From NCBI GenBank assembly GCA_976226885.1, contig OZ320316.1:72168001-72232000 (forward strand): a stretch of 64,000 bases of DNA, read 5' to 3'. This document shows, piece by piece, positions 1 to 64,000 of the stretch (the stretch's first letter is position 1; each line of letters begins with the position of its first letter). The DNA is from Iphione sp. A-MEVVRFRX5 (lineage: Eukaryota). Both the position numbers and the translations under genes were made by a program. The notes beneath the pieces are model-generated. The model saw only the letters and a list, made by a program, of their open reading frames with translations, ran no database searches and had not been told where the DNA came from.

Positions 1-1052
1 CCTTTTCTGCGGTGGTCCTACTGCCACAATATAACTGACTTAATCAGAGCTTAGGAGCTAAGATATATCATAACAATATTTCACCCAGTGGCCACAGTGG
101 TGCTACTGCTCTGGGGATCCGTTCTTTTATGGAAATAGGCAGACTTTATATGGAAGAGACCCTCTCAGTGGTGCCACTGTTTTGTATTTGGTTGACCCCA
201 AACTTGTCATTTTGTAGCAAGCTGTGCTAATGGTGCAACTGGCATACACCTGACTTGCAAGTGCAAGTGTACTAAGTCCTCCAGTGTGCTACAGCACATG
301 CAAAAATGACCTTTAGTTATGGAAATGGTGTTCAAAAAGTATTGGTCCTATGGTACCTAGTATTTTATGACATACAATAGCATGTTCTATATGAAAAGAA
401 ACCCTAGAAATGTGAGTTTATTTTAGTACCAATGGTCTCTTATTCATTTGGTGATCATAGCAACAGGTCAGGTTTGAGAACAGCAGAATTTTCATAAAAG
501 TTGCATCAAATTGTTACTTTTTCATAAATTTGGTCATAAAACTTTCAAAATTATTAATAGAAAGATTTTCAATTGCAGGAGTGTAGAGCATGTGATTTGC
601 AATCTTTTGAGTCCTAAATCATTACTATGTATGGAAAGGGTTACTTTGTATCAAGATCTAGGTCATTATATATGTACTTCATTCAATGTGAGCCTCAGGG
701 GCATCACTGATGCAGCAATAGCAACTCTGAGGAGATGATAATAGTAATTAAATTTAGACTTAATTATTTATTTTTGTTATAATGTAAGAATTCCATAGAA
801 CTAAAGCTTTCATATGTGTATATGGTAGAACAAATCATGGGAAGAGAAGTCCAATGGCCTACAGTGGCCTCTTGCTCATGCATATACATCAGGTGAGGTA
901 TGCCAAAGCACTGATTTGTTATTAAATTTGGCTTCTTTGAAAAATGAGATCAATGTTAAATCTATCAAGAGGTTAGATATATTGAAAGCACAAGTGAAAT
1001 ACATGCACCTTATTCAGGTGTAAGGATGTATAGTAATTTATATAGTTATATA

Positions 1053-1231
1053 CAGTAAAGTCTTAATTTATGAGCATATCGATTTCCAACCTTTCTGCCT
1101 ATTACGACCACCTGAAGCGGGACCCAAAGTAACTATTTCTATTGTTAACAATAATCAATTTACAACCAAACTTGTTATTATGACCATTTTTGGCAGGATC
1201 CGATGACTGGTCGGAAATCAAGATTCTACTG
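1053..1231. mobile_element. Tigger/pogo-type (Tc1/mariner) MITE, 179 bp
   Basis: Left end TA|CAGTAAAGTCTTAATTT; the right end reverse-complements to TA|CAGTAGAATCTTGATTT. Imperfect TIRs starting CAGT, with TA on both sides (1051-52, 1232-33). Confidence 0.6.
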
Positions 1232-1489
1232 TACAGAGTTTTAGGAATTACTGTGAACTGCAGTATATGTGGTTAGTGGTATTTATGGGTTTTAAGGCAA
1301 ATTATTATATTTCCAAGGTCATTTGACCACTTTTTTAAATCACAACTATTCCTGATAAGACATTTTATCTTTAAATTTAAAGAAGCACTGCACTCCAACC
1401 TTGTTTGATATAAAAAAGATGTGATGATATTATTCATAAAATAATAGCCTAAAGTATGTGCCAAATTTTGCACATTTTGCAGACCTTAA

Positions 1490-2556
1490 CCCCTTACCGT
1501 CCATGTTAATTCATGTTTTTGAAGGTGGGACCAGAGGTAAAAGATTAGCTCTCCTTGTCTGAGTAGTATTCTAATAGAACTGATATTATACCATCCTTCC
1601 CTGTAAACCTTAGGAATTGCATTTTAATTTAGCATCAATTTTGTTCTTATAATTCAGTTTCCATGGCAACAGGAGAGCTCTGAGTGTAGATAATTTTTTA
1701 GGAAAATAATGAAAAATCTCCACTCATTGACAATAAATCTCTAGAAAGAGTTATAAATATTGTTTTTAGAGAGAAACTTATTATCAAGGAAATATTCAGT
1801 AAGTGTTTTGCAATCTTTTGATGCCTCATTTGTTATTGTGCATAAATTTAGTATATTGTATCATAATCTGGCATATTGTCTCTATTACCCCTAAAAATGT
1901 TCCATTACATGCATCAGCTGCATCACTAATGCTCCATAGGCAACCTTGAGGTGTTACCATGGTAACAAATTAAATAATTAATCAATGATTGGTCTGGATC
2001 TAAACTCCAATCAGACAGTCCATGCCCTTGTATGTAATTTTTGTAGAAAATACAACACATTTTCAAAGAATTTGGCAGATATTATGTGTGTATCTATTAC
2101 AAAACACTTTGTAATATATATATGCCCATTGATAGTGGAGGTGTAATGGATATTGGTCTGTCATATTTTATGTAATCAAATAAAAGAGAGTGCAAACTGT
2201 AACAAAGTTTCTCAAAATCAAACATCAACTCCAAGTCTACAGTATTATTTCAAAGCAGAATGGAAATCTATATATTACATCAAATATTCAAGGGCTTGCT
2301 TTCCTCATAATGCAAATATGCAGTGTAAACATAACACTTGCTCAAATTTATGTAAATGAGAAAGGTCATGTGATCAGTTTTAGAGGTTTCCTTGTCAGAA
2401 AAAGTGAAAGTGTTTGTGCAGCCTGCGAAAAAGCCAATATTCTGGGCATATTTAGAGAAAAATGGATAAAATCTCTTTGAAATTTATAGTTGTACATGCA
2501 GACTAACTTCTACCATACATATCCATACGATTTTACCATTGTTGGACGGTAAGGGG
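1490..2556. mobile_element. Non-autonomous piggyBac-type element, 1067 bp
   Basis: Perfect 14-bp TIRs CCCCTTACCGTCCA (1490-1503) / TGGACGGTAAGGGG (2543-2556), flanked by TTAA (1486-89, 2557-60). CCC termini plus a TTAA TSD are the piggyBac signature. No transposase ORF. Confidence 0.8.
1657..1966. promoter_or_regulatory. Two RFX X-box-like palindromes inside the piggyBac-type element
   Basis: GTTTCCATGGCAAC at 1657-1670 and GTTACCATGGTAAC at 1953-1966 match the X-box consensus GTNRCCATGGYAAC. Function is untested. Confidence 0.35.
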
Positions 2557-2634
2557 TTAAGGGGCCAGGATAAGTTACAAGCATTTCTAGATTGATATCT
2601 AAAAGATCAATTTTACAATCTGAAACACTTCATA

Positions 2635-2790
2635 CAGTGGAACCCCGATACTGGCTTACCGTCTATACCAGACAACGCTCATACGGGACAGAAGTTTTAA
2701 AGAACCATGCAAAAACCCTCTATTTCATGTTTAATGTACTTGCCATTCTGGACACTCAACTCCACCAGACATTTAATTCCGGACACACAT
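2635..2790 (+). mobile_element. Left end of a Tigger/pogo-type DNA transposon (right end not found)
   Basis: TA|CAGTGGAACCCCGATA start followed by repeated CYRGACA subterminal motifs (ctggacactc, ccagacattt, ccggacacac). Confidence 0.4.
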
Positions 2791-3895
2791 TTCACAGTTC
2801 CAAATAAAGAATTTCTAATAATATTCTGGATGGCAGAGCGAATTGTTCTGATCTACATTTTACTCATACCTCATTCAGGTGCAAAGAAAGGGTCTGGGGA
2901 GTGTTGCCAGGACAGTGTTAGCCAATTGCTTAGATCTACTCACAAAAGCAAGACGTGTGGGGAAAGTCGCGAAGGAAAAGAAGGAATTTTGTGAGGGAAG
3001 GGCAAAATTTGAAAAAAATTACTGAAGTCGTGAGCAAAAGATGCAAGGAATTGCTTAGATCCACTAACAGATGAAGGGGGCGTGAGAAAACTCACGCGAA
3101 AAGATCTGTGAGTTTCGCATGAGTAAAGAGCTGAGTTTTAGTGAATTTTAATAGTAAAAAGCTCATGTTTAGGCAGGAAATTCAGACGATCGGCTGAAAA
3201 AAGTGTACATCTTGTCCATACATAACCAGCGAGGCGAGAGGATAAATTCTTCAACGTTACTCAAATACTCTTACTAAAATTGAATGCTTTGGGCAATATT
3301 GAAGGATAATATACAGGTATTTCCTATCAATTTGAAGAGAGTATATGGAGTCATTTTTCTTTTATGAGATGAAACCTACCTAAAGATGCACCGAGCAGTC
3401 ACAAATTGATCTAGCTACATTCGCCAACCTTGATGAATATAACACTAGCGTAATAGAGAGGGTATCAGATTTAATATTTCAGTCTAGAATAACCAGTTTA
3501 CAATTATATTGCTTCAAGAAGGCAAGGTTTGCAATAAAGCCAGTAATTGCACCCATTTCCTAATCTGTAAGACAATTGGGCTTGTTTATGTTACCACAAC
3601 AAACAGGACAGTAATCCACCAGACCTGTCCCTCTTTGTCCAATTCCGTTAACGTTGTTGCCCAATTTCCGACATTGAATTCACCGTGAGATCGAGGCCTA
3701 ACGGACACCGACTGAGATGACTGAGGAGCTTACAGTGACCAGACGCTTGTTCCCAGCGGACATTGCAAGACCTTAGTTCGTACGCCCCCGTGGGACGGAG
3801 GTACTCCAAAGACATCGTATACTCCTTGAGGGAGGTGACTCCACCTGCTCGAGGATGATTTATCCAAAACGGATATAGAGTATGGACGGGGCACA

Positions 3896-4010
3896 AGAAA
3901 GAGAGAGAAACTGAGAGAACGAGGAGATAGAGACAGACAGAGACAGAGAGAGACAGAAACGGAGAGAGACAGAGACAGAGAGAAACAGGAGACAGAGAAA
4001 AGCACAGAAA
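3896..4010. repeat. Imperfect (GA)/(GACA) microsatellite
   Basis: agagagagaaactgagag...agacagacagagacagagagagacag; it explains the low-complexity S/L/C ORFs on the minus strand here. Confidence 0.85.
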
Positions 4011-7000
4011 GAAAATGGTTATCGTCAATTGATGGGCCACACTATCATCCTTAAATCAGCCTGCATAACCAGCCATCGGTGCTATCCTGGTAATCCAATA
4101 TCAGCCGACGAGAAACCTTTATTGCTTCTGCTCTTACTACAGACGTTGTGTACCGTACTCTGCATAGCCCTCTCTCCTTCTGGTGATGCTAACGGAGAGT
4201 GAGTAGGCCGCGGTATTTGTTTGACTGAGGGTGCCACACACGATCTTGGCTATGATGCATTCTACTGAGGCAAATTGAGGACAAAAGGGGGAGCATCCTT
4301 CTCTGCTAACCCTACCTGTAGCACTGATGTATATAGCTATCGCTATATTTGGAAGGAACTGCTGGAGCTGGTTGCCGCACTCAAAAATGCCTATAACCCT
4401 ACCTAATGAAGCACCAAATGATGCTCTGCACTGCCAATGCAGGTCTATAATGGTCACTATGTGATCCGGCAAGTTCAGCCACAGGCTAAAAGAACTATGG
4501 CCTCTAAATTTTAAGTTTCTCTGAGTCTTAACACGCAAGTATTTTTCTAATATAAAAGCCTAAACAGGTGACTAGGAGCTCACTGCATTTCAGATCCTGG
4601 ATTTGCCTGGCGTTTAACATTTTACTCTCTTAATATGCGTTTAAGATGCTAATAGAAAGCTTGGGTATTGCAGGGCCTCGGGAGGCATCCATTGACCTAT
4701 TCTTGAATGGGACCGCGGAAACCTTCACACCGACGTTGGGTTATAGAAGCACAACATTCTGCATGACAGACCTGACGCAATCCCTGCATCCTGATCAGTT
4801 CTGGACCAACCTGATCAGGTCTGAACCGACATGTTGTGTGTGTATCTGAAAAAACCCATAGTGCTTGCTCCATTTCACGCCCAGACAGCTTTAAGGAGGG
4901 AAGCTATCTAAACGCTCCGTGCTAGATCATCTCCCAACAGATGCTTCACACACCTAAATGGACTGCAACCTTCACTTGCCATCACTAGAATGCCCTACAG
5001 TACCAAATCGGGTCATTATTTTAATATACAAATCCTGTACACCTGCAAATATGGCTTAATTAGAGGTGGCTGTGTATAGTAAACTGGGCGGTTGAGGGGT
5101 TCAGTGAGTACCCAGAAAATCTGCTTGAACAGGTCAGCTTCATTGGCGAAGGGTGATAGTAGTTCACCACATGACCATCCTTGTCGTCCAAGTGATACTG
5201 ATTGAGCGAATAGACCCGCCTTGTGGACATATTGTCACCACGGCGGAAGCTCTTCCCATCCTACCTGCAAGCCACCTCAGGGTTTGAGTGCGGACCAATT
5301 TGCTCAAGACGAACCTATTAGAGAACGCCCTACCTGAAGCATTCATAATGTTGGCCAAATGAAGCTCACCGCTACCAGTGAAGATCAATAAAACTTGACA
5401 AAGCGAGAGTTCTGAAACCCCTATTCAACATTTCCGTGCTCTGCACGACATGTTAAAAGTTATATATGGACCTCAGAAACATTTACTATTTGAACTGCGT
5501 CAGATTATCGATTCAAAACCCCATAACCATGGTCCGTACTATTCCTTGGTTGTTCTTTGTTCCAGAAGTGTATTACTTTCAGAAGATGTTTTGTGTTATT
5601 TCTTCAAATCCGTTTATGCTCAGACTTCCTTCTGTATACATATACTTCACGCTAAAACGTGTTTAGTCTTAAAATCATTTTGTCTAACACTTTTACATGG
5701 TCAAGTGTCTTCTATAGGACTCAAACATTTTTTCAACACACACAAATCGTTTTTTCAAGAAAAATATTTTTCTTATCTGAGAGTAGGATTTTTGCTGATA
5801 TTACAATTCATAACGCCTTAGGTGAAGTATTAATAATTGAACACTTGAATTTTGTATCAACTCATCACCATGTTAATACGGAAAACATTTACAGGGAATT
5901 GTTTTTAAGATCCTCCGTAGATTTATGCCATGTAATTCACCATCGAGCTGCAGCTGCTAGGCAGATGTCATCATTCATTTCTGTACAATGCCTTTAAGGG
6001 CCCCATCATCAGTACTCGCAGCAGGAATGACCTGCCGTATACTCGCTGACTTTTCAAAACCAAACGACATACTCAGTAGAATATATGCATAGAATATTTA
6101 TTGTCGTATGGTTACGCAGCTACTTTCTCAATCAACGTCTTTGCTTGCTTACCCCATTTAAAGGCCTCCCTTTGAAATGTAATAGAACTCACCAGGAAAG
6201 CATTGTGAAAGCCAATGAGAATGTAAAATGCTTTGCGGAAGACTGGAGAATTTGTATAATTGTTCTCGTGTTCTTTGAACCACTCAGCAAAATGCAATCG
6301 CATATTCTTACTACACTTAAAGGTGAGATGTAACGCAATGTCATTCTTCTGCCGTATCTGTACTGTCTTGTAGTTGATCGAAGGGTTGTCTCATATGACT
6401 TTCATGTGTGAGAAACGTGAATAATATTAAATCATGGTATACGTAGATCCCCTCCATCAATTTACATTAATTAATATATCAGTGTAGGTATATGTGATGA
6501 TACATTAGCTTCGTAAATAGAAAAATGCCAAAGGATATGACCCTAGGGAAGGCACAGCTCATAGAAATGCCCAGTCAGACAGGTGGCTGTAAGACTGCAA
6601 TCAAGATCGGCTAATATGACCTACAGGACAGAACAAAAGCTCAAACCTACTACATATCCATGTGAGCGTACATTGCACTGTGAGATAAATTGGAATTCCA
6701 ATTTATGTAGTCCTTCATAAGGAGGTAAGTGGTATCCCATCACGGCATATTGTAATTGGCATCTGGAACTAAGGCACCATACATATTGCAGTAGTTTTTA
6801 TATGCTCTTTGCCTTATAGTTCAAAAGTACATTACCTAAAGACGTGCGTACGAATACCTGTTTTCATTAAATTTTACCATGCAATGATGTCAATGTGCTC
6901 AACAAAATCCTTTACGTTACAGTTGTTGCCTTTTTTGCATAATTGCTTTGTAAAGGTCTTGATCTGCCTTATAAAATGAATACAAAGTATAGACACACTC

Positions 7001-10000
7001 CCGAGTCGTATTAACGTGGTTTGTCATCAAGCTTCATGTCATGATACAAGGAATCAAAATATGGGTAGAATAGCCTAAAAAGGTATTACAGCCTAAAAAG
7101 TGTACCCAAATCACGAACAACATATCTTTGGCGACAGGAGAGGCCTTTTTTCGTGACATTGGATTGGGATAAAATGAAATAGGATTAAAGTTCCATCCCG
7201 TCCTGTACGCTAGGCTTAGTGAAATATTTTAGAGAACGGTCGTACAGGAACGAACAGCCGGACAAATACAGAAAACGTTGCTATTTGTCAACAAATATAT
7301 CTTTAGTTGGTCTAGTAACTTAGCTGCAGGAATTTCACTTAATTGCTCTTTCACTCTCTCTATTCAACAATCTACAGGTTGTACTGATAGAGAAGGGAAG
7401 AACTGCAGAGATGGAGGAACATCATTCCAGTCAATAACGCGCGGTATATTTCAAGGCTTCGCTGCTATTAATACAAGCCTGGCGAACAATACAGCCGCAG
7501 TTGGTGTGGGTGAATCAGCGCGGAACCTAGGCGAATTTATATTGCCTGACACTGCATTTACGTTCTATTACCACCGTAACGCTACTGATAAGCCCAACTA
7601 CCAGCCTATGCAGATGCTCATTTTCTGCATCGTGATCGCCAAACATGTGAAGGATATCAAGCTGTGATCTCTAGGTAACAATGAAAAAATATGAAAGAGT
7701 CAGCTCGGTTACAGCAGATACTCGAGGAAATGCGTATTGCACAGGCTTGTTATTTGTTCTAAAAGGAATACGCACAGGGTGGCCTACGACTAGAGGATGC
7801 ACTTGCTTCTATGATGTGAAATTTGGCAGCAATAATATGGTATGGCATAGAGTATTAAACATTTCCGTTTATCTTAATGATACAGCCTTCATCGACCAAC
7901 CAGTTGGAATAGACAAGTTGCCTCGTGCTGAATAAGGGTTGTCTAGTCAGCGGCAACGTAATATTTGTAACGCTCGCACGAGGGCTATTCCCTTCCATCT
8001 GGTCTTTGAAGGTTATGTCTTTTTCTCCACATAACTCATGATGTGCAACAAACATCATTTCCCCGGATAAAGCCGAATAAATAGTCTAGTACCAACAAAC
8101 CTTGTGCATGGGGATTGGCCAGATAATTCAGATGAATATTCTCTATCTCCTTCCCAAAGGAAATTTATGCAATTACGTCATACATAATTGGATCATTCGA
8201 TGCCTCTGGTCTCAAATGGGATCGTCCTATACAAGCCTCCTGAGGGAATGGATAAAATGAATGGATAAAATGCTCGTATCTATCAATGATGCGTACGATG
8301 GTATATTCATGGTATTTCTAAACCGTCTATAACATGACCTTCCCCTCTGCAAAACAAAAGATGCTTTTTGTGTACACTTCGGCCTATCACGCTAGTGAAA
8401 GGTCAGTGCCAACAGTCTGAAGGTGCAAGCCTGAAGGAGATGAGATATTACTCATCTTCTCCTTTACAGCCCGCCCAGTGCAGACCGATGACCGATGGTG
8501 TCACAGAGATAAATAGACCTTTGCGCCTTCTGGCGACTGGTCAGTGTAACGAGCGGAGGTAGTTGCCCTGTCTGGGATGAAGGTGCTTCACAACACCATG
8601 CAACATTAGACGGATATGAAGCAAAAGGGGGGAGAAAAGAACGTTCGCCAATTGCAAATGTTGTATGTGTGTCTGTCTCAAATCCTGGAAGGATGGGTAC
8701 TGGTTGTTTATTCTACAAGTATTATCGGCTTATGGACACCTCTTACATACATGGGAGGAAATGGTTATAGAAAATATAGTGAGAGGTTTCGTCGTTTTCA
8801 CTTTAGTAATACACCTTTCGAGGATTTAGTGTGTATAACTATCTCAATAGTTTTTGTTTGGAGTTTGCAATGAAGGAAATATTGACGTGTCCTTTATCCT
8901 CCAGGTCTTGTAGGCCTATCCTTATTCTGCATAATAGGCAATAAGACCAGATGTAAATATGAACTTCATAAATAAATAGATGCGGGTGGGCTGGGTGGGA
9001 GGTAAAATGTCCAGTAGTGAAGATAAATGAGGTGCTGCCAGTATACCCATGGTTACTAATATACGACTGTACAGTGGCGCCATTTCGTAAAATGACTCAG
9101 CATGAAATACCCCGAGGCGCCCATAACAAAGAGAGAAGATACTGCATACTCTGTACGAGGTGAACTCTGCAGGAAACCTGTACAGCCTGCAGAAGAAATT
9201 GTACATGTATGTTCTACTCGAGGATGCCTCAAGGGCGACTTTCTATGAAAAGGAATGCGCATAGCAAGTTGCGGTATACACAGGTCTATTCGTGCTGAGT
9301 CGGAGTGGACTCGGATAGAGTTGGTGTTTAGTCCACCGTTGGAGGGGCATATTGCTCAAAGGCATGGGCCAGGCCGGTGTAGGAACAAGACGGTTTCTCC
9401 TATTAACGTACAATTAATGAAGCCTGCTCTTGATGCTTGGGTGGAAGATGCTGCCAGAAACTCGAGGTGAGAGGTCACCCCTTCAGCACCGGCTCTCACT
9501 ACACTCACAGGGAAGCGATTAGCCATACGTGGCCTCAGATCCGGCGGCAACCGGTTGGCAGGTATCGACTCGACGAAGGACCCACCTTAACAAGCCTCGT
9601 GATAGATCGGTCCCAAAGTAAAACAGTTTTAACATCGGTAGATAAAAACGTCACTTTGGGATTCATAGCCTGTATAACATATTTTTCGATAAGGCAAGCG
9701 ATGGTAATGATGACCTGGAAGGTTCTTTCGGATAGAAAATAGTCTTCCTGCTAGCCGTAGATCTCTTGCATATTTTCAGAGGTAGTGTTTTTAATTTTGA
9801 AAACAATTTTCAATGGTTACTAGAGGAACGATTGTTAGAGGTCCTATAATATCAGATTTAGTCGTAGTTAGCTAGTGATGAATGAAACTACAGCGTTACT
9901 ATGGTGATAGTTGTCCTGTTGTCAGTCGAGCCATCGGTCGCACCAATGGATATCTCTTTTCATAGTGTCTAAATTCATAATGTCTTTTAATGTTTCCTTA

Positions 10001-10339
10001 GCCTGGTGTAAGAAGGCTTTCATTAATAAAAACTTATTTAACCTGGTGCGCACAGTTACAGCATCGTATCCTTTCACCTTATTACTATACAACACTATAC
10101 AGTGGTTGTGACAACGTCAAACCTTGCTTAACCTCGATTAATTATTTACTTATTATTCTATAATATATGTAATTCTATTTTATCATATTTTCATAAAAAA
10201 ATTTTCTTATAACAGATCGTATGTGCATAACCATATCATTTTACCAATCACTGTATGGGACTAATTATATAAATTTGTGGTAGATGCAATAGAAACTGAA
10301 TCGATAGTTTATCTGTCTTGTGATGATCTCGAATCTATG

Positions 10340-11470
10340 GTCCAGAAAATTTGCACTGCCACAAGGAGAACTCTCCTACCAGACCTGGGTCTGTCCTACT
10401 GTACTGCCTAGCTCCTACTGGCTGGGGTCCAGGACTCCCCTCCAACTAGTGCTTGGCCACCTCACCAGGTGGCCCCAGCAGTACACCCCCCCCCCCCACC
10501 AAGGAGGTGCTGCCTCCTTTGAGCTCTCTGGTCAGTTATACTCACCCAAGGGTCCTCCCCCTTAGCTGCCTCATATACCCGTGACATATATGGTTATCTT
10601 TATCCTAAAATGCTATTTGCGTCTGGAATGATTGGAACTCCTTCCCTACGTTTCATGTGAGAGCACACACAGGAATACCTGTGTACTTAGAGTGAACCAG
10701 ATGTTTCTGTGTGTCCTTGTGCGACTGGAAAAATAGAGATTGAAGAACATGAAGAACATTCACCTGATGCGGAAGTTTTACCCAACACTGAATATCATCT
10801 CACAGAGCAGAAAGAAGAACAGGTGCTGGCAGAACGAGAAGAGGAGCAAGATCCGAGTAGGTCAACCAAGACCTCAGCTGACGGCATGGAGGAAGCTGGA
10901 TCGGGTGACAGATCCCTTCTTCCTAACACTCTTCCTATTTCAGCTGCACCGGATGAAGAACCTGCTGTCTGCGCTACTGATTCGGCATCAGATGAGCTGC
11001 TACTCCTGAGCTGCCTCCCACCTTGTATCTTGAACTGTGGTTAAAAGAAATAGTAGACGGCTCCCCAACCATAAAAACACTACCCCGGGAAACTGTTTGT
11101 CTCCCTTCTGAATGGGAATGGACAATGATTATCCTGGAACAATGGTTTGTAGTGCAGACACATCTGGTATCGCTTTTGCTTGCAACCGTGGAAGCATCGG
11201 CCAGTCCACCTTTGCTTCTGGGAGAGATTGTGGGTCCTCTTCAAGATCATTCCCTACTTCCCGGAGCTCACCAGACTAGGACCACCTATTGGCCTTTTCA
11301 AGAAGATGAACTTGGAACTACACAATATAACTGCACAAGCCATATACACACTCTGGCACCAGGCTAATTGTGAAAGAGGAGTTTCAGATGCTGTCCTGGA
11401 CTCTCATATCACATTAACCACTAGTATAGCAGAACAGGAAAAGAGGAACATCCATATTTTCAGTTAGGCT
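10340..11470 (+). mobile_element. Degenerate 3' part of an L1/Tx1-like LINE ORF2 (post-RT region and zinc knuckle)
   Basis: Across frameshifts: FALPQGE..LLPDLGLSY (like LPK.EGGL.LPDL), W.KL....PFFL.LFQLH, C-Y-S-*-AASHLVS-* (like the C-x2-C..H..C knuckle), then WLKEIV..PTIKTLP..VCL and NITAQAIYTLW. Motif order fits, but many stops and frameshifts. Confidence 0.45.
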
Positions 11471-11724
11471 AGTTTCAAACTCCATTATCAGACCTCTTAT
11501 ACTACAGGAAGCTGCAAACACAAGAAATGATTTTATTACGCGAAGTATATGTATGTTTCTGAAAGCCCTTGTGACCAAATTTTAAATTCTGGATTATTTT
11601 TAAAATGATCAGGTTTCGGGGTTTCTTGAAAATCAATGGACTTATTTTTTACTCAAACTTTAATCTCAAATCATATATATGACTCTTGTATAAGAACTGA
11701 ATTCTGGTTCACACATTAATGTAT

Positions 11725-11850
11725 ATATATAGGATATATATATTGTATATATAAATATATGTCATAATCAGCACGATTGTTGTTATATTGTGTCTCCAGG
11801 TAACCATATGCATCATTGTATTCCATAACGACACACCACTTTTTGATTTT
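11725..11850 (+). repeat. Split direct repeat A1
   Basis: 126 bp matching 15684-15809 with 2 mismatches (11812 a/g, 11845 g/t). AT-rich, with TATAAA at 11749-54 and CAG|GTAACC at 11797-11805. Confidence 0.95.
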
Positions 11851-11883
11851 GACGTGTTTAGACATGTTAATCCGTTCAGCACT

Positions 11884-12711
11884 ATGGAAAAGTACTGTAA
11901 GAAGTGCGATGCAAGGCATGTTTCCCCAGTGGGAAAACATTGTAGGAGAGAATCTTCTGATGATGTTGTTGATGTTGAGAAGACTTCTCCTCAAGAGGTA
12001 AATACATCAGATCCAGTCGAGAAAAGATTTCAGAGGATAGAGACGATGTTGGAAGCCCTAGTAGCGATGAAACCAAAGGGTACCAAGGTTGAGAAGACTA
12101 GGGATTCAAGTACTTCCTCAAGTGATTCTGGTGATACCTCAGACTCTGAAGCTGAATCTTCCAAGAGGAAGAAGAGAAGAGGTAAGAAATCAAAGAAATT
12201 AATGATTTCAAAGTATGTGAAGGGAGAGAAAGTGGAGACACATGAAGATCTTGTGGTAGGGTCGATTGGTCTCCTGAAGAAGCTAATTTCTGATGGTGAA
12301 GACGTGGAGGGTTATATTAATCACATAGCCTTTATTGCGGATAGAGCGTCCACCAAGATATACACCAATTCCTCCCTGATTGAATATGACTTAGAGATGA
12401 GGAAGAGGGCGAGAGAAGAGGGGCTACAGAGATTTTGTTACGGTGACACCATACTGGTCCATAGATGTCTAAGCTTGGATGCTACAGTGGACGTAGCAAA
12501 ATTGAGAGAAGCGAAGAAGAAATCCAAGAAGCCAAAGGGTGTCTGCTACAGATATAACAACGTGGGTTGTGATGATGCTTCATGCCGATTCAAACATGTC
12601 TGTGAGTTGTGTTTCAAGGCGGGACACAAGGCGACCGAATGTTACGCAAACAAGACGACAGGTGGTGACTCCAGCAGCAACAAGTCAAAGAATTCGACAA
12701 GGAAGGATTGA
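11884..12711 (+). CDS. gag: Gag-like protein (275 aa from the first in-frame ATG) with N-terminal CCHC-like, C-terminal CCCH and CCHC zinc fingers
   Basis: Open frame 11788-12711, ATG at 11884. Motifs CKKCDARHVSPVGKHC, CYRYNNVGCDDASCRFKH and CELCFKAGHKATEC; central YINHIAFIAD...LIEYDLEMRKR typical of DIRS/Ngaro gag. Confidence 0.85.
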   Translation: MEKYCKKCDARHVSPVGKHCRRESSDDVVDVEKTSPQEVNTSDPVEKRFQRIETMLEALVAMKPKGTKVEKTRDSSTSSSDSGDTSDSEAESSKRKKRRGKKSKKLMISKYVKGEKVETHEDLVVGSIGLLKKLISDGEDVEGYINHIAFIADRASTKIYTNSSLIEYDLEMRKRAREEGLQRFCYGDTILVHRCLSLDATVDVAKLREAKKKSKKPKGVCYRYNNVGCDDASCRFKHVCELCFKAGHKATECYANKTTGGDSSSNKSKNSTRKD

Positions 12712-13149
12712 CTAGAGGAGGAGTTATACGATTCTACATTGGGTTCGATGGAGTGTGAGTGTGATTTCATCAAATTTATTCCCAAGATGAATTATTGGTC
12801 TTTTGAGAGAAAAGACCAATTGTGTGATTTGAATGTCGGTAACCAGGCGGTTGCCAAGCGTGACGTTGTTCATGACGTTGTTGATGACGTAGTGTGTGAC
12901 GTTGTGGACGGTGATAGTGCAGATGCACTCAGTCTCAGGATCCGTGCAGGCATGAGGAGATACGTTCACCGAGACAATGGGAAGGATGGCATTGTTGTGA
13001 GTAGCTATGATGGTGATTTATTGATACCAGTTGATAAAAGTTGCCTGGAGGGCACGTGTGTCTGTGAACACATGATCGGTGGTATCGTTAGCCCTCTACA
13101 TTTGTGCAGATGCTTCTGTTATCACGCTCTTGTCTGGATGATGCTGTGA
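12712..13149 (+). CDS. pol: N-terminal segment of pol, in frame with gag directly after its TGA; shifts into the RT frame near 13110-13145
   Basis: No stop from 12712 to 13146 in the gag frame. It ends in CVCEHMIGGIVSPLHLCRC, which overlaps the RT frame reading SCLDDAVIEELWKGISCGFAIVD. Confidence 0.6.
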   Translation, partial: LEEELYDSTLGSMECECDFIKFIPKMNYWSFERKDQLCDLNVGNQAVAKRDVVHDVVDDVVCDVVDGDSADALSLRIRAGMRRYVHRDNGKDGIVVSSYDGDLLIPVDKSCLEGTCVCEHMIGGIVSPLHLCRCFCYHALVWMML

Positions 13150-14657
13150 TTGAGGAGCTATGGAAAGGAATCAGTTGTGGTTTCGCTATTGTGGATGATG
13201 GTTGCAATACACAATATTTTTGTGAGAACTATAAATCAATTTTCAGTGTTGATTTCAAAAATCAAATGGATTGCAAAGTTAGAGATGAAATGAAATCAGG
13301 CATTATCTCTGAATGCTTGTTTGTCCCTCATTGTGTTAACGCAGTTGGAGGAGTGCCTAAAGGTGATGGGAACCTCAGGCCCATTACTGACTGTTCAATG
13401 CCCCCAGGAAAATCGATCAACAACTATATGAGCAGCACCCAGAAGGAATTTAACTTCAAATCACTGGACGACATGTGCAATGTGTTGTCAGAAGGGGAGT
13501 TTCTTGCCACTTGTGACATTGAAAGCCCCTACAGATCGGTTTTGGTCAAACCTGATCATAGGGAGTTTCAGGTCTTCAGTTGGACCTTTGATGGTGAAAA
13601 GCGCAAATATTACGTTAATAATTCGTTATGTTTCAGTTTGAAGTGTGCTCCGTATATATTTAATAACTTGTCTGAATTAATTGTTTCAGAATTCTCTTAC
13701 AGATGCGGAGGGAGAATAGTGAATTATCTTGATGACTTTGTTGTGATAGGCAGAGATGAGGGGGAATGTACGATGATGCAAGAAATTTTGAAGAATGTGA
13801 TTAATGATATTGGTTTCAAGCTTTCAGAGGAAGAGTGCACCAAGGCATGCAAACAATGTAAATTTCTTGGTATATTCATTGATACTGAAAAGATGGAGTT
13901 GTCTCTTCCATTGGATAAAGTTGAATCAGTGAAGTGTAAGATAAAGGTTTGTTTAAAGAAAAACAAGTTGAGTAAAAGAGAGATTGAGAGCCTGACAGGC
14001 TCCTTGGCACACTATGCCACTGTTGTGAAGGGTGGGAGGACTTACATGCGTAACCTCTATGATCTTGTAAAAAGCATGAAGACTCCACGTTGTAAGGTTA
14101 GATTGGATGACCAAGTACGTGACGACTTGTCTTGGTGGCTTAACTTTATTGATATATTCAATGGGAAAAAGCGTATCATTAATACCAAGATGGTGGAAGG
14201 TGTTTTTACCACAGATTCCTCCATGGTTGGCTTTGGAGGCTGGTATGACAACGACTGGTTTTTTGGTAAATGGTATGACAGTGTTTGGCCATTGGATGTG
14301 TGCAGGCACCATCAGGAGAATCTGCCCAGATGCGATGACTATGATGAGCATATTAATGTATTCGAGTTATGGGCGGTATTGGTGGCCCTAAAGAGGTGGG
14401 GAACTAGGCTGAGAGACAAGTTTATCCTATTGAGAGTTGACAACATATCAGTCATGTACATGCTGAGAACTGGTAGGAGCCACAACAAATCGTGTATGAG
14501 ATGGTTACGCGAAATTTTCTGGTGTTGTGTGTTTCAATATATATTGTTCAGAGTTGATTACATCAACACAGAGAAGAACTACATTGCAGATGCCTTTTCA
14601 AGGGCAATTAATGTCTCAGTGTTCAGTAAAGTGATATGTGATTTATGGTTTAAATGA
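13104..14657 (+). CDS. pol: Reverse transcriptase + RNase H (DIRS/Ngaro pol)
   Basis: 517-aa open frame. RT motifs LRPITDCS, CDIESPYR and YLDD (13725-36); RNase H motifs TTDSS.VGFGG, HINVFELWAV, RVDN, NYIADAFSR. Confidence 0.95.
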   Translation: MQMLLLSRSCLDDAVIEELWKGISCGFAIVDDGCNTQYFCENYKSIFSVDFKNQMDCKVRDEMKSGIISECLFVPHCVNAVGGVPKGDGNLRPITDCSMPPGKSINNYMSSTQKEFNFKSLDDMCNVLSEGEFLATCDIESPYRSVLVKPDHREFQVFSWTFDGEKRKYYVNNSLCFSLKCAPYIFNNLSELIVSEFSYRCGGRIVNYLDDFVVIGRDEGECTMMQEILKNVINDIGFKLSEEECTKACKQCKFLGIFIDTEKMELSLPLDKVESVKCKIKVCLKKNKLSKREIESLTGSLAHYATVVKGGRTYMRNLYDLVKSMKTPRCKVRLDDQVRDDLSWWLNFIDIFNGKKRIINTKMVEGVFTTDSSMVGFGGWYDNDWFFGKWYDSVWPLDVCRHHQENLPRCDDYDEHINVFELWAVLVALKRWGTRLRDKFILLRVDNISVMYMLRTGRSHNKSCMRWLREIFWCCVFQYILFRVDYINTEKNYIADAFSRAINVSVFSKVICDLWFK

Positions 14658-14718
14658 GCTTGCTGCAGTGAGGTATTGTGGTCTCTTTTCAGGAGGTTTC
14701 AGAGCCTTGAAGAAGGAG

Positions 14719-15632
14719 ATGAAGGATCTGAGGGAGGAGGCTCTTTCATTAAACACGAAGAAAACGAGACAGAGACAACTGAAGATTTATGAAAAATTTT
14801 GTGATGAGTTCGGTCTCTCTTATTTCCCATGTTCCAGTGAGCAAGCCTGTATATATTTAACCTACTTGGGCAAGAAGATGTGTTATAATTCTATAAGGAA
14901 TTACTTGTCCGGTCTGATATATTGGTGTAAAGTGCATGGTTCAGTAGTGCCTAGCTATGAAGATTTTGGTTTGTCTCAAATTTTAATGGCCTTAAAGAAG
15001 AAGAGAAGACAGACTTCCTATTCAGGTGTATGCATTTTCTATTCAAGACATGTTTCATATCTCTGATAAATTAAATATGTCCTATTCTGCAGATGAAATG
15101 TTCTGGTTAGCTTGTGTCTTTGCTTTTAGATGCTTATTGCACAAAGAGAATTTTACATCGAATGTTGGTTTGAGATGGAAGGATATTGTATTGAAAGATT
15201 TTGGCATGATTGTAAATTTTTCAAGAGGGAAATGTATTGCTTCCCCTTTAGACAGTTATTCAATTCCAATTTTCTATTGTAATTCTTACCGTATGTGTTT
15301 AGTCACATGGTTAAAGTTGTGGCGTGCTAAGCATTTTCGCAGTGATGATCAATTAATATTCTCTTATTATTCTGGTGGAAGATATAAAGTACTAGAATAT
15401 GGTGACTTTATGCTTAAATTAAAGCAAGTCTGTGATTTTGTGCCTGCAGGCTGTAGAGTTTCCTCACATGGTTTTTAGACGGGGAGGTACTACCTTTTTG
15501 GCTAGTAATGGAGTTAATATGGATTTAATTAAAGACCGAGGTAATTGGAGGTCTTGGTGTGTTCTAAGATATGTTGACCTCAAATTTGACAACCAACTTT
15601 TGCTTGAGAAGTCTATGAGTTTGTGTTTTTAA
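14719..15632 (+). pseudogene. Tyrosine recombinase, two frameshifts (about 14995-15010 and the T-run 15472-76)
   Basis: Three consecutive frames give YNSIRNYLSGL (core-binding), FAFRCLLHKENF (box I, catalytic R appears as H), SHGF/RRGG (HxxR), GNWRS and LRY (catalytic Tyr). Confidence 0.92.
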
Positions 15633-15644
15633 TTGGGTTTGGGA

Positions 15645-15684
15645 ATGCTTGTATTCCCATTCCTTGTTGTGTCCATTTTGTAGA
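15645..15684 (+). repeat. Split direct repeat B1
   Basis: ATGCTTGTATTCCCATTCCTTGTTGTGTCCATTTTGTAGA, identical to 15834-15873. Confidence 0.95.
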
Positions 15685-15809
15685 TATATAGGATATATAT
15701 ATTGTATATATAAATATATGTCATAATCAGCACGATTGTTGTTATATTGTGTCTCCAGGTAACCATATGCGTCATTGTATTCCATAACGACACACCACTT
15801 TTTTATTTT
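15684..15809 (+). repeat. Split direct repeat A2
   Basis: Copy of A1 (124/126 identical) directly abutting B1. Confidence 0.95.
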
Positions 15810-15833
15810 ATCTTGTTCTTATGAATAAAGGTC

Positions 15834-15873
15834 ATGCTTGTATTCCCATTCCTTGTTGTGTCCATTTTGTAGA
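15834..15873 (+). repeat. Split direct repeat B2 (3' terminus), preceded by AATAAA at 15824-29
   Basis: Identical to B1; the upstream AATAAA is a candidate polyadenylation signal. Confidence 0.93.
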
Positions 15874-15892
15874 CATATATATATATATATAT

Positions 15893-16341
15893 GACTGATT
15901 CTACCAATTTTTGTACCAGTCTCGGAGATTACACTTGAAAAAAACATACAGAAACATTAGGATCATAATATGTTAATGTCATGTGTTAATATACTTTATC
16001 TTAACGTAAAATCTTGCCTTAATACCCATGTGTTCCTGAATATATATCCAGAAAATTATCCCTAAATTCCAATTATTGTTGCATGTAGAGCTTTAAGAAT
16101 CTAGGTATGTAAATATTGGTGTAATCTCTGAGATGGAACTGAAAAAGCCTTCATTTCCCCTTAATATCTGCAAAATTAGGGAGATTACACATACAAATAA
16201 AATATCAAAGCATAGCACTTGACTTTAAGTCCATCACAGAAACAAAAAATGTGAATAGAATTGCATATGTAATGAAATATTGATTGTAAAGGCATGACTT
16301 TGTAATCTCCGATACTGGTACAAAAATTGGTAGAATCAGCC
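15893..16341. mobile_element. 449-bp MITE with 41-bp TIRs embedded in a (TA)n microsatellite
   Basis: TIRs 15893-15933 and 16301-16341 match 39/41; (AT)n runs on both sides (15875-92, 16342-59); GAGATTACA(C) occurs four times in both orientations. Confidence 0.9.
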
Positions 16342-16829
16342 ATATATATATATATATATTCCCTTATCCATTGAATACATGCCAGATGGTATTAAGTGTG
16401 CATAAAAAAATCTTGGGTTTCAAAATTCTGGCTTTCTTGCCTTGTTCTTGTATCTGATCTTCGTCCAGAATGGAATTGAAATTTTTATGACTAGAAAAAA
16501 AATATTTTTGAATTGGCCCACTTCTACTAAGAGTGTTTCGCTCTTTTTGTCATAAATGGAAGAGTTTATAACTTCAGCTATTTCTTGAAGCATTATGTAC
16601 ACACTCTTTTGCCCATCATTAACTTTTATTTGGCAGCTTGTGCATGTACTTTTTTTAAAAATAAGTACCTAAATCAAAAATATATGCTTTTCAAGTTTAC
16701 AGGTGGAACTCTTGTCACCAAAGGTGCCGTGATGTATATGTATATATCCCAGAAAAACAATTCAAGTTATTGGTTCGATATTTCAGTTCAAAAACAGACA
16801 TTATTAATAATTTCATTTTCTTAGACAAA

Positions 16830-17290
16830 GTACCGTAAAGTTGGGCAATTGGATCCGTAGAATATTACCTTCATTCCAGTATATAATTTGCAGATGACGT
16901 CTCTTTCATATAACCCATAATATATCGTCAACCATTCTTTGAAAATAGACACTTTAATTAATCTCCGAGAAAATACCTTCATTACAAACAAAGATTATAT
17001 TAACGGACATTAAGATTTAGTCTGTAATCAATAACTGAACATTTCCCTCATTTACTATGGAACCCTGTAGTTTCTTCTAACCGATATTTATTTCTTACAA
17101 TGTTGGGACGAAGTGTTCATAATGATTATAGGAAATAACACTGTATGGAGTATTCTCATTGAGAGTTCTTTGGTAAGATATTTCCTGAAAAGTGTAAAAG
17201 GTTTTAATTTACTGTAATCTTTTCTTACGATTTTTGCTACAAACAGTTTCCAATTAAGATTCAAGTCTAACCATGCTCTCAAATACATGT
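16830..17290 (-). mobile_element. Degenerate CR1/L2-type LINE, RT C-terminal fragment
   Basis: YLRAWLDLNLNWK...KLKPF..FRKYLTKE...ILHTVLFPII resembles the post-YADD motif YLG.xLD..L.W...K.L....R.yL....l..t.i.P. Confidence 0.55.
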
Positions 17291-17374
17291 ACTTATTTTT
17301 TTTTTAAACAGTGTTTATTCTGGAGATGAAATACATGTCAAACAGTATATAGACTCCAGGTGAAACAATTGATG

Positions 17375-18720
17375 AGTAATGAAATGAAATGAATACATTG
17401 TTCATTATTTTAAAACAGCAAAAACATTGTTAGGGAAAAACTGAACTGTTAGATTTTCATACCAATGGCAAAACTCTTATTTTACAAAATACACTAGACA
17501 ATAAAATATCTTACTTGTACAATTCGGCAGGGAATGTCATCAACCTTCCCCGCCTTTGTTGTACAACCCAACTAAATTCTTTCTAAGATGTGTACCCTGG
17601 GTGATTATATTAGTAACATATAGACCCTTTTCTCCTGGATTTCAGTCTAGACTTGAATTCAACCAGCAATACATTAATAACTTCTGGATCAAGATCTCGC
17701 CATAAGACATGTGAATGATAGTAGGTTGACAACCTATATTTCTTATATTTTGGGCACTTGGGAGTAAAACTGTATTTTTTACCTCTTCCTCTGTTATTTT
17801 CAACTAATTCATCTCCATTATTAACTTCAGCATACTGATGGACAACTTGGTATGTTATCCTCAAAAGAGTTATATCACGTGTAACTTCAAATTCATTTTG
17901 AATCTCATAACAATCAGGCACATCATCACTCATATATAACTTGTATAATCTCCGTCGGAGCATTATAATCTTCTTGTAGGTATTATCTTTTCTATCAATT
18001 AACACAATATTACCATAACTTAATATTGGAAATCCTAATGTCAACACCAGTTTCCAGAGTATATCCCTGCCCACAAATTGCTTTATATGTGATAATAATC
18101 TATATCTCTGGTAGCCTTTCCTGAGCACATCCAGCATATAAGGATGCCATGTCAACTTGTTATCAATTAGCACACCTAAGTATTTATAGACAGAGACCAG
18201 GAGGTTTCACGGATTATCATGTTGTCAAATGTAGTTCTTTTGCCTGGTGATTAATTATTAAGGAAAACATTTTAGGATATTCACTGTATTCTTTTTTTTT
18301 TTGGGGGGGGGGGGCATTGTATTATAAGTGGTAAAAATAAGGTCGGCCTTGAGGGATAGATTGTAAATATGAGCGTGTTTTCATTTTACCTTTAAGGTAT
18401 TCTCTCACCCAAGAAGTGAGCGGGTAAGCTCCATGGTAGCAAAGCCTATCGATAAGAATTTCATGCAAAATCCAATCAAATGCTTCGGCAACATCTATGG
18501 AAGGACATCTTACCTTCTAATTTTTGTTCCATTTTACATTAACCTCGTTCAAAAATCCACAATCTACCCAATCTGTGCTTTTCTTTTTCCTCAACTCATA
18601 CTAAGAGTCAGATACTATTTGATGCCCCTCCAAATAATCCACATTCCTGCATCAACCCCGTAACTTTGGTCATTAATGAGAGAACACTTATGGGGCAATA
18701 AATATTCACATCAGGTGTGC
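17375..18720 (-). mobile_element. 5'-truncated CR1/L2-type LINE (RT domain remnants, C-terminus, 3' tail)
   Basis: Minus strand: IYCPISVLSL (NYRPISVL), IDVAEAFD..LHEILIDRL.YHG (DlsKAFD), IPQG, then KYLGVLIDNKLTWH and the 187-aa ORF 17610-18173; (TTCAT)n-like tail near 17378-17403. YADD region lost; a T11G12 run at 18292-18314. Confidence 0.8.
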
Positions 18721-21700
18721 AATTGAATAATATCTCTGTTCAGAAAGACTTAATGGATAAAATCTCTAATGGTCGCACAGACGTCAGGAACAAGATGAAG
18801 ACCAGACTGCCAGAAAGCTGCTCTTTTTCATTTATCAACTACATACTTTCATCTATCCAATATGGTGCTTTCCATGTATTGTTTTAGATAAACAATATAA
18901 TATTGCAATTAGTGAAACTGGCAGCAGTGCACCTGGGAAAGGTCCCTCAATATCATACAAATACAAGATGGTGTACCTAGTTCCATAAATCTACTAATGT
19001 TTGTATTATTCATTATTATTTGCATAGTGTTCGATGTGGCTGTTTATAAAATTAAATTGAGAGATACTAATATACTTCATGACTTCTAAAACGTATAGCT
19101 GATTTTAACTTGGTACATCATTCATTGAAACAGTTGGTATACGCACGGAAACACAAAGCTCCAACAAGAGGGAATGAAATTGTGCAAGTATCTATATTAT
19201 CTTCTGAAGCTTGGTATATATTAGAAAAGAGTGTGCTTTGATTCATTATCATGTATCATCATGGCCATTACAGTTTTAGAGATAATAATTTTCTGGAAAA
19301 GTGCTGAAGTCATACAAGCTCTATTCTTTCATGTTGAATGCTTTTATCATCATAAATTCTAACAAATCGCATTTAGATTTGTAGTTACCTATCTATAGGT
19401 ATCCTTCTACAGCTATTTATGCAATACATCTGAAAACTGTACTGCCTGATATGTCGACCTTCTGACTGGTGACATTTATGCAGCTAACAGGTGAGCCTCC
19501 TGGACCTGCAAGGGACCATTCTTCCTGCAAGCATATCCTATTTAGGTATAATGAGCTGTTCATTTGTGCAGAACGGCCTTCGAGATAGGCTCGTATCATT
19601 CGACATAATACTGAAGTTTTGATTTAGAGAAGATACTATGCTCAGCCAGGATGGTGGCATTCCTTGTTTATATAGAATCTGCGAGTTGTATGCAACTACA
19701 GGTATGGGGATGCCTGCACAGTAGCCGGCTTGAATCTAAATAATTGATTTTAAGGCATGAATAATTCTCTGTTGAACTGCAGACAGAGCATACAGCATTT
19801 GGAACAGACTACATTTCACATCTGTTTTCTTTTTCGCTGGTCTCACCCCACGCAGTAGTGGTTAATGCTTCTAACAATAAAAGAGAGCACAATGCATCAG
19901 CAGCTGATGTTAGCCTTAATACATGTACCACCTCTACTCGTGAGATGGCAGCACAGCCTGTGCTTTATTCTCAGATTTGGAACGTCCCACACAAAGGGTG
20001 TACACTGAAGCAGCCTTGTCTATCGATATAAATGTCATCTTCACCGTAAAAGGTTACCCCCCAACACCCTTTTTACACGTATTGCTATTTCCTACTGTGA
20101 CATCCACAGTTTTCCATCTCATACATTTTAGATGCAAAGGATTACGACATCCGTGAACGCCTTTGCTGTGAAAGCCTGAGGAATGTATCCTAAATAGGGT
20201 AATGTAAAGGTGAATGTCTAATAACACATATATTCACAGGTAACTTATAACCCTCACACATTAAGCAAGTCAGGAATCAAGTCTAGAAAGCATCTCATTC
20301 AACTACACACTTTTAGGCACCACATCCATTCAGTTTTTCTTTAAACTCTTTGGTAGTGAGGTAGATAAGAGTGTAGGCGTGTGTGATTTGTATGTGGAGT
20401 CCACACAAAAATGCATGGGAATTGTTATAGACAGCAGCATGCAGGAGACAGTGGGAAAATTCATGGAGACTTTTGGAGACGGGTGGAGCTAGGACATGCA
20501 CACAGAGTTACAGCCTTTTCAGGACAAATGGAGGTTTAATCCGCCTCATCTTTCTTCCATCTTATTACTGACCCTAACCACTACAGTAAGATAATTGTGA
20601 CATAATTGCATTTGACTTTCCTAATCATTTTATCAAGTATGGCCATGTGCCACACTCTAGGACACTGACTGTATAAAAAAGATACTTTACTGGCAATCTA
20701 TGCAGCCAGTATATGTACTCTATTGTATATTAACAGTATACCATAATTACAAATATTATGGTATACATTAAATTTAGAGTATATGTAATACAGTTCTCTA
20801 TATGACTATATTCCTATGTAGTTACTACTGCCAAACTTTATAATTTTATGGCAAGAATTCAAACATATTCTTTAAATTACTTCTAAATGATCAATTAATC
20901 AAAGTCAACAAGCACTGATGTGCTAAATGAGATCACACTTGGGTAAATCCTTTTCCAAAAAGACAGTGTATGTTATTCTCAGAAATAGACAAAATAATGT
21001 TTATATGTTCATCCTTCAAAAGTAAATCATTTTCCTTTAACCTATAACGTTTATTTATTCTCAACAATATTTGACTGTAAATGATAGCTTTTATAGCAAA
21101 ACTCTACAATAAGGGGCATACCATAAAAAATGTACAGTACAGTACCACTGGTTTACATCCTTGTATTATTGTGTACATTGCATTTACAATTGACCCATCT
21201 CCTACTACTGGTTCTAGAACACTTTTCCAGGAGATTTTGAAAAGCTACATCTGTTTGCTGCAACCTCTAAAAGAATTTTAAGCATCTGTGACAACCTAAT
21301 TAATTATTGAATTTATTCTATTAATGGACAAAAGCTTAGTCCCTCAAATCTGTATTCATAATGGTTGATATCCTGTAATTGCGATCTCAGACTTTTACTG
21401 ATACAAGGAGAAAGAGATGAGTCTAAGTCATTTACAATACATTGGAATATTCCCGCCGAAATAATGCATAAAATGTTAACCCGCCGGTATCAATCTCATA
21501 GAAATAATTATATAAAACGACGTGGAACATGAAAGAATCATGACATGATTATTTTGATATCTGAGAGTGAATAAAAAAAACTAAGAGACGGCGTTTGTGT
21601 CTACATGGACCCTTCTCTGACAAAACCTCCGAAGTGAAGATGTATGATTTCGACACATCCGTAACAAAACATTGCTCTGACTAGAAAGAGTATTCAACGA

Positions 21701-23213
21701 CCTGACAAGAAGCAGGTCACGCACTTTACTTTACTCGGTCACTTTTTCTCAGTCTAAACTACGCGATTTCCAGAGGGACCGGACTCTTTCCCAACTTTCA
21801 AGTCATACGCATAAGGCAACGATTGGGTAGCCTCCCAATGGAGGGGTTGCTAATGGCCCTACACCGCTGCCGTCAGTTATTGTGGTAAATGTGGTGGACA
21901 GAAATGCATTGGCTCATGAATACTCCAACGAGAAAAAACACCAGGTGGCTCTTGTAGAATGGCTTACTTCACTTGAAATACACCAGGGGCCGTGGTTATT
22001 TTTGCAGGAAACACTACCTCTGTCCAGAGCGAATACCTTACACTCCTATAAAATCAAGTGGTTCACAAATCAGTACGCAGATGTGTCAACATGTAAAAAG
22101 AGACATACGAGAATCTTTTTGAAGCTTTCAATGCCCTCATACCGATATACATAAGAACATTTTCATAGCTTTTTCGGCTTATAATTCTTCATAGGTGATG
22201 TGCATCACATATGGGATGCTAACCAAGTTTAAGACCGAACTATACAATGCCCACACTGGAACATCGGGTTCTATATCTCTGGTATCACTTGAGACCATGA
22301 CTTAAAGATTACAAGAAAAGGTAAAGGGAGAATGCAGATGCATGGATAGCAGCCATTGTTTCCTTCAGTTTACAAATACATGGAAGTAGATATGCACAAG
22401 TATATATCCAGTATGTGTATACATAGGCATAAATACAAACAAATATGTATACACATGTATGCATACAGTCAAACCTTTATTTGCGGCCATCTCTCTGACC
22501 CAAGCTCAAATGGATGGATCCTCAAGAATCGTCGCAAATCGATTTTGATGCATACATATCGATATGTTTATTGAAATCACTGGGTTTATTGAAGAGAAAC
22601 AGAGACATGGGCTTGCCAAAGAAAAGGGGCACCCTGATATCAGGGTAATGTTTGACACTGAACTATGTCCTCAGGTAGGTTTTTTATTTTGTTGCTGTTT
22701 CATTGGCAGGTGTTTTGTTAATCCTAAATATCCTAACCTACTTTCGTTGTTTGAAAAAGCGTCCTGACTTGAGACAAGGACGTATTTCACACTATGTATG
22801 TATGCAAATACAAATGCATATATGTCCTCTCATACGTCGCTGCCCATATACTCATGTAGATTTTACTTACTATTCACCTGTATGTTAAGACGCTTTACCT
22901 TTATGCAGTTATACAGATGCATGTACGAGGAGTTTCAATAAACATCTAGATGGCAGCACTTAAGGCCAGTGCGTACGTACGCCCGAGGAGGGAGTAAGCC
23001 CCTTAGTAAAATTGGGTTTATGATAGCATCAGTTTTAAGTGGTATATGTCCCGTTTCTCGGATATTCACAGTGCAGTGTATCTGGTCAAGTCAAAAACAT
23101 TAATAGCACAGTACATATAAGAGTAAGTGATGAACAAATTTTAAATCCTTGTAATGTTGATTATGTCGTGTTGTTGAGGACATACATATGCTGATGCAAA
23201 GTCTTTACTTTAA

Positions 23214-23250
23214 GGCCTGGTTTCCATACTCATATTGTCAGTGCAGGAAT
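23214..23250 (+). mobile_element. Solo left end of a PIF/Harbinger MITE
   Basis: TAA|GGCCTGGTTTCCATAC, 15/16 identical to the left end of the 42775 element; no matching right end seen. Confidence 0.4.
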
Positions 23251-25611
23251 ACATTTCTATTATGTGAAAGTTAGTCACATTCACAGCTTTTGCCATTGAG
23301 TCATTCCCATTCAGGGTAATTCTATGCTGTGTGGCTTCATGTGCATTAGGTTGCATGGGAGGCGTATGTAAGTCTTTGCTTGTCCCCATTTTCCCCTAAG
23401 GCGGTAAATGTCAGCACATGTCACAATACCTATGTATATGTTTGCATTTATGTAGGTATATGTATGTATTCTTTAGCATAACTTCCTGTAAAACCCCACT
23501 ATCCGCCAACTATGCACTGGAGAAACGCAAGCATGGCCTTGAAAATTACTATTTTTGCCAGCCAAAACGTGTATTTAAAACTGCCATGCACATAAATTAC
23601 TTTGATTGGTCAAAACGTAGTTTGTCGGAAATTGTTGATAGAAGCTGATACAAGCTGTGAAGGTCACCTGAAATGGCTACGATAATTCTGAAGTGCATGC
23701 AGTGCCACAGAGACCCGTGTTTGTGATGAAAAAATAATTATTTTTGTAATGTGTAGTAATGTGTACGATCGAAGCTGATAATTAAAGTCATGTACATGAC
23801 ATTGCATTCCTCAATATCTTTGGTAAAAACTATTAATTGGCATACATAGTGCATTACAACGGTGGGGCCACGAGTCAAATGCAAACACAGTTTCCCAACA
23901 TTAAACACGTATTTATTCCTACTGAGGTTGCCTCATAAGTAATGCTCGGACTAATCAGAAATGCTGGGAAAGTCAAACACGGGATCAGGATATCGGTGAT
24001 CGTTGCCAAATTCCACAAGTAGTAGTCAATCTGAGTGTTCTTTAATGGAGTGCCCAGACTGAACGGTTTGGAGGTGACGGCATATACCAGACAGGGGCCT
24101 CCTCGTCAACCACAAGCTGCCTACAACAAGCCAAGAAAACAGTGCTCTTCAAATGAAAAAGAAACACGAGGCGGTGCGTATACCCACCGACTGTAGGGAT
24201 CACTGTCATTACATAAAGTACTTGAAATCATGTTGATCCATCGTCAGTGGGGCCCGGGGGTGCCAGAGGCTGCCCCGACCGGGGCCGACTTAACTGAGTC
24301 AATATTGAAGCGAGGGTGGACGGGGAACTAGCCGCCGCCGCCTTTACCGCCGGGGAAGGTTGCACGTTATTACCGGGTGCCGGCTGGGCGACTTCTAATC
24401 TGTTTGTTCATTTTTAATGTCCATTTGTGAGTGACGCGAGGGCCTGGTGAATGGCGGCCACTTTCAGATCATACAGGTGTTTGTCCTGTACGGGGTGCCG
24501 TTTACATCCGTGTGAGTGGACGTTGAAGAGGTCGGTTTAAACCTTGAGTCAACACGTCCTTTAACACGAGAGAAGGCCCGAGGTTGGGCAGACTAGTCAC
24601 GACCCGATCCTCCTGGTACCTGGTCGCGCACCTACGCCAGCTACCGGGAGGAAGATACACCAGGTACATGTACTTTCGATTGGGAGGAGGGATGTGAGGA
24701 GGCGAGGAGGAGAATGATTCAGTTCAGTTTCTTTCTGATGTGGATGTCCCTGGCTGGTAAAGTGCTTGAAGTGTTGACGTAAGCAGTGCGATACAGATGT
24801 GATGGATATTGAACGTATGTGACAAGAAATGACTAAATGTAGCACTCAATGCAAGTGACATTTCAAGGACATAAAATGGCAATTGTTAATAGTAATACGA
24901 TATGACGCTGATCTTTTTTCATATGCTAATCATGCTGTAAAATCCTTGTAAAATGTGAAGTATGCGTAAAATACACTTTAAAGATTTCATATCTCCTCCT
25001 TTTTATGTTGTCTAAAGTGATCTTTGAGGCAATTAAAGCTCAGCTGCTCCTGTTACCAATGGCATAATTCTCTCAGGCTGTTGTGATTCTCCACTTAAAT
25101 ATAGGGATACTGTGACGGAGGTCTTATTGCATGATACATTATGGCAAAGTGCCTGGCCATTCTAACATCCCTTAACGGGTAGATTGGCTTGGATCCAGCC
25201 GAGGGGAACAGGAACCAAGGGCTACTCTTAATCTACCTGAACCAATATCTCGAGGGTGCGGGCAAGTAATGCCTCCCCCATGTAATACGTTCCCAGCCCT
25301 GTCCCAACCTGGTCATGTAACTGAGACTGTATTGGGTCGGATGACTAGTTGGTGATTAATTGCTTAGTTTGGTAAACATCGTTATCCTTATAATTTGAGA
25401 AGGTTCTATCTGGAAAGCATGTACTGTACAGTCAGGCCGCGCTTACCGAACACCATACCCAAACGATCTTCATAGCCAAATGCCCAGAAGTGCAACCACC
25501 CTATTCAATTAATATATAATACTCCGTTTCTGTACATTTCTATTTCCAAATGCGAATACTTGATATTGTAAGCTATGTAGTAAAGTTAATACTGCTACTG
25601 TGAGAGTGTAT

Positions 25612-25810
25612 CAAGCCCAATAATCAGTGAAATAAGCAAGAATTAGCACCAGGGTCAGGGTGTCCGGACATCAGACAAACACGTCTGAGGGTGTACCAAG
25701 CCTGATAATCATTGAACTAATAACAGTTAACAGAATATACACAGTATCAAGTATCTAGGCATCAGAGAGAATGGCTGAATGCTTAGCAAGCCTGATAATC
25801 ATTGAAATAA
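25612..25810. repeat. Degenerate 85-90-bp minisatellite (three copies of a conserved 24-bp core)
   Basis: CAAGCCYRATAATCAKTGAAMTAA at 25612, 25697 and 25787; the intervening sequences are alignable. Confidence 0.7.
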
Positions 25811-28800
25811 AGGTTAGGTGCTGGCTTAGAGATTTCATAATTTTCCATGGCTGAATGATCTCCATATTCAGACTTCAGGTGAAACTGGCCCCGCGTGGGA
25901 AGCCCAAGCTGACTGTATGAGAATTCATGAAGCGTGCAATACAGATGTATTTAATGGTGTGTATATATATGCATTCGTTTTTCATCTGAAAATTGCCTTT
26001 CAATGCGACGTCAAGAAAACGAGCTCGTCAGAAATTACATATTATGATTATAGGAACTGATATCTCTCTCAGTCACAGCCATTGCCTCTACAATGCCTCT
26101 TCGTCCAGGCACCAGTTTAGGCACGCTGTGGTCAGATGTAAGGGGAACTTGCTAACTATACCAAAGCCATTTTGAAACGGCAACTACTCGGGCGAGGTTA
26201 AATTACAGAAAGACGGAAAGTAAATTAAATGAAACCTACTTATTATGATGTAAGTAAATGGTTGTAAGGGATCCAAACCCATTCAACTCAGAGCCAGCAA
26301 ACAATGGGTGGGCATCCCATGAATAAAGCCTCTGTTATGTAATACTAAGTGAATCACTTTTCCGACTTGACAGGTGACCGCTACACGTCATTGTCGGCAA
26401 TCGAAAACCTGCCACAATTTCAATGAACGATCTGGTCATATGTCAAATTTTAATTTGAAGCAGATGATTCAAAGTGGTGCGAGATAATTTAGCCATCCTA
26501 ACCCACGGAAACTATTTCATTTTATTGTGTCTATTTTGGTTCTCGACGTCTCGGGTTCTCGTTATTTTTTAATCTATTCCCGGTTTCATGAGGATTTTAA
26601 CGGTGTATCTTTACAATTTGGTTGATCCGAAGATTCGTGCGTTAAAACGTCCCGAGGGCTGTGAAGAGCAACCACCCATAGTCTCTACTGATAATGTATG
26701 TTGACTTCGCTTGTCTCATGACGTAACAGGATCTGCGAGTCCTATTCTTCCCTAATGTAAAGAAAGTGAGCGATAAGGGGTTTTGCGTAGGGGACACTTT
26801 TAGTTTTGGTGGATTCCCCCCTGTTACAAAAGGCTAGACTACTTCAGACGCTTTCAGTTGTCTTCACACGGATCAGCCTGCGGATACCGTCGACATTCCC
26901 TGTCAATTTTATTTATAGGGATCTGAGGCTTGGTAGTAAAATGTGAAGAATGAAAAGCCATAAAAGGAATGCGGAAATGTCAACGCAAAGTATCGTTTTT
27001 TTCTGTACTCGCGTTAAGTGCCAGTTAGGTATCTTGATTATTCAATTGAAAGCTAGATACATTTAAACTCCGTATGACAATATGTTTCAAGAATTAGTGC
27101 GTATATGCATACATGCAGTGGGATCATCATCACTGACAGACTATAATGTAACTTATTTTGACCAAGTAACGTCTGGCATGGATTTGCATTACAAAGACTG
27201 CCACATAAATCGAAAGTTATGGACAGATTAATAAATACAGAAATTGTAAAGGTACATCTTAACAGAAAGGACTTTGATTTTCGATATGGTGTCCCAAGTT
27301 CACAAAACTTGATGCACAATCGCATCATAGTTAAAATTTAGTTTGACTGTTGTCAGAATTTTGTCTGCTGCTGTTCTAAAATATGATTCAAGACGTTTGG
27401 TTAATGAATGGCCTTTTTCACACAACTTACAATAACACCGTAATGTGATAATCATGTCGATTTGGATTAAGTAAGAAAGTGACGTTTATGCATCTCTTTA
27501 CTATATGTTAATGGTTTACTCAAATTGCCGGAAGATAGTAAAGAGTCTTCATGAATCGAATTTTGTGAAAGCTGTTTCGTTCTGAATATGAATAAACATG
27601 TGAATATCTTGGTCTCCCTGGGTAACGTACACAATTAATTGATACATACTTTGGAGAAAAGCAGATATATATGTACTCATTATATCTGCTACAAAAATTT
27701 ATGACTACTGACAATGGAAAGGTCACAGTGGCTAACTGCACCCACTATTTATAAAGCATTGGGGAACACGCACTAACATATATTCTGTAGATTTTTCATT
27801 GTTTACCTCATAATTGTATGAGCTGCAAGTTATTATCAACCTTACACACTTGTCAGGGACAAGCAATTACCATTATCCGTAGTTGCAGTTCTATCTTTCC
27901 TCATTATTTCGTTAGGCTTGTAGGCCATGCTATAGAACTGTCGTGTCTGATCCAAGCGTTAAATGTATGGGTAAATCTTTTACTTTCTCTCGAATTCGAC
28001 TGGTTATGGTAGATTTAATACGACCATTTCTACACGCAAAGTTGGAGGTAGCCGCCACCGCTCATTCATGTGCAGGTGGATGCTGGCTTCCCTAACGCTC
28101 GGCCTGAAACCGCTGACCTTTCACATCGATATTGACTGTAGACGGGTGAGGCAGTAGGTCTACCCGGTTCTGCCTTCCAGGGAAAAAACACCATAAGAGT
28201 TGAAACTATCCTTTGTCAGCTGATACGATCTCGGCCATTATACAATTAAAACGTCTTTACAATGCCTACCTTCGCTTTACCTCCTAGTATGAATATATTA
28301 CTCCCGTCGTTAATTGTATCGCACGAGACCAATTAGTACCGCACGACCCTGTCAGCAATTGCTTCCCTGGATGGATAGTGAACACAAAGCCAGCAGCATC
28401 TTACCACGTTATCTTTAAAGGCAGTCAAGTCCATAAACTCAAGAAATATTACTATGAGAACAGAGAGCTGCACGCTGATTGCCCAAATGATCCAATATAA
28501 ATAACCCAAACGTCACGCCGTCTTATCTTGCAGGCAAGTATTAAGGTCTAATCCCTGGCGAAGGGGGAAATTTCTATAATGATTCACTAAAACTCCCTTT
28601 GTCTAGACCCTTAGATCTATTCGAGGAATTAGACAAGTTTCTCGAAATATTAACAAGGCTCAGATAGCGTTATTTGAACGGGTAAAGGTATGAAAGACAG
28701 TCCTTACGAGCATCTGACTGAACAATAGTCTGACCACACGCCAACGCACGCAGGGCTGAGGCTTCTTGGAAAATAAATGCACCTATCACCATGGAAGAGC

Positions 28801-31711
28801 ATCTGGCAAATCGCATGTCAATCAGGAAAATTAGAAACAAGAGGGATATGATGTTCCTGGTGTTCCCGTGCCGGTCCACTTGGGGCGAAAGGCCAGCAGT
28901 CAGTGTAGTCGATGAACCCACCCCATTTATGACATTGTGGCGGGAGTAGTTGCCGCAGTGGACCAGATGGCAGGAGGTGGAGCGACGCTGACCAACACCG
29001 TCGTTACCGCCCAATGGGCAGTTATAGTCTAGGCCCGAGGACATATAAATATGCATGGAACTTTTGGCGGTAAGCTCCATCTATATGAGCGTGGCAATCG
29101 ATATTGCTTCCCTTCCTAATGACCGAAACGATGTTTCCCCGGCACTATACTTTTGAAAAATAACTGCTATTGGTTGGTGCTTTGATTTATAAAGCAGGGG
29201 TTTCTCAAAGTATAAAACTACGTACATGTACAAGTTTGACTTTTGTCATTCCAATGTGGACAAATAGTGACAATACTGTTTCGCTCGTTGTTTTTATTTG
29301 AAGCCAGCCTGGTGAAAATGGCGGGCATGCGTCAGGAGTAACAATGAAGGATTCCATGTACTGTGGTAATCATTTCTCCTTCCTAGAGTAATAGCAAGGT
29401 AACAACGAGAAAGGCTAATTAAGCGTCAACAAGGGAAATAATTTACCTATCACATTGTTACTTTCTTTCCACTAGAATCATTGAAGTGTATTCGTACCGA
29501 AAGGGTTAGTCCAGAAAGGGACGTTGACAAAAGGAAAATGTTTCTGTTGCAACTATATGTACTTACATGTAGCAAATAGTTCCCCATTGTTGCTAGATTG
29601 ATAATTGCCACATGTTAATTTTGGGCGTACATTAGCATGCTCGCACTCTACCATCTTGTCTAGATAATGACAGAGTGCGAATAATTACAGACCTCCTTGA
29701 CATATTTTGCAACCTGACTTACTGACTTAATTATTGCCTAGGAAGATATCATTTGACCCAATCATTTGACCCTTTGCGTCACTCTGGCGCCTGCTGCATT
29801 CTGCAGACCTTCCCTCCTCACCTCTTACAGGTCATGGGACTAGGGACTCTCACAATGTCACTTCTTGCTGCGGACATGGTGGTTAACCAGCTACTAAAGG
29901 GGGTGAGACGGGCCTGTGGTAGCCACCTTGTGTGTTTTCGGTGCTCTCGATCGCTGGGTTCGAGTGGGAATAAAGACGTTTCTACAGCTGACTTTTAACC
30001 TGCGCTCGCATGCTCTTCCTTCATTATCCTCCGTGTAATTTTCCTCAACATGCATTTATATCCATTACCCGCACCCCTTGCCTCGTTCGCCTTGCCTTGC
30101 AGCCCCGGGGGCAGGTCGCTCGCTGCATCCCCACAGCACCGTGTCTGTGGTGGTGGTTCGGTCCTGGGTTCGATGGACTGCTCCAGATGACAGACACTTC
30201 CCCCTAAAACATTTCTGGTTGCTATATCCTCTTCTCGTCTCTGTGCCATGGCAGCACCCTCGGGCTATGTTTCAACCGGCAACATGCGACGTGTGTCAGA
30301 TGCCCAGACATTGCTTCCTCCCACATGCCACGCTTGCTACGTTGTACATTCAGAAATTACCGGGTATGAGGCAAAACCCTTAAACTTAGTCTTAGAGGTG
30401 TAGACTATATGTCGCCAACCTATGCCGTCATGCATTCAATGCATATAAAGGAAGAGCAACGAGAAATGATTATTTTTGTTCGTTATTACACGGACATGTA
30501 TATTAAAGTTTAGCTTTAGTCTTCCAGGCCTTCGTAGTTGGATTCCTCCTGTTAATGGTTTCTAACCAAGTGTTGTTCACTTAAACCGATTCTCCTAGAT
30601 TTCCCCGTATTTCAATGCCCAAATGAAAGGTGAGGTAGAGGTAAGGAGCATCTAGTTGACAGTCATTGAAATGTGCAATTTTAGTGTGCAACTATGTTGT
30701 GGGAGTTTCTACCATAATTTTCTTATGGATATGTCTGGATATTTTTTAAAAGGTTACATCTTCCACAGCAGATATCACTTAAAAGCATAGGTTCACCTCC
30801 TGTCACTTTATCATACTCTTTAATGTTACTTTGGTAGATGCGTCCCTCCAGGAACCTTGAGAAAACCGCCTGAAGACTAATCTAGAATTTCTCTCTGAAG
30901 ATGCAAGTTCCGATAAAGACCGACTGTGAATAGACACGCCTGGCCACCTTTTTTCGTCTTCGATTCATTTGATTAATATCACGGTTTTAAGTTAGAAATA
31001 TATCCCTAAACTTCCCTAATGAAAGATCTGTCTATATAAAATGTTTCTTCAAATATGTGTTAATAATGGGTACATGTACATCTTTTTATTGAACTTTGCT
31101 TCGGGGCGGTCTGGTGTCTCTTTATCGAACTGCAAAATATGGTCGGCATCGCGCTGGTTCAACAATGAGTGAAGGAATGAAAACCGTTCGCGTGATTTCT
31201 TCCTGTTTTACTGTGTTAGTTACTGTAACAAAGGTTTAACTTGCACAATCCCAGTTAAATACTGAGAAACTGTAATTATGACTTCTAGTTCATAATTTAG
31301 TGATCATAGTCTAGACTCTGGACAGACCTACAGACCTATCAGGACTGGTTTTCATTCTTTTATTTATGTATTTGTATGCATTTGTGTCGCATTATTATCA
31401 ACACTAATGATGCACGGGAAAGAATAGGGGTATTCTTTTGCTTGCACTTGTGTTGTGGTGTGTCTAACTGTTCCTGGTATTTCCCCAGCTGCCCCTGACC
31501 TCCCCTGTCTGCCCTTGCCTATCCTGTATGTGCTTCCAGATTTGTGTATAGATGTTGATGAAATTACTACGCAGCGCTACTCAGAAAGTGACAAGGCGCA
31601 TGCAATGAACACACAATGCAAATGCAACGCACATAAAATGTACACTTGAAATGCAGGTATTGGATCCCTCTCATTGATTTTAACCTGCTGTTAATTTCAC
31701 ACAACGCACAT

Positions 31712-31795
31712 AATGCATATGCAACTTACGAACACAAGTACGGGAACTGGCTCAATGCACATGTAACTTACGAACACAAGTACGGGAACTGGCTC
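31712..31795. repeat. 42-bp tandem duplication
   Basis: aatgcaYatgYaacttacgaacacaagtacgggaactggctc x2, 2 mismatches. Confidence 0.9.
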
Positions 31796-34700
31796 TTATA
31801 TCTCTAATAAGTTTCAGAAAGATGTTATCTTGCCTAGGAATGTCATTGTGTATGGTCGTACATTATGTTCCTGATTATTAACATCAATATGAAGTGTTTT
31901 TAACCACCATAAATTATGCTAATGAGGGCAACATAGCACAAACTCCCACATTTCTGCTCATAGATAATGAGTGTGATTCTAGTTTCCTTAGTAACAGGAA
32001 TATGATCAGTGTAGTTTCATATTTATGTTTCACTGTACATGCACATCCGAGGCAGAATTTTTACCAAACTAATTTGACTGCATCCACAGAGTCGAGTCAT
32101 ACTAGTGCCAATGTACTACATGTACATCAGTTTAACTAATTTCCGACACTATTAGCTGCGAAAAGGACATGCTTGTCTCAGTGGTTGGTCAAAGTGTCTC
32201 AACTTGCTTTAGGCTTCTGTGATTGACAGTGGTGTGGACAGAGGCTATGAAAAGAAGGTAAATTAACTAGAGCCTCCGAGCATCTCGCCTCAAGGTTGGT
32301 TGAGTAATGACAAGCAAAGGTGCCTATTTCCCACTCATCTATACAAAGTAGAACTCATCCTTTCATGGGATAAACCATATCCTTCAGACCAGATTATTTT
32401 ACTGTAACCATGCAGTACTGAACTGTCCGATATTCCCTCCCACAAAATAATCTGTTCGGAATCATAATCTTATCTGTACGCTGTAATATTTATTAATAGA
32501 AAGTCTTTCTCGACACTGCAGATACATTGACTACTTATTTGAACTGGGCCTTTTGCTGAGTATTTATGAAAGACTGCTTTTGCCTGCAATATATGGGTTT
32601 CTACATTTTAGCTGAGGCGTGTCCAAAAATAAAAGGCCATTCAGTGCCGCTGGAGGACAGACTTCTGTGCATCAGAACCAGTAGCCCATGGTTGAGAGAA
32701 TACCACTTATCCCTCTCTTCATGCAGATTTCTTTATCATTTCTATGGATTATGCGTTTTGGGGGGAAAAATGGAACTTCCTATTTCAATCTGCAAGTCCA
32801 TATGATTTTAACTTCTTATTTCTTCATTTCGAACGCACAAAAATTTCGATGTCAATGAGAGATGATAGATAACAGCAACGTTAAGTCCTTCAAAACCATA
32901 GTTTTCAGGCACGCTTCACCTAGGTGAGAAAGGAGTTTGCCTCCTCCTAGACAGACAGGCACATACAAGTGAAAAACTGTGTCCCTGCATATACATAGAT
33001 ATTTGAAAGGGTCACGCCGTACATGTGTTCTTATGACTTTTAACTGGGCATGAGATTTCGAGAGTTGCACCCTCATATACATGAATATATACATGCCTAT
33101 ACATGTGTAATATATACATATATAAGAGTGCATCACTTGCCTTCCAAACTAAATATTATTCCCGCCACGAAAACCACTGTGCTCTCATAGCCTCTACGCC
33201 TTTGGCCTTAGCCTTTCCGTTAGAGCAACAACACTGATTTATGTGTTCCTCGAAGCTTTCTCACATTAGAGACTGCCTTTGTAGAGAAGTTCCCATACCT
33301 GTACCACCTGGATATTTTAATGATGGGTTGAGGAAGTTGCTGTCTTCTATGTGGATAGCATATTGTCTAAGCGCGAAGTCCGTTCCGAGTCACATCGTTG
33401 CAGTAGGATGGGCATGCATGCAGGTCAGCTGTCATGGGTGGAAGTATTGTGGTGGCACATGCGCGTTGGTCAGGTATAGTAGGGTGTGCACGCATAGGGA
33501 GAGAGACTTGAGGTCATGGCCAGTCTAATTTGTGGAACTTCGGCTGCCCCTCTGTGATTTTTGGCTAACGTTAAACGGTGATGTGGCATGCGAATGTTGA
33601 GGTCTTGTAATTATTCATCGGTGAACGCCTTGGTGCTGGCCATAGGCGTTTTAAAAGGCTGCTCAGCTTTGGGCCACCTCTTGTCAACAGGTCCCAAGTC
33701 GGTAGCAGACTTGATCTTGTTAGCACACTGAGGAACCGAATCCCCATCATTGATGAATATTCACACAGAACTAACCAAAATATATGAATACACATTCGTC
33801 TGCGTGCAGGAAACCCAATAGGAGCCATTAAATGTTCAGTGTAGCTATTGCATGTTAACAATTAGTTAATTATCCCTTCTGCTAAGAAAACAGATCTCAC
33901 ATTCACCCCCTCCAACCCGCAGTATTATGCAATTTTTCACTCGACCCCCGTAAACAGAATATGGGCGTTGTTCTCTCGCGCTTTTCTTTCCTAGCTGTAA
34001 ATAAGCTCACAGAAATAGTGTGCGTTACCTCACAATTCTTCAATAATTTCATGTTAAATCGTGAGATGAAGACCTCACTATAGTGTTACATGTATGCCTA
34101 TCTACTGTGCGAGTTAAAATGGATTCACGGGATTATAATATCTATTTAATTACCTGACTTTGGTATTTGAGATCGTAAATGCTCGTGTACATGTATATAC
34201 CATAGAAACAAGATGGATTTTAGACAGCCTCTTTTTCAGGTACTCTATAATGTGTAAAGCAGATGCCTTACAAACTAACGGACTTTTTTCAGCACGCAGT
34301 CATGTACACGACCATCGCCAATACGTCTATGATTGTTGACAGGTCATCCATCTCCCTCTGACCACTGATTACTTCAATCAATTAGCCGTCACTTTGATGT
34401 GCTCTCTGATCAGGAGCGTTGGGAGTGCCACAACCGGAGACCAGGTGGCGCACCAATTATGCCACTGCATAGGTTACGGTCCTTATCGTCTAATTCACAT
34501 TGGCCAAATGTTAGCCTTGAATACCTCTAATATCTTTCTAGTGGACCCAAGCGAGGAGGGGTCGTGCTGAGTCAAGAAACATGTGTAGCGATATGGCCAG
34601 CGACATGGGCCTTTTCGGTACGGGCTTGTCCCTTCCACCACCACGCAGTGACGGTTGTCGTAGCATGTGACGCATGACGGCCGTTCGTGTGACAACCTGG

Positions 34701-37700
34701 GCACACTGGCCTAGCCCATTAAAATAAGGGGAGGTCGACAGGGATGCCGCTTCGTATGGCCATCATGCCTGGCACGGTGCACACTGCCCTCGCTGCAAAT
34801 GGGCTGCCATACAATGGCTGCCTCCAGGGACGTGCGAGCATGCGCTGCTTACCTACAAAGACAATGGACACGAGCAGGCTCATCCCTTAATGTTAGGATA
34901 ATTCCTCCCGTTTGATGTTCTCTTGGACAATAAGTCCATGATTAGCATGCGTGCGAGCACCATATGTGAATGAGGTGTAGCATACGGCTATTGCTTCGGA
35001 CTGAGGGTACAGTATTTGAATATGCAGTTCTGGACACCAGCTTGTGCTGTTTGGCAGTCCCACAATAAATATCGCTTGTTGAAACAAGGGGCTTGGTTCC
35101 CGGATATTGAGAACTACGGAACATGCAGTGTTGCATATCATCTTAGCAATGCACAGCTATGTTACTTTATTTACACATAATTATTACGTGGATCATTTTC
35201 ACCATTTAGGTCTAAACTGCATGCATGCATATCGTCATTTTAAGTTATTGTACGCATCAGTCAGCAATATCTTCATGAAATTCAGCCTTCAATTATTCAC
35301 GTCTCTCTTAATCCTGAGGGGACCTGGACTAATTAAATTTAGAATTAAGACCATATATCGACTGGACCTAATGTAACAGGTTACATAACCACCTCGGAAA
35401 TTAAGTCTTTATCAGTTTATTATGAGTATTCGCAGACATCATTTATATGTTCACAGATATTAAAGGGATGGTAAAAAGTGAAAAAGACCTTCGGTAAACG
35501 TTCAGGAGATCCATAGTATGTACTAAATGGATAGTTTGTCTGCTATATGGAGCATCGTCAGTACAAATTATAGAGTGTAATATGCATCATTTTATCTGTC
35601 AGGTTCGTAACCCCTCCGTAACAGAAGATGATTCCAATGTCAATGACTAGGTTAATACCTAGTCTCAGCCAGGATTATCTTATAATAATTATGCGCAATT
35701 ACGGACAGTAAACGAGTGGTCTTGCAAGTCTCGCATGTACATTTCCAGTATATCTCGTGGATATCTCGATCAGAAACGCAGATTTGGTATTCATTGGGAA
35801 GACAACATCTTGATCCTTATCATGACCGGCGGAAGTCATTCATTTCAAGTTGCAAACAAGGTAATCCTCATGACATTAACGTTTTTAGTCACTCGTCTAA
35901 CCAACCTTGCGGCGAATGGGGAACGAAGTAATTCACTCATGGCTATCGTTTAAGACTATTACGAAAACTAATGAGGGACGACGAATCCGCTCCGGGCAAA
36001 TATGGGCAACATCATGTGTAGAATTTCCTCTTTTTTTTGCCATCATCTGACGTAAGTCGTTCTTCTCTATTGTATTCATGAGACGGGCACAGTGTCATCC
36101 TCCGAATACGACACGGGGAGGTCTGTAATAATGGTCGTTAACTGAGAGAAATGTTGGTGTAAGTGTTACGAAACCACCAGGGCTACCTCCAGGCGTTAAC
36201 GAATCTACCATTGAGTTTCAAAAACACCGTATACACCTGCATGTCACATCCTACGTCCATTACCAATAATTATGAAAGCGAGATTGTCGTATTGTGTTGT
36301 AGTTGTTCTGTGCGAAGAAGTTGTCAATGCATAGGTGAGAGATGGAGCAAAGATTTAACAGTCAAATTTCGTCCGTTTATTGCTTGAATAAATAAAAATG
36401 TACGTCATATGAATTTCGTGAGTTTTGTTTAGGATAAGATCAGATTGTTGGAAAGAGCAATTCATATGATAAAATCAAATGTCCCTATCACATAATTGCC
36501 TGTTTTAGATCAACCCAATCCCCTACCCACATGCGTTCTTTTTGGCATCCTCATCTATAGAGCCTTAAGTTCGTCCAAACAATGGTACGGGGTCACCAAC
36601 ACCGATTAATTGCGATATGCCACAGCATTGATCTGCTGACTGCCACACGGGCGAGCTACTTAACTCATTCACCCATCCTGGCCTTCATCGACACCTTTCT
36701 TGTTTGAACTGTCTCTCTTTCACGACTCTCCCAATCGACTTGACTCCCTTTCATATATTGAACGTGGAAGGCTGTGCCTCTGGAAACAATCCAGTCCATC
36801 GTCCCAACTCTCCACGGCCAACACGAAGCTCGTTAACCTAATGAAGGGTTCGCTATCATGCTATGCCTTCCCCAACCAGATGCGCCTATTGGTCTCAACA
36901 AGCTCCAGTCATGCGAGGCATTAGCCCGGTGTGGCCCGCTGGTTTATCCAGAAATATCAAGCTGCTGTTAATAAAGATGTAAAGACTTGGTCATCTGTTC
37001 TACAATGCACTCTGACCTTTAGGCGAATACAATACTTAAAGCTATCATGAACCATCTCCCCTATCACTGCACCGTTACCCCGAGCCGAACCAATTTTTAA
37101 AAATTTGCTGATAACATATTATTCCTATACATGTACATCCAATTCCCTCCCATGACAAAGCAAATGTAATAATTACGAACAGGCTGCTATCTAGAGGGAA
37201 ACAATGTATCCTATCTAACTTAAATGGAATGAAAATTAGAAAGAACTTCCAAAGAATTTTGTAGACCAACCGTAGTACTTAACTTTTGATTAAATAAAGT
37301 GCCCCTTTTCTTTCATAGAGCAATACGTGGTAAAGGAGATTCACTCTTCCAGAAATATCAGACCAGTTCCAGCTTGATATGCGTAAATATTTTTTATGTA
37401 TTCAAAATATTGAACAGTAAGCACATCTGCAAATTGCTGGGACGCATTTGCTATTTGTTTCAGCTCCAGATGCCTAGCACATCACACCTCAAGGTGACCC
37501 TTTTGTGTACACAGGTGGTCAAACAGGGGAATTCGTGTGTCGGATCATTCGGGTTGGGGTAAACTGTCCCCTTTCCTTTTTATTAGCCTCCTCAATTCAT
37601 TCCTATTCTCACTCTGTCTCCTCTACATAAATGCTCTTCTTACGTTTTTATCAAATCCTTCCTTTTTACGAGTTTGTACGTACCTCATTGAATTCGTATG

Positions 37701-40700
37701 CAGTCATCTTATTATTGCTTTGTACGAACATAATTCTGTTACTAAAGATGTACCTTTCGTTAAGTAACTTTCTTGACATCGTTTCACATCACATATATTT
37801 AGACTGTCAAGATAAACTTTTCCAAGGAAACACCGGCACGAAATGTCCTCATTTATTGCATTCTGCATGCCATATGCTCGTCGAAGCCACATGCACATGT
37901 ATGTAAGACACAGGTGTCTCATGTTTAAATATCTCAAACGGCATCCGCAGGTTGGCAATTAGATTAGACAAGGGTACAAGGGTGAAGGTTCCTTAGGCTG
38001 AAAGGCTGACTGATTGATAGGTGACCTGTAGAGAGATAGGAGAACATCGTTCATCCGTCAATGTCATGCCGTAGGGGTGATGCCAAGAACGCCTGACATG
38101 ATAGCAGTTCAACAACACTTTATTCAAAAGGTGTGTCCTTCATTCACTGGAGTCAACCAGACGGTTGCTGATCACTCTGATTCTTGGCACCTTGGCGGCG
38201 TGATGTGTCCTTGTGTTACATTCAACATGCTAAAGAAATGTTACAATCATCTCCAACTATACCATTGTCAATGCATCGTCTGTGTGTTGAGCTGGTATAT
38301 CTGTTTAAGAAAGGTCGTTTGAGAAAAATCGTCCACTGAATTACTTTGCAGGTCTTCAATTATGTATTGTACATTACCTTTGATAAAATATGTTTTAATG
38401 CAAGTGGGTTTTGACAAAAATATAGTATAAAAATAATTCCTGTCGTAGAAACCTTCGACAGATTTTGTTTCCATGACTATCTGTCATGTTAAGTGTGCGA
38501 TGTTTTCCCCAAAAAAATAAGTCGTTGGCATGAATCCCAATCGATAGCATGTAAGAAAACATTTGCTGCGTAAATTGTATCGTTGTTTTGATTATCTCAT
38601 CGATCATAGATATAACACAATGCTCTCAGCCCGCACACATCCAGGGACGAATCGGGTAAGGACACCGATATTTTGCTTTGTATTTGACATTCACTGTGGA
38701 GAGCATCATCATTCTATACAATGTTGCTCATTCACCTGCTTATAGAATGATAATTAGAAAGGAGTTACGACTTTGCTCCAGTGACAGCAGGAGAACACCC
38801 GAAAAGTAGAACCATTGTTGGAGAGCATCTCCATTTTCGTGCTTAGCGGTGGTATCTTCCATGCTAAAACACGCTGCCTTACCCTGTGCATCCCCGCAGG
38901 GCATCATTATCTTTACAATGCTGTTGCATGTCTCTGACAGGCCATCCTAGCCATCCTCCTTTACCTTCGCCTCTCTGGCGCTGACACGAGAAAGATGGTA
39001 CCTGGATACTTATCCTTTTGTACGAAGTCGTGTGAGCCAAGTCACACGCGCTACATATCAGCTCGCTATCTCCGGGCTGATCCATATACGAAGCTACATG
39101 TATTTCTCAGGTCGTACCACCCATTAACTGCATGATTCACCCTTAATTTTTGCCCAAGTGGACCATGCGGTCCAATTCTGTCTTTAGAAATCGTTTTATG
39201 CGGTGCTGATTATATGTATATGAATTTATATTGCTCTCCCTTTTGAAATTGGGAATCATCTTTATCTCTAGGCAATCCTTGCTCCATTAGTCTTCCTGTT
39301 AGATTGACACTGCTATCCTGAAGATATCCCCATTAATTAAAAAAAACTGATTTTGTCACGTATGCATGTCGTTGGGATCTTCCCAGTGAGAGACACGAAT
39401 TTGCCATTGGCACGTAAGAAGTGTGGCATTATAGTCGGCGCCATTGAGCTCTTAGCAAGTCACACTTGGCTTCTTGGCTTAATCACTATCCTTTTGCCTG
39501 TTTCGCCTACATTACGCCGTGACTTAAAAAAACTCTAATGGTATGTGTGCAGAGTAGGTGGTAGAAGTCATCTGAAGCCCTTTTATGAGGAGTTCCTCAT
39601 GTCGTAATTACCATTCATTTTATGTCAGCGATTCAAAAAGTCACTTGACAAAATACCACCCACCAGTCATCGGGTTGTGCTACATGGTCGTCAAAGCATG
39701 ACCTATACAATTAACTTAATGATTTGAGGATTTTACCTTCTACCGTATGCCAACCAGAGATCATCTTCCAAAAGTCAGATGTATATTAAGATAAACAGCT
39801 GTTAAATATTCATATGTGCACATACCAAGAACGATGTAGTAGCCGGAATGACCTATATATGTCATGATTAAACAATGTATGAAAAGTCGTCTGAGATACT
39901 ATAAGGGAAATCGGCTTGAAAAAGGACCACACACCTCGCAGGAAAAGCATCACTGACTTTCCGACCTGTTATGTTCGGTACAAAAGCCAATTGTCACAGT
40001 GTAAGCCAGCCCTCCTTTCTATTGGCAAAGTTATGAATTGAAGAAATATTCTAATAAAAGGAACGGTTGCACCATATTGCCAGCTCCAATCATAGCACCT
40101 GGTCTCAAGTAGTTTGTCATACATGCAAGACAATACATTCTCACGCTATAGTCAACCCAAAATGCCAACTGCTCATTATAATGTCACTCGCAGGCATAGA
40201 AATCGACCGGTGAGCTAAAAATGAAATGTCACTTTTCAGTCTAGCAGAGGCAATCTGTCAGATTCTATATTTATCCAGAAATGTACCCCGCGAGGCATAT
40301 ACCAAATACATCCAAAATACCCCATCTAGGCATGCTAGACTATTGGTACACATTCACGTGGTAACATACGAAAATGGAAACGGGATTACAAAGTGCACAG
40401 GGTTACTTGCAACTTCTTGTTAGAGGAATAATACTCGGTTGACAAACTTTCGTAGCGTTTGCAAGACACTGTATCATTACTCTACTACCCGGTTAGCAGC
40501 GTAGTCTAATATTAGAGATATCTGTGCTTCGGGGAGCGATTTTCCATCTGCGCATATTCCAGAGTTGTTTTCACTGAGATGTGTTTCCATATCGTTCGGT
40601 ACAAATAGCGGTGTCTGGACGTTTCTTTTACTGAGCCATACTTAGATAGATATATCTTTTACATGGTCATACAGGATTATCTTTATATTTTATTACATTT

Positions 40701-41091
40701 ATTATATTCTTACTACATCTGTGTATATTTGTAAGTTGCATTGACATGTACAAATAGAATAAATATGTAATTCAAAGTCGGAAAGGCGAGAAAGGAAAAG
40801 TAGTGCGAATAAATGTGCACAATATGGATATATATGTACCTGAAATCAGTAAGGTTATAATAATTATGTATCGTTGAAAATACAGCACCAACTCTAAATA
40901 CTTACTGCATCTTTCTATGCATTCCTTGTGTAAATGGATAGTAGTGCATCTTCAAACTAACTGAGAATGACCTCTTAATCTTTTCATTATTTACTAGTCA
41001 TTTGATATATACATGTACTACCAAAGGAATCCGATCAGAAGTAATAAATTTTCATCGAAATGGCTGTAGCTTATTCATTTAATCACACTTA

Positions 41092-41530
41092 GGCCCAGTT
41101 TCCGTGTGTCCAGAAATTACCTCTGGGGCACATGCTCCGTGCTCCAGAAAAAAACGAACTCACTGATTTTAACAGAGAGTGTCCCATGTGTCCGTGTCTG
41201 TGCTCCGTGCTCCGGAGACCGAAAATGAACAGTGCTCCTTTTTTTTCCGGATTCTGGAGCACAGACACACAAGAAGTACATGTATATAAAAGGTGGTTTG
41301 AGGCATTTTAAGAAACAGAAAAACTATGTAACATATGTTAGATGTTGTGAAATATCTTTTAATTTGCATATCACTTGCATGAAAACCACACAATTTTGAC
41401 TGGTATGTCTCAACCTCCACTAAAAACCGCACAATTTGACCAATATGTCTCATCCTCCATTTAAAACTGCACAATTTTGACCGATATGTCTCAACCTCCA
41501 TAAAAAAAAATACATGTACATACATTAGAA

Positions 41531-41572
<42 letters not shown>

Positions 41573-41676
41573 CCATACACAAGGAAACCGGGTGTCCATG
41601 GCAGTCCGCAAAAGCGGCTGATTTTCCGCAGGACCACGGAGTACAGAAAAAAATCTGTACACAAGGAAACTGGGCC
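41092..41676 (+). mobile_element. PIF/Harbinger MITE (585 bp) with an internal 3 x 40-bp minisatellite and (CT)n
   Basis: TIR GGCCCAGTTTCCKTGTGTMCAGA, TTA TSD (41089-91, 41677-79); array 41379-41499; (CT)n about 41534-41566. Confidence 0.88.
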
Positions 41677-42774
41677 TTATACATGTACATGTTTCTTCTT
41701 CGGTTTTCGGTTGGCCTTGGATATAACGTAGGTACCCTGTTCTTGACAACTGCACCCCATTATCGCAGCTTTCGTTTCCTCACTTTGCCTACACATTGCC
41801 AAATCACAATCGTGTTTTAACTTTTAGTAGAATTATTTCGCCTGCAACTTAATTATATTGTACAAAGCTAATACGCTAGTGTATCATTGCGTCACTTAAA
41901 CGATTTCCTCGGACACATCGCACAGGATCGCAGGTGCAAACCATCGTGTCATTTCTGTAACTTGCTCATCGTAACTTGGTGCATGGTGACCCATCACGCA
42001 CAAACTGCATGTAATGACCAACGTGTATGATTGCCACGATGTGGGTACGTGTTGCTGAAAAATGTACCACCATTCAACCAATAATACAAAAAGTGAACTA
42101 CATGAAAAAAGATGCTTGAATGTTGTATCAAAGCTTGTTATATTCTACACAAGCCACCTCCGCGTTTGGGATTGCCTGTATATAGGGACGTTTGGAGATT
42201 AAAGTAAAAATGTTTTCAATTCAACTTCCCAGAGTAGATTATGATTGTTTGCAATTACATCCTAGAATCCTTCTGCAGGCATAATAATTATCAATGATGG
42301 GGCTCAGCCTGAGGTGGTTTTCACATGTGTACAGACTGAGATTCATATTTCTACTATACGTTGTCGCATTATTCCATCGTCTTCTGTCTGTATTCTGCAT
42401 GCAGTCCTTATAGAGCTTATGTCCGAATATACGTGTATTTTGGCCCTGGTGATGGCTGTCCATTAGAAGTACATGTCATAATAAACCTGCAGATATATAG
42501 CAAATCGCTCTGCATGTCTTTTGCTGCGGATATTTACATGCAGATGCCTAAGTCTGAAAGTCGGGCACTGCTGAAATCCAGTCTGTATATCTGTGCTTTC
42601 TGAATTAAATGACTCATGGACATTGAATTACCTTCTTCATTGGATTCACCCATTTGGATGAATTCACTGTGACTATATGTTTCTAGTAATAGATTATGTT
42701 ATTTGCCATATTACTCTTTATTCACCATTCCAATCGTTGAAAGGCATCTCTTTAATGCTCTGTCATGTGTCTAA

Positions 42775-43362
42775 GCCCTGGTTTCCATACCTGCAGGAGA
42801 GTGCAGAGAAGTGTGGGAGATGTCTGTGTGCATTGGTATACATTTTTGTGTCTCCCTTAGTCTCCCACAGAGGGGTGTGCTTGTTGAGGCTGTGGGAGCA
42901 TGCGGGAAAGGAGGGCAAAAATGAAGAAAAAGGATGGAAATGATGCTAAAAGCCAGAAAATGGCAAAAATGACAGGGGAAAAGTAAAAAGGGATAGAAAT
43001 GATACTCAAAAATGTAAAATGATGAAAAAGTGGGGAAAGGATGCCGAAAGCACAGAAAAAATGGTAAAAATGATGAGAAAAATTTCTGAGAAAGATATCG
43101 TTGTGTGTAATTGTGCATGAATGTCCATAAATCATGTTGCAGTGAAGAAATGTGAAGAATATGAAGAAATAGCAATGCGTTGCTGTCCATGTGTGGGAAA
43201 TTATCGGGCAGAGTTCGAAAAAAGGGCAACGCACTGCAAAGCATAGCAGCGCACACGGACAGCTCATGCAATCAAAAGACACCCCTCACTGATTATCCAT
43301 AATAATGCATGGAAAGGCACAGAATCACAAACGGACATCTCCGCATGTAAGAAAACCAGGCC
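42775..43362 (+). mobile_element. PIF/Harbinger MITE (588 bp) with an internal A-tract array
   Basis: Ends GCCCTGGTTTCCATACCTGC / reverse complement GGCCTGGTTTTCTTACATGC; TAA TSD (42772-74, 43363-65); purine-rich phased A-tracts 42907-43093. Confidence 0.82.
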
Positions 43363-46300
43363 TAAATGGATTACTCCGCTACTGTTGGTGCAGGGATGGG
43401 ATCTTGGGTCTGACGGTTGAGGGTACTCGGTGCGTCGTTCCCTCCTAACAATTGCCCGTTACCCTGGTTCCATGTTTTGTCCATGTGAATGAGATAATGG
43501 ACTTTCTGTACATCCAGAGCCTGTTACTGATACTCACACAACCAGACGCTAAAGGTTGCTTCGCTATTAGACAGAATATACCTTCGATATCCTCCTGTTG
43601 CTCTCACGCTACTTTGACCGTGTTCTTTTTTGCCCCTACACAGAGGTTATGGGGGACAGCTTTCATGTCCGAGGCCATCCCAGAAATAATAAGTCCATAA
43701 ACTCTTATCAGATAAAGCATGCAACCGGTTTGGCCGCCACAGAAACGTAGGTGTCAAAGAATTTGCATGTTTGCGTCCATTCCAAGTAGGTAGCTCAACT
43801 GACGGGAGACGCATCTGCCTCACAAACAAGCACTGCCTCTCTGTTGGCCGTGCGTACTGTAAAATGCTACAGAAAAACGTTTTTTAACCTGGTGGGAAAC
43901 CGCTTTATTACTTTATCGCATCGGGCAGCTGACTTGTATCCTCAGAACCTCACAATAAGGGACAAGTGGGCAGGCATTGGTGTACTTCTACATGTTCCAT
44001 ATTCCAATTTGCCACGAAGTCTTGTTTAGTCTACCGTAGGTGCGGCAGTGTTACACACTGCAGCATGTTTCATACACTCATCTGGGAAAAAAATGTCTCA
44101 ATCGTTTCGATATATCTTTGAATTTATTTCCGTGTAGTCATATAAAAAACATTGGTAAAAATGAAAACGGTCAGAAAAAGGGTAGTTTGGAAATGATATA
44201 TAACCTGAGAGAAGCGGCGTTTCAGCATTCAAGGCTTGTGCCTATAACGTCCACTGTTTCTGATAATTATGTTGATCTTCTTATCACGCTCAGATATCAG
44301 ATTATGCTTTGTAAACGCTTTATGAATGTAACAGCCAGTGCCATTAACATAGCTACCAGGAGTTTTCGTTCACTCCCTTTGTCTGTCTAGAGCTGAAGCC
44401 GTTTTTCTCCTGAAAGAATTTGTCTTGTCAGCTGTCAGGTGCAAAGTTCCAATCAGATTAAGCATGCAACGGAAATTTTTACGGCTAGGCACGACTGCCG
44501 GTTCAAGAAACATAAATGTCATGCTGTCACCAAGCATCGGTATTAAATTGGTCTTTGCCTCTTGTCAGGGTAGGGGGCTCATTGACATCTTTCACTCGTC
44601 AGTAGACTGTGAGGTATGCCTTCACAATTAATGCTCTGAGCTTCTTTCAATATGGGCTGCAGATTTAAGAAATTGTATGACTTTCAGAGTGGACTTCTCG
44701 CCCTCGGACAATTGCTTTCACAGCGTTACCCTAATAAGGATAACAAGAAGCAAGGCAATAAGACTGGAGGACGATAGAAGCGCAAGTGGTCTTAATCCAA
44801 TACAAACATTTTCGGGACCATCAGGTTAAACACTCAAAAAGATTGAAATTTCCGAACCGGTTCCACACAATAACGATTCCAAAAGACGAAAATAGGTAAA
44901 TATTGAGTGTATATCTCAGCCCAGGAGATTTCTATCGGTCGACACTCCCCCGTGATTGAACTCTCAGCCTTTCTGTTTGATTGAGGACTGGGGTAGCAAA
45001 GAAATATAATTATCAACTCCTCCCGCGTGTTTACATGAGCACACAATCTTTGCTCTGTGAGATCAAGAAGTGTGTATCTTATTCGTTAGATGTGGACTAG
45101 GCCTATGCTCTACGAGTGCTACCGGGTCAAGAAGTATGTATCTTGATGAAAATGTCATTAACTAATATCATCTGATGCTTAAACTTCAAATTATGAGGTG
45201 GATTCGGTTATTCCACAAAGCGGCCAGTCACAGATACTTGTCCGGTTTTTCCTGACGTGTTTATAATGTTCTTTGTAGTAATCTGCTGTCCTTATTATTG
45301 CATACCTATATCAAGTATGTTACGTGGTCTACTGTGCTCGAGAAACAGAATCTCCACTTCAGATAAAGGGGAAAGATGCCAGTACAATATAGAAATGAGA
45401 ATTAAATGGACGTTGAGCCTACTTTATCACAAGATACGTTCATATATTTCGTGGGATGGACCTCATTTTCGCTTTATTTTTTATGTTTTCCTCTTATATA
45501 ATAATGTATTCCATTTGTGTGATAAATACACTGTATTTCTTTCATCTTTCTGTCACCTACAATGAGACGCTAACCTAGTTAAGACAGGTGCACATCAAGA
45601 CAACGAAACTGAACAAAATATAGTCATTTTGAGTGTGTCCAAAAGGGTCTATATATTTGCTACGTCCAACAAAGATGTGTACTGACGTCTATTTTGATCA
45701 CTTAAAGTCAATTTGTCCACATTTTCACCTTTTGTCAGTCGGTAGATCCTATCCTGTAATTCTGTGTTTGCACCATCTTGCTAATCCAAGTCTATACCAC
45801 GGATGGCAACTCAAGGATATGTGCTTTCTTTACTTCAGATCCTGTTTAGATTGTGGGAGCGATGGAGCGGAGCAAGTTCAGGTCGCCTCCAAACTTCTAA
45901 TAAGTGTTTACCCTGGCGGTTAAAAATTACACTTGACATCCGGTTCTACCCACCAGTATCACATCGATGCTGGTATTCCTGCAAACTGCACCGATGACAC
46001 AAAAAATGAAATGGAAACCAACATAAAAGCGCAAACATTGCGACTTCTGGTTAGTTATGTGCAGTATTATTTAAGGACATATTGTTCACTTGTTCCTTTT
46101 AATGTTTGACATGACCTTTCGACCTAGAAATCTTACTGCGCCAGAACAATGGAGGCAGCTGGCGGCAAGGCATGCATGAAGATGAAGCCTCTGATGAGAT
46201 TTGCCGTTGTGTTTACTTTCCATTTGGTGGTCCTTTGCCGTTGTCCTTTGAGGTCTGTCTACCTTGAGGATCTGGAGATCAGGCGTAAGGGATCGGCGGC

Positions 46301-48794
46301 TTGGGAGTAGGTGGTAGTGGTTAAAAGCTGGTATTGCAATAGGAATGCCATCAGACGAAGGTAACCAGGTGCACCGCATCAGGCCATTCAAAGTAATACC
46401 TCCGCGGAACACAATAGGTATGTCTCACCCTTCTCCGGTTAAAACACCGCCCAACTGTGGAGAAAAGAATGGCAGATGTCGTAACATCAAAAGTAGAATT
46501 ACTCAGTTTGATTTACAGGATCCTGCAAACAACCTGTTACTCATTTGGTAGGCCTGATTTGTTGGCATGTTTCTTTCCAGATCTCCTGATATAATCAATC
46601 ACAAAACTGAAACTACGTTAAGTATACTGACTACCGGTACTATCTCCTAATACCCTTCGTATGAGTAAGCGGCAAATAATAGCATCTTTGTTGAAGACTT
46701 AAATAGGCCCATTATTAAATTGGTTATTGCAATCGCAAGTGCCATAACTACTAGCCATTTGTCCCGATGAATGGCCTTTGATAGCACGTGGACTATTGAT
46801 GACAATAGCGCTGTTTATTAGCAGGACCAACTTGATGGTGGTGCGGGTTCTCATGTCTCTATTGATTGCCTGTTCTACAGGCCTAAGTTGTCAAGGTGAC
46901 GCCAGTTGTCATGGACACAAATGATAGTAAACCTAAGCATATTTAAACTACGTCGTGATGGAGTTGGTATTTACTCATGCAACGTTAGAAGGGCACTTTG
47001 AGTGACAGCTTTCATCATGCTCCCCTCATCTCAATAAAAGCATATGTAGCAACATAACCAAATGCTGTTTTGCCTCGGGCTGACGTAAAAGTGGTACTAA
47101 TTGTTATAGTTTTGCCATCACACAAAAACAGTTAAGACTGCCTAGTTGTTGTCTACACGAGCGGAACCATTTTTCAGTTTTCAGAATTTTGATATCCACA
47201 TGTACATGTACACTAATCACTACCACGATGCAAAAAAACGGTATGGGTATAGTGCACATGCAATTACATTTAGTCTCTCCGAAAAGTACTCTTCATAAAG
47301 TCGGAAGAAAGAATAAATTACTGTAAATAAGTTTAAGAGGATTCATATTTTTTGTCTTCAAACATAGATAAACTTAGATAACGTGCGATTCTCACGGAGA
47401 TCTTCATAGAAATAATTTATATGGCACAAACGGTCTAAGTATGCACTCAAAGAACTCGGTCGGTTCGCTTTTCATTCTGAATATTGACCATTGAATATGA
47501 TCTTAAACTAACTAGCCTACCGGTTACAGGTGGAACCAGAACTGCCAGAGCCTGACATTTGGTTTCCTTTCCGGTCGCTTCAGTGATCTGTGTAACAGTA
47601 ATTTTAGAGTGACTGCCTTCTGGCCTACCCCGGCAAAGATATGTAGCTGCCAAAGGCCAGACTTAGGTCAAGACTGGTACGGGGTTGCTGCATGATGGAT
47701 TTATACCCGCCCAAGAGTAAAAACACATGAGGATCATATGGCTTGTCAGAAGACTGGGGCAGACTTGTGTGATCTGGAAGGACTAAGTAAACGCCCTCAG
47801 GTTGGTGAGTCAGGTAACACATCCCAGGCATGGCGCGCTATGGAACTCGCACCTGTCTTTTTAAGCTTTTCTCGCCCCGATCCCGAAGTGACGTGCTTCA
47901 TATTACAGTTTGACCCTCCCAGGACCAAATGGCAGAGGCACAATGGGACGGCCCTGCAACGCGATCCTTACAAAACCGGAGGGTTAAACAGTGAGAGCTA
48001 ACCACACCAAGAGCTACGTTTCCTTTGTCATAGGCCTCCTTTTTCCAAACCTGAAACCCATGCATAAATGCTGTTCGCGTTTCGCCCACGTCTCTCCGGC
48101 TACTACTCCTGTACGTACCCTTCGTTTTATGCCCCGCCACTAAGGTGCAACAAATAGGATGCTTTAAAATCTCTAAGAGGAGGTAATGCTCAGTTTCAGA
48201 ATGTGTTGAAAAGGGGATGGTGCGAATCTTTCAGCGTCGGTTTTTCCGCGCGACATAGGCTAGGCCTACGACGTCCAGTTTTGCTGCAGGCGATTGCTTG
48301 CTTTAGACGAGGGATTGAGTGAGGTACAGAGGTCACCGGACGATGAAGAGGGGCAGTTATCTGTAGCGGGCAGGGGGCTGCAGTAATGACAGACTGCTTT
48401 ATAGGACCTGGCCAAAGCCATGGCTCGAACCCCTACCTATAGGACACAGAGACAGAAATAAGAGCCAAAGCTCAACTTACTACTGATTAAGACATTGCGA
48501 GATTACCAACTGGCCAGGGGATTGCTGTACTGCATCTCAGATTGCCGTGTGGTTATCCTGAGGAAATACTAGACATTTTCCCAGTAAATAACTCTAGACA
48601 ACAGAAAACTAGTTAAACAATGAAATTGCTTTTTGTCTAGTGCGTCACCTTGATAGCCATGGAGTTGATGAAAATTGTAATATTACCCGACCTGTCATCG
48701 ATTCCTTTGCTGAGAAAAAAATGAGATCCTACAAGTTTGCTTTTAGAAAAGAACGATAAAGACTCAATATATTTAGTAATCCTATGAGATCACA

Positions 48795-49274
48795 GGGCTA
48801 TTTCTATGTGTACAGGCGCTAGACTTCAGGCTCTGTGTCTGGAGGCATCAGTGGATGGAAAATGGGAAATGTTCTTTTTTTCCACACCACAAATGCCCAC
48901 GGATCATTAGGATACTGAAATGGTTGGTTAAACAAGGTAGAGCCCTGTCTGATATATGTTAGATGATGTGATATATTTTATAATTTGCCTAAAATTTGCA
49001 TAAAAACTCACCCTTTACACAGATTTGGGCAGAATTCCTTCCAATCAGCACAAAAAAACAACTTGCCAGTTAAACAGATTCAGACATAATTCTGATCCAC
49101 ATAAAAAAACTTCACCATTTACACAGATATTGGCAGAATTCCTTCTAATCAGCACAAAAAAATAACTTGCCACTTACACAGATTTTCACAGAATTCTTTC
49201 TGATCAGCAAACTCTGTGCGCGTATCTGTGTGTGTAAATGAACTAGACAGCTACCAATACACATGGAACTCCCC
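48795..49274 (+). mobile_element. Degenerate PIF/Harbinger-like MITE with an about 52-bp tandem array
   Basis: Ends GGGCTATTTCTATGTGTA / reverse complement GGGGAGTTCCATGTGTA. Shares atatgttagatg.tgtga.atat.tt...aatttgc with 41335-41370. Array of tttacacagat..ggcagaattccttc.aatcagcac at 49013-49210. TSD not clear. Confidence 0.6.
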
Positions 49275-49432
49275 TGTGCATAAGTGTCCGGAAATGTCCA
49301 TAAATCGACCAAATTCTCTGGACTTTCCTCTATACAGGAAGTTAATCCAGACACATGGAAACCCAGTCTTACACTTTATGACTACGGATCTGTAAATACA
49401 AATACAGAGACAGTGGTAAATAATGCACAATA

Positions 49433-52007
49433 CGGCCCCCCCCTACCGGACCCCTCGTGTCCGGAATATCATCATAACCGGAGGGTATTCGAATTACCAA
49501 TTGTTTTTCTCTAAAAATTATACTATTTAACTGGACCCTGCTTTTCCGTATTCGGATGAAATTTAGCTACATTTTTTAGCATTTAACATAGGAAATACAT
49601 TCAGTTAACCGGAGGCGTGTTGTCAAAGGAGGCTTATCGTGTCTGCGTGACAAGGGCGAGTGAACGACAATGGATAGGGGTTTGTTTGAAGTACATAGCG
49701 TCAGTCGCTCAAAAAACACAGGACATCCATTGATGCAGTGAGTGACTCCCACAACAAAGGGTTTACAGCCTGGGGACTTCTAACGCCTTATCGCACCTAG
49801 GTGAGGGGAGGCGTTAGGGGAACAAAGAATTTACAGCCTGTGGCCCTGAGGTACCCCCCAGGTTATTGTCTGTGCACGGTAGAGGTGTGCTGGCCGGGTC
49901 GTCCTCCAGGGCTGAGAATTCAGCTTAAAAGCAGGAGGGTAGGAGCGAACAGTATCCATTCCCTCTGGAACCACCAAGATGTCTCAACCACCCACCAAGC
50001 GTCGTCGAGTCTGCATCACCAACGCCCCAAAAAAGGAACTATGTCTGCACAAGGCCAAACACCCTGGAACGTCCCAGGCTGACATGATTGCGAAATTCTC
50101 CTCCAAGTGGGGAGTTGAAGTGCCACGATCCACTATATCAGACATTTTGAAAAAGTCTGCACAATGGATCGGCATGTCGGCTGAAGAGGGGAGCCTATGC
50201 CGCCAATGATGCCCACTGCAGTCCAAGCTTGAGGCGGCCCTGATGATATGGTTTGCCAATATGCGGTCAAGAGGCGCCATCCTATGAGACGACATGATGA
50301 TTCGTCAAGCCCAGAAGTTGGGGGTACAGATTGGCATCACGGGATTCCAGTACAGCAAGGGCTGGCTTGGGCGCCTCAAGATTCGCAACAATATTCGATG
50401 CTACAAGCAGCACAGCAAGTCTGCTTCAGCAGATATGGCAGTCATCAAGGATGGGCGCTCCTCCCTCCAGGAGGAGCTCTAGGGCTTCGATCCAGAAGAC
50501 GTCTACAATATCGACGAGATGGGGCTGTTTTACCATTTAAAGCCCACTGCCACCTTGTCGACTGGTCCAGTCAAGGGTGAGAACAGGAACAAAGATCAAA
50601 TTACAGTCGTCCTTGCATGCAACACCACTTGATCAAACAAGTTGAGGCCCTTGGTCATTGGGAAATCAGCAAAGCCCAGGTGCTTCTCCATGGGGTTTGA
50701 CCATGGCATGTATGTCCACTACCACCATAACCAGAAGGCCTGGATGACGTCTAAGGTCTGGGTGGACTACCTGCAAATACTCAACGATCGGGCGAAGGGT
50801 CAGGGCTGGCGGTACCTGCTGCTGGTAGACAATGCGGGACCTCATAAGACAACCGAGAGGTTCTCCCACCTGAGCCTCAAATTCCTGCCTCCCAATACCA
50901 CAGCACACATCCAGCCCTTAGATGCAGGAATTATTGCCTCATTCAAGACACAATACAGAAAGAGGCTGGTTGAGCACTTTTTGGGATGTGTGGAGAGAGA
51001 TGAGCCCATGGTGACTGACATCAGGAAAGCTATCCTGATGCTCCATGAAGCCTGGGCCTCAGTGACATCGACGACCATCAAAAAGTGCTGGGATCACGTC
51101 AACATCCTCCCCGGCCCCAACACCACCACCAGCACCACCAGCCCCAACACCACCACCAGCACCACCACGACCACCCTCACCAATGAAGATCCATCTGATG
51201 ATGAGGAGGATCTCCCATTATCAGAGTTGCAAGCTCTCCTCCAGGCAATGCCAAGTGAAGATGGGCAGGCAGTGATGTCTGCCCAGGAATACGCACAGGT
51301 GGATCAGGAGGCTGAGACAAATAGGGAATTGACTGATGAGGCCATCATCAGTCTTGTCGGTCAGCCTGAGGTGCCTGACTCACAAACTGGTGAGAATGAG
51401 GATGAGGCAGAGTATGTCCCCCCACCACCACTCACCTTCAAGGAAGTATCCAGATCAGTGGACACACTGGTCAGATTATGTGAGGAGCGCAAGAATATTG
51501 CTCGAGTTGAATTCCTCAGGGGACTGCTGCAAGATGCTCAGACAACTCATAAGAGTAAAAGACAGACCCTCATCAAAGACTTTTTCAAGGTTTAAAGAAA
51601 TTGTTTTGTGAAATTGTTTTTTTTACTTTTTTTCTCACCATTGTGATTTTTTTTTGTTATTGATAAATTATGTATGAGTTTGACATATGTTTTCTGTAAT
51701 AAATACCCTTATTCCTAACGGAAATTGAATGTGTCATTATTTTCCAGAAATTCATAAAAATCCTTGAAATGGTAATATTTGGTCCATACTTTACTATTAT
51801 GACAGTTTTCCTCACCAGGACACACATGGGAAGCCTTTGAAACCAATACAGATCGATAATCAATAGTATCCATTAGGTTCCCATACTTTACCATTATGAC
51901 CGTTTTCCCCACCAGGAGACGCATGGTGCTTGGGTCGCCACTCCGGACCCCTCCCAACCGGACAATTTTTCGCATTCCGGTACCCTCCGGTTAAGGCGGG
52001 CCAACGG
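49433..52007 (+). mobile_element. pogo/Tigger DNA transposon (about 2.6 kb), left TIR degraded
   Basis: Right end ...TCCGGTTAAGGCGGGCCAACGG|TA; left TA|CGGCCCCCCCTACCGGA; repeated AACCGGA subterminal motifs; encloses a transposase. Also a 46-bp direct repeat near 51784 and 51880. Confidence 0.8.
49979..51595 (+). pseudogene. pogo/Tigger (CENP-B-like, DDE_1) transposase, 538 codons, four in-frame stops
   Basis: One frame throughout: N-terminal HTH (KKELC...SQAD....W...V.RSTISDILK), second HTH (EAAL.IWF...FQYSKGWL.R.K.R), triad YNIDEMG / LLVDNAGPH / IQPLDAGII with 30 residues between D2 and D3. Stops at 50207, 50285, 50480 and 50630. Confidence 0.93.
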
Positions 52008-52794
52008 TAAATAAAAAAAGCTTAAAATAGATGGAAAGGTATTTAACATTGATGTTAACAAAGACTCAATAAGGACAAAATATACAGATACTTAAATTTG
52101 TACACTTTATTATAGATCAATGCGTGTGCAGTCTCAAGCTGGGATCCACGATTGCTTTAACTGACTTCTTTCCATCATAAACGTACAAATATTTGAATAA
52201 GTGGTATCTTAAATGAATGGTCTGTAGAATCAGGCCAATCCTAGACTATTGAGTTTATTGCTCAGTGGCTTGACATGTTATTTGTGTGATGCCTGCGTAG
52301 ATGCTCAGTGATTTAGGAAAGGTCATACATATAGCTCTTGATCCGAGGCACATTATCACATGATCACCCAAAGCTGTCGGCTGCTCACCTATCCCCAGTA
52401 TTTTTAATAACCTTTATATCAGACAGGCTGAAATTAAAGGCAAAAATAGCATTTAAGGATTGCAGGCCAGATTTCGTCTTCTTACCAATTCCTCTACCCA
52501 ACAAATTTGGCTGCAACATTAGTATTCTAGGAATGAGGCCTGCGTGCACATTATAGTCGGAGATCAATTGCGAAGTGTAATGTTTTTCTCAGTACCAGTT
52601 CTGCTACCCCTGTTGATCACTCCTTGTCCCTCAAGTGCCAGTGATTCTATGTATTGTAAAAGTATCAACTTCGTTCTCACTCTCAAATCATGGAATTTTG
52701 ACTTTGTTATTGCCTCCCCCATTCTTACATTCTTACCGGTCACTGATTTTGTTACCTTATTATATAGCTTTCCTATGCATTGAAAGACATGATA

Positions 52795-53370
52795 GGCCCT
52801 TTCCATGTGCAAAATGTTTCACCCACGCACACAGGGCAAGACAGTGTCGGAGGACTGGACCCCCTTCCATGCTTAAATATCTTTCATCCAGTTTCCCTGC
52901 ACTCGGTTTCATATGTAGAAGAGGTGAATAGAATGGAATAAAAGAGAATTTTGTTGAAATTGAAGCATATCAGTGGAAATTGTAAGGTTTTTCATGGAAA
53001 TGGAAGCCCATTGGTGGAAATTGTGTGGCTTTCCTGGAAATGGAAGCATATCAGTGGAAATTGTGCAGTTTTTCATGGAATGCAAGCAAATCAAGGGATA
53101 TTGTGCAGCTGTTCATTGAAATATGAGTGAGCATATCAGTGAGGTTTTTATGCAAACAATATACAAATTTGATAAATAATTTAACTATCCCACACCATTT
53201 CCAAGCTGTTTGCATGGGTACCCCTTCCTGGCAGCTGTTCCAAGCTGTATGAACTCGGTAGCACTCCTCAGATAACAGAGCATAGACCCGTTTCGTATAC
53301 ATGGTGTATGAACTCTGCAGCAGCATCTGGTCCCCCATGCAGATTTTAATCTGAATGGAAGGAAAGGGCC
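52795..53370 (-). mobile_element. PIF/Harbinger-like MITE (576 bp) with a 4 x 40-bp minisatellite, inverted relative to the 41092 and 63139 copies
   Basis: 10-bp TIR GGCCCTTTCC/GGAAAGGGCC; array tggaaatggaagcatatcagtggaaattgtgcagtttttca at 52955-53115, the reverse complement of the 63440-63560 array. TSD not clean. Confidence 0.7.
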
Positions 53371-53789
53371 CCCTACTACTCTGCTCAGTGACCACCAAAT
53401 ATCCCTACACTGTTATAGCAAGGATCTCTGTTACAACCACAGAGGTGTACCTCTTCTTTCCATTGCAGGGAAAATTCTTGCCCCAGTCATCCTCAATCAC
53501 CTAATTATGCATCTTGAACAATGCCTCCTACCTTAAAGTCAATGTGGCTTCTGAAAGGACAGAGGTACCACAAATATGATTCTCAGAGCTAGACAACCAC
53601 AGGGAAAATGTCAAGGACAAAATGTCAAACTGTACACCACCTTCATTGACCGGACCAAAGCTTTCAACACTGACAGCTGAGAGGACCTATGGAAAATCAT
53701 GACCAAGTTTGGATGTCCAGAGAAATTTGTGTCAGTGATAAGAAAAATCCATGATGGCATGCAAACTTGGGTGCTTGATAATGGGATAT

Positions 53790-54176
53790 TGACACATCAC
53801 CGTACTATCACATAGCCATGCCCACCCATCACAATGTGACAGTCATACTTTCACTTCAGTCACATACAATGTTCAAATGTTTTTAAAAAAAGGTTTCTAG
53901 TCATAGTATCAGTGTACTGCACTTTCTCATATACTTTGAAAATAAATATATGTTCATAATGGATATAGTGTCTATACATTAACATAACCACATATTGATA
54001 TGACAGTCATAATTATAATACGGTCACATGCAAGCGAATGTGTCACTCAAAAGTCGTCTGCATGGATTGGTTATACAAGTCACGTGACAAAATAGCATAG
54101 CATCATTAGCTATGGAACACTTTGATTGACAGATATCATGACCATAAGAAATGTCCTATTATGCAGTGATGTGTCA
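53790..54176 (+). mobile_element. 387-bp MITE with TGACACATCAC TIRs and a 2-bp (AT) TSD, inserted in the RTE
   Basis: Perfect 11-bp TIRs; AT at 53788-89 and 54177-78; excision restores the RTE frame (DNG-I-FSESFAITN). Confidence 0.85.
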
Positions 54177-54864
54177 ATTCTCTGAGTCATTTGCCATCAC
54201 AAATAGCAAGGATGTGTCCTTGTGTCCTTGCATCAACTTTATTCAGCATCCTGTTTGCTGCAATGCTTCATGACACATTCAAATCAGAAGACCCAGGCTT
54301 TAGAGGTGATTCAGAACTACTGAAAAGCTCCGCAACCTCACTAACTTGAGAGCCAAGACAAAACCCAGCACTACCATCCTCAGAAACTTCTTGTTTGCTG
54401 ATAAGTGTACCCTGAATGCAAGAAATGAAAGAGATATGCAACACAGTATGGATCTTTTCTCTGCTACTTGCCTTAACATTGGACTTACTATCATTAGCAA
54501 GTATACCAAGCAGTCATCCTTACCACCTTACTCTTCACTGTAGAAACTTGGACCATATATCAGCATCATGCCAAGAAATTGAACTGCTTTCACCTCTCTT
54601 GCCTTAGGAAGCTCCTCAACATCAAATGGTAAGACAAGATCCCAGACATAGAAGTGTTAAGCAGAACAGGACTTCCCAATATTTTCACTCTTCTCAAGAA
54701 AACTCAGCTATGCTAGGCTGGTCATGTCCATCAAATGCCATACACAAGACTCCCTAAAATACTACTTTATGGGGAGCAGCCCACTGGAGCAAGAACATGC
54801 AGTGGTCAAAATAAATATTACAAAGACTCCCTCAAAGCCTCCCTCAAAGACTTCAATATTGATT

Positions 54865-55326
54865 CAGTCAATACTCAAAACCAAACAATCACCGTTTCAG
54901 GTTATTTCGTTTGTATTTTGGTTCATTTGGATTTCAAATTGTGCCCTAATGCCACTTTTCAACATACTTTTCATATTCTTAAGCCAAAAATCAGCAAAAT
55001 TTAGGCAAATTCATCTGAAAATTGGCAAAATTCAGCCAAATTCATCCGAAAATCAGCAAAACTCGGTCAAATCGTCCAAAAATCGGCAAAATTTATGCAC
55101 ATTTGTCCAAAAATCATCAAAAACTAGCCTAATTCATTTTTAATAAGCCAGATTTGGCTAAAAATTGGCAAAAATCGACCAAAATTGGCTGGAAATTGTT
55201 TGGATTTCAGATTGAAATGTTTGGTTATATGAGTATTTTAACAGAGAAAAATAATTGGTGCCAGCCAATTCTGTTCAGATTTGGGAAAAATCAGTTTTTG
55301 AGTGTTCGGTTTTGGAGTAACCTTTG
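54865..55326 (+). mobile_element. 462-bp Tc1/mariner-type MITE with a phased A-tract array, inserted in the RTE
   Basis: Imperfect TIRs CAGTCAATACTCAAAACCAAAC / reverse complement CAAAGGTTACTCCAAAACCGAAC; TA at the right (55327-28), TT at the left; excision restores NID-I-SNWES. Confidence 0.7.
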
Positions 55327-56225
55327 TATATCAAACTGGGAATCCAACACTACACGTCATACCAAGTGGAGAAGCACTATCTACAAAGGAGCAGAGAACT
55401 TTTAGAAGCATAGGATGTCCCTTGCACAGTCTTCAAGAGCTGCTTGGAAATTCTGCCAAAGTCAAAGAGACAGACTCCCCTTCATAAAATGTTCTCACTG
55501 TGACAGGTCATTTCATGCATGAATTGGCCTCACAAATCACATGAGCATTTACAAAGGATGAGGAAAAAGAAACTAAGAGCATGGTCATCTTTGATGATGA
55601 AGGACAAAGAAGAGGCAAGGATCACAGTTTTCATCGACAATATCCTATCCCTATCCTAAGTAAGTCCTCTAATTTTCATCATATAATACAGTTTCACATT
55701 CACTCCTTGGCATCTGGAGACCCTGTAACCATATTACCACGTTATCTGGACTCTAATGGGAGGACGAACCCATTTTCACTATAAATCGTACTATTTAACT
55801 GTATCCTCATATGCATAACTGGGGTGTATTTATCGACTTTAGAGACAATTTATGGTATAATTGATGTTGTTTTAGCCATACTAGGAAAATATAAAGCAAA
55901 CCCCTGAAATAGTAAAGCAATTAATGTTGTTTTAACCAGATGAGGTATAAGCAAGGAACCACCAGGCACTCCGGCTTTCATAGTATCCCTTATGCAGTTA
56001 AAACAACTTTGATTACTTTACTATAGGATTTTACAGGGCATTATGTATACTATTATGCACATTTTCCCTGCCAGGAGACGCAGGTGTGCGGATACTAGAT
56101 AATATGGATTGGACATCCATATTATCTGGTATCTGGACCATTTCACTGGAAACAATAGCACTCCAGTTAACACGGTCTGACTGTATATCATTTATATGCT
56201 GAAAATACATTTGAGTCTGATCAGT

Positions 56226-56474
56226 TGAGACATCTCTGCATGATAGGAGGACATGTTTTAAAGTCATAATATCTGTCAATCAAAGTGTTCCATAGCCAAT
56301 AATGTTATGCTATTTTGTCACATGACTTGTGTAACCAATCCATGCAGATGACATTTCAGTGACACTGTCACTCATGCATGACCATATTAGAATTATGACT
56401 GTAACATGTCATTATGTGGTTATGTAAATCTATGGATATATATCTATTGAGAACATGGTGAAGTATCTATATTT
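56226..56474 (-). mobile_element. Second, inverted copy of the 53790-54176 MITE, truncated by the gap
   Basis: The reverse complement aligns with about 53940-54176 (e.g. gctatggaacactttgattgacagatat.atgac, catggattggtta.acaagtca.gtgacaaaatagcata). Confidence 0.85.
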
Positions 56475-56607
56475 NNNNNNNNNNNNNNNNNNNNNNNNNN
56501 NNNNNNNNNNNNNNNNNNNNNNNNNNNNNNNNNNNNNNNNNNNNNNNNNNNNNNNNNNNNNNNNNNNNNNNNNNNNNNNNNNNNNNNNNNNNNNNNNNNN
56601 NNNNNNN
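56475..56607. other. Assembly gap (133 N)
   Basis: Run of N. Confidence 1.
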
Positions 56608-59600
56608 TTAGACAGACAGACAAAGATAGACTGAATCTTATACACAAATGCGCTTGTAGTGTTGAAAGAACCAACATTGCGAAGATGCAGGTGTACTGTC
56701 CGTGCGACATGGCCATTTTATGGTAAATGGAAAAAAATGTCAGTGCTCAATGTAACAGATATACAGACACGTCGCCCCCCCCCCGCCCCAATTTTTTTAG
56801 TTCCAATGAATGTGTGAAGCCAAGATGCAGTTCAATCAACGGTTGCACTCTAGTCAGCTTTACCGTAGGTACATGTATAAAGTAATGGGATATGGATGTA
56901 CAGGTGTATGTTTTTCAAGAGCAATATTCTGAATTTTCTAAATTTTCCAACCGCGGCTGGTCTCACGGATATTCTTCGGTTTTTACTTCCCTTCTGTATT
57001 GAACATGATAACGAAACTCGCATTGCGAGATCATATGTCGCTCAATTGTTAATCAAAGCAGTGCCCTGCTCGGTCATGTATGGAGTTAGGCTGATTCGCT
57101 TTGACATGTGTCGCCCTTGCTTCTACTGTGCCAATGGCCGCTCGCTCCCAACGTGGACGTGTTGGACGCTCTGATCACACAGATGGCCGTACACGAAGAA
57201 GCGCCATCAATTATTCACACGGAAAAGGTGCGAGAGCTCATAGATGTTTAACGCCCCACAGCAAAATTCTCTGCGACTTAAGCCTCTGTTTGGCCAGGTT
57301 GGGGCGTTTATGTGCCAGGGTACTGTGGGCATGAGATTAATGGTGTCTTGATGAAGTTTGACGTATGGTAGTTCGAGCTCTCTCCGAGATCTGCATGATT
57401 AGTCAAATCAATGTCCAACCATATTGCAAGGATATCATGTTACATTGCTTCCAAACAGGATCTGCGGTGATTTACTAAAATTGTTTGTTCGGTAGCAGTA
57501 TACATTTTCTTTCACGCACTAGGACAACAGTATTGGGAAATACTCTACAATCTAGTGAGGATACAGTCCCATACTGTGTCGTGGAAGAGAAAAAACTTAT
57601 CCAATTTATATGTACATGTATTTAACAACAAATAGTCTAGTAATACGCGTTGGTCCAAAAGTCGCCGATTTTACTCTCTTTAAGGCAGGGTATTTAGGTT
57701 GAAATGTCTATTGTGAACATATGTGAATGGATTTTAACTAAAAGATTGGTCCGAAGTGAAACTTCAAGTTACTGGTCATGTTCCACATAGTTCACTATGT
57801 TCTATTTATATGTGTAACTTAATATGGATTTGTACGGATTATCTTCACTTCTTTCAAACTGCCCAGCGGAGCGTGTTTTTTTTTTTATTCAAAACGGCTT
57901 CATTTTACTTGAACACACAAATAAAGAGACTTTAGGCTATGTACGTATGTATGCATATGTATGGATGTATACTTGTACATGGGTGTGTGAAAATTGGGAA
58001 CCAGATCCAAATAGGTGAAGAATTCTGATTCTATCTGAACGCTGTAGACAGATTAGAAAGCGTAGCATCCACGTTGGTCTTACTCTCCTTTTGTAATGGG
58101 GCGCTGGAGTGTCATCGGCGGACCCGCTACGAGGAGGATCAGGGACGTATTTAGGCTGTTGGACAAATCATCAAGTGGTGGACATTGCCAATGGGACCAA
58201 AGAAACACTAGTGGGAAGGTCAATAGCAGCCGGATAGGTAGGTTTGTACTTGAAACTAAAACCCATAGGACATCCGCTGTGGTTCGCGGGAGCACATTTG
58301 TGCGGTGAGGCCTCTCCACATCGCCTGCAGGGCTCAGGCAGTCAGAACCGTAGGGAACCACACAGGGTTCGCACCTTGCTTCCCTCTAGTCTCTACCTCA
58401 TCTCATTATTATCGGTACCAGCCATGTGGCAGTGCCTCTTGCCGCGTTCTATTTCTAAACTAACTGTAGAAGGATATATAATTAGCCATATACTTCCTCG
58501 GGGCGTTGCACCTCTGGAGACACTCCTAATCCCAACCCCAAGCTGAATACGGTACCATCTTTCAAGAATTTGTCCTTCGCCAATGAATCTGGTATCTCCC
58601 CTAGCCGCAAGTAAAGGCCATCTTGGTATTGTCCTTGTACAAAGAAGGACATTTTGGAGGGGAAAGTCCAAATATCAACTGAAGAGGATTAGTGTGACCA
58701 CCTGGCAACTTGTCCGAAGGCAAGGATTTTCAATTTCGGAGGACGTCTTCTTTGAATTTGCAGCCCCATCGGCCTGTCCTATGCGTTCTAGATATGGAGG
58801 GTGTGCCTGTCAACGGTCAGAACAAATTGAAAATACACGTGAACTAACTTCTGGTGCCACCAATGCTCCGTCGACTATGCGAGGACGCTGTGTGTATCAG
58901 CTAAGGTGAAAAGTTCACTACATATTGAATTCTTTAACCCTTTCTAGCGAATCTTTCTCTCCTCCCCTGCAGTGACGCTTCTATCGGAAAGACATAATTT
59001 GGCTTATTTGTGAAACCGGATATTTATCCAGCTAAGTACGCCTTAGTGAAGAAGTGAATAAAAAGCTCGATCGTATCTTGTTTAGAGATGAGTTAAATGG
59101 CACACAGCTGGGCAACCGCCCCGGCTAAATAGACGATAGCATCTTTCCCTTTTTTAACTAAGAGATGTGAGTGCAAAGGATAATCATTGTGCAGAGCCTC
59201 CGCCCATAGTTGAGCAGTGTGGGCAGTTTGCATGACACGAAGCGACATATGAGGTTCTCCACATTTTGGCCCTTCCACCGAAGGTTGATCAAAGCTTAGA
59301 GTGACAATGTCTCTTTAAAGTAACTGGAGAGATGTCTCATTCGTAACTGTAATTTAACTCAGAAGCCATTAACCTAATCCCCCACCACTTCACACTAAAA
59401 GGCGCTGTAAGAGGTTGATTCTGTTATCAACAGTGAAACACCTTACGTCAAATCCTGCTCCACCTTAAGTACAGATGAAATCGCAACTATTCAATCTTGT
59501 TGCCCGGGTCCTACTCCATCTTTAGTAAGAAGGCCCAGAAATGCTTGAATTCAAGTTTGATTTTAAGCTGTAGGTTTGCTTTTAAGTCAAGTGAAATTAC

Positions 59601-62600
59601 GTTGAACACCTTGGCCATTTTCAGTCAAACCTTGGGCGACATGCAATACCAGAGAGAAAAAGGTGTGAAAACCATAACTTTGTTTAATCGTCCATTCAGT
59701 CGAAAAATGTGCTTCATGCTGAGAGGACAATCGTTCCAGAGAAACTCTCACTTATACATACACGAGCAAAACCACAACGAGAAGGTTATGAAGAGAAAGA
59801 AAAACACTATGTTTAAGCGATAGCACCCAAGAGGCCATGTCTATTGGAGCAAAGGAGATCTGATGATGTAGGCACCTGCATATTGCATATTGAGAATGTT
59901 CACAACCGGGCTCTAAACTATGGCTGAAAAGTACTTGATGGTTGGACGTCAAAGCTTAAAGTTTTTGAATGGAAAGCATTGATGGATCAAAAGTGTACCC
60001 TTTAATGGGACACAACAGAGCGTAAATAAGAAGTGCCGAGGCAAGTGCGCACCGTGGTGACAGTCTCAAACATTTTAGAAATCCACCTTCATGATATAAT
60101 TCAATTTCATACTGAAGTTATCCCTTTGTGATAGACCACATCCCTGCCTCAGATCTGTCCCGGCTGGACGCAGTGCCTGCATAGGAAATCGAAATGCCGT
60201 GGCCTCTGGTTTGCGCCAAGACAAGCGTTTGTGATGGGATTAGTTCAAAAACTCTATGGTCTATGGATGCTATGGATGCGTCGAAACTTGTACAGATGTA
60301 AGTCTTGCTGGAGCCTGTACATAATTATACCTTTCCTGATCGCAGGTCATCAAAGTAGTACAAGATGGTCTGCCTCTTTTGATAGATTCATTTTAAGTAC
60401 GTGTTACTTGTGTAGTTAAAATTATGGAAACAGAGAACAAAGGAATTTTAACAAATAATTATGATATAATGGTAGAAAGCCCCTTTCCAGGCGGCCTTCG
60501 GTGCAAACTGCATATACACAAATAAATGTATAGTGTGTGCTGGAGATAAAATTTCATCCTTTATTACATGTACATGTACTTTGGAAATATGTTAACGTCC
60601 TGGGAATCTCACCTAGAAACACTCATACCAAATAGAATCTACGCTGAATAAGCTACGGAAATGTAGGAAAGCTATTGTTTACCTAAAGGCGGGGAAAAGA
60701 AAAGCGTCCTGTATGGTTAGGAGAATTTGCCATTGTGTGAAAGAGCTTGAGTGAATGTTTAATCTTCGTCCCATGGTAAGAGATTACAGCAATTGAAGGA
60801 CCTGTGTCTTCCCAGCGACAACGCTTGGCACAATTCAAGGAGCGTCAGAACAACGACCATAGACCAAGGACTGACATATCCGAGTGACTTTTGTTTACAT
60901 CTATATCTCCTATGGCAACGTAAGGTTTTCAATAGACGCAGAGTAAATGTTTCCGTAGATTTGTCGCCGGCCGAAAAAACTGTTTGCTGATATTCTGGTC
61001 TTGTGGCTTGGTTTGGTGAATTTAGGGCTGGGTGTGTCACCGAAGGAGGTTTGGGGTCTTGGGCTGGTAAGGGATGGAGCGCAGCATTGACTGAGGCAGG
61101 GCATTGTGAGGAGGTATTTGCCTCTAGCTAACGTTGAGGTGTGAGGTTTGTTTGGGGTTGACTACCGTGTTGCTTGGATGGAATATTTCACCAACAGTAC
61201 AAGTATAGTGTTTCACAGGCATAGGATGGTTCCTTCTCCCGGTCGGTAGATTTTGTATGTTCAGTTTGACTTTCTTGGAGACTTATGGGTCTGGTTTCAC
61301 ATTCAGTACAAGATTTGTTCGGCGAAACATATTCTGCTCCAGGTATTGGTTGAACTTATAAGCGGACAATGAATAACAGTAATCATTCTTGTGTTACAGC
61401 ATTAACATTACAATAAGTTGAGGACAAGACAGGCGTGCATCTCTTTCAATAATTTGCTTAATTCGTTCCTTAACGGCTTCGTAACAAAATGAACCTGGCC
61501 CGGGCATTACTGGGAAAGCGATGTATAATGCATTGTGTGAATGGAGTCCATGTAAACATGACCGAATAAATCTAATGTTTTCTTGAGTCCAGTAACAGGA
61601 TACTTCGCTTGGATTTAGGTGAAATATGAGTGGTCTACATTTGACCTGACTCTAACTCGGCTTACTTAATATTTGTCTAGGGACACAAGATGTGTTTTGT
61701 TAACGTCAAGGGAAATATGGGGTGAACTACAGCAACATATTAAACTTATTAGACCCACCTATATAACGGTAGGCTAATCTCGGACACAGTATTGTCATCA
61801 TAATACCAAGTCGAATGACAACTTTGAAGTAAAGGGTTTCCCATTCGGAAGATGAAATCAACTTTACAATAATACTTTTGCAACAAAGAAACCAGACTAT
61901 CAAGGGATTTATCGTTCATCCGGTGCACAACACTTCATTTTACAAGGCTTCTTACCGAATAGTTCACTTTATGCTTTCTTTGCAGTGGTAGTCTTAAAGA
62001 GAACGACATGCAGTGATAAAGTCGTATACGTATCAGAGATGAAAAATCTTAATCCTCGTGATCTTCATTCTGTGTTGCTTCTGATGATTTTATCTCAAAG
62101 GCTACGTATTTCTTGTGCTAATCCATAAACTATGTTTCGGCCTAAAGTTATCAGTGCATGTATTTGTTAACATGTTGTCAAATCAGATGTACTTTGCATC
62201 CTTGGTAGGGTTTGACAACTTCGCCAAATGTTGGTATATGCATATCATTCTGTAACTCTGCAATGTTACATGTCATGTTACAGCCTGGTAGACATTTAGA
62301 TGAAGAAAAGCCCATGAAATAATAATTTCGAAGAACTTTGCGGACGATTGACTGACGACGTAAACTCTTAAATCTTGATTCTACCTATCTGAAGAAAAGA
62401 CAGACTTAACACAATCTTATAAATGTAGGCTTGATACGCTCATATTTTATCAATGCAATTCGTCAATCGTCATAAAGCTGCGCATTGTCAAAGACGTGAC
62501 CTTATTCCAGAGGCCTTTACAGAGTTTTCAAAACTGACAAGGACGGACGTCCATTCTTCTTACGTTGTTCACACCTGGAGGTGAGCCCATTAGCCGACAA

Positions 62601-63138
62601 AAAGGGCCCTGAACCCGTTTTAGCGCTGCCTGCCAGACATGGGACAAAGACCTCGAAGCAATGGCCAGTAGTCGTTCGGCCCCTTGCAGCGTATATGCAA
62701 ACAAGTACGCCTGAAGGCAGCGGGCTTACCTTAGAAGTTGTACAAGAGGAAGAGAGGGAGGGAGAGAGGGAAAGAACAGAAAGCAGATGGGGAAGGTAGG
62801 GAAGAATGGCGACACAGAGGCAGATAGCCATTAAATAAGGGCAAATGCATGGATTTGTTAATTTCATTTAGATGGGCGGACATAACGGCAAGGGTCCAGA
62901 CAAGGATGTTTTAATAAGTAAAGTAACATGTTATTGAAGTACATATAAAAGTACATATAAAATGTTATATCGCAAAGGGCCAGGCGGAAGGAAGAAATGC
63001 AGGCACAGACCTATCAGAACAAAAAATCAGAAAAAGAGCAAGAAGAGTTGTCGCATGGAGTTGTAAGCTACTTAGGGAGAGTGTCCTATAAACTGGGCTA
63101 CAATGTATTGTATACCACACACATATACAAGTACTTTA

Positions 63139-63610
63139 GGCCTGCTTTCCATGTGTTCCAAAATTTTTGCAGACTCATACATATGTGTCCAGAAAAAAAT
63201 GAACTAAGGCTATCTAACTGGTGGCTTTCCAAGCATACAGGTTCCAGGCTCTGGGATCTATGTCAAGAGGTGTCTGTGGCTGAAAACTGAGCTATGTTCA
63301 TTTTTTTCCTGACTACAGATGCCCACAGACCAGCAGGACAGGGAAATGAAGGTTATGAGGCGAGGGAGTACCCAGGGGCCAGGCCTGGGCCAGATGAGGT
63401 ACATATTAGTTCATGTAAAAATTTCATAATTTGCATAAAAAAAGGCATAGTTTCCACTGATATGCTTCGATCTACTTTCAATAATTGCATAATGTCCACC
63501 AATATGCTTCGATCTCCATGAAAACAGCACATTTTCCACCAGTATGCTTCAATCTCCACAGACACATGCACACAATATACACACTGCCATGTACACAAGG
63601 AAAGCAGGCC
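63139..63610 (+). mobile_element. PIF/Harbinger MITE (472 bp) with an internal about 3 x 40-bp minisatellite
   Basis: TIR GGCCTGCTTTCCWTGTGT (17/18); flanks TTA (63136-38) / GTA (63611-13); internal hairpin ccagaaaaaaatgaac...gttcatttttttcctg; array 63440-63560. Confidence 0.85.
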
Positions 63611-64000
63611 GTAGTGCATTTTGTAAGATATTACTGTAATTGTAGCTGCTGACATCTTTGTGGTCAGTTCAACTTTAAAGCATCAATAAAATATCTATAC
63701 TTTATTGATTGGAAATATAATTGTTTTACGTGTATAGTGTATTTTTATTTTTTGAGCAAATAGCAATTTTGATAAAGGAGAACAGCACAAATTATCCTGC
63801 TGAAATGAGGTGCTCATTGTACCCAGTCAGCTATATGAATCATATATTGTAGTGTGCATGTAGGCCTAATCAGCAATGTTGAGCATCCTCTGAGGCTTTT
63901 CCAAAAAGAAAGGTCCACACCAATATCAGGTAAGAGTTCATGTACAAAAACAAGTATGTCTTTATTCAGTTTTCCTATTCCTTTAATATATGGGTACCCT

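Follow-up and report, generated by a model that had tools for sequence, protein, structure and literature searches.

The window, a 64-kb stretch of DNA, harbors a 4.2-kb tyrosine-recombinase (YR) retrotransposon of the Ngaro type with split repeats in the order A...BAB. Its features are as follows.

11720-11858, plus strand: split direct repeat A1, the 5' end of the element (139 nt, 96% identical to 15679-15817)
11884-12711, plus strand: gag-like ORF1 from the ATG at 11884, 275 aa and closed by TGA (316 relatives at E<=0.001)
12601-12642, plus strand: CCHC zinc knuckle CX2CX4HX4C, residues 240-253 (pattern in 134 of 150 relatives examined)
12709-12715, plus strand: UGA-CUAG, candidate readthrough signal, read directly (the 7-mer is also at the stop of the relative L001)
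12712-13122, plus strand: in-frame N-terminal extension of pol, an acidic linker and then a CxxGxCxC..IGG..L.CR motif from 13042 (motif, tblastn)
12721-12830, plus strand: predicted RNA structure, separated from the stop by a 9-nt spacer: a 9-bp basal stem pairing 12721-29 to 12822-30, inside which lies an 11-bp hairpin (12794-12820)
12838-12855, plus strand: second predicted hairpin, 7 bp (pair probabilities 0.98-1.0)
13092-14657, plus strand: RT/RNase H ORF (Pfam RVT_1, E 9e-14; weak RT_RNaseH)
13113-13122, plus strand: frame break in pol, a lesion or assembly error, position approximate (tblastn frame switch)
14635-15632, plus strand: tyrosine recombinase ORF3 in three frames (tblastn with the relative P0272; weak Phage_int_SAM_1)
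15645-15879, plus strand: 3' repeats B1 (15645-15690), A2 (15679-15817) and B2 (15834-15879)

By structure, in an analysis whose RT tree contained no named Ngaro references, the element belongs to the Ngaro superfamily of the DIRS order: the gag-like ORF1, RT/RNase H and a tyrosine recombinase lie on one strand between the split direct repeats A1...B1A2B2, the internal repeats follow the recombinase, and a methyltransferase domain is absent after RNase H. The recombinase frame is broken and its Pfam match falls below the cut-off; what we take to be the HxxR and Tyr motifs of the enzyme are visible across the ORF3 breaks. Since A1 and A2 have a single mismatch across a core of ~120 nt, the insertion is young, and with three frame breaks it is also dead. 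The layout A1-[gag, RT/RH, YR]-B1A2B2 defines Ngaro in the available text of PMC8547959, and the lack of a methyltransferase sets Ngaro apart from PAT and DIRS1 in that of PMC4157794, which also cautions that structure alone can mislead in classifying such elements. Like the window element, described Ngaros lack a methyltransferase, a protease and a DDE integrase (PMC8547959, PMC4157794 and PMC3783388, in the portions available). No sister copies were found elsewhere within the 64-kb window, and no relatives among plasmid or phage records; protein-cluster matches were to eukaryotic clusters for Gag and to RVT_1 clusters for Pol, the commonest named phyla including Mollusca.

Splice-like signals, unscored matches to consensus motifs, are found at CAG/GTAACC (11799/11800) in repeat A, at a pyrimidine-rich AG (11860-61) before gag, and at a further pyrimidine-rich AG (14691-92) just before the likely YR ATG (14719); the related locus L002, described below, has a similar TTTCAG near 2683-2688. 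The YR may be made from spliced RNA. Elsewhere in the window, a MITE-like element with 59-nt inverted arms (97%) at 15875-16359 abuts the right end of the retrotransposon in a TA run, a 320-codon ORF at 50633-51595 carries a DDE_1 transposase domain (E 7e-33), 53998-56407 holds a pair of 165-nt inverted repeats (83%) with 2080 nt between them, 49002-49197 holds two copies of a 92-nt direct repeat, and 56475-56607 is an assembly gap of 133 N.

The original prediction was that gag ends at a candidate leaky stop codon in frame with pol. Positions 12703-12717 do read AAG GAT TGA CTA GAG, with TGA at 12709-12711 and CTAG at 12712-12715, and the same frame stays open for the 145 codons claimed (12712-13149), while the other two frames contain 6 and 14 stops over 12712-13010. 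From local composition, the probability of TGACTAG given a stop is 0.0011, and among 160 stop-like triplets in the gag-pol region only one, the gag stop itself, has this context. The UGA is thus followed by CUA(G) and is in frame with a downstream functional domain, as at readthrough sites. That UGA-CUAG is a known leaky context agrees with the available text of PMC4132726, in which it supports efficient readthrough in reporters and UGA-CUA alone gives 1.5%.

A search with the Gag sequence read through the stop as X returned 316 proteins at E<=0.001, of which the best 150 were examined; ORF1 itself matched no Pfam family at the cut-off. The knuckle was matched in 134 of these 150 and not in 16, and in 130 of the 134 knuckle-bearing Gags the protein ends 2-32 residues (median 10) past it. 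The window stop lies 22 residues past the knuckle, where the prediction had expected a Gag to end. Of the other four, two have short extensions, one is an unrelated multi-finger protein and one is P0232. Judged by the sequences of these relatives, the TGA is the normal, family-wide end of Gag. Of the 130 Gags, 85 have Lys as their final residue (18% background in tails; p 3e-32), an excess that suggests selection on the bases preceding the stop and that fits a known 5' stimulator, as adenines 5' of the stop stimulate readthrough according to the available text of PMC3159437. The window Gag itself ends in Lys-Asp rather than Lys, and terminal Lys is absent at all three junctions for which DNA is at hand (D, T and H in the window, L001 and L002).

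A search of 974-2780-aa proteins for a full Gag-Pol fusion found none, weak evidence when taken alone, its one match being a Pol-YR fusion; a word-based Gag search also gave one match. P0272 carries RT/RNase H and a tyrosine recombinase in a single 1025-aa ORF, and P0232 is a decayed relative in which Gag continues stop-free into the pol Cys motif, with KKDLS at the junction. In a protein-only overlap test, Gag P0002 and Pol P0013, possibly from one contig, allow just a trivial 2-codon overlap, which was also obtained for 15348 of 15600 pairs and renders the test uninformative; knuckle signatures in the other frames numbered 0 and 2 of 120.

On the pol side, 232 relatives were retrieved at E<=1e-20 and the best 120 examined. 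None of the 120 has a knuckle upstream. These pols have an acidic extension, with a CxxGxCxC motif ahead of RT in 83 of them. The window has this motif at codon 111 past the stop, in the gag frame; tblastn with P0003, P0004 and P0013 likewise gave matches in the post-stop gag frame, and the composition of the gag frame fits the linkers of relatives best. On these comparisons, the post-stop frame is the genuine start of pol. The claim that this frame leads into RT therefore stands insofar as the stop is in frame with the true start of pol, but in this copy it does not continue into RT, as tblastn detects a switch of frame at about 13113-13122. By pattern, 68 of the 120 pol relatives are continuous across this point, and the window has no slippery heptamer here, so that the break is best regarded as a lesion of the window copy; a programmed frameshift at 13113-13122 was rejected on the same two grounds. 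The window pol ends 17 aa past its last RNase H motif, and relatives with the motif (106 of 120) end 13-77 aa past it.

A single scan of genome contigs identified three loci, one of which, L003, was dropped as a weak 82-residue match (E 7e-5). The other two, L001 (JAAEPZ010000102.1) and L002 (QNER01001203.1), each encode RT/RNase H with recombinase-like sequence after it; both are short contigs assigned to bacterial bins, and are probably stray eukaryotic elements present through binning contamination. The nearest in-frame stop before the RT YLDD motif is acc-TGA-CTAG in L001, 296 codons upstream, and cat-TGA-CTCC in L002, 252 codons upstream. The chance of TGA-CT at both is 0.034 x 0.016, or ~5e-4, and that of the full 7-mer in L001 is 0.0013. 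The gag frame is open for 611 codons in L001 and 571 in L002, and the first in-frame Met falls at codon 211 and 223, respectively, past conserved RT motifs at 175 and at 135/189, so that pol in these two elements cannot start at its own AUG. In the window copy, an in-frame AUG lies 13 codons past the stop. Pairwise pol identity is 32% for the window and L001, 25% for the window and L002, and 27% for the remaining pair, and an approximate tree with L002 as its root places L001 within the family.

The stop and its context are therefore conserved at both informative loci (TGA-CTAG and TGA-CTCC), a small sample in which no gag is seen in L001, whose contig has just 15 codons between its edge and the stop. 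Two outcomes had been named as speaking against the prediction, a sense codon at this position and a pol in another frame with its own start; the two loci instead carry an in-frame UGA-CU. In L002 the stop follows, without a change of frame, an ORF of 294 codons that has a Cys/His cluster at its end and was unrecognized by the Gag HMM and Pfam. The L002 pol itself ends TGA-CTG, and TGA-CT is thus not exclusive to the gag-pol junction. The idea that TGA is recoded as a sense codon in the bins of L001 and L002 was discarded, as pol ORFs of 611 and 571 codons without an internal TGA would speak against it.

We also folded the RNA downstream of the stop, as the original prediction had proposed. 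In the window, the 150 nt past the stop fold with z -3.0, a value as low as which was reached by 0 of 200 shuffles and which is the lowest of 73 windows on a 50-nt grid anchored at the stop and covering the whole element. This much favors a stimulatory structure, but the first 100 nt are unremarkable (z +0.2), and the L002 junction has no significant structure (z +0.9 to -1.6). The predicted basal stem has pair probabilities of 0.70-0.79, with four of nine pairs G-U, and encloses 92 nt. In L001 the first 150 nt fold weakly (z -1.1), and the lowest z among 19 windows (-4.5) falls at 150-299. A 3' stimulator is hence predicted in the window, weak or displaced in L001 and absent in L002, among sequences with no alignable homologues for covariation, and the case for a downstream stimulatory structure is suggestive. 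The predicted spacer and stem resemble those of the alphavirus VEEV, for which the available text of PMC3159437 describes a spacer of 8-9 nt, a stem of 11-12 bp and a loop of 101 nt. L001 additionally contains six copies of a 5-bp hairpin at 113-256, 60-200 nt past TGA-CTAG; most are spaced at 24 nt, all share one codon phase, and their stems vary yet stay paired (GGGTC/GACCC, GAGTC/GACTC, GGCTC/GAGCC). Rfam scans returned nothing meaningful near the junction or in the window element, L001 or L002.

Several known systems resemble this junction in part. In Moloney murine leukemia virus, gag and pol likewise share one frame with one stop between them and structured RNA ~8-9 nt downstream, and readthrough sets how much Gag is made relative to Gag-Pol (PMC3159437 and PMC2194720, available text). 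MuLV differs in using UAG with a compact pseudoknot and in cleaving Gag-Pol with a protease, whereas the window element has UGA-CUAG, a predicted long-range stem and no protease. The UGA-CUA(G) context is shared with the alphavirus nsP3/nsP4 opal codon and with mammalian AQP4, OPRL1, OPRK1 and MAPK10; in alphaviruses the polymerase is also reached by readthrough, and in the source text available a stem enclosing ~100 nt is predicted after an 8-12-nt spacer. Those signals are reporter-tested and conserved, whereas the window stem is a single-sequence prediction with four G-U pairs that is not seen in L002. The Candida albicans retrotransposon Tca2 also has an in-frame UGA between gag and pol, but is an integrase-type LTR element whose junction, when placed by itself in S. 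cerevisiae reporters, produced no readthrough, according to the portion of PMC2194720 available.

Within the superfamily itself, the described Xenopus Ngaros overlap their ORFs and the amphioxus Ngaro uses alternate frames (PMC2632668, available text), whereas gag and pol of the window element share a frame across UGA-CUAG; the accessible part of PMC3266345 states that Ngaros are usually without ORF overlaps, unlike the Xenopus and amphioxus descriptions. The prediction had noted no earlier description of such readthrough for DIRS/Ngaro elements, and the full-text literature searched, which did not extend to two founding Ngaro papers (Goodwin & Poulter 2004 and Poulter & Butler 2015) that could already note an in-frame stop, yielded none for Ngaro, DIRS or YR retrotransposons. 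The word "readthrough" is absent from the available text of PMC3783388, PMC8547959, PMC6681497, PMC9210276, PMC3266345 and PMC5890265; the accessible portions of PMC4157794 contain neither "stop" nor "frame", those of a 2026 readthrough review (PMC13517186) neither "retrotranspos" nor "DIRS", and those of PMC7192593, on DIRS-1, give no mechanism for pol translation. In the available text of a bioRxiv preprint that mentions Ngaro (2021.04.08.439009), "readthrough" refers to transcription. The literature searched gave no account of how Ngaro pol is translated.

Based on the data presented above, we consider it likely, from the three junctions, that programmed readthrough of the UGA produces an uncleaved Gag-Pol protein. 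This is the simplest account because the UGA-CU is in frame, two relatives have no usable pol AUG, and the end of Gag is family-wide. One long element RNA would be translated, with most ribosomes halting at the gag UGA and freeing Gag, and a minority inserting an amino acid at the UGA, with help from the CUAG context and, probably, from the RNA structure 9 nt on. By analogy with known signals, this minority may amount to a few percent. These ribosomes would continue via the acidic linker into RT/RNase H, yielding, in a low and fixed proportion to Gag, a Gag-linker-RT-RNase H fusion that would tether RT in the particle, with the long linker possibly acting as the tether; the fusion would presumably be packaged. 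YR retrotransposons are without a protease in the available text of PMC3783388, and with none encoded the fusion would stay uncleaved.

Alternatively, pol could be translated separately, by reinitiation or from an internal promoter with a downstream start, the in-frame layout being incidental. The AUG 13 codons past the window stop would suit such a scheme, and Tca2 offers a precedent in having a promoter at its junction together with its lack of reporter readthrough (PMC2194720, available text). We regard separate translation as unlikely, as L001 and L002 are without an in-frame AUG for >200 codons and the recurrence of UGA-CU would be left unexplained.

It could also be that splicing removes the stop, with CTAG, which includes a YAG, acting as a 3' splice site joined to an upstream donor to form a pol mRNA. 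The upstream sequence is pyrimidine at 14 of 22 nt in L001 and L002, and splice-like signals appear to occur elsewhere in the element (11800, 11861, 14692), but only 7 of 22 upstream nt are pyrimidine in the window, and L002 has CTCC in place of CTAG. Moreover, splicing would not need the stop to be flanked by a long open frame on either side. These points make splicing quite unlikely.

An overlapping stop-start, in which AAA-UGA-CU supplies AUG-ACU in the -1 frame and the in-frame appearance of the window is due to decay, was considered as well. The terminal Lys of 85 of 130 Gags would supply the A-UGA, and M-T-(A-starting codon) opens nine of 120 pols where 2.1 would be expected (p 4e-4); the P0232 junction KKDLS is not one base from TGA and could stem from an indel. 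However, no AUG overlaps the stop at any of the three DNA junctions, the -1 frame of the window closes after 16 codons, and the gag frames of L001 and L002 are open for the 611 and 571 codons given above. The other 111 pols start otherwise, and the nine are scattered on the tree. As an explanation of the junction a stop-start is very unlikely, and it may operate in a minority of relatives. The nine M-T-(A..) pols are P0028, P0035, P0039, P0063, P0077, P0086, P0087, P0107 and P0115, of which P0086, P0087 and P0115 represent large clusters (87, 38 and 15 members).

The caveat attached to the original prediction, that a nonsense mutation created the TGA within one continuous Gag-Pol ORF, is largely refuted and highly improbable: the window copy is decayed, with three frame breaks, and P0232 runs stop-free from Gag into the pol Cys motif, but the 926 codons of gag, linker and pol include no further nonsense codon, this position is where 130 of 134 Gag relatives terminate, 0 of 120 pols have an upstream knuckle, and L001 and L002 have the same stop. 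Decoding of the UGA as selenocysteine, as proposed for Naiad Penelope-like elements, has a precedent in clam and spider retroelements (PMC8557442, available text), but Rfam scans of the element, L001 and L002, less sensitive than dedicated tools, gave no SECIS match at E<=5, the junction position is not a conserved Cys, and Gag relatives end here, which leaves it scarcely credible.

Returning to programmed readthrough, the window element appears to represent a known kind of recoding in a lineage for which we found no report; the junction is a conserved feature, most likely a site of UGA-CUAG Gag-Pol readthrough. We give roughly even chances to a broader proposition, namely that a deep, widespread Ngaro-type branch (pol identity down to 25%) makes its RT as an uncleaved Gag-Pol via alphavirus-style UGA-CUAG readthrough with an RNA stimulator, that the DIRS order would thereby gain its first defined recoding mechanism, that animal genomes hold a large unannotated pool of readthrough signals, and that some lineages possibly switch AAA-UGA-CU to an AUGA stop-start.

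The literature searched offers no explanation of RT translation in DIRS-order elements or of the way their Gag:Pol ratio is set, and the present analysis supplies a precise, testable hypothesis for the translation of RT. Should it prove correct, Gag-Pol readthrough would have originated or survived in one more lineage of retroelements, through a signal of the type used by alphaviruses and mammalian genes. Pol annotations that start at an internal Met would then be truncated, and repeat curation would mistake in-frame TGAs at the end of gag for decay. Hundreds of divergent families would, in turn, constitute a natural library of readthrough contexts.
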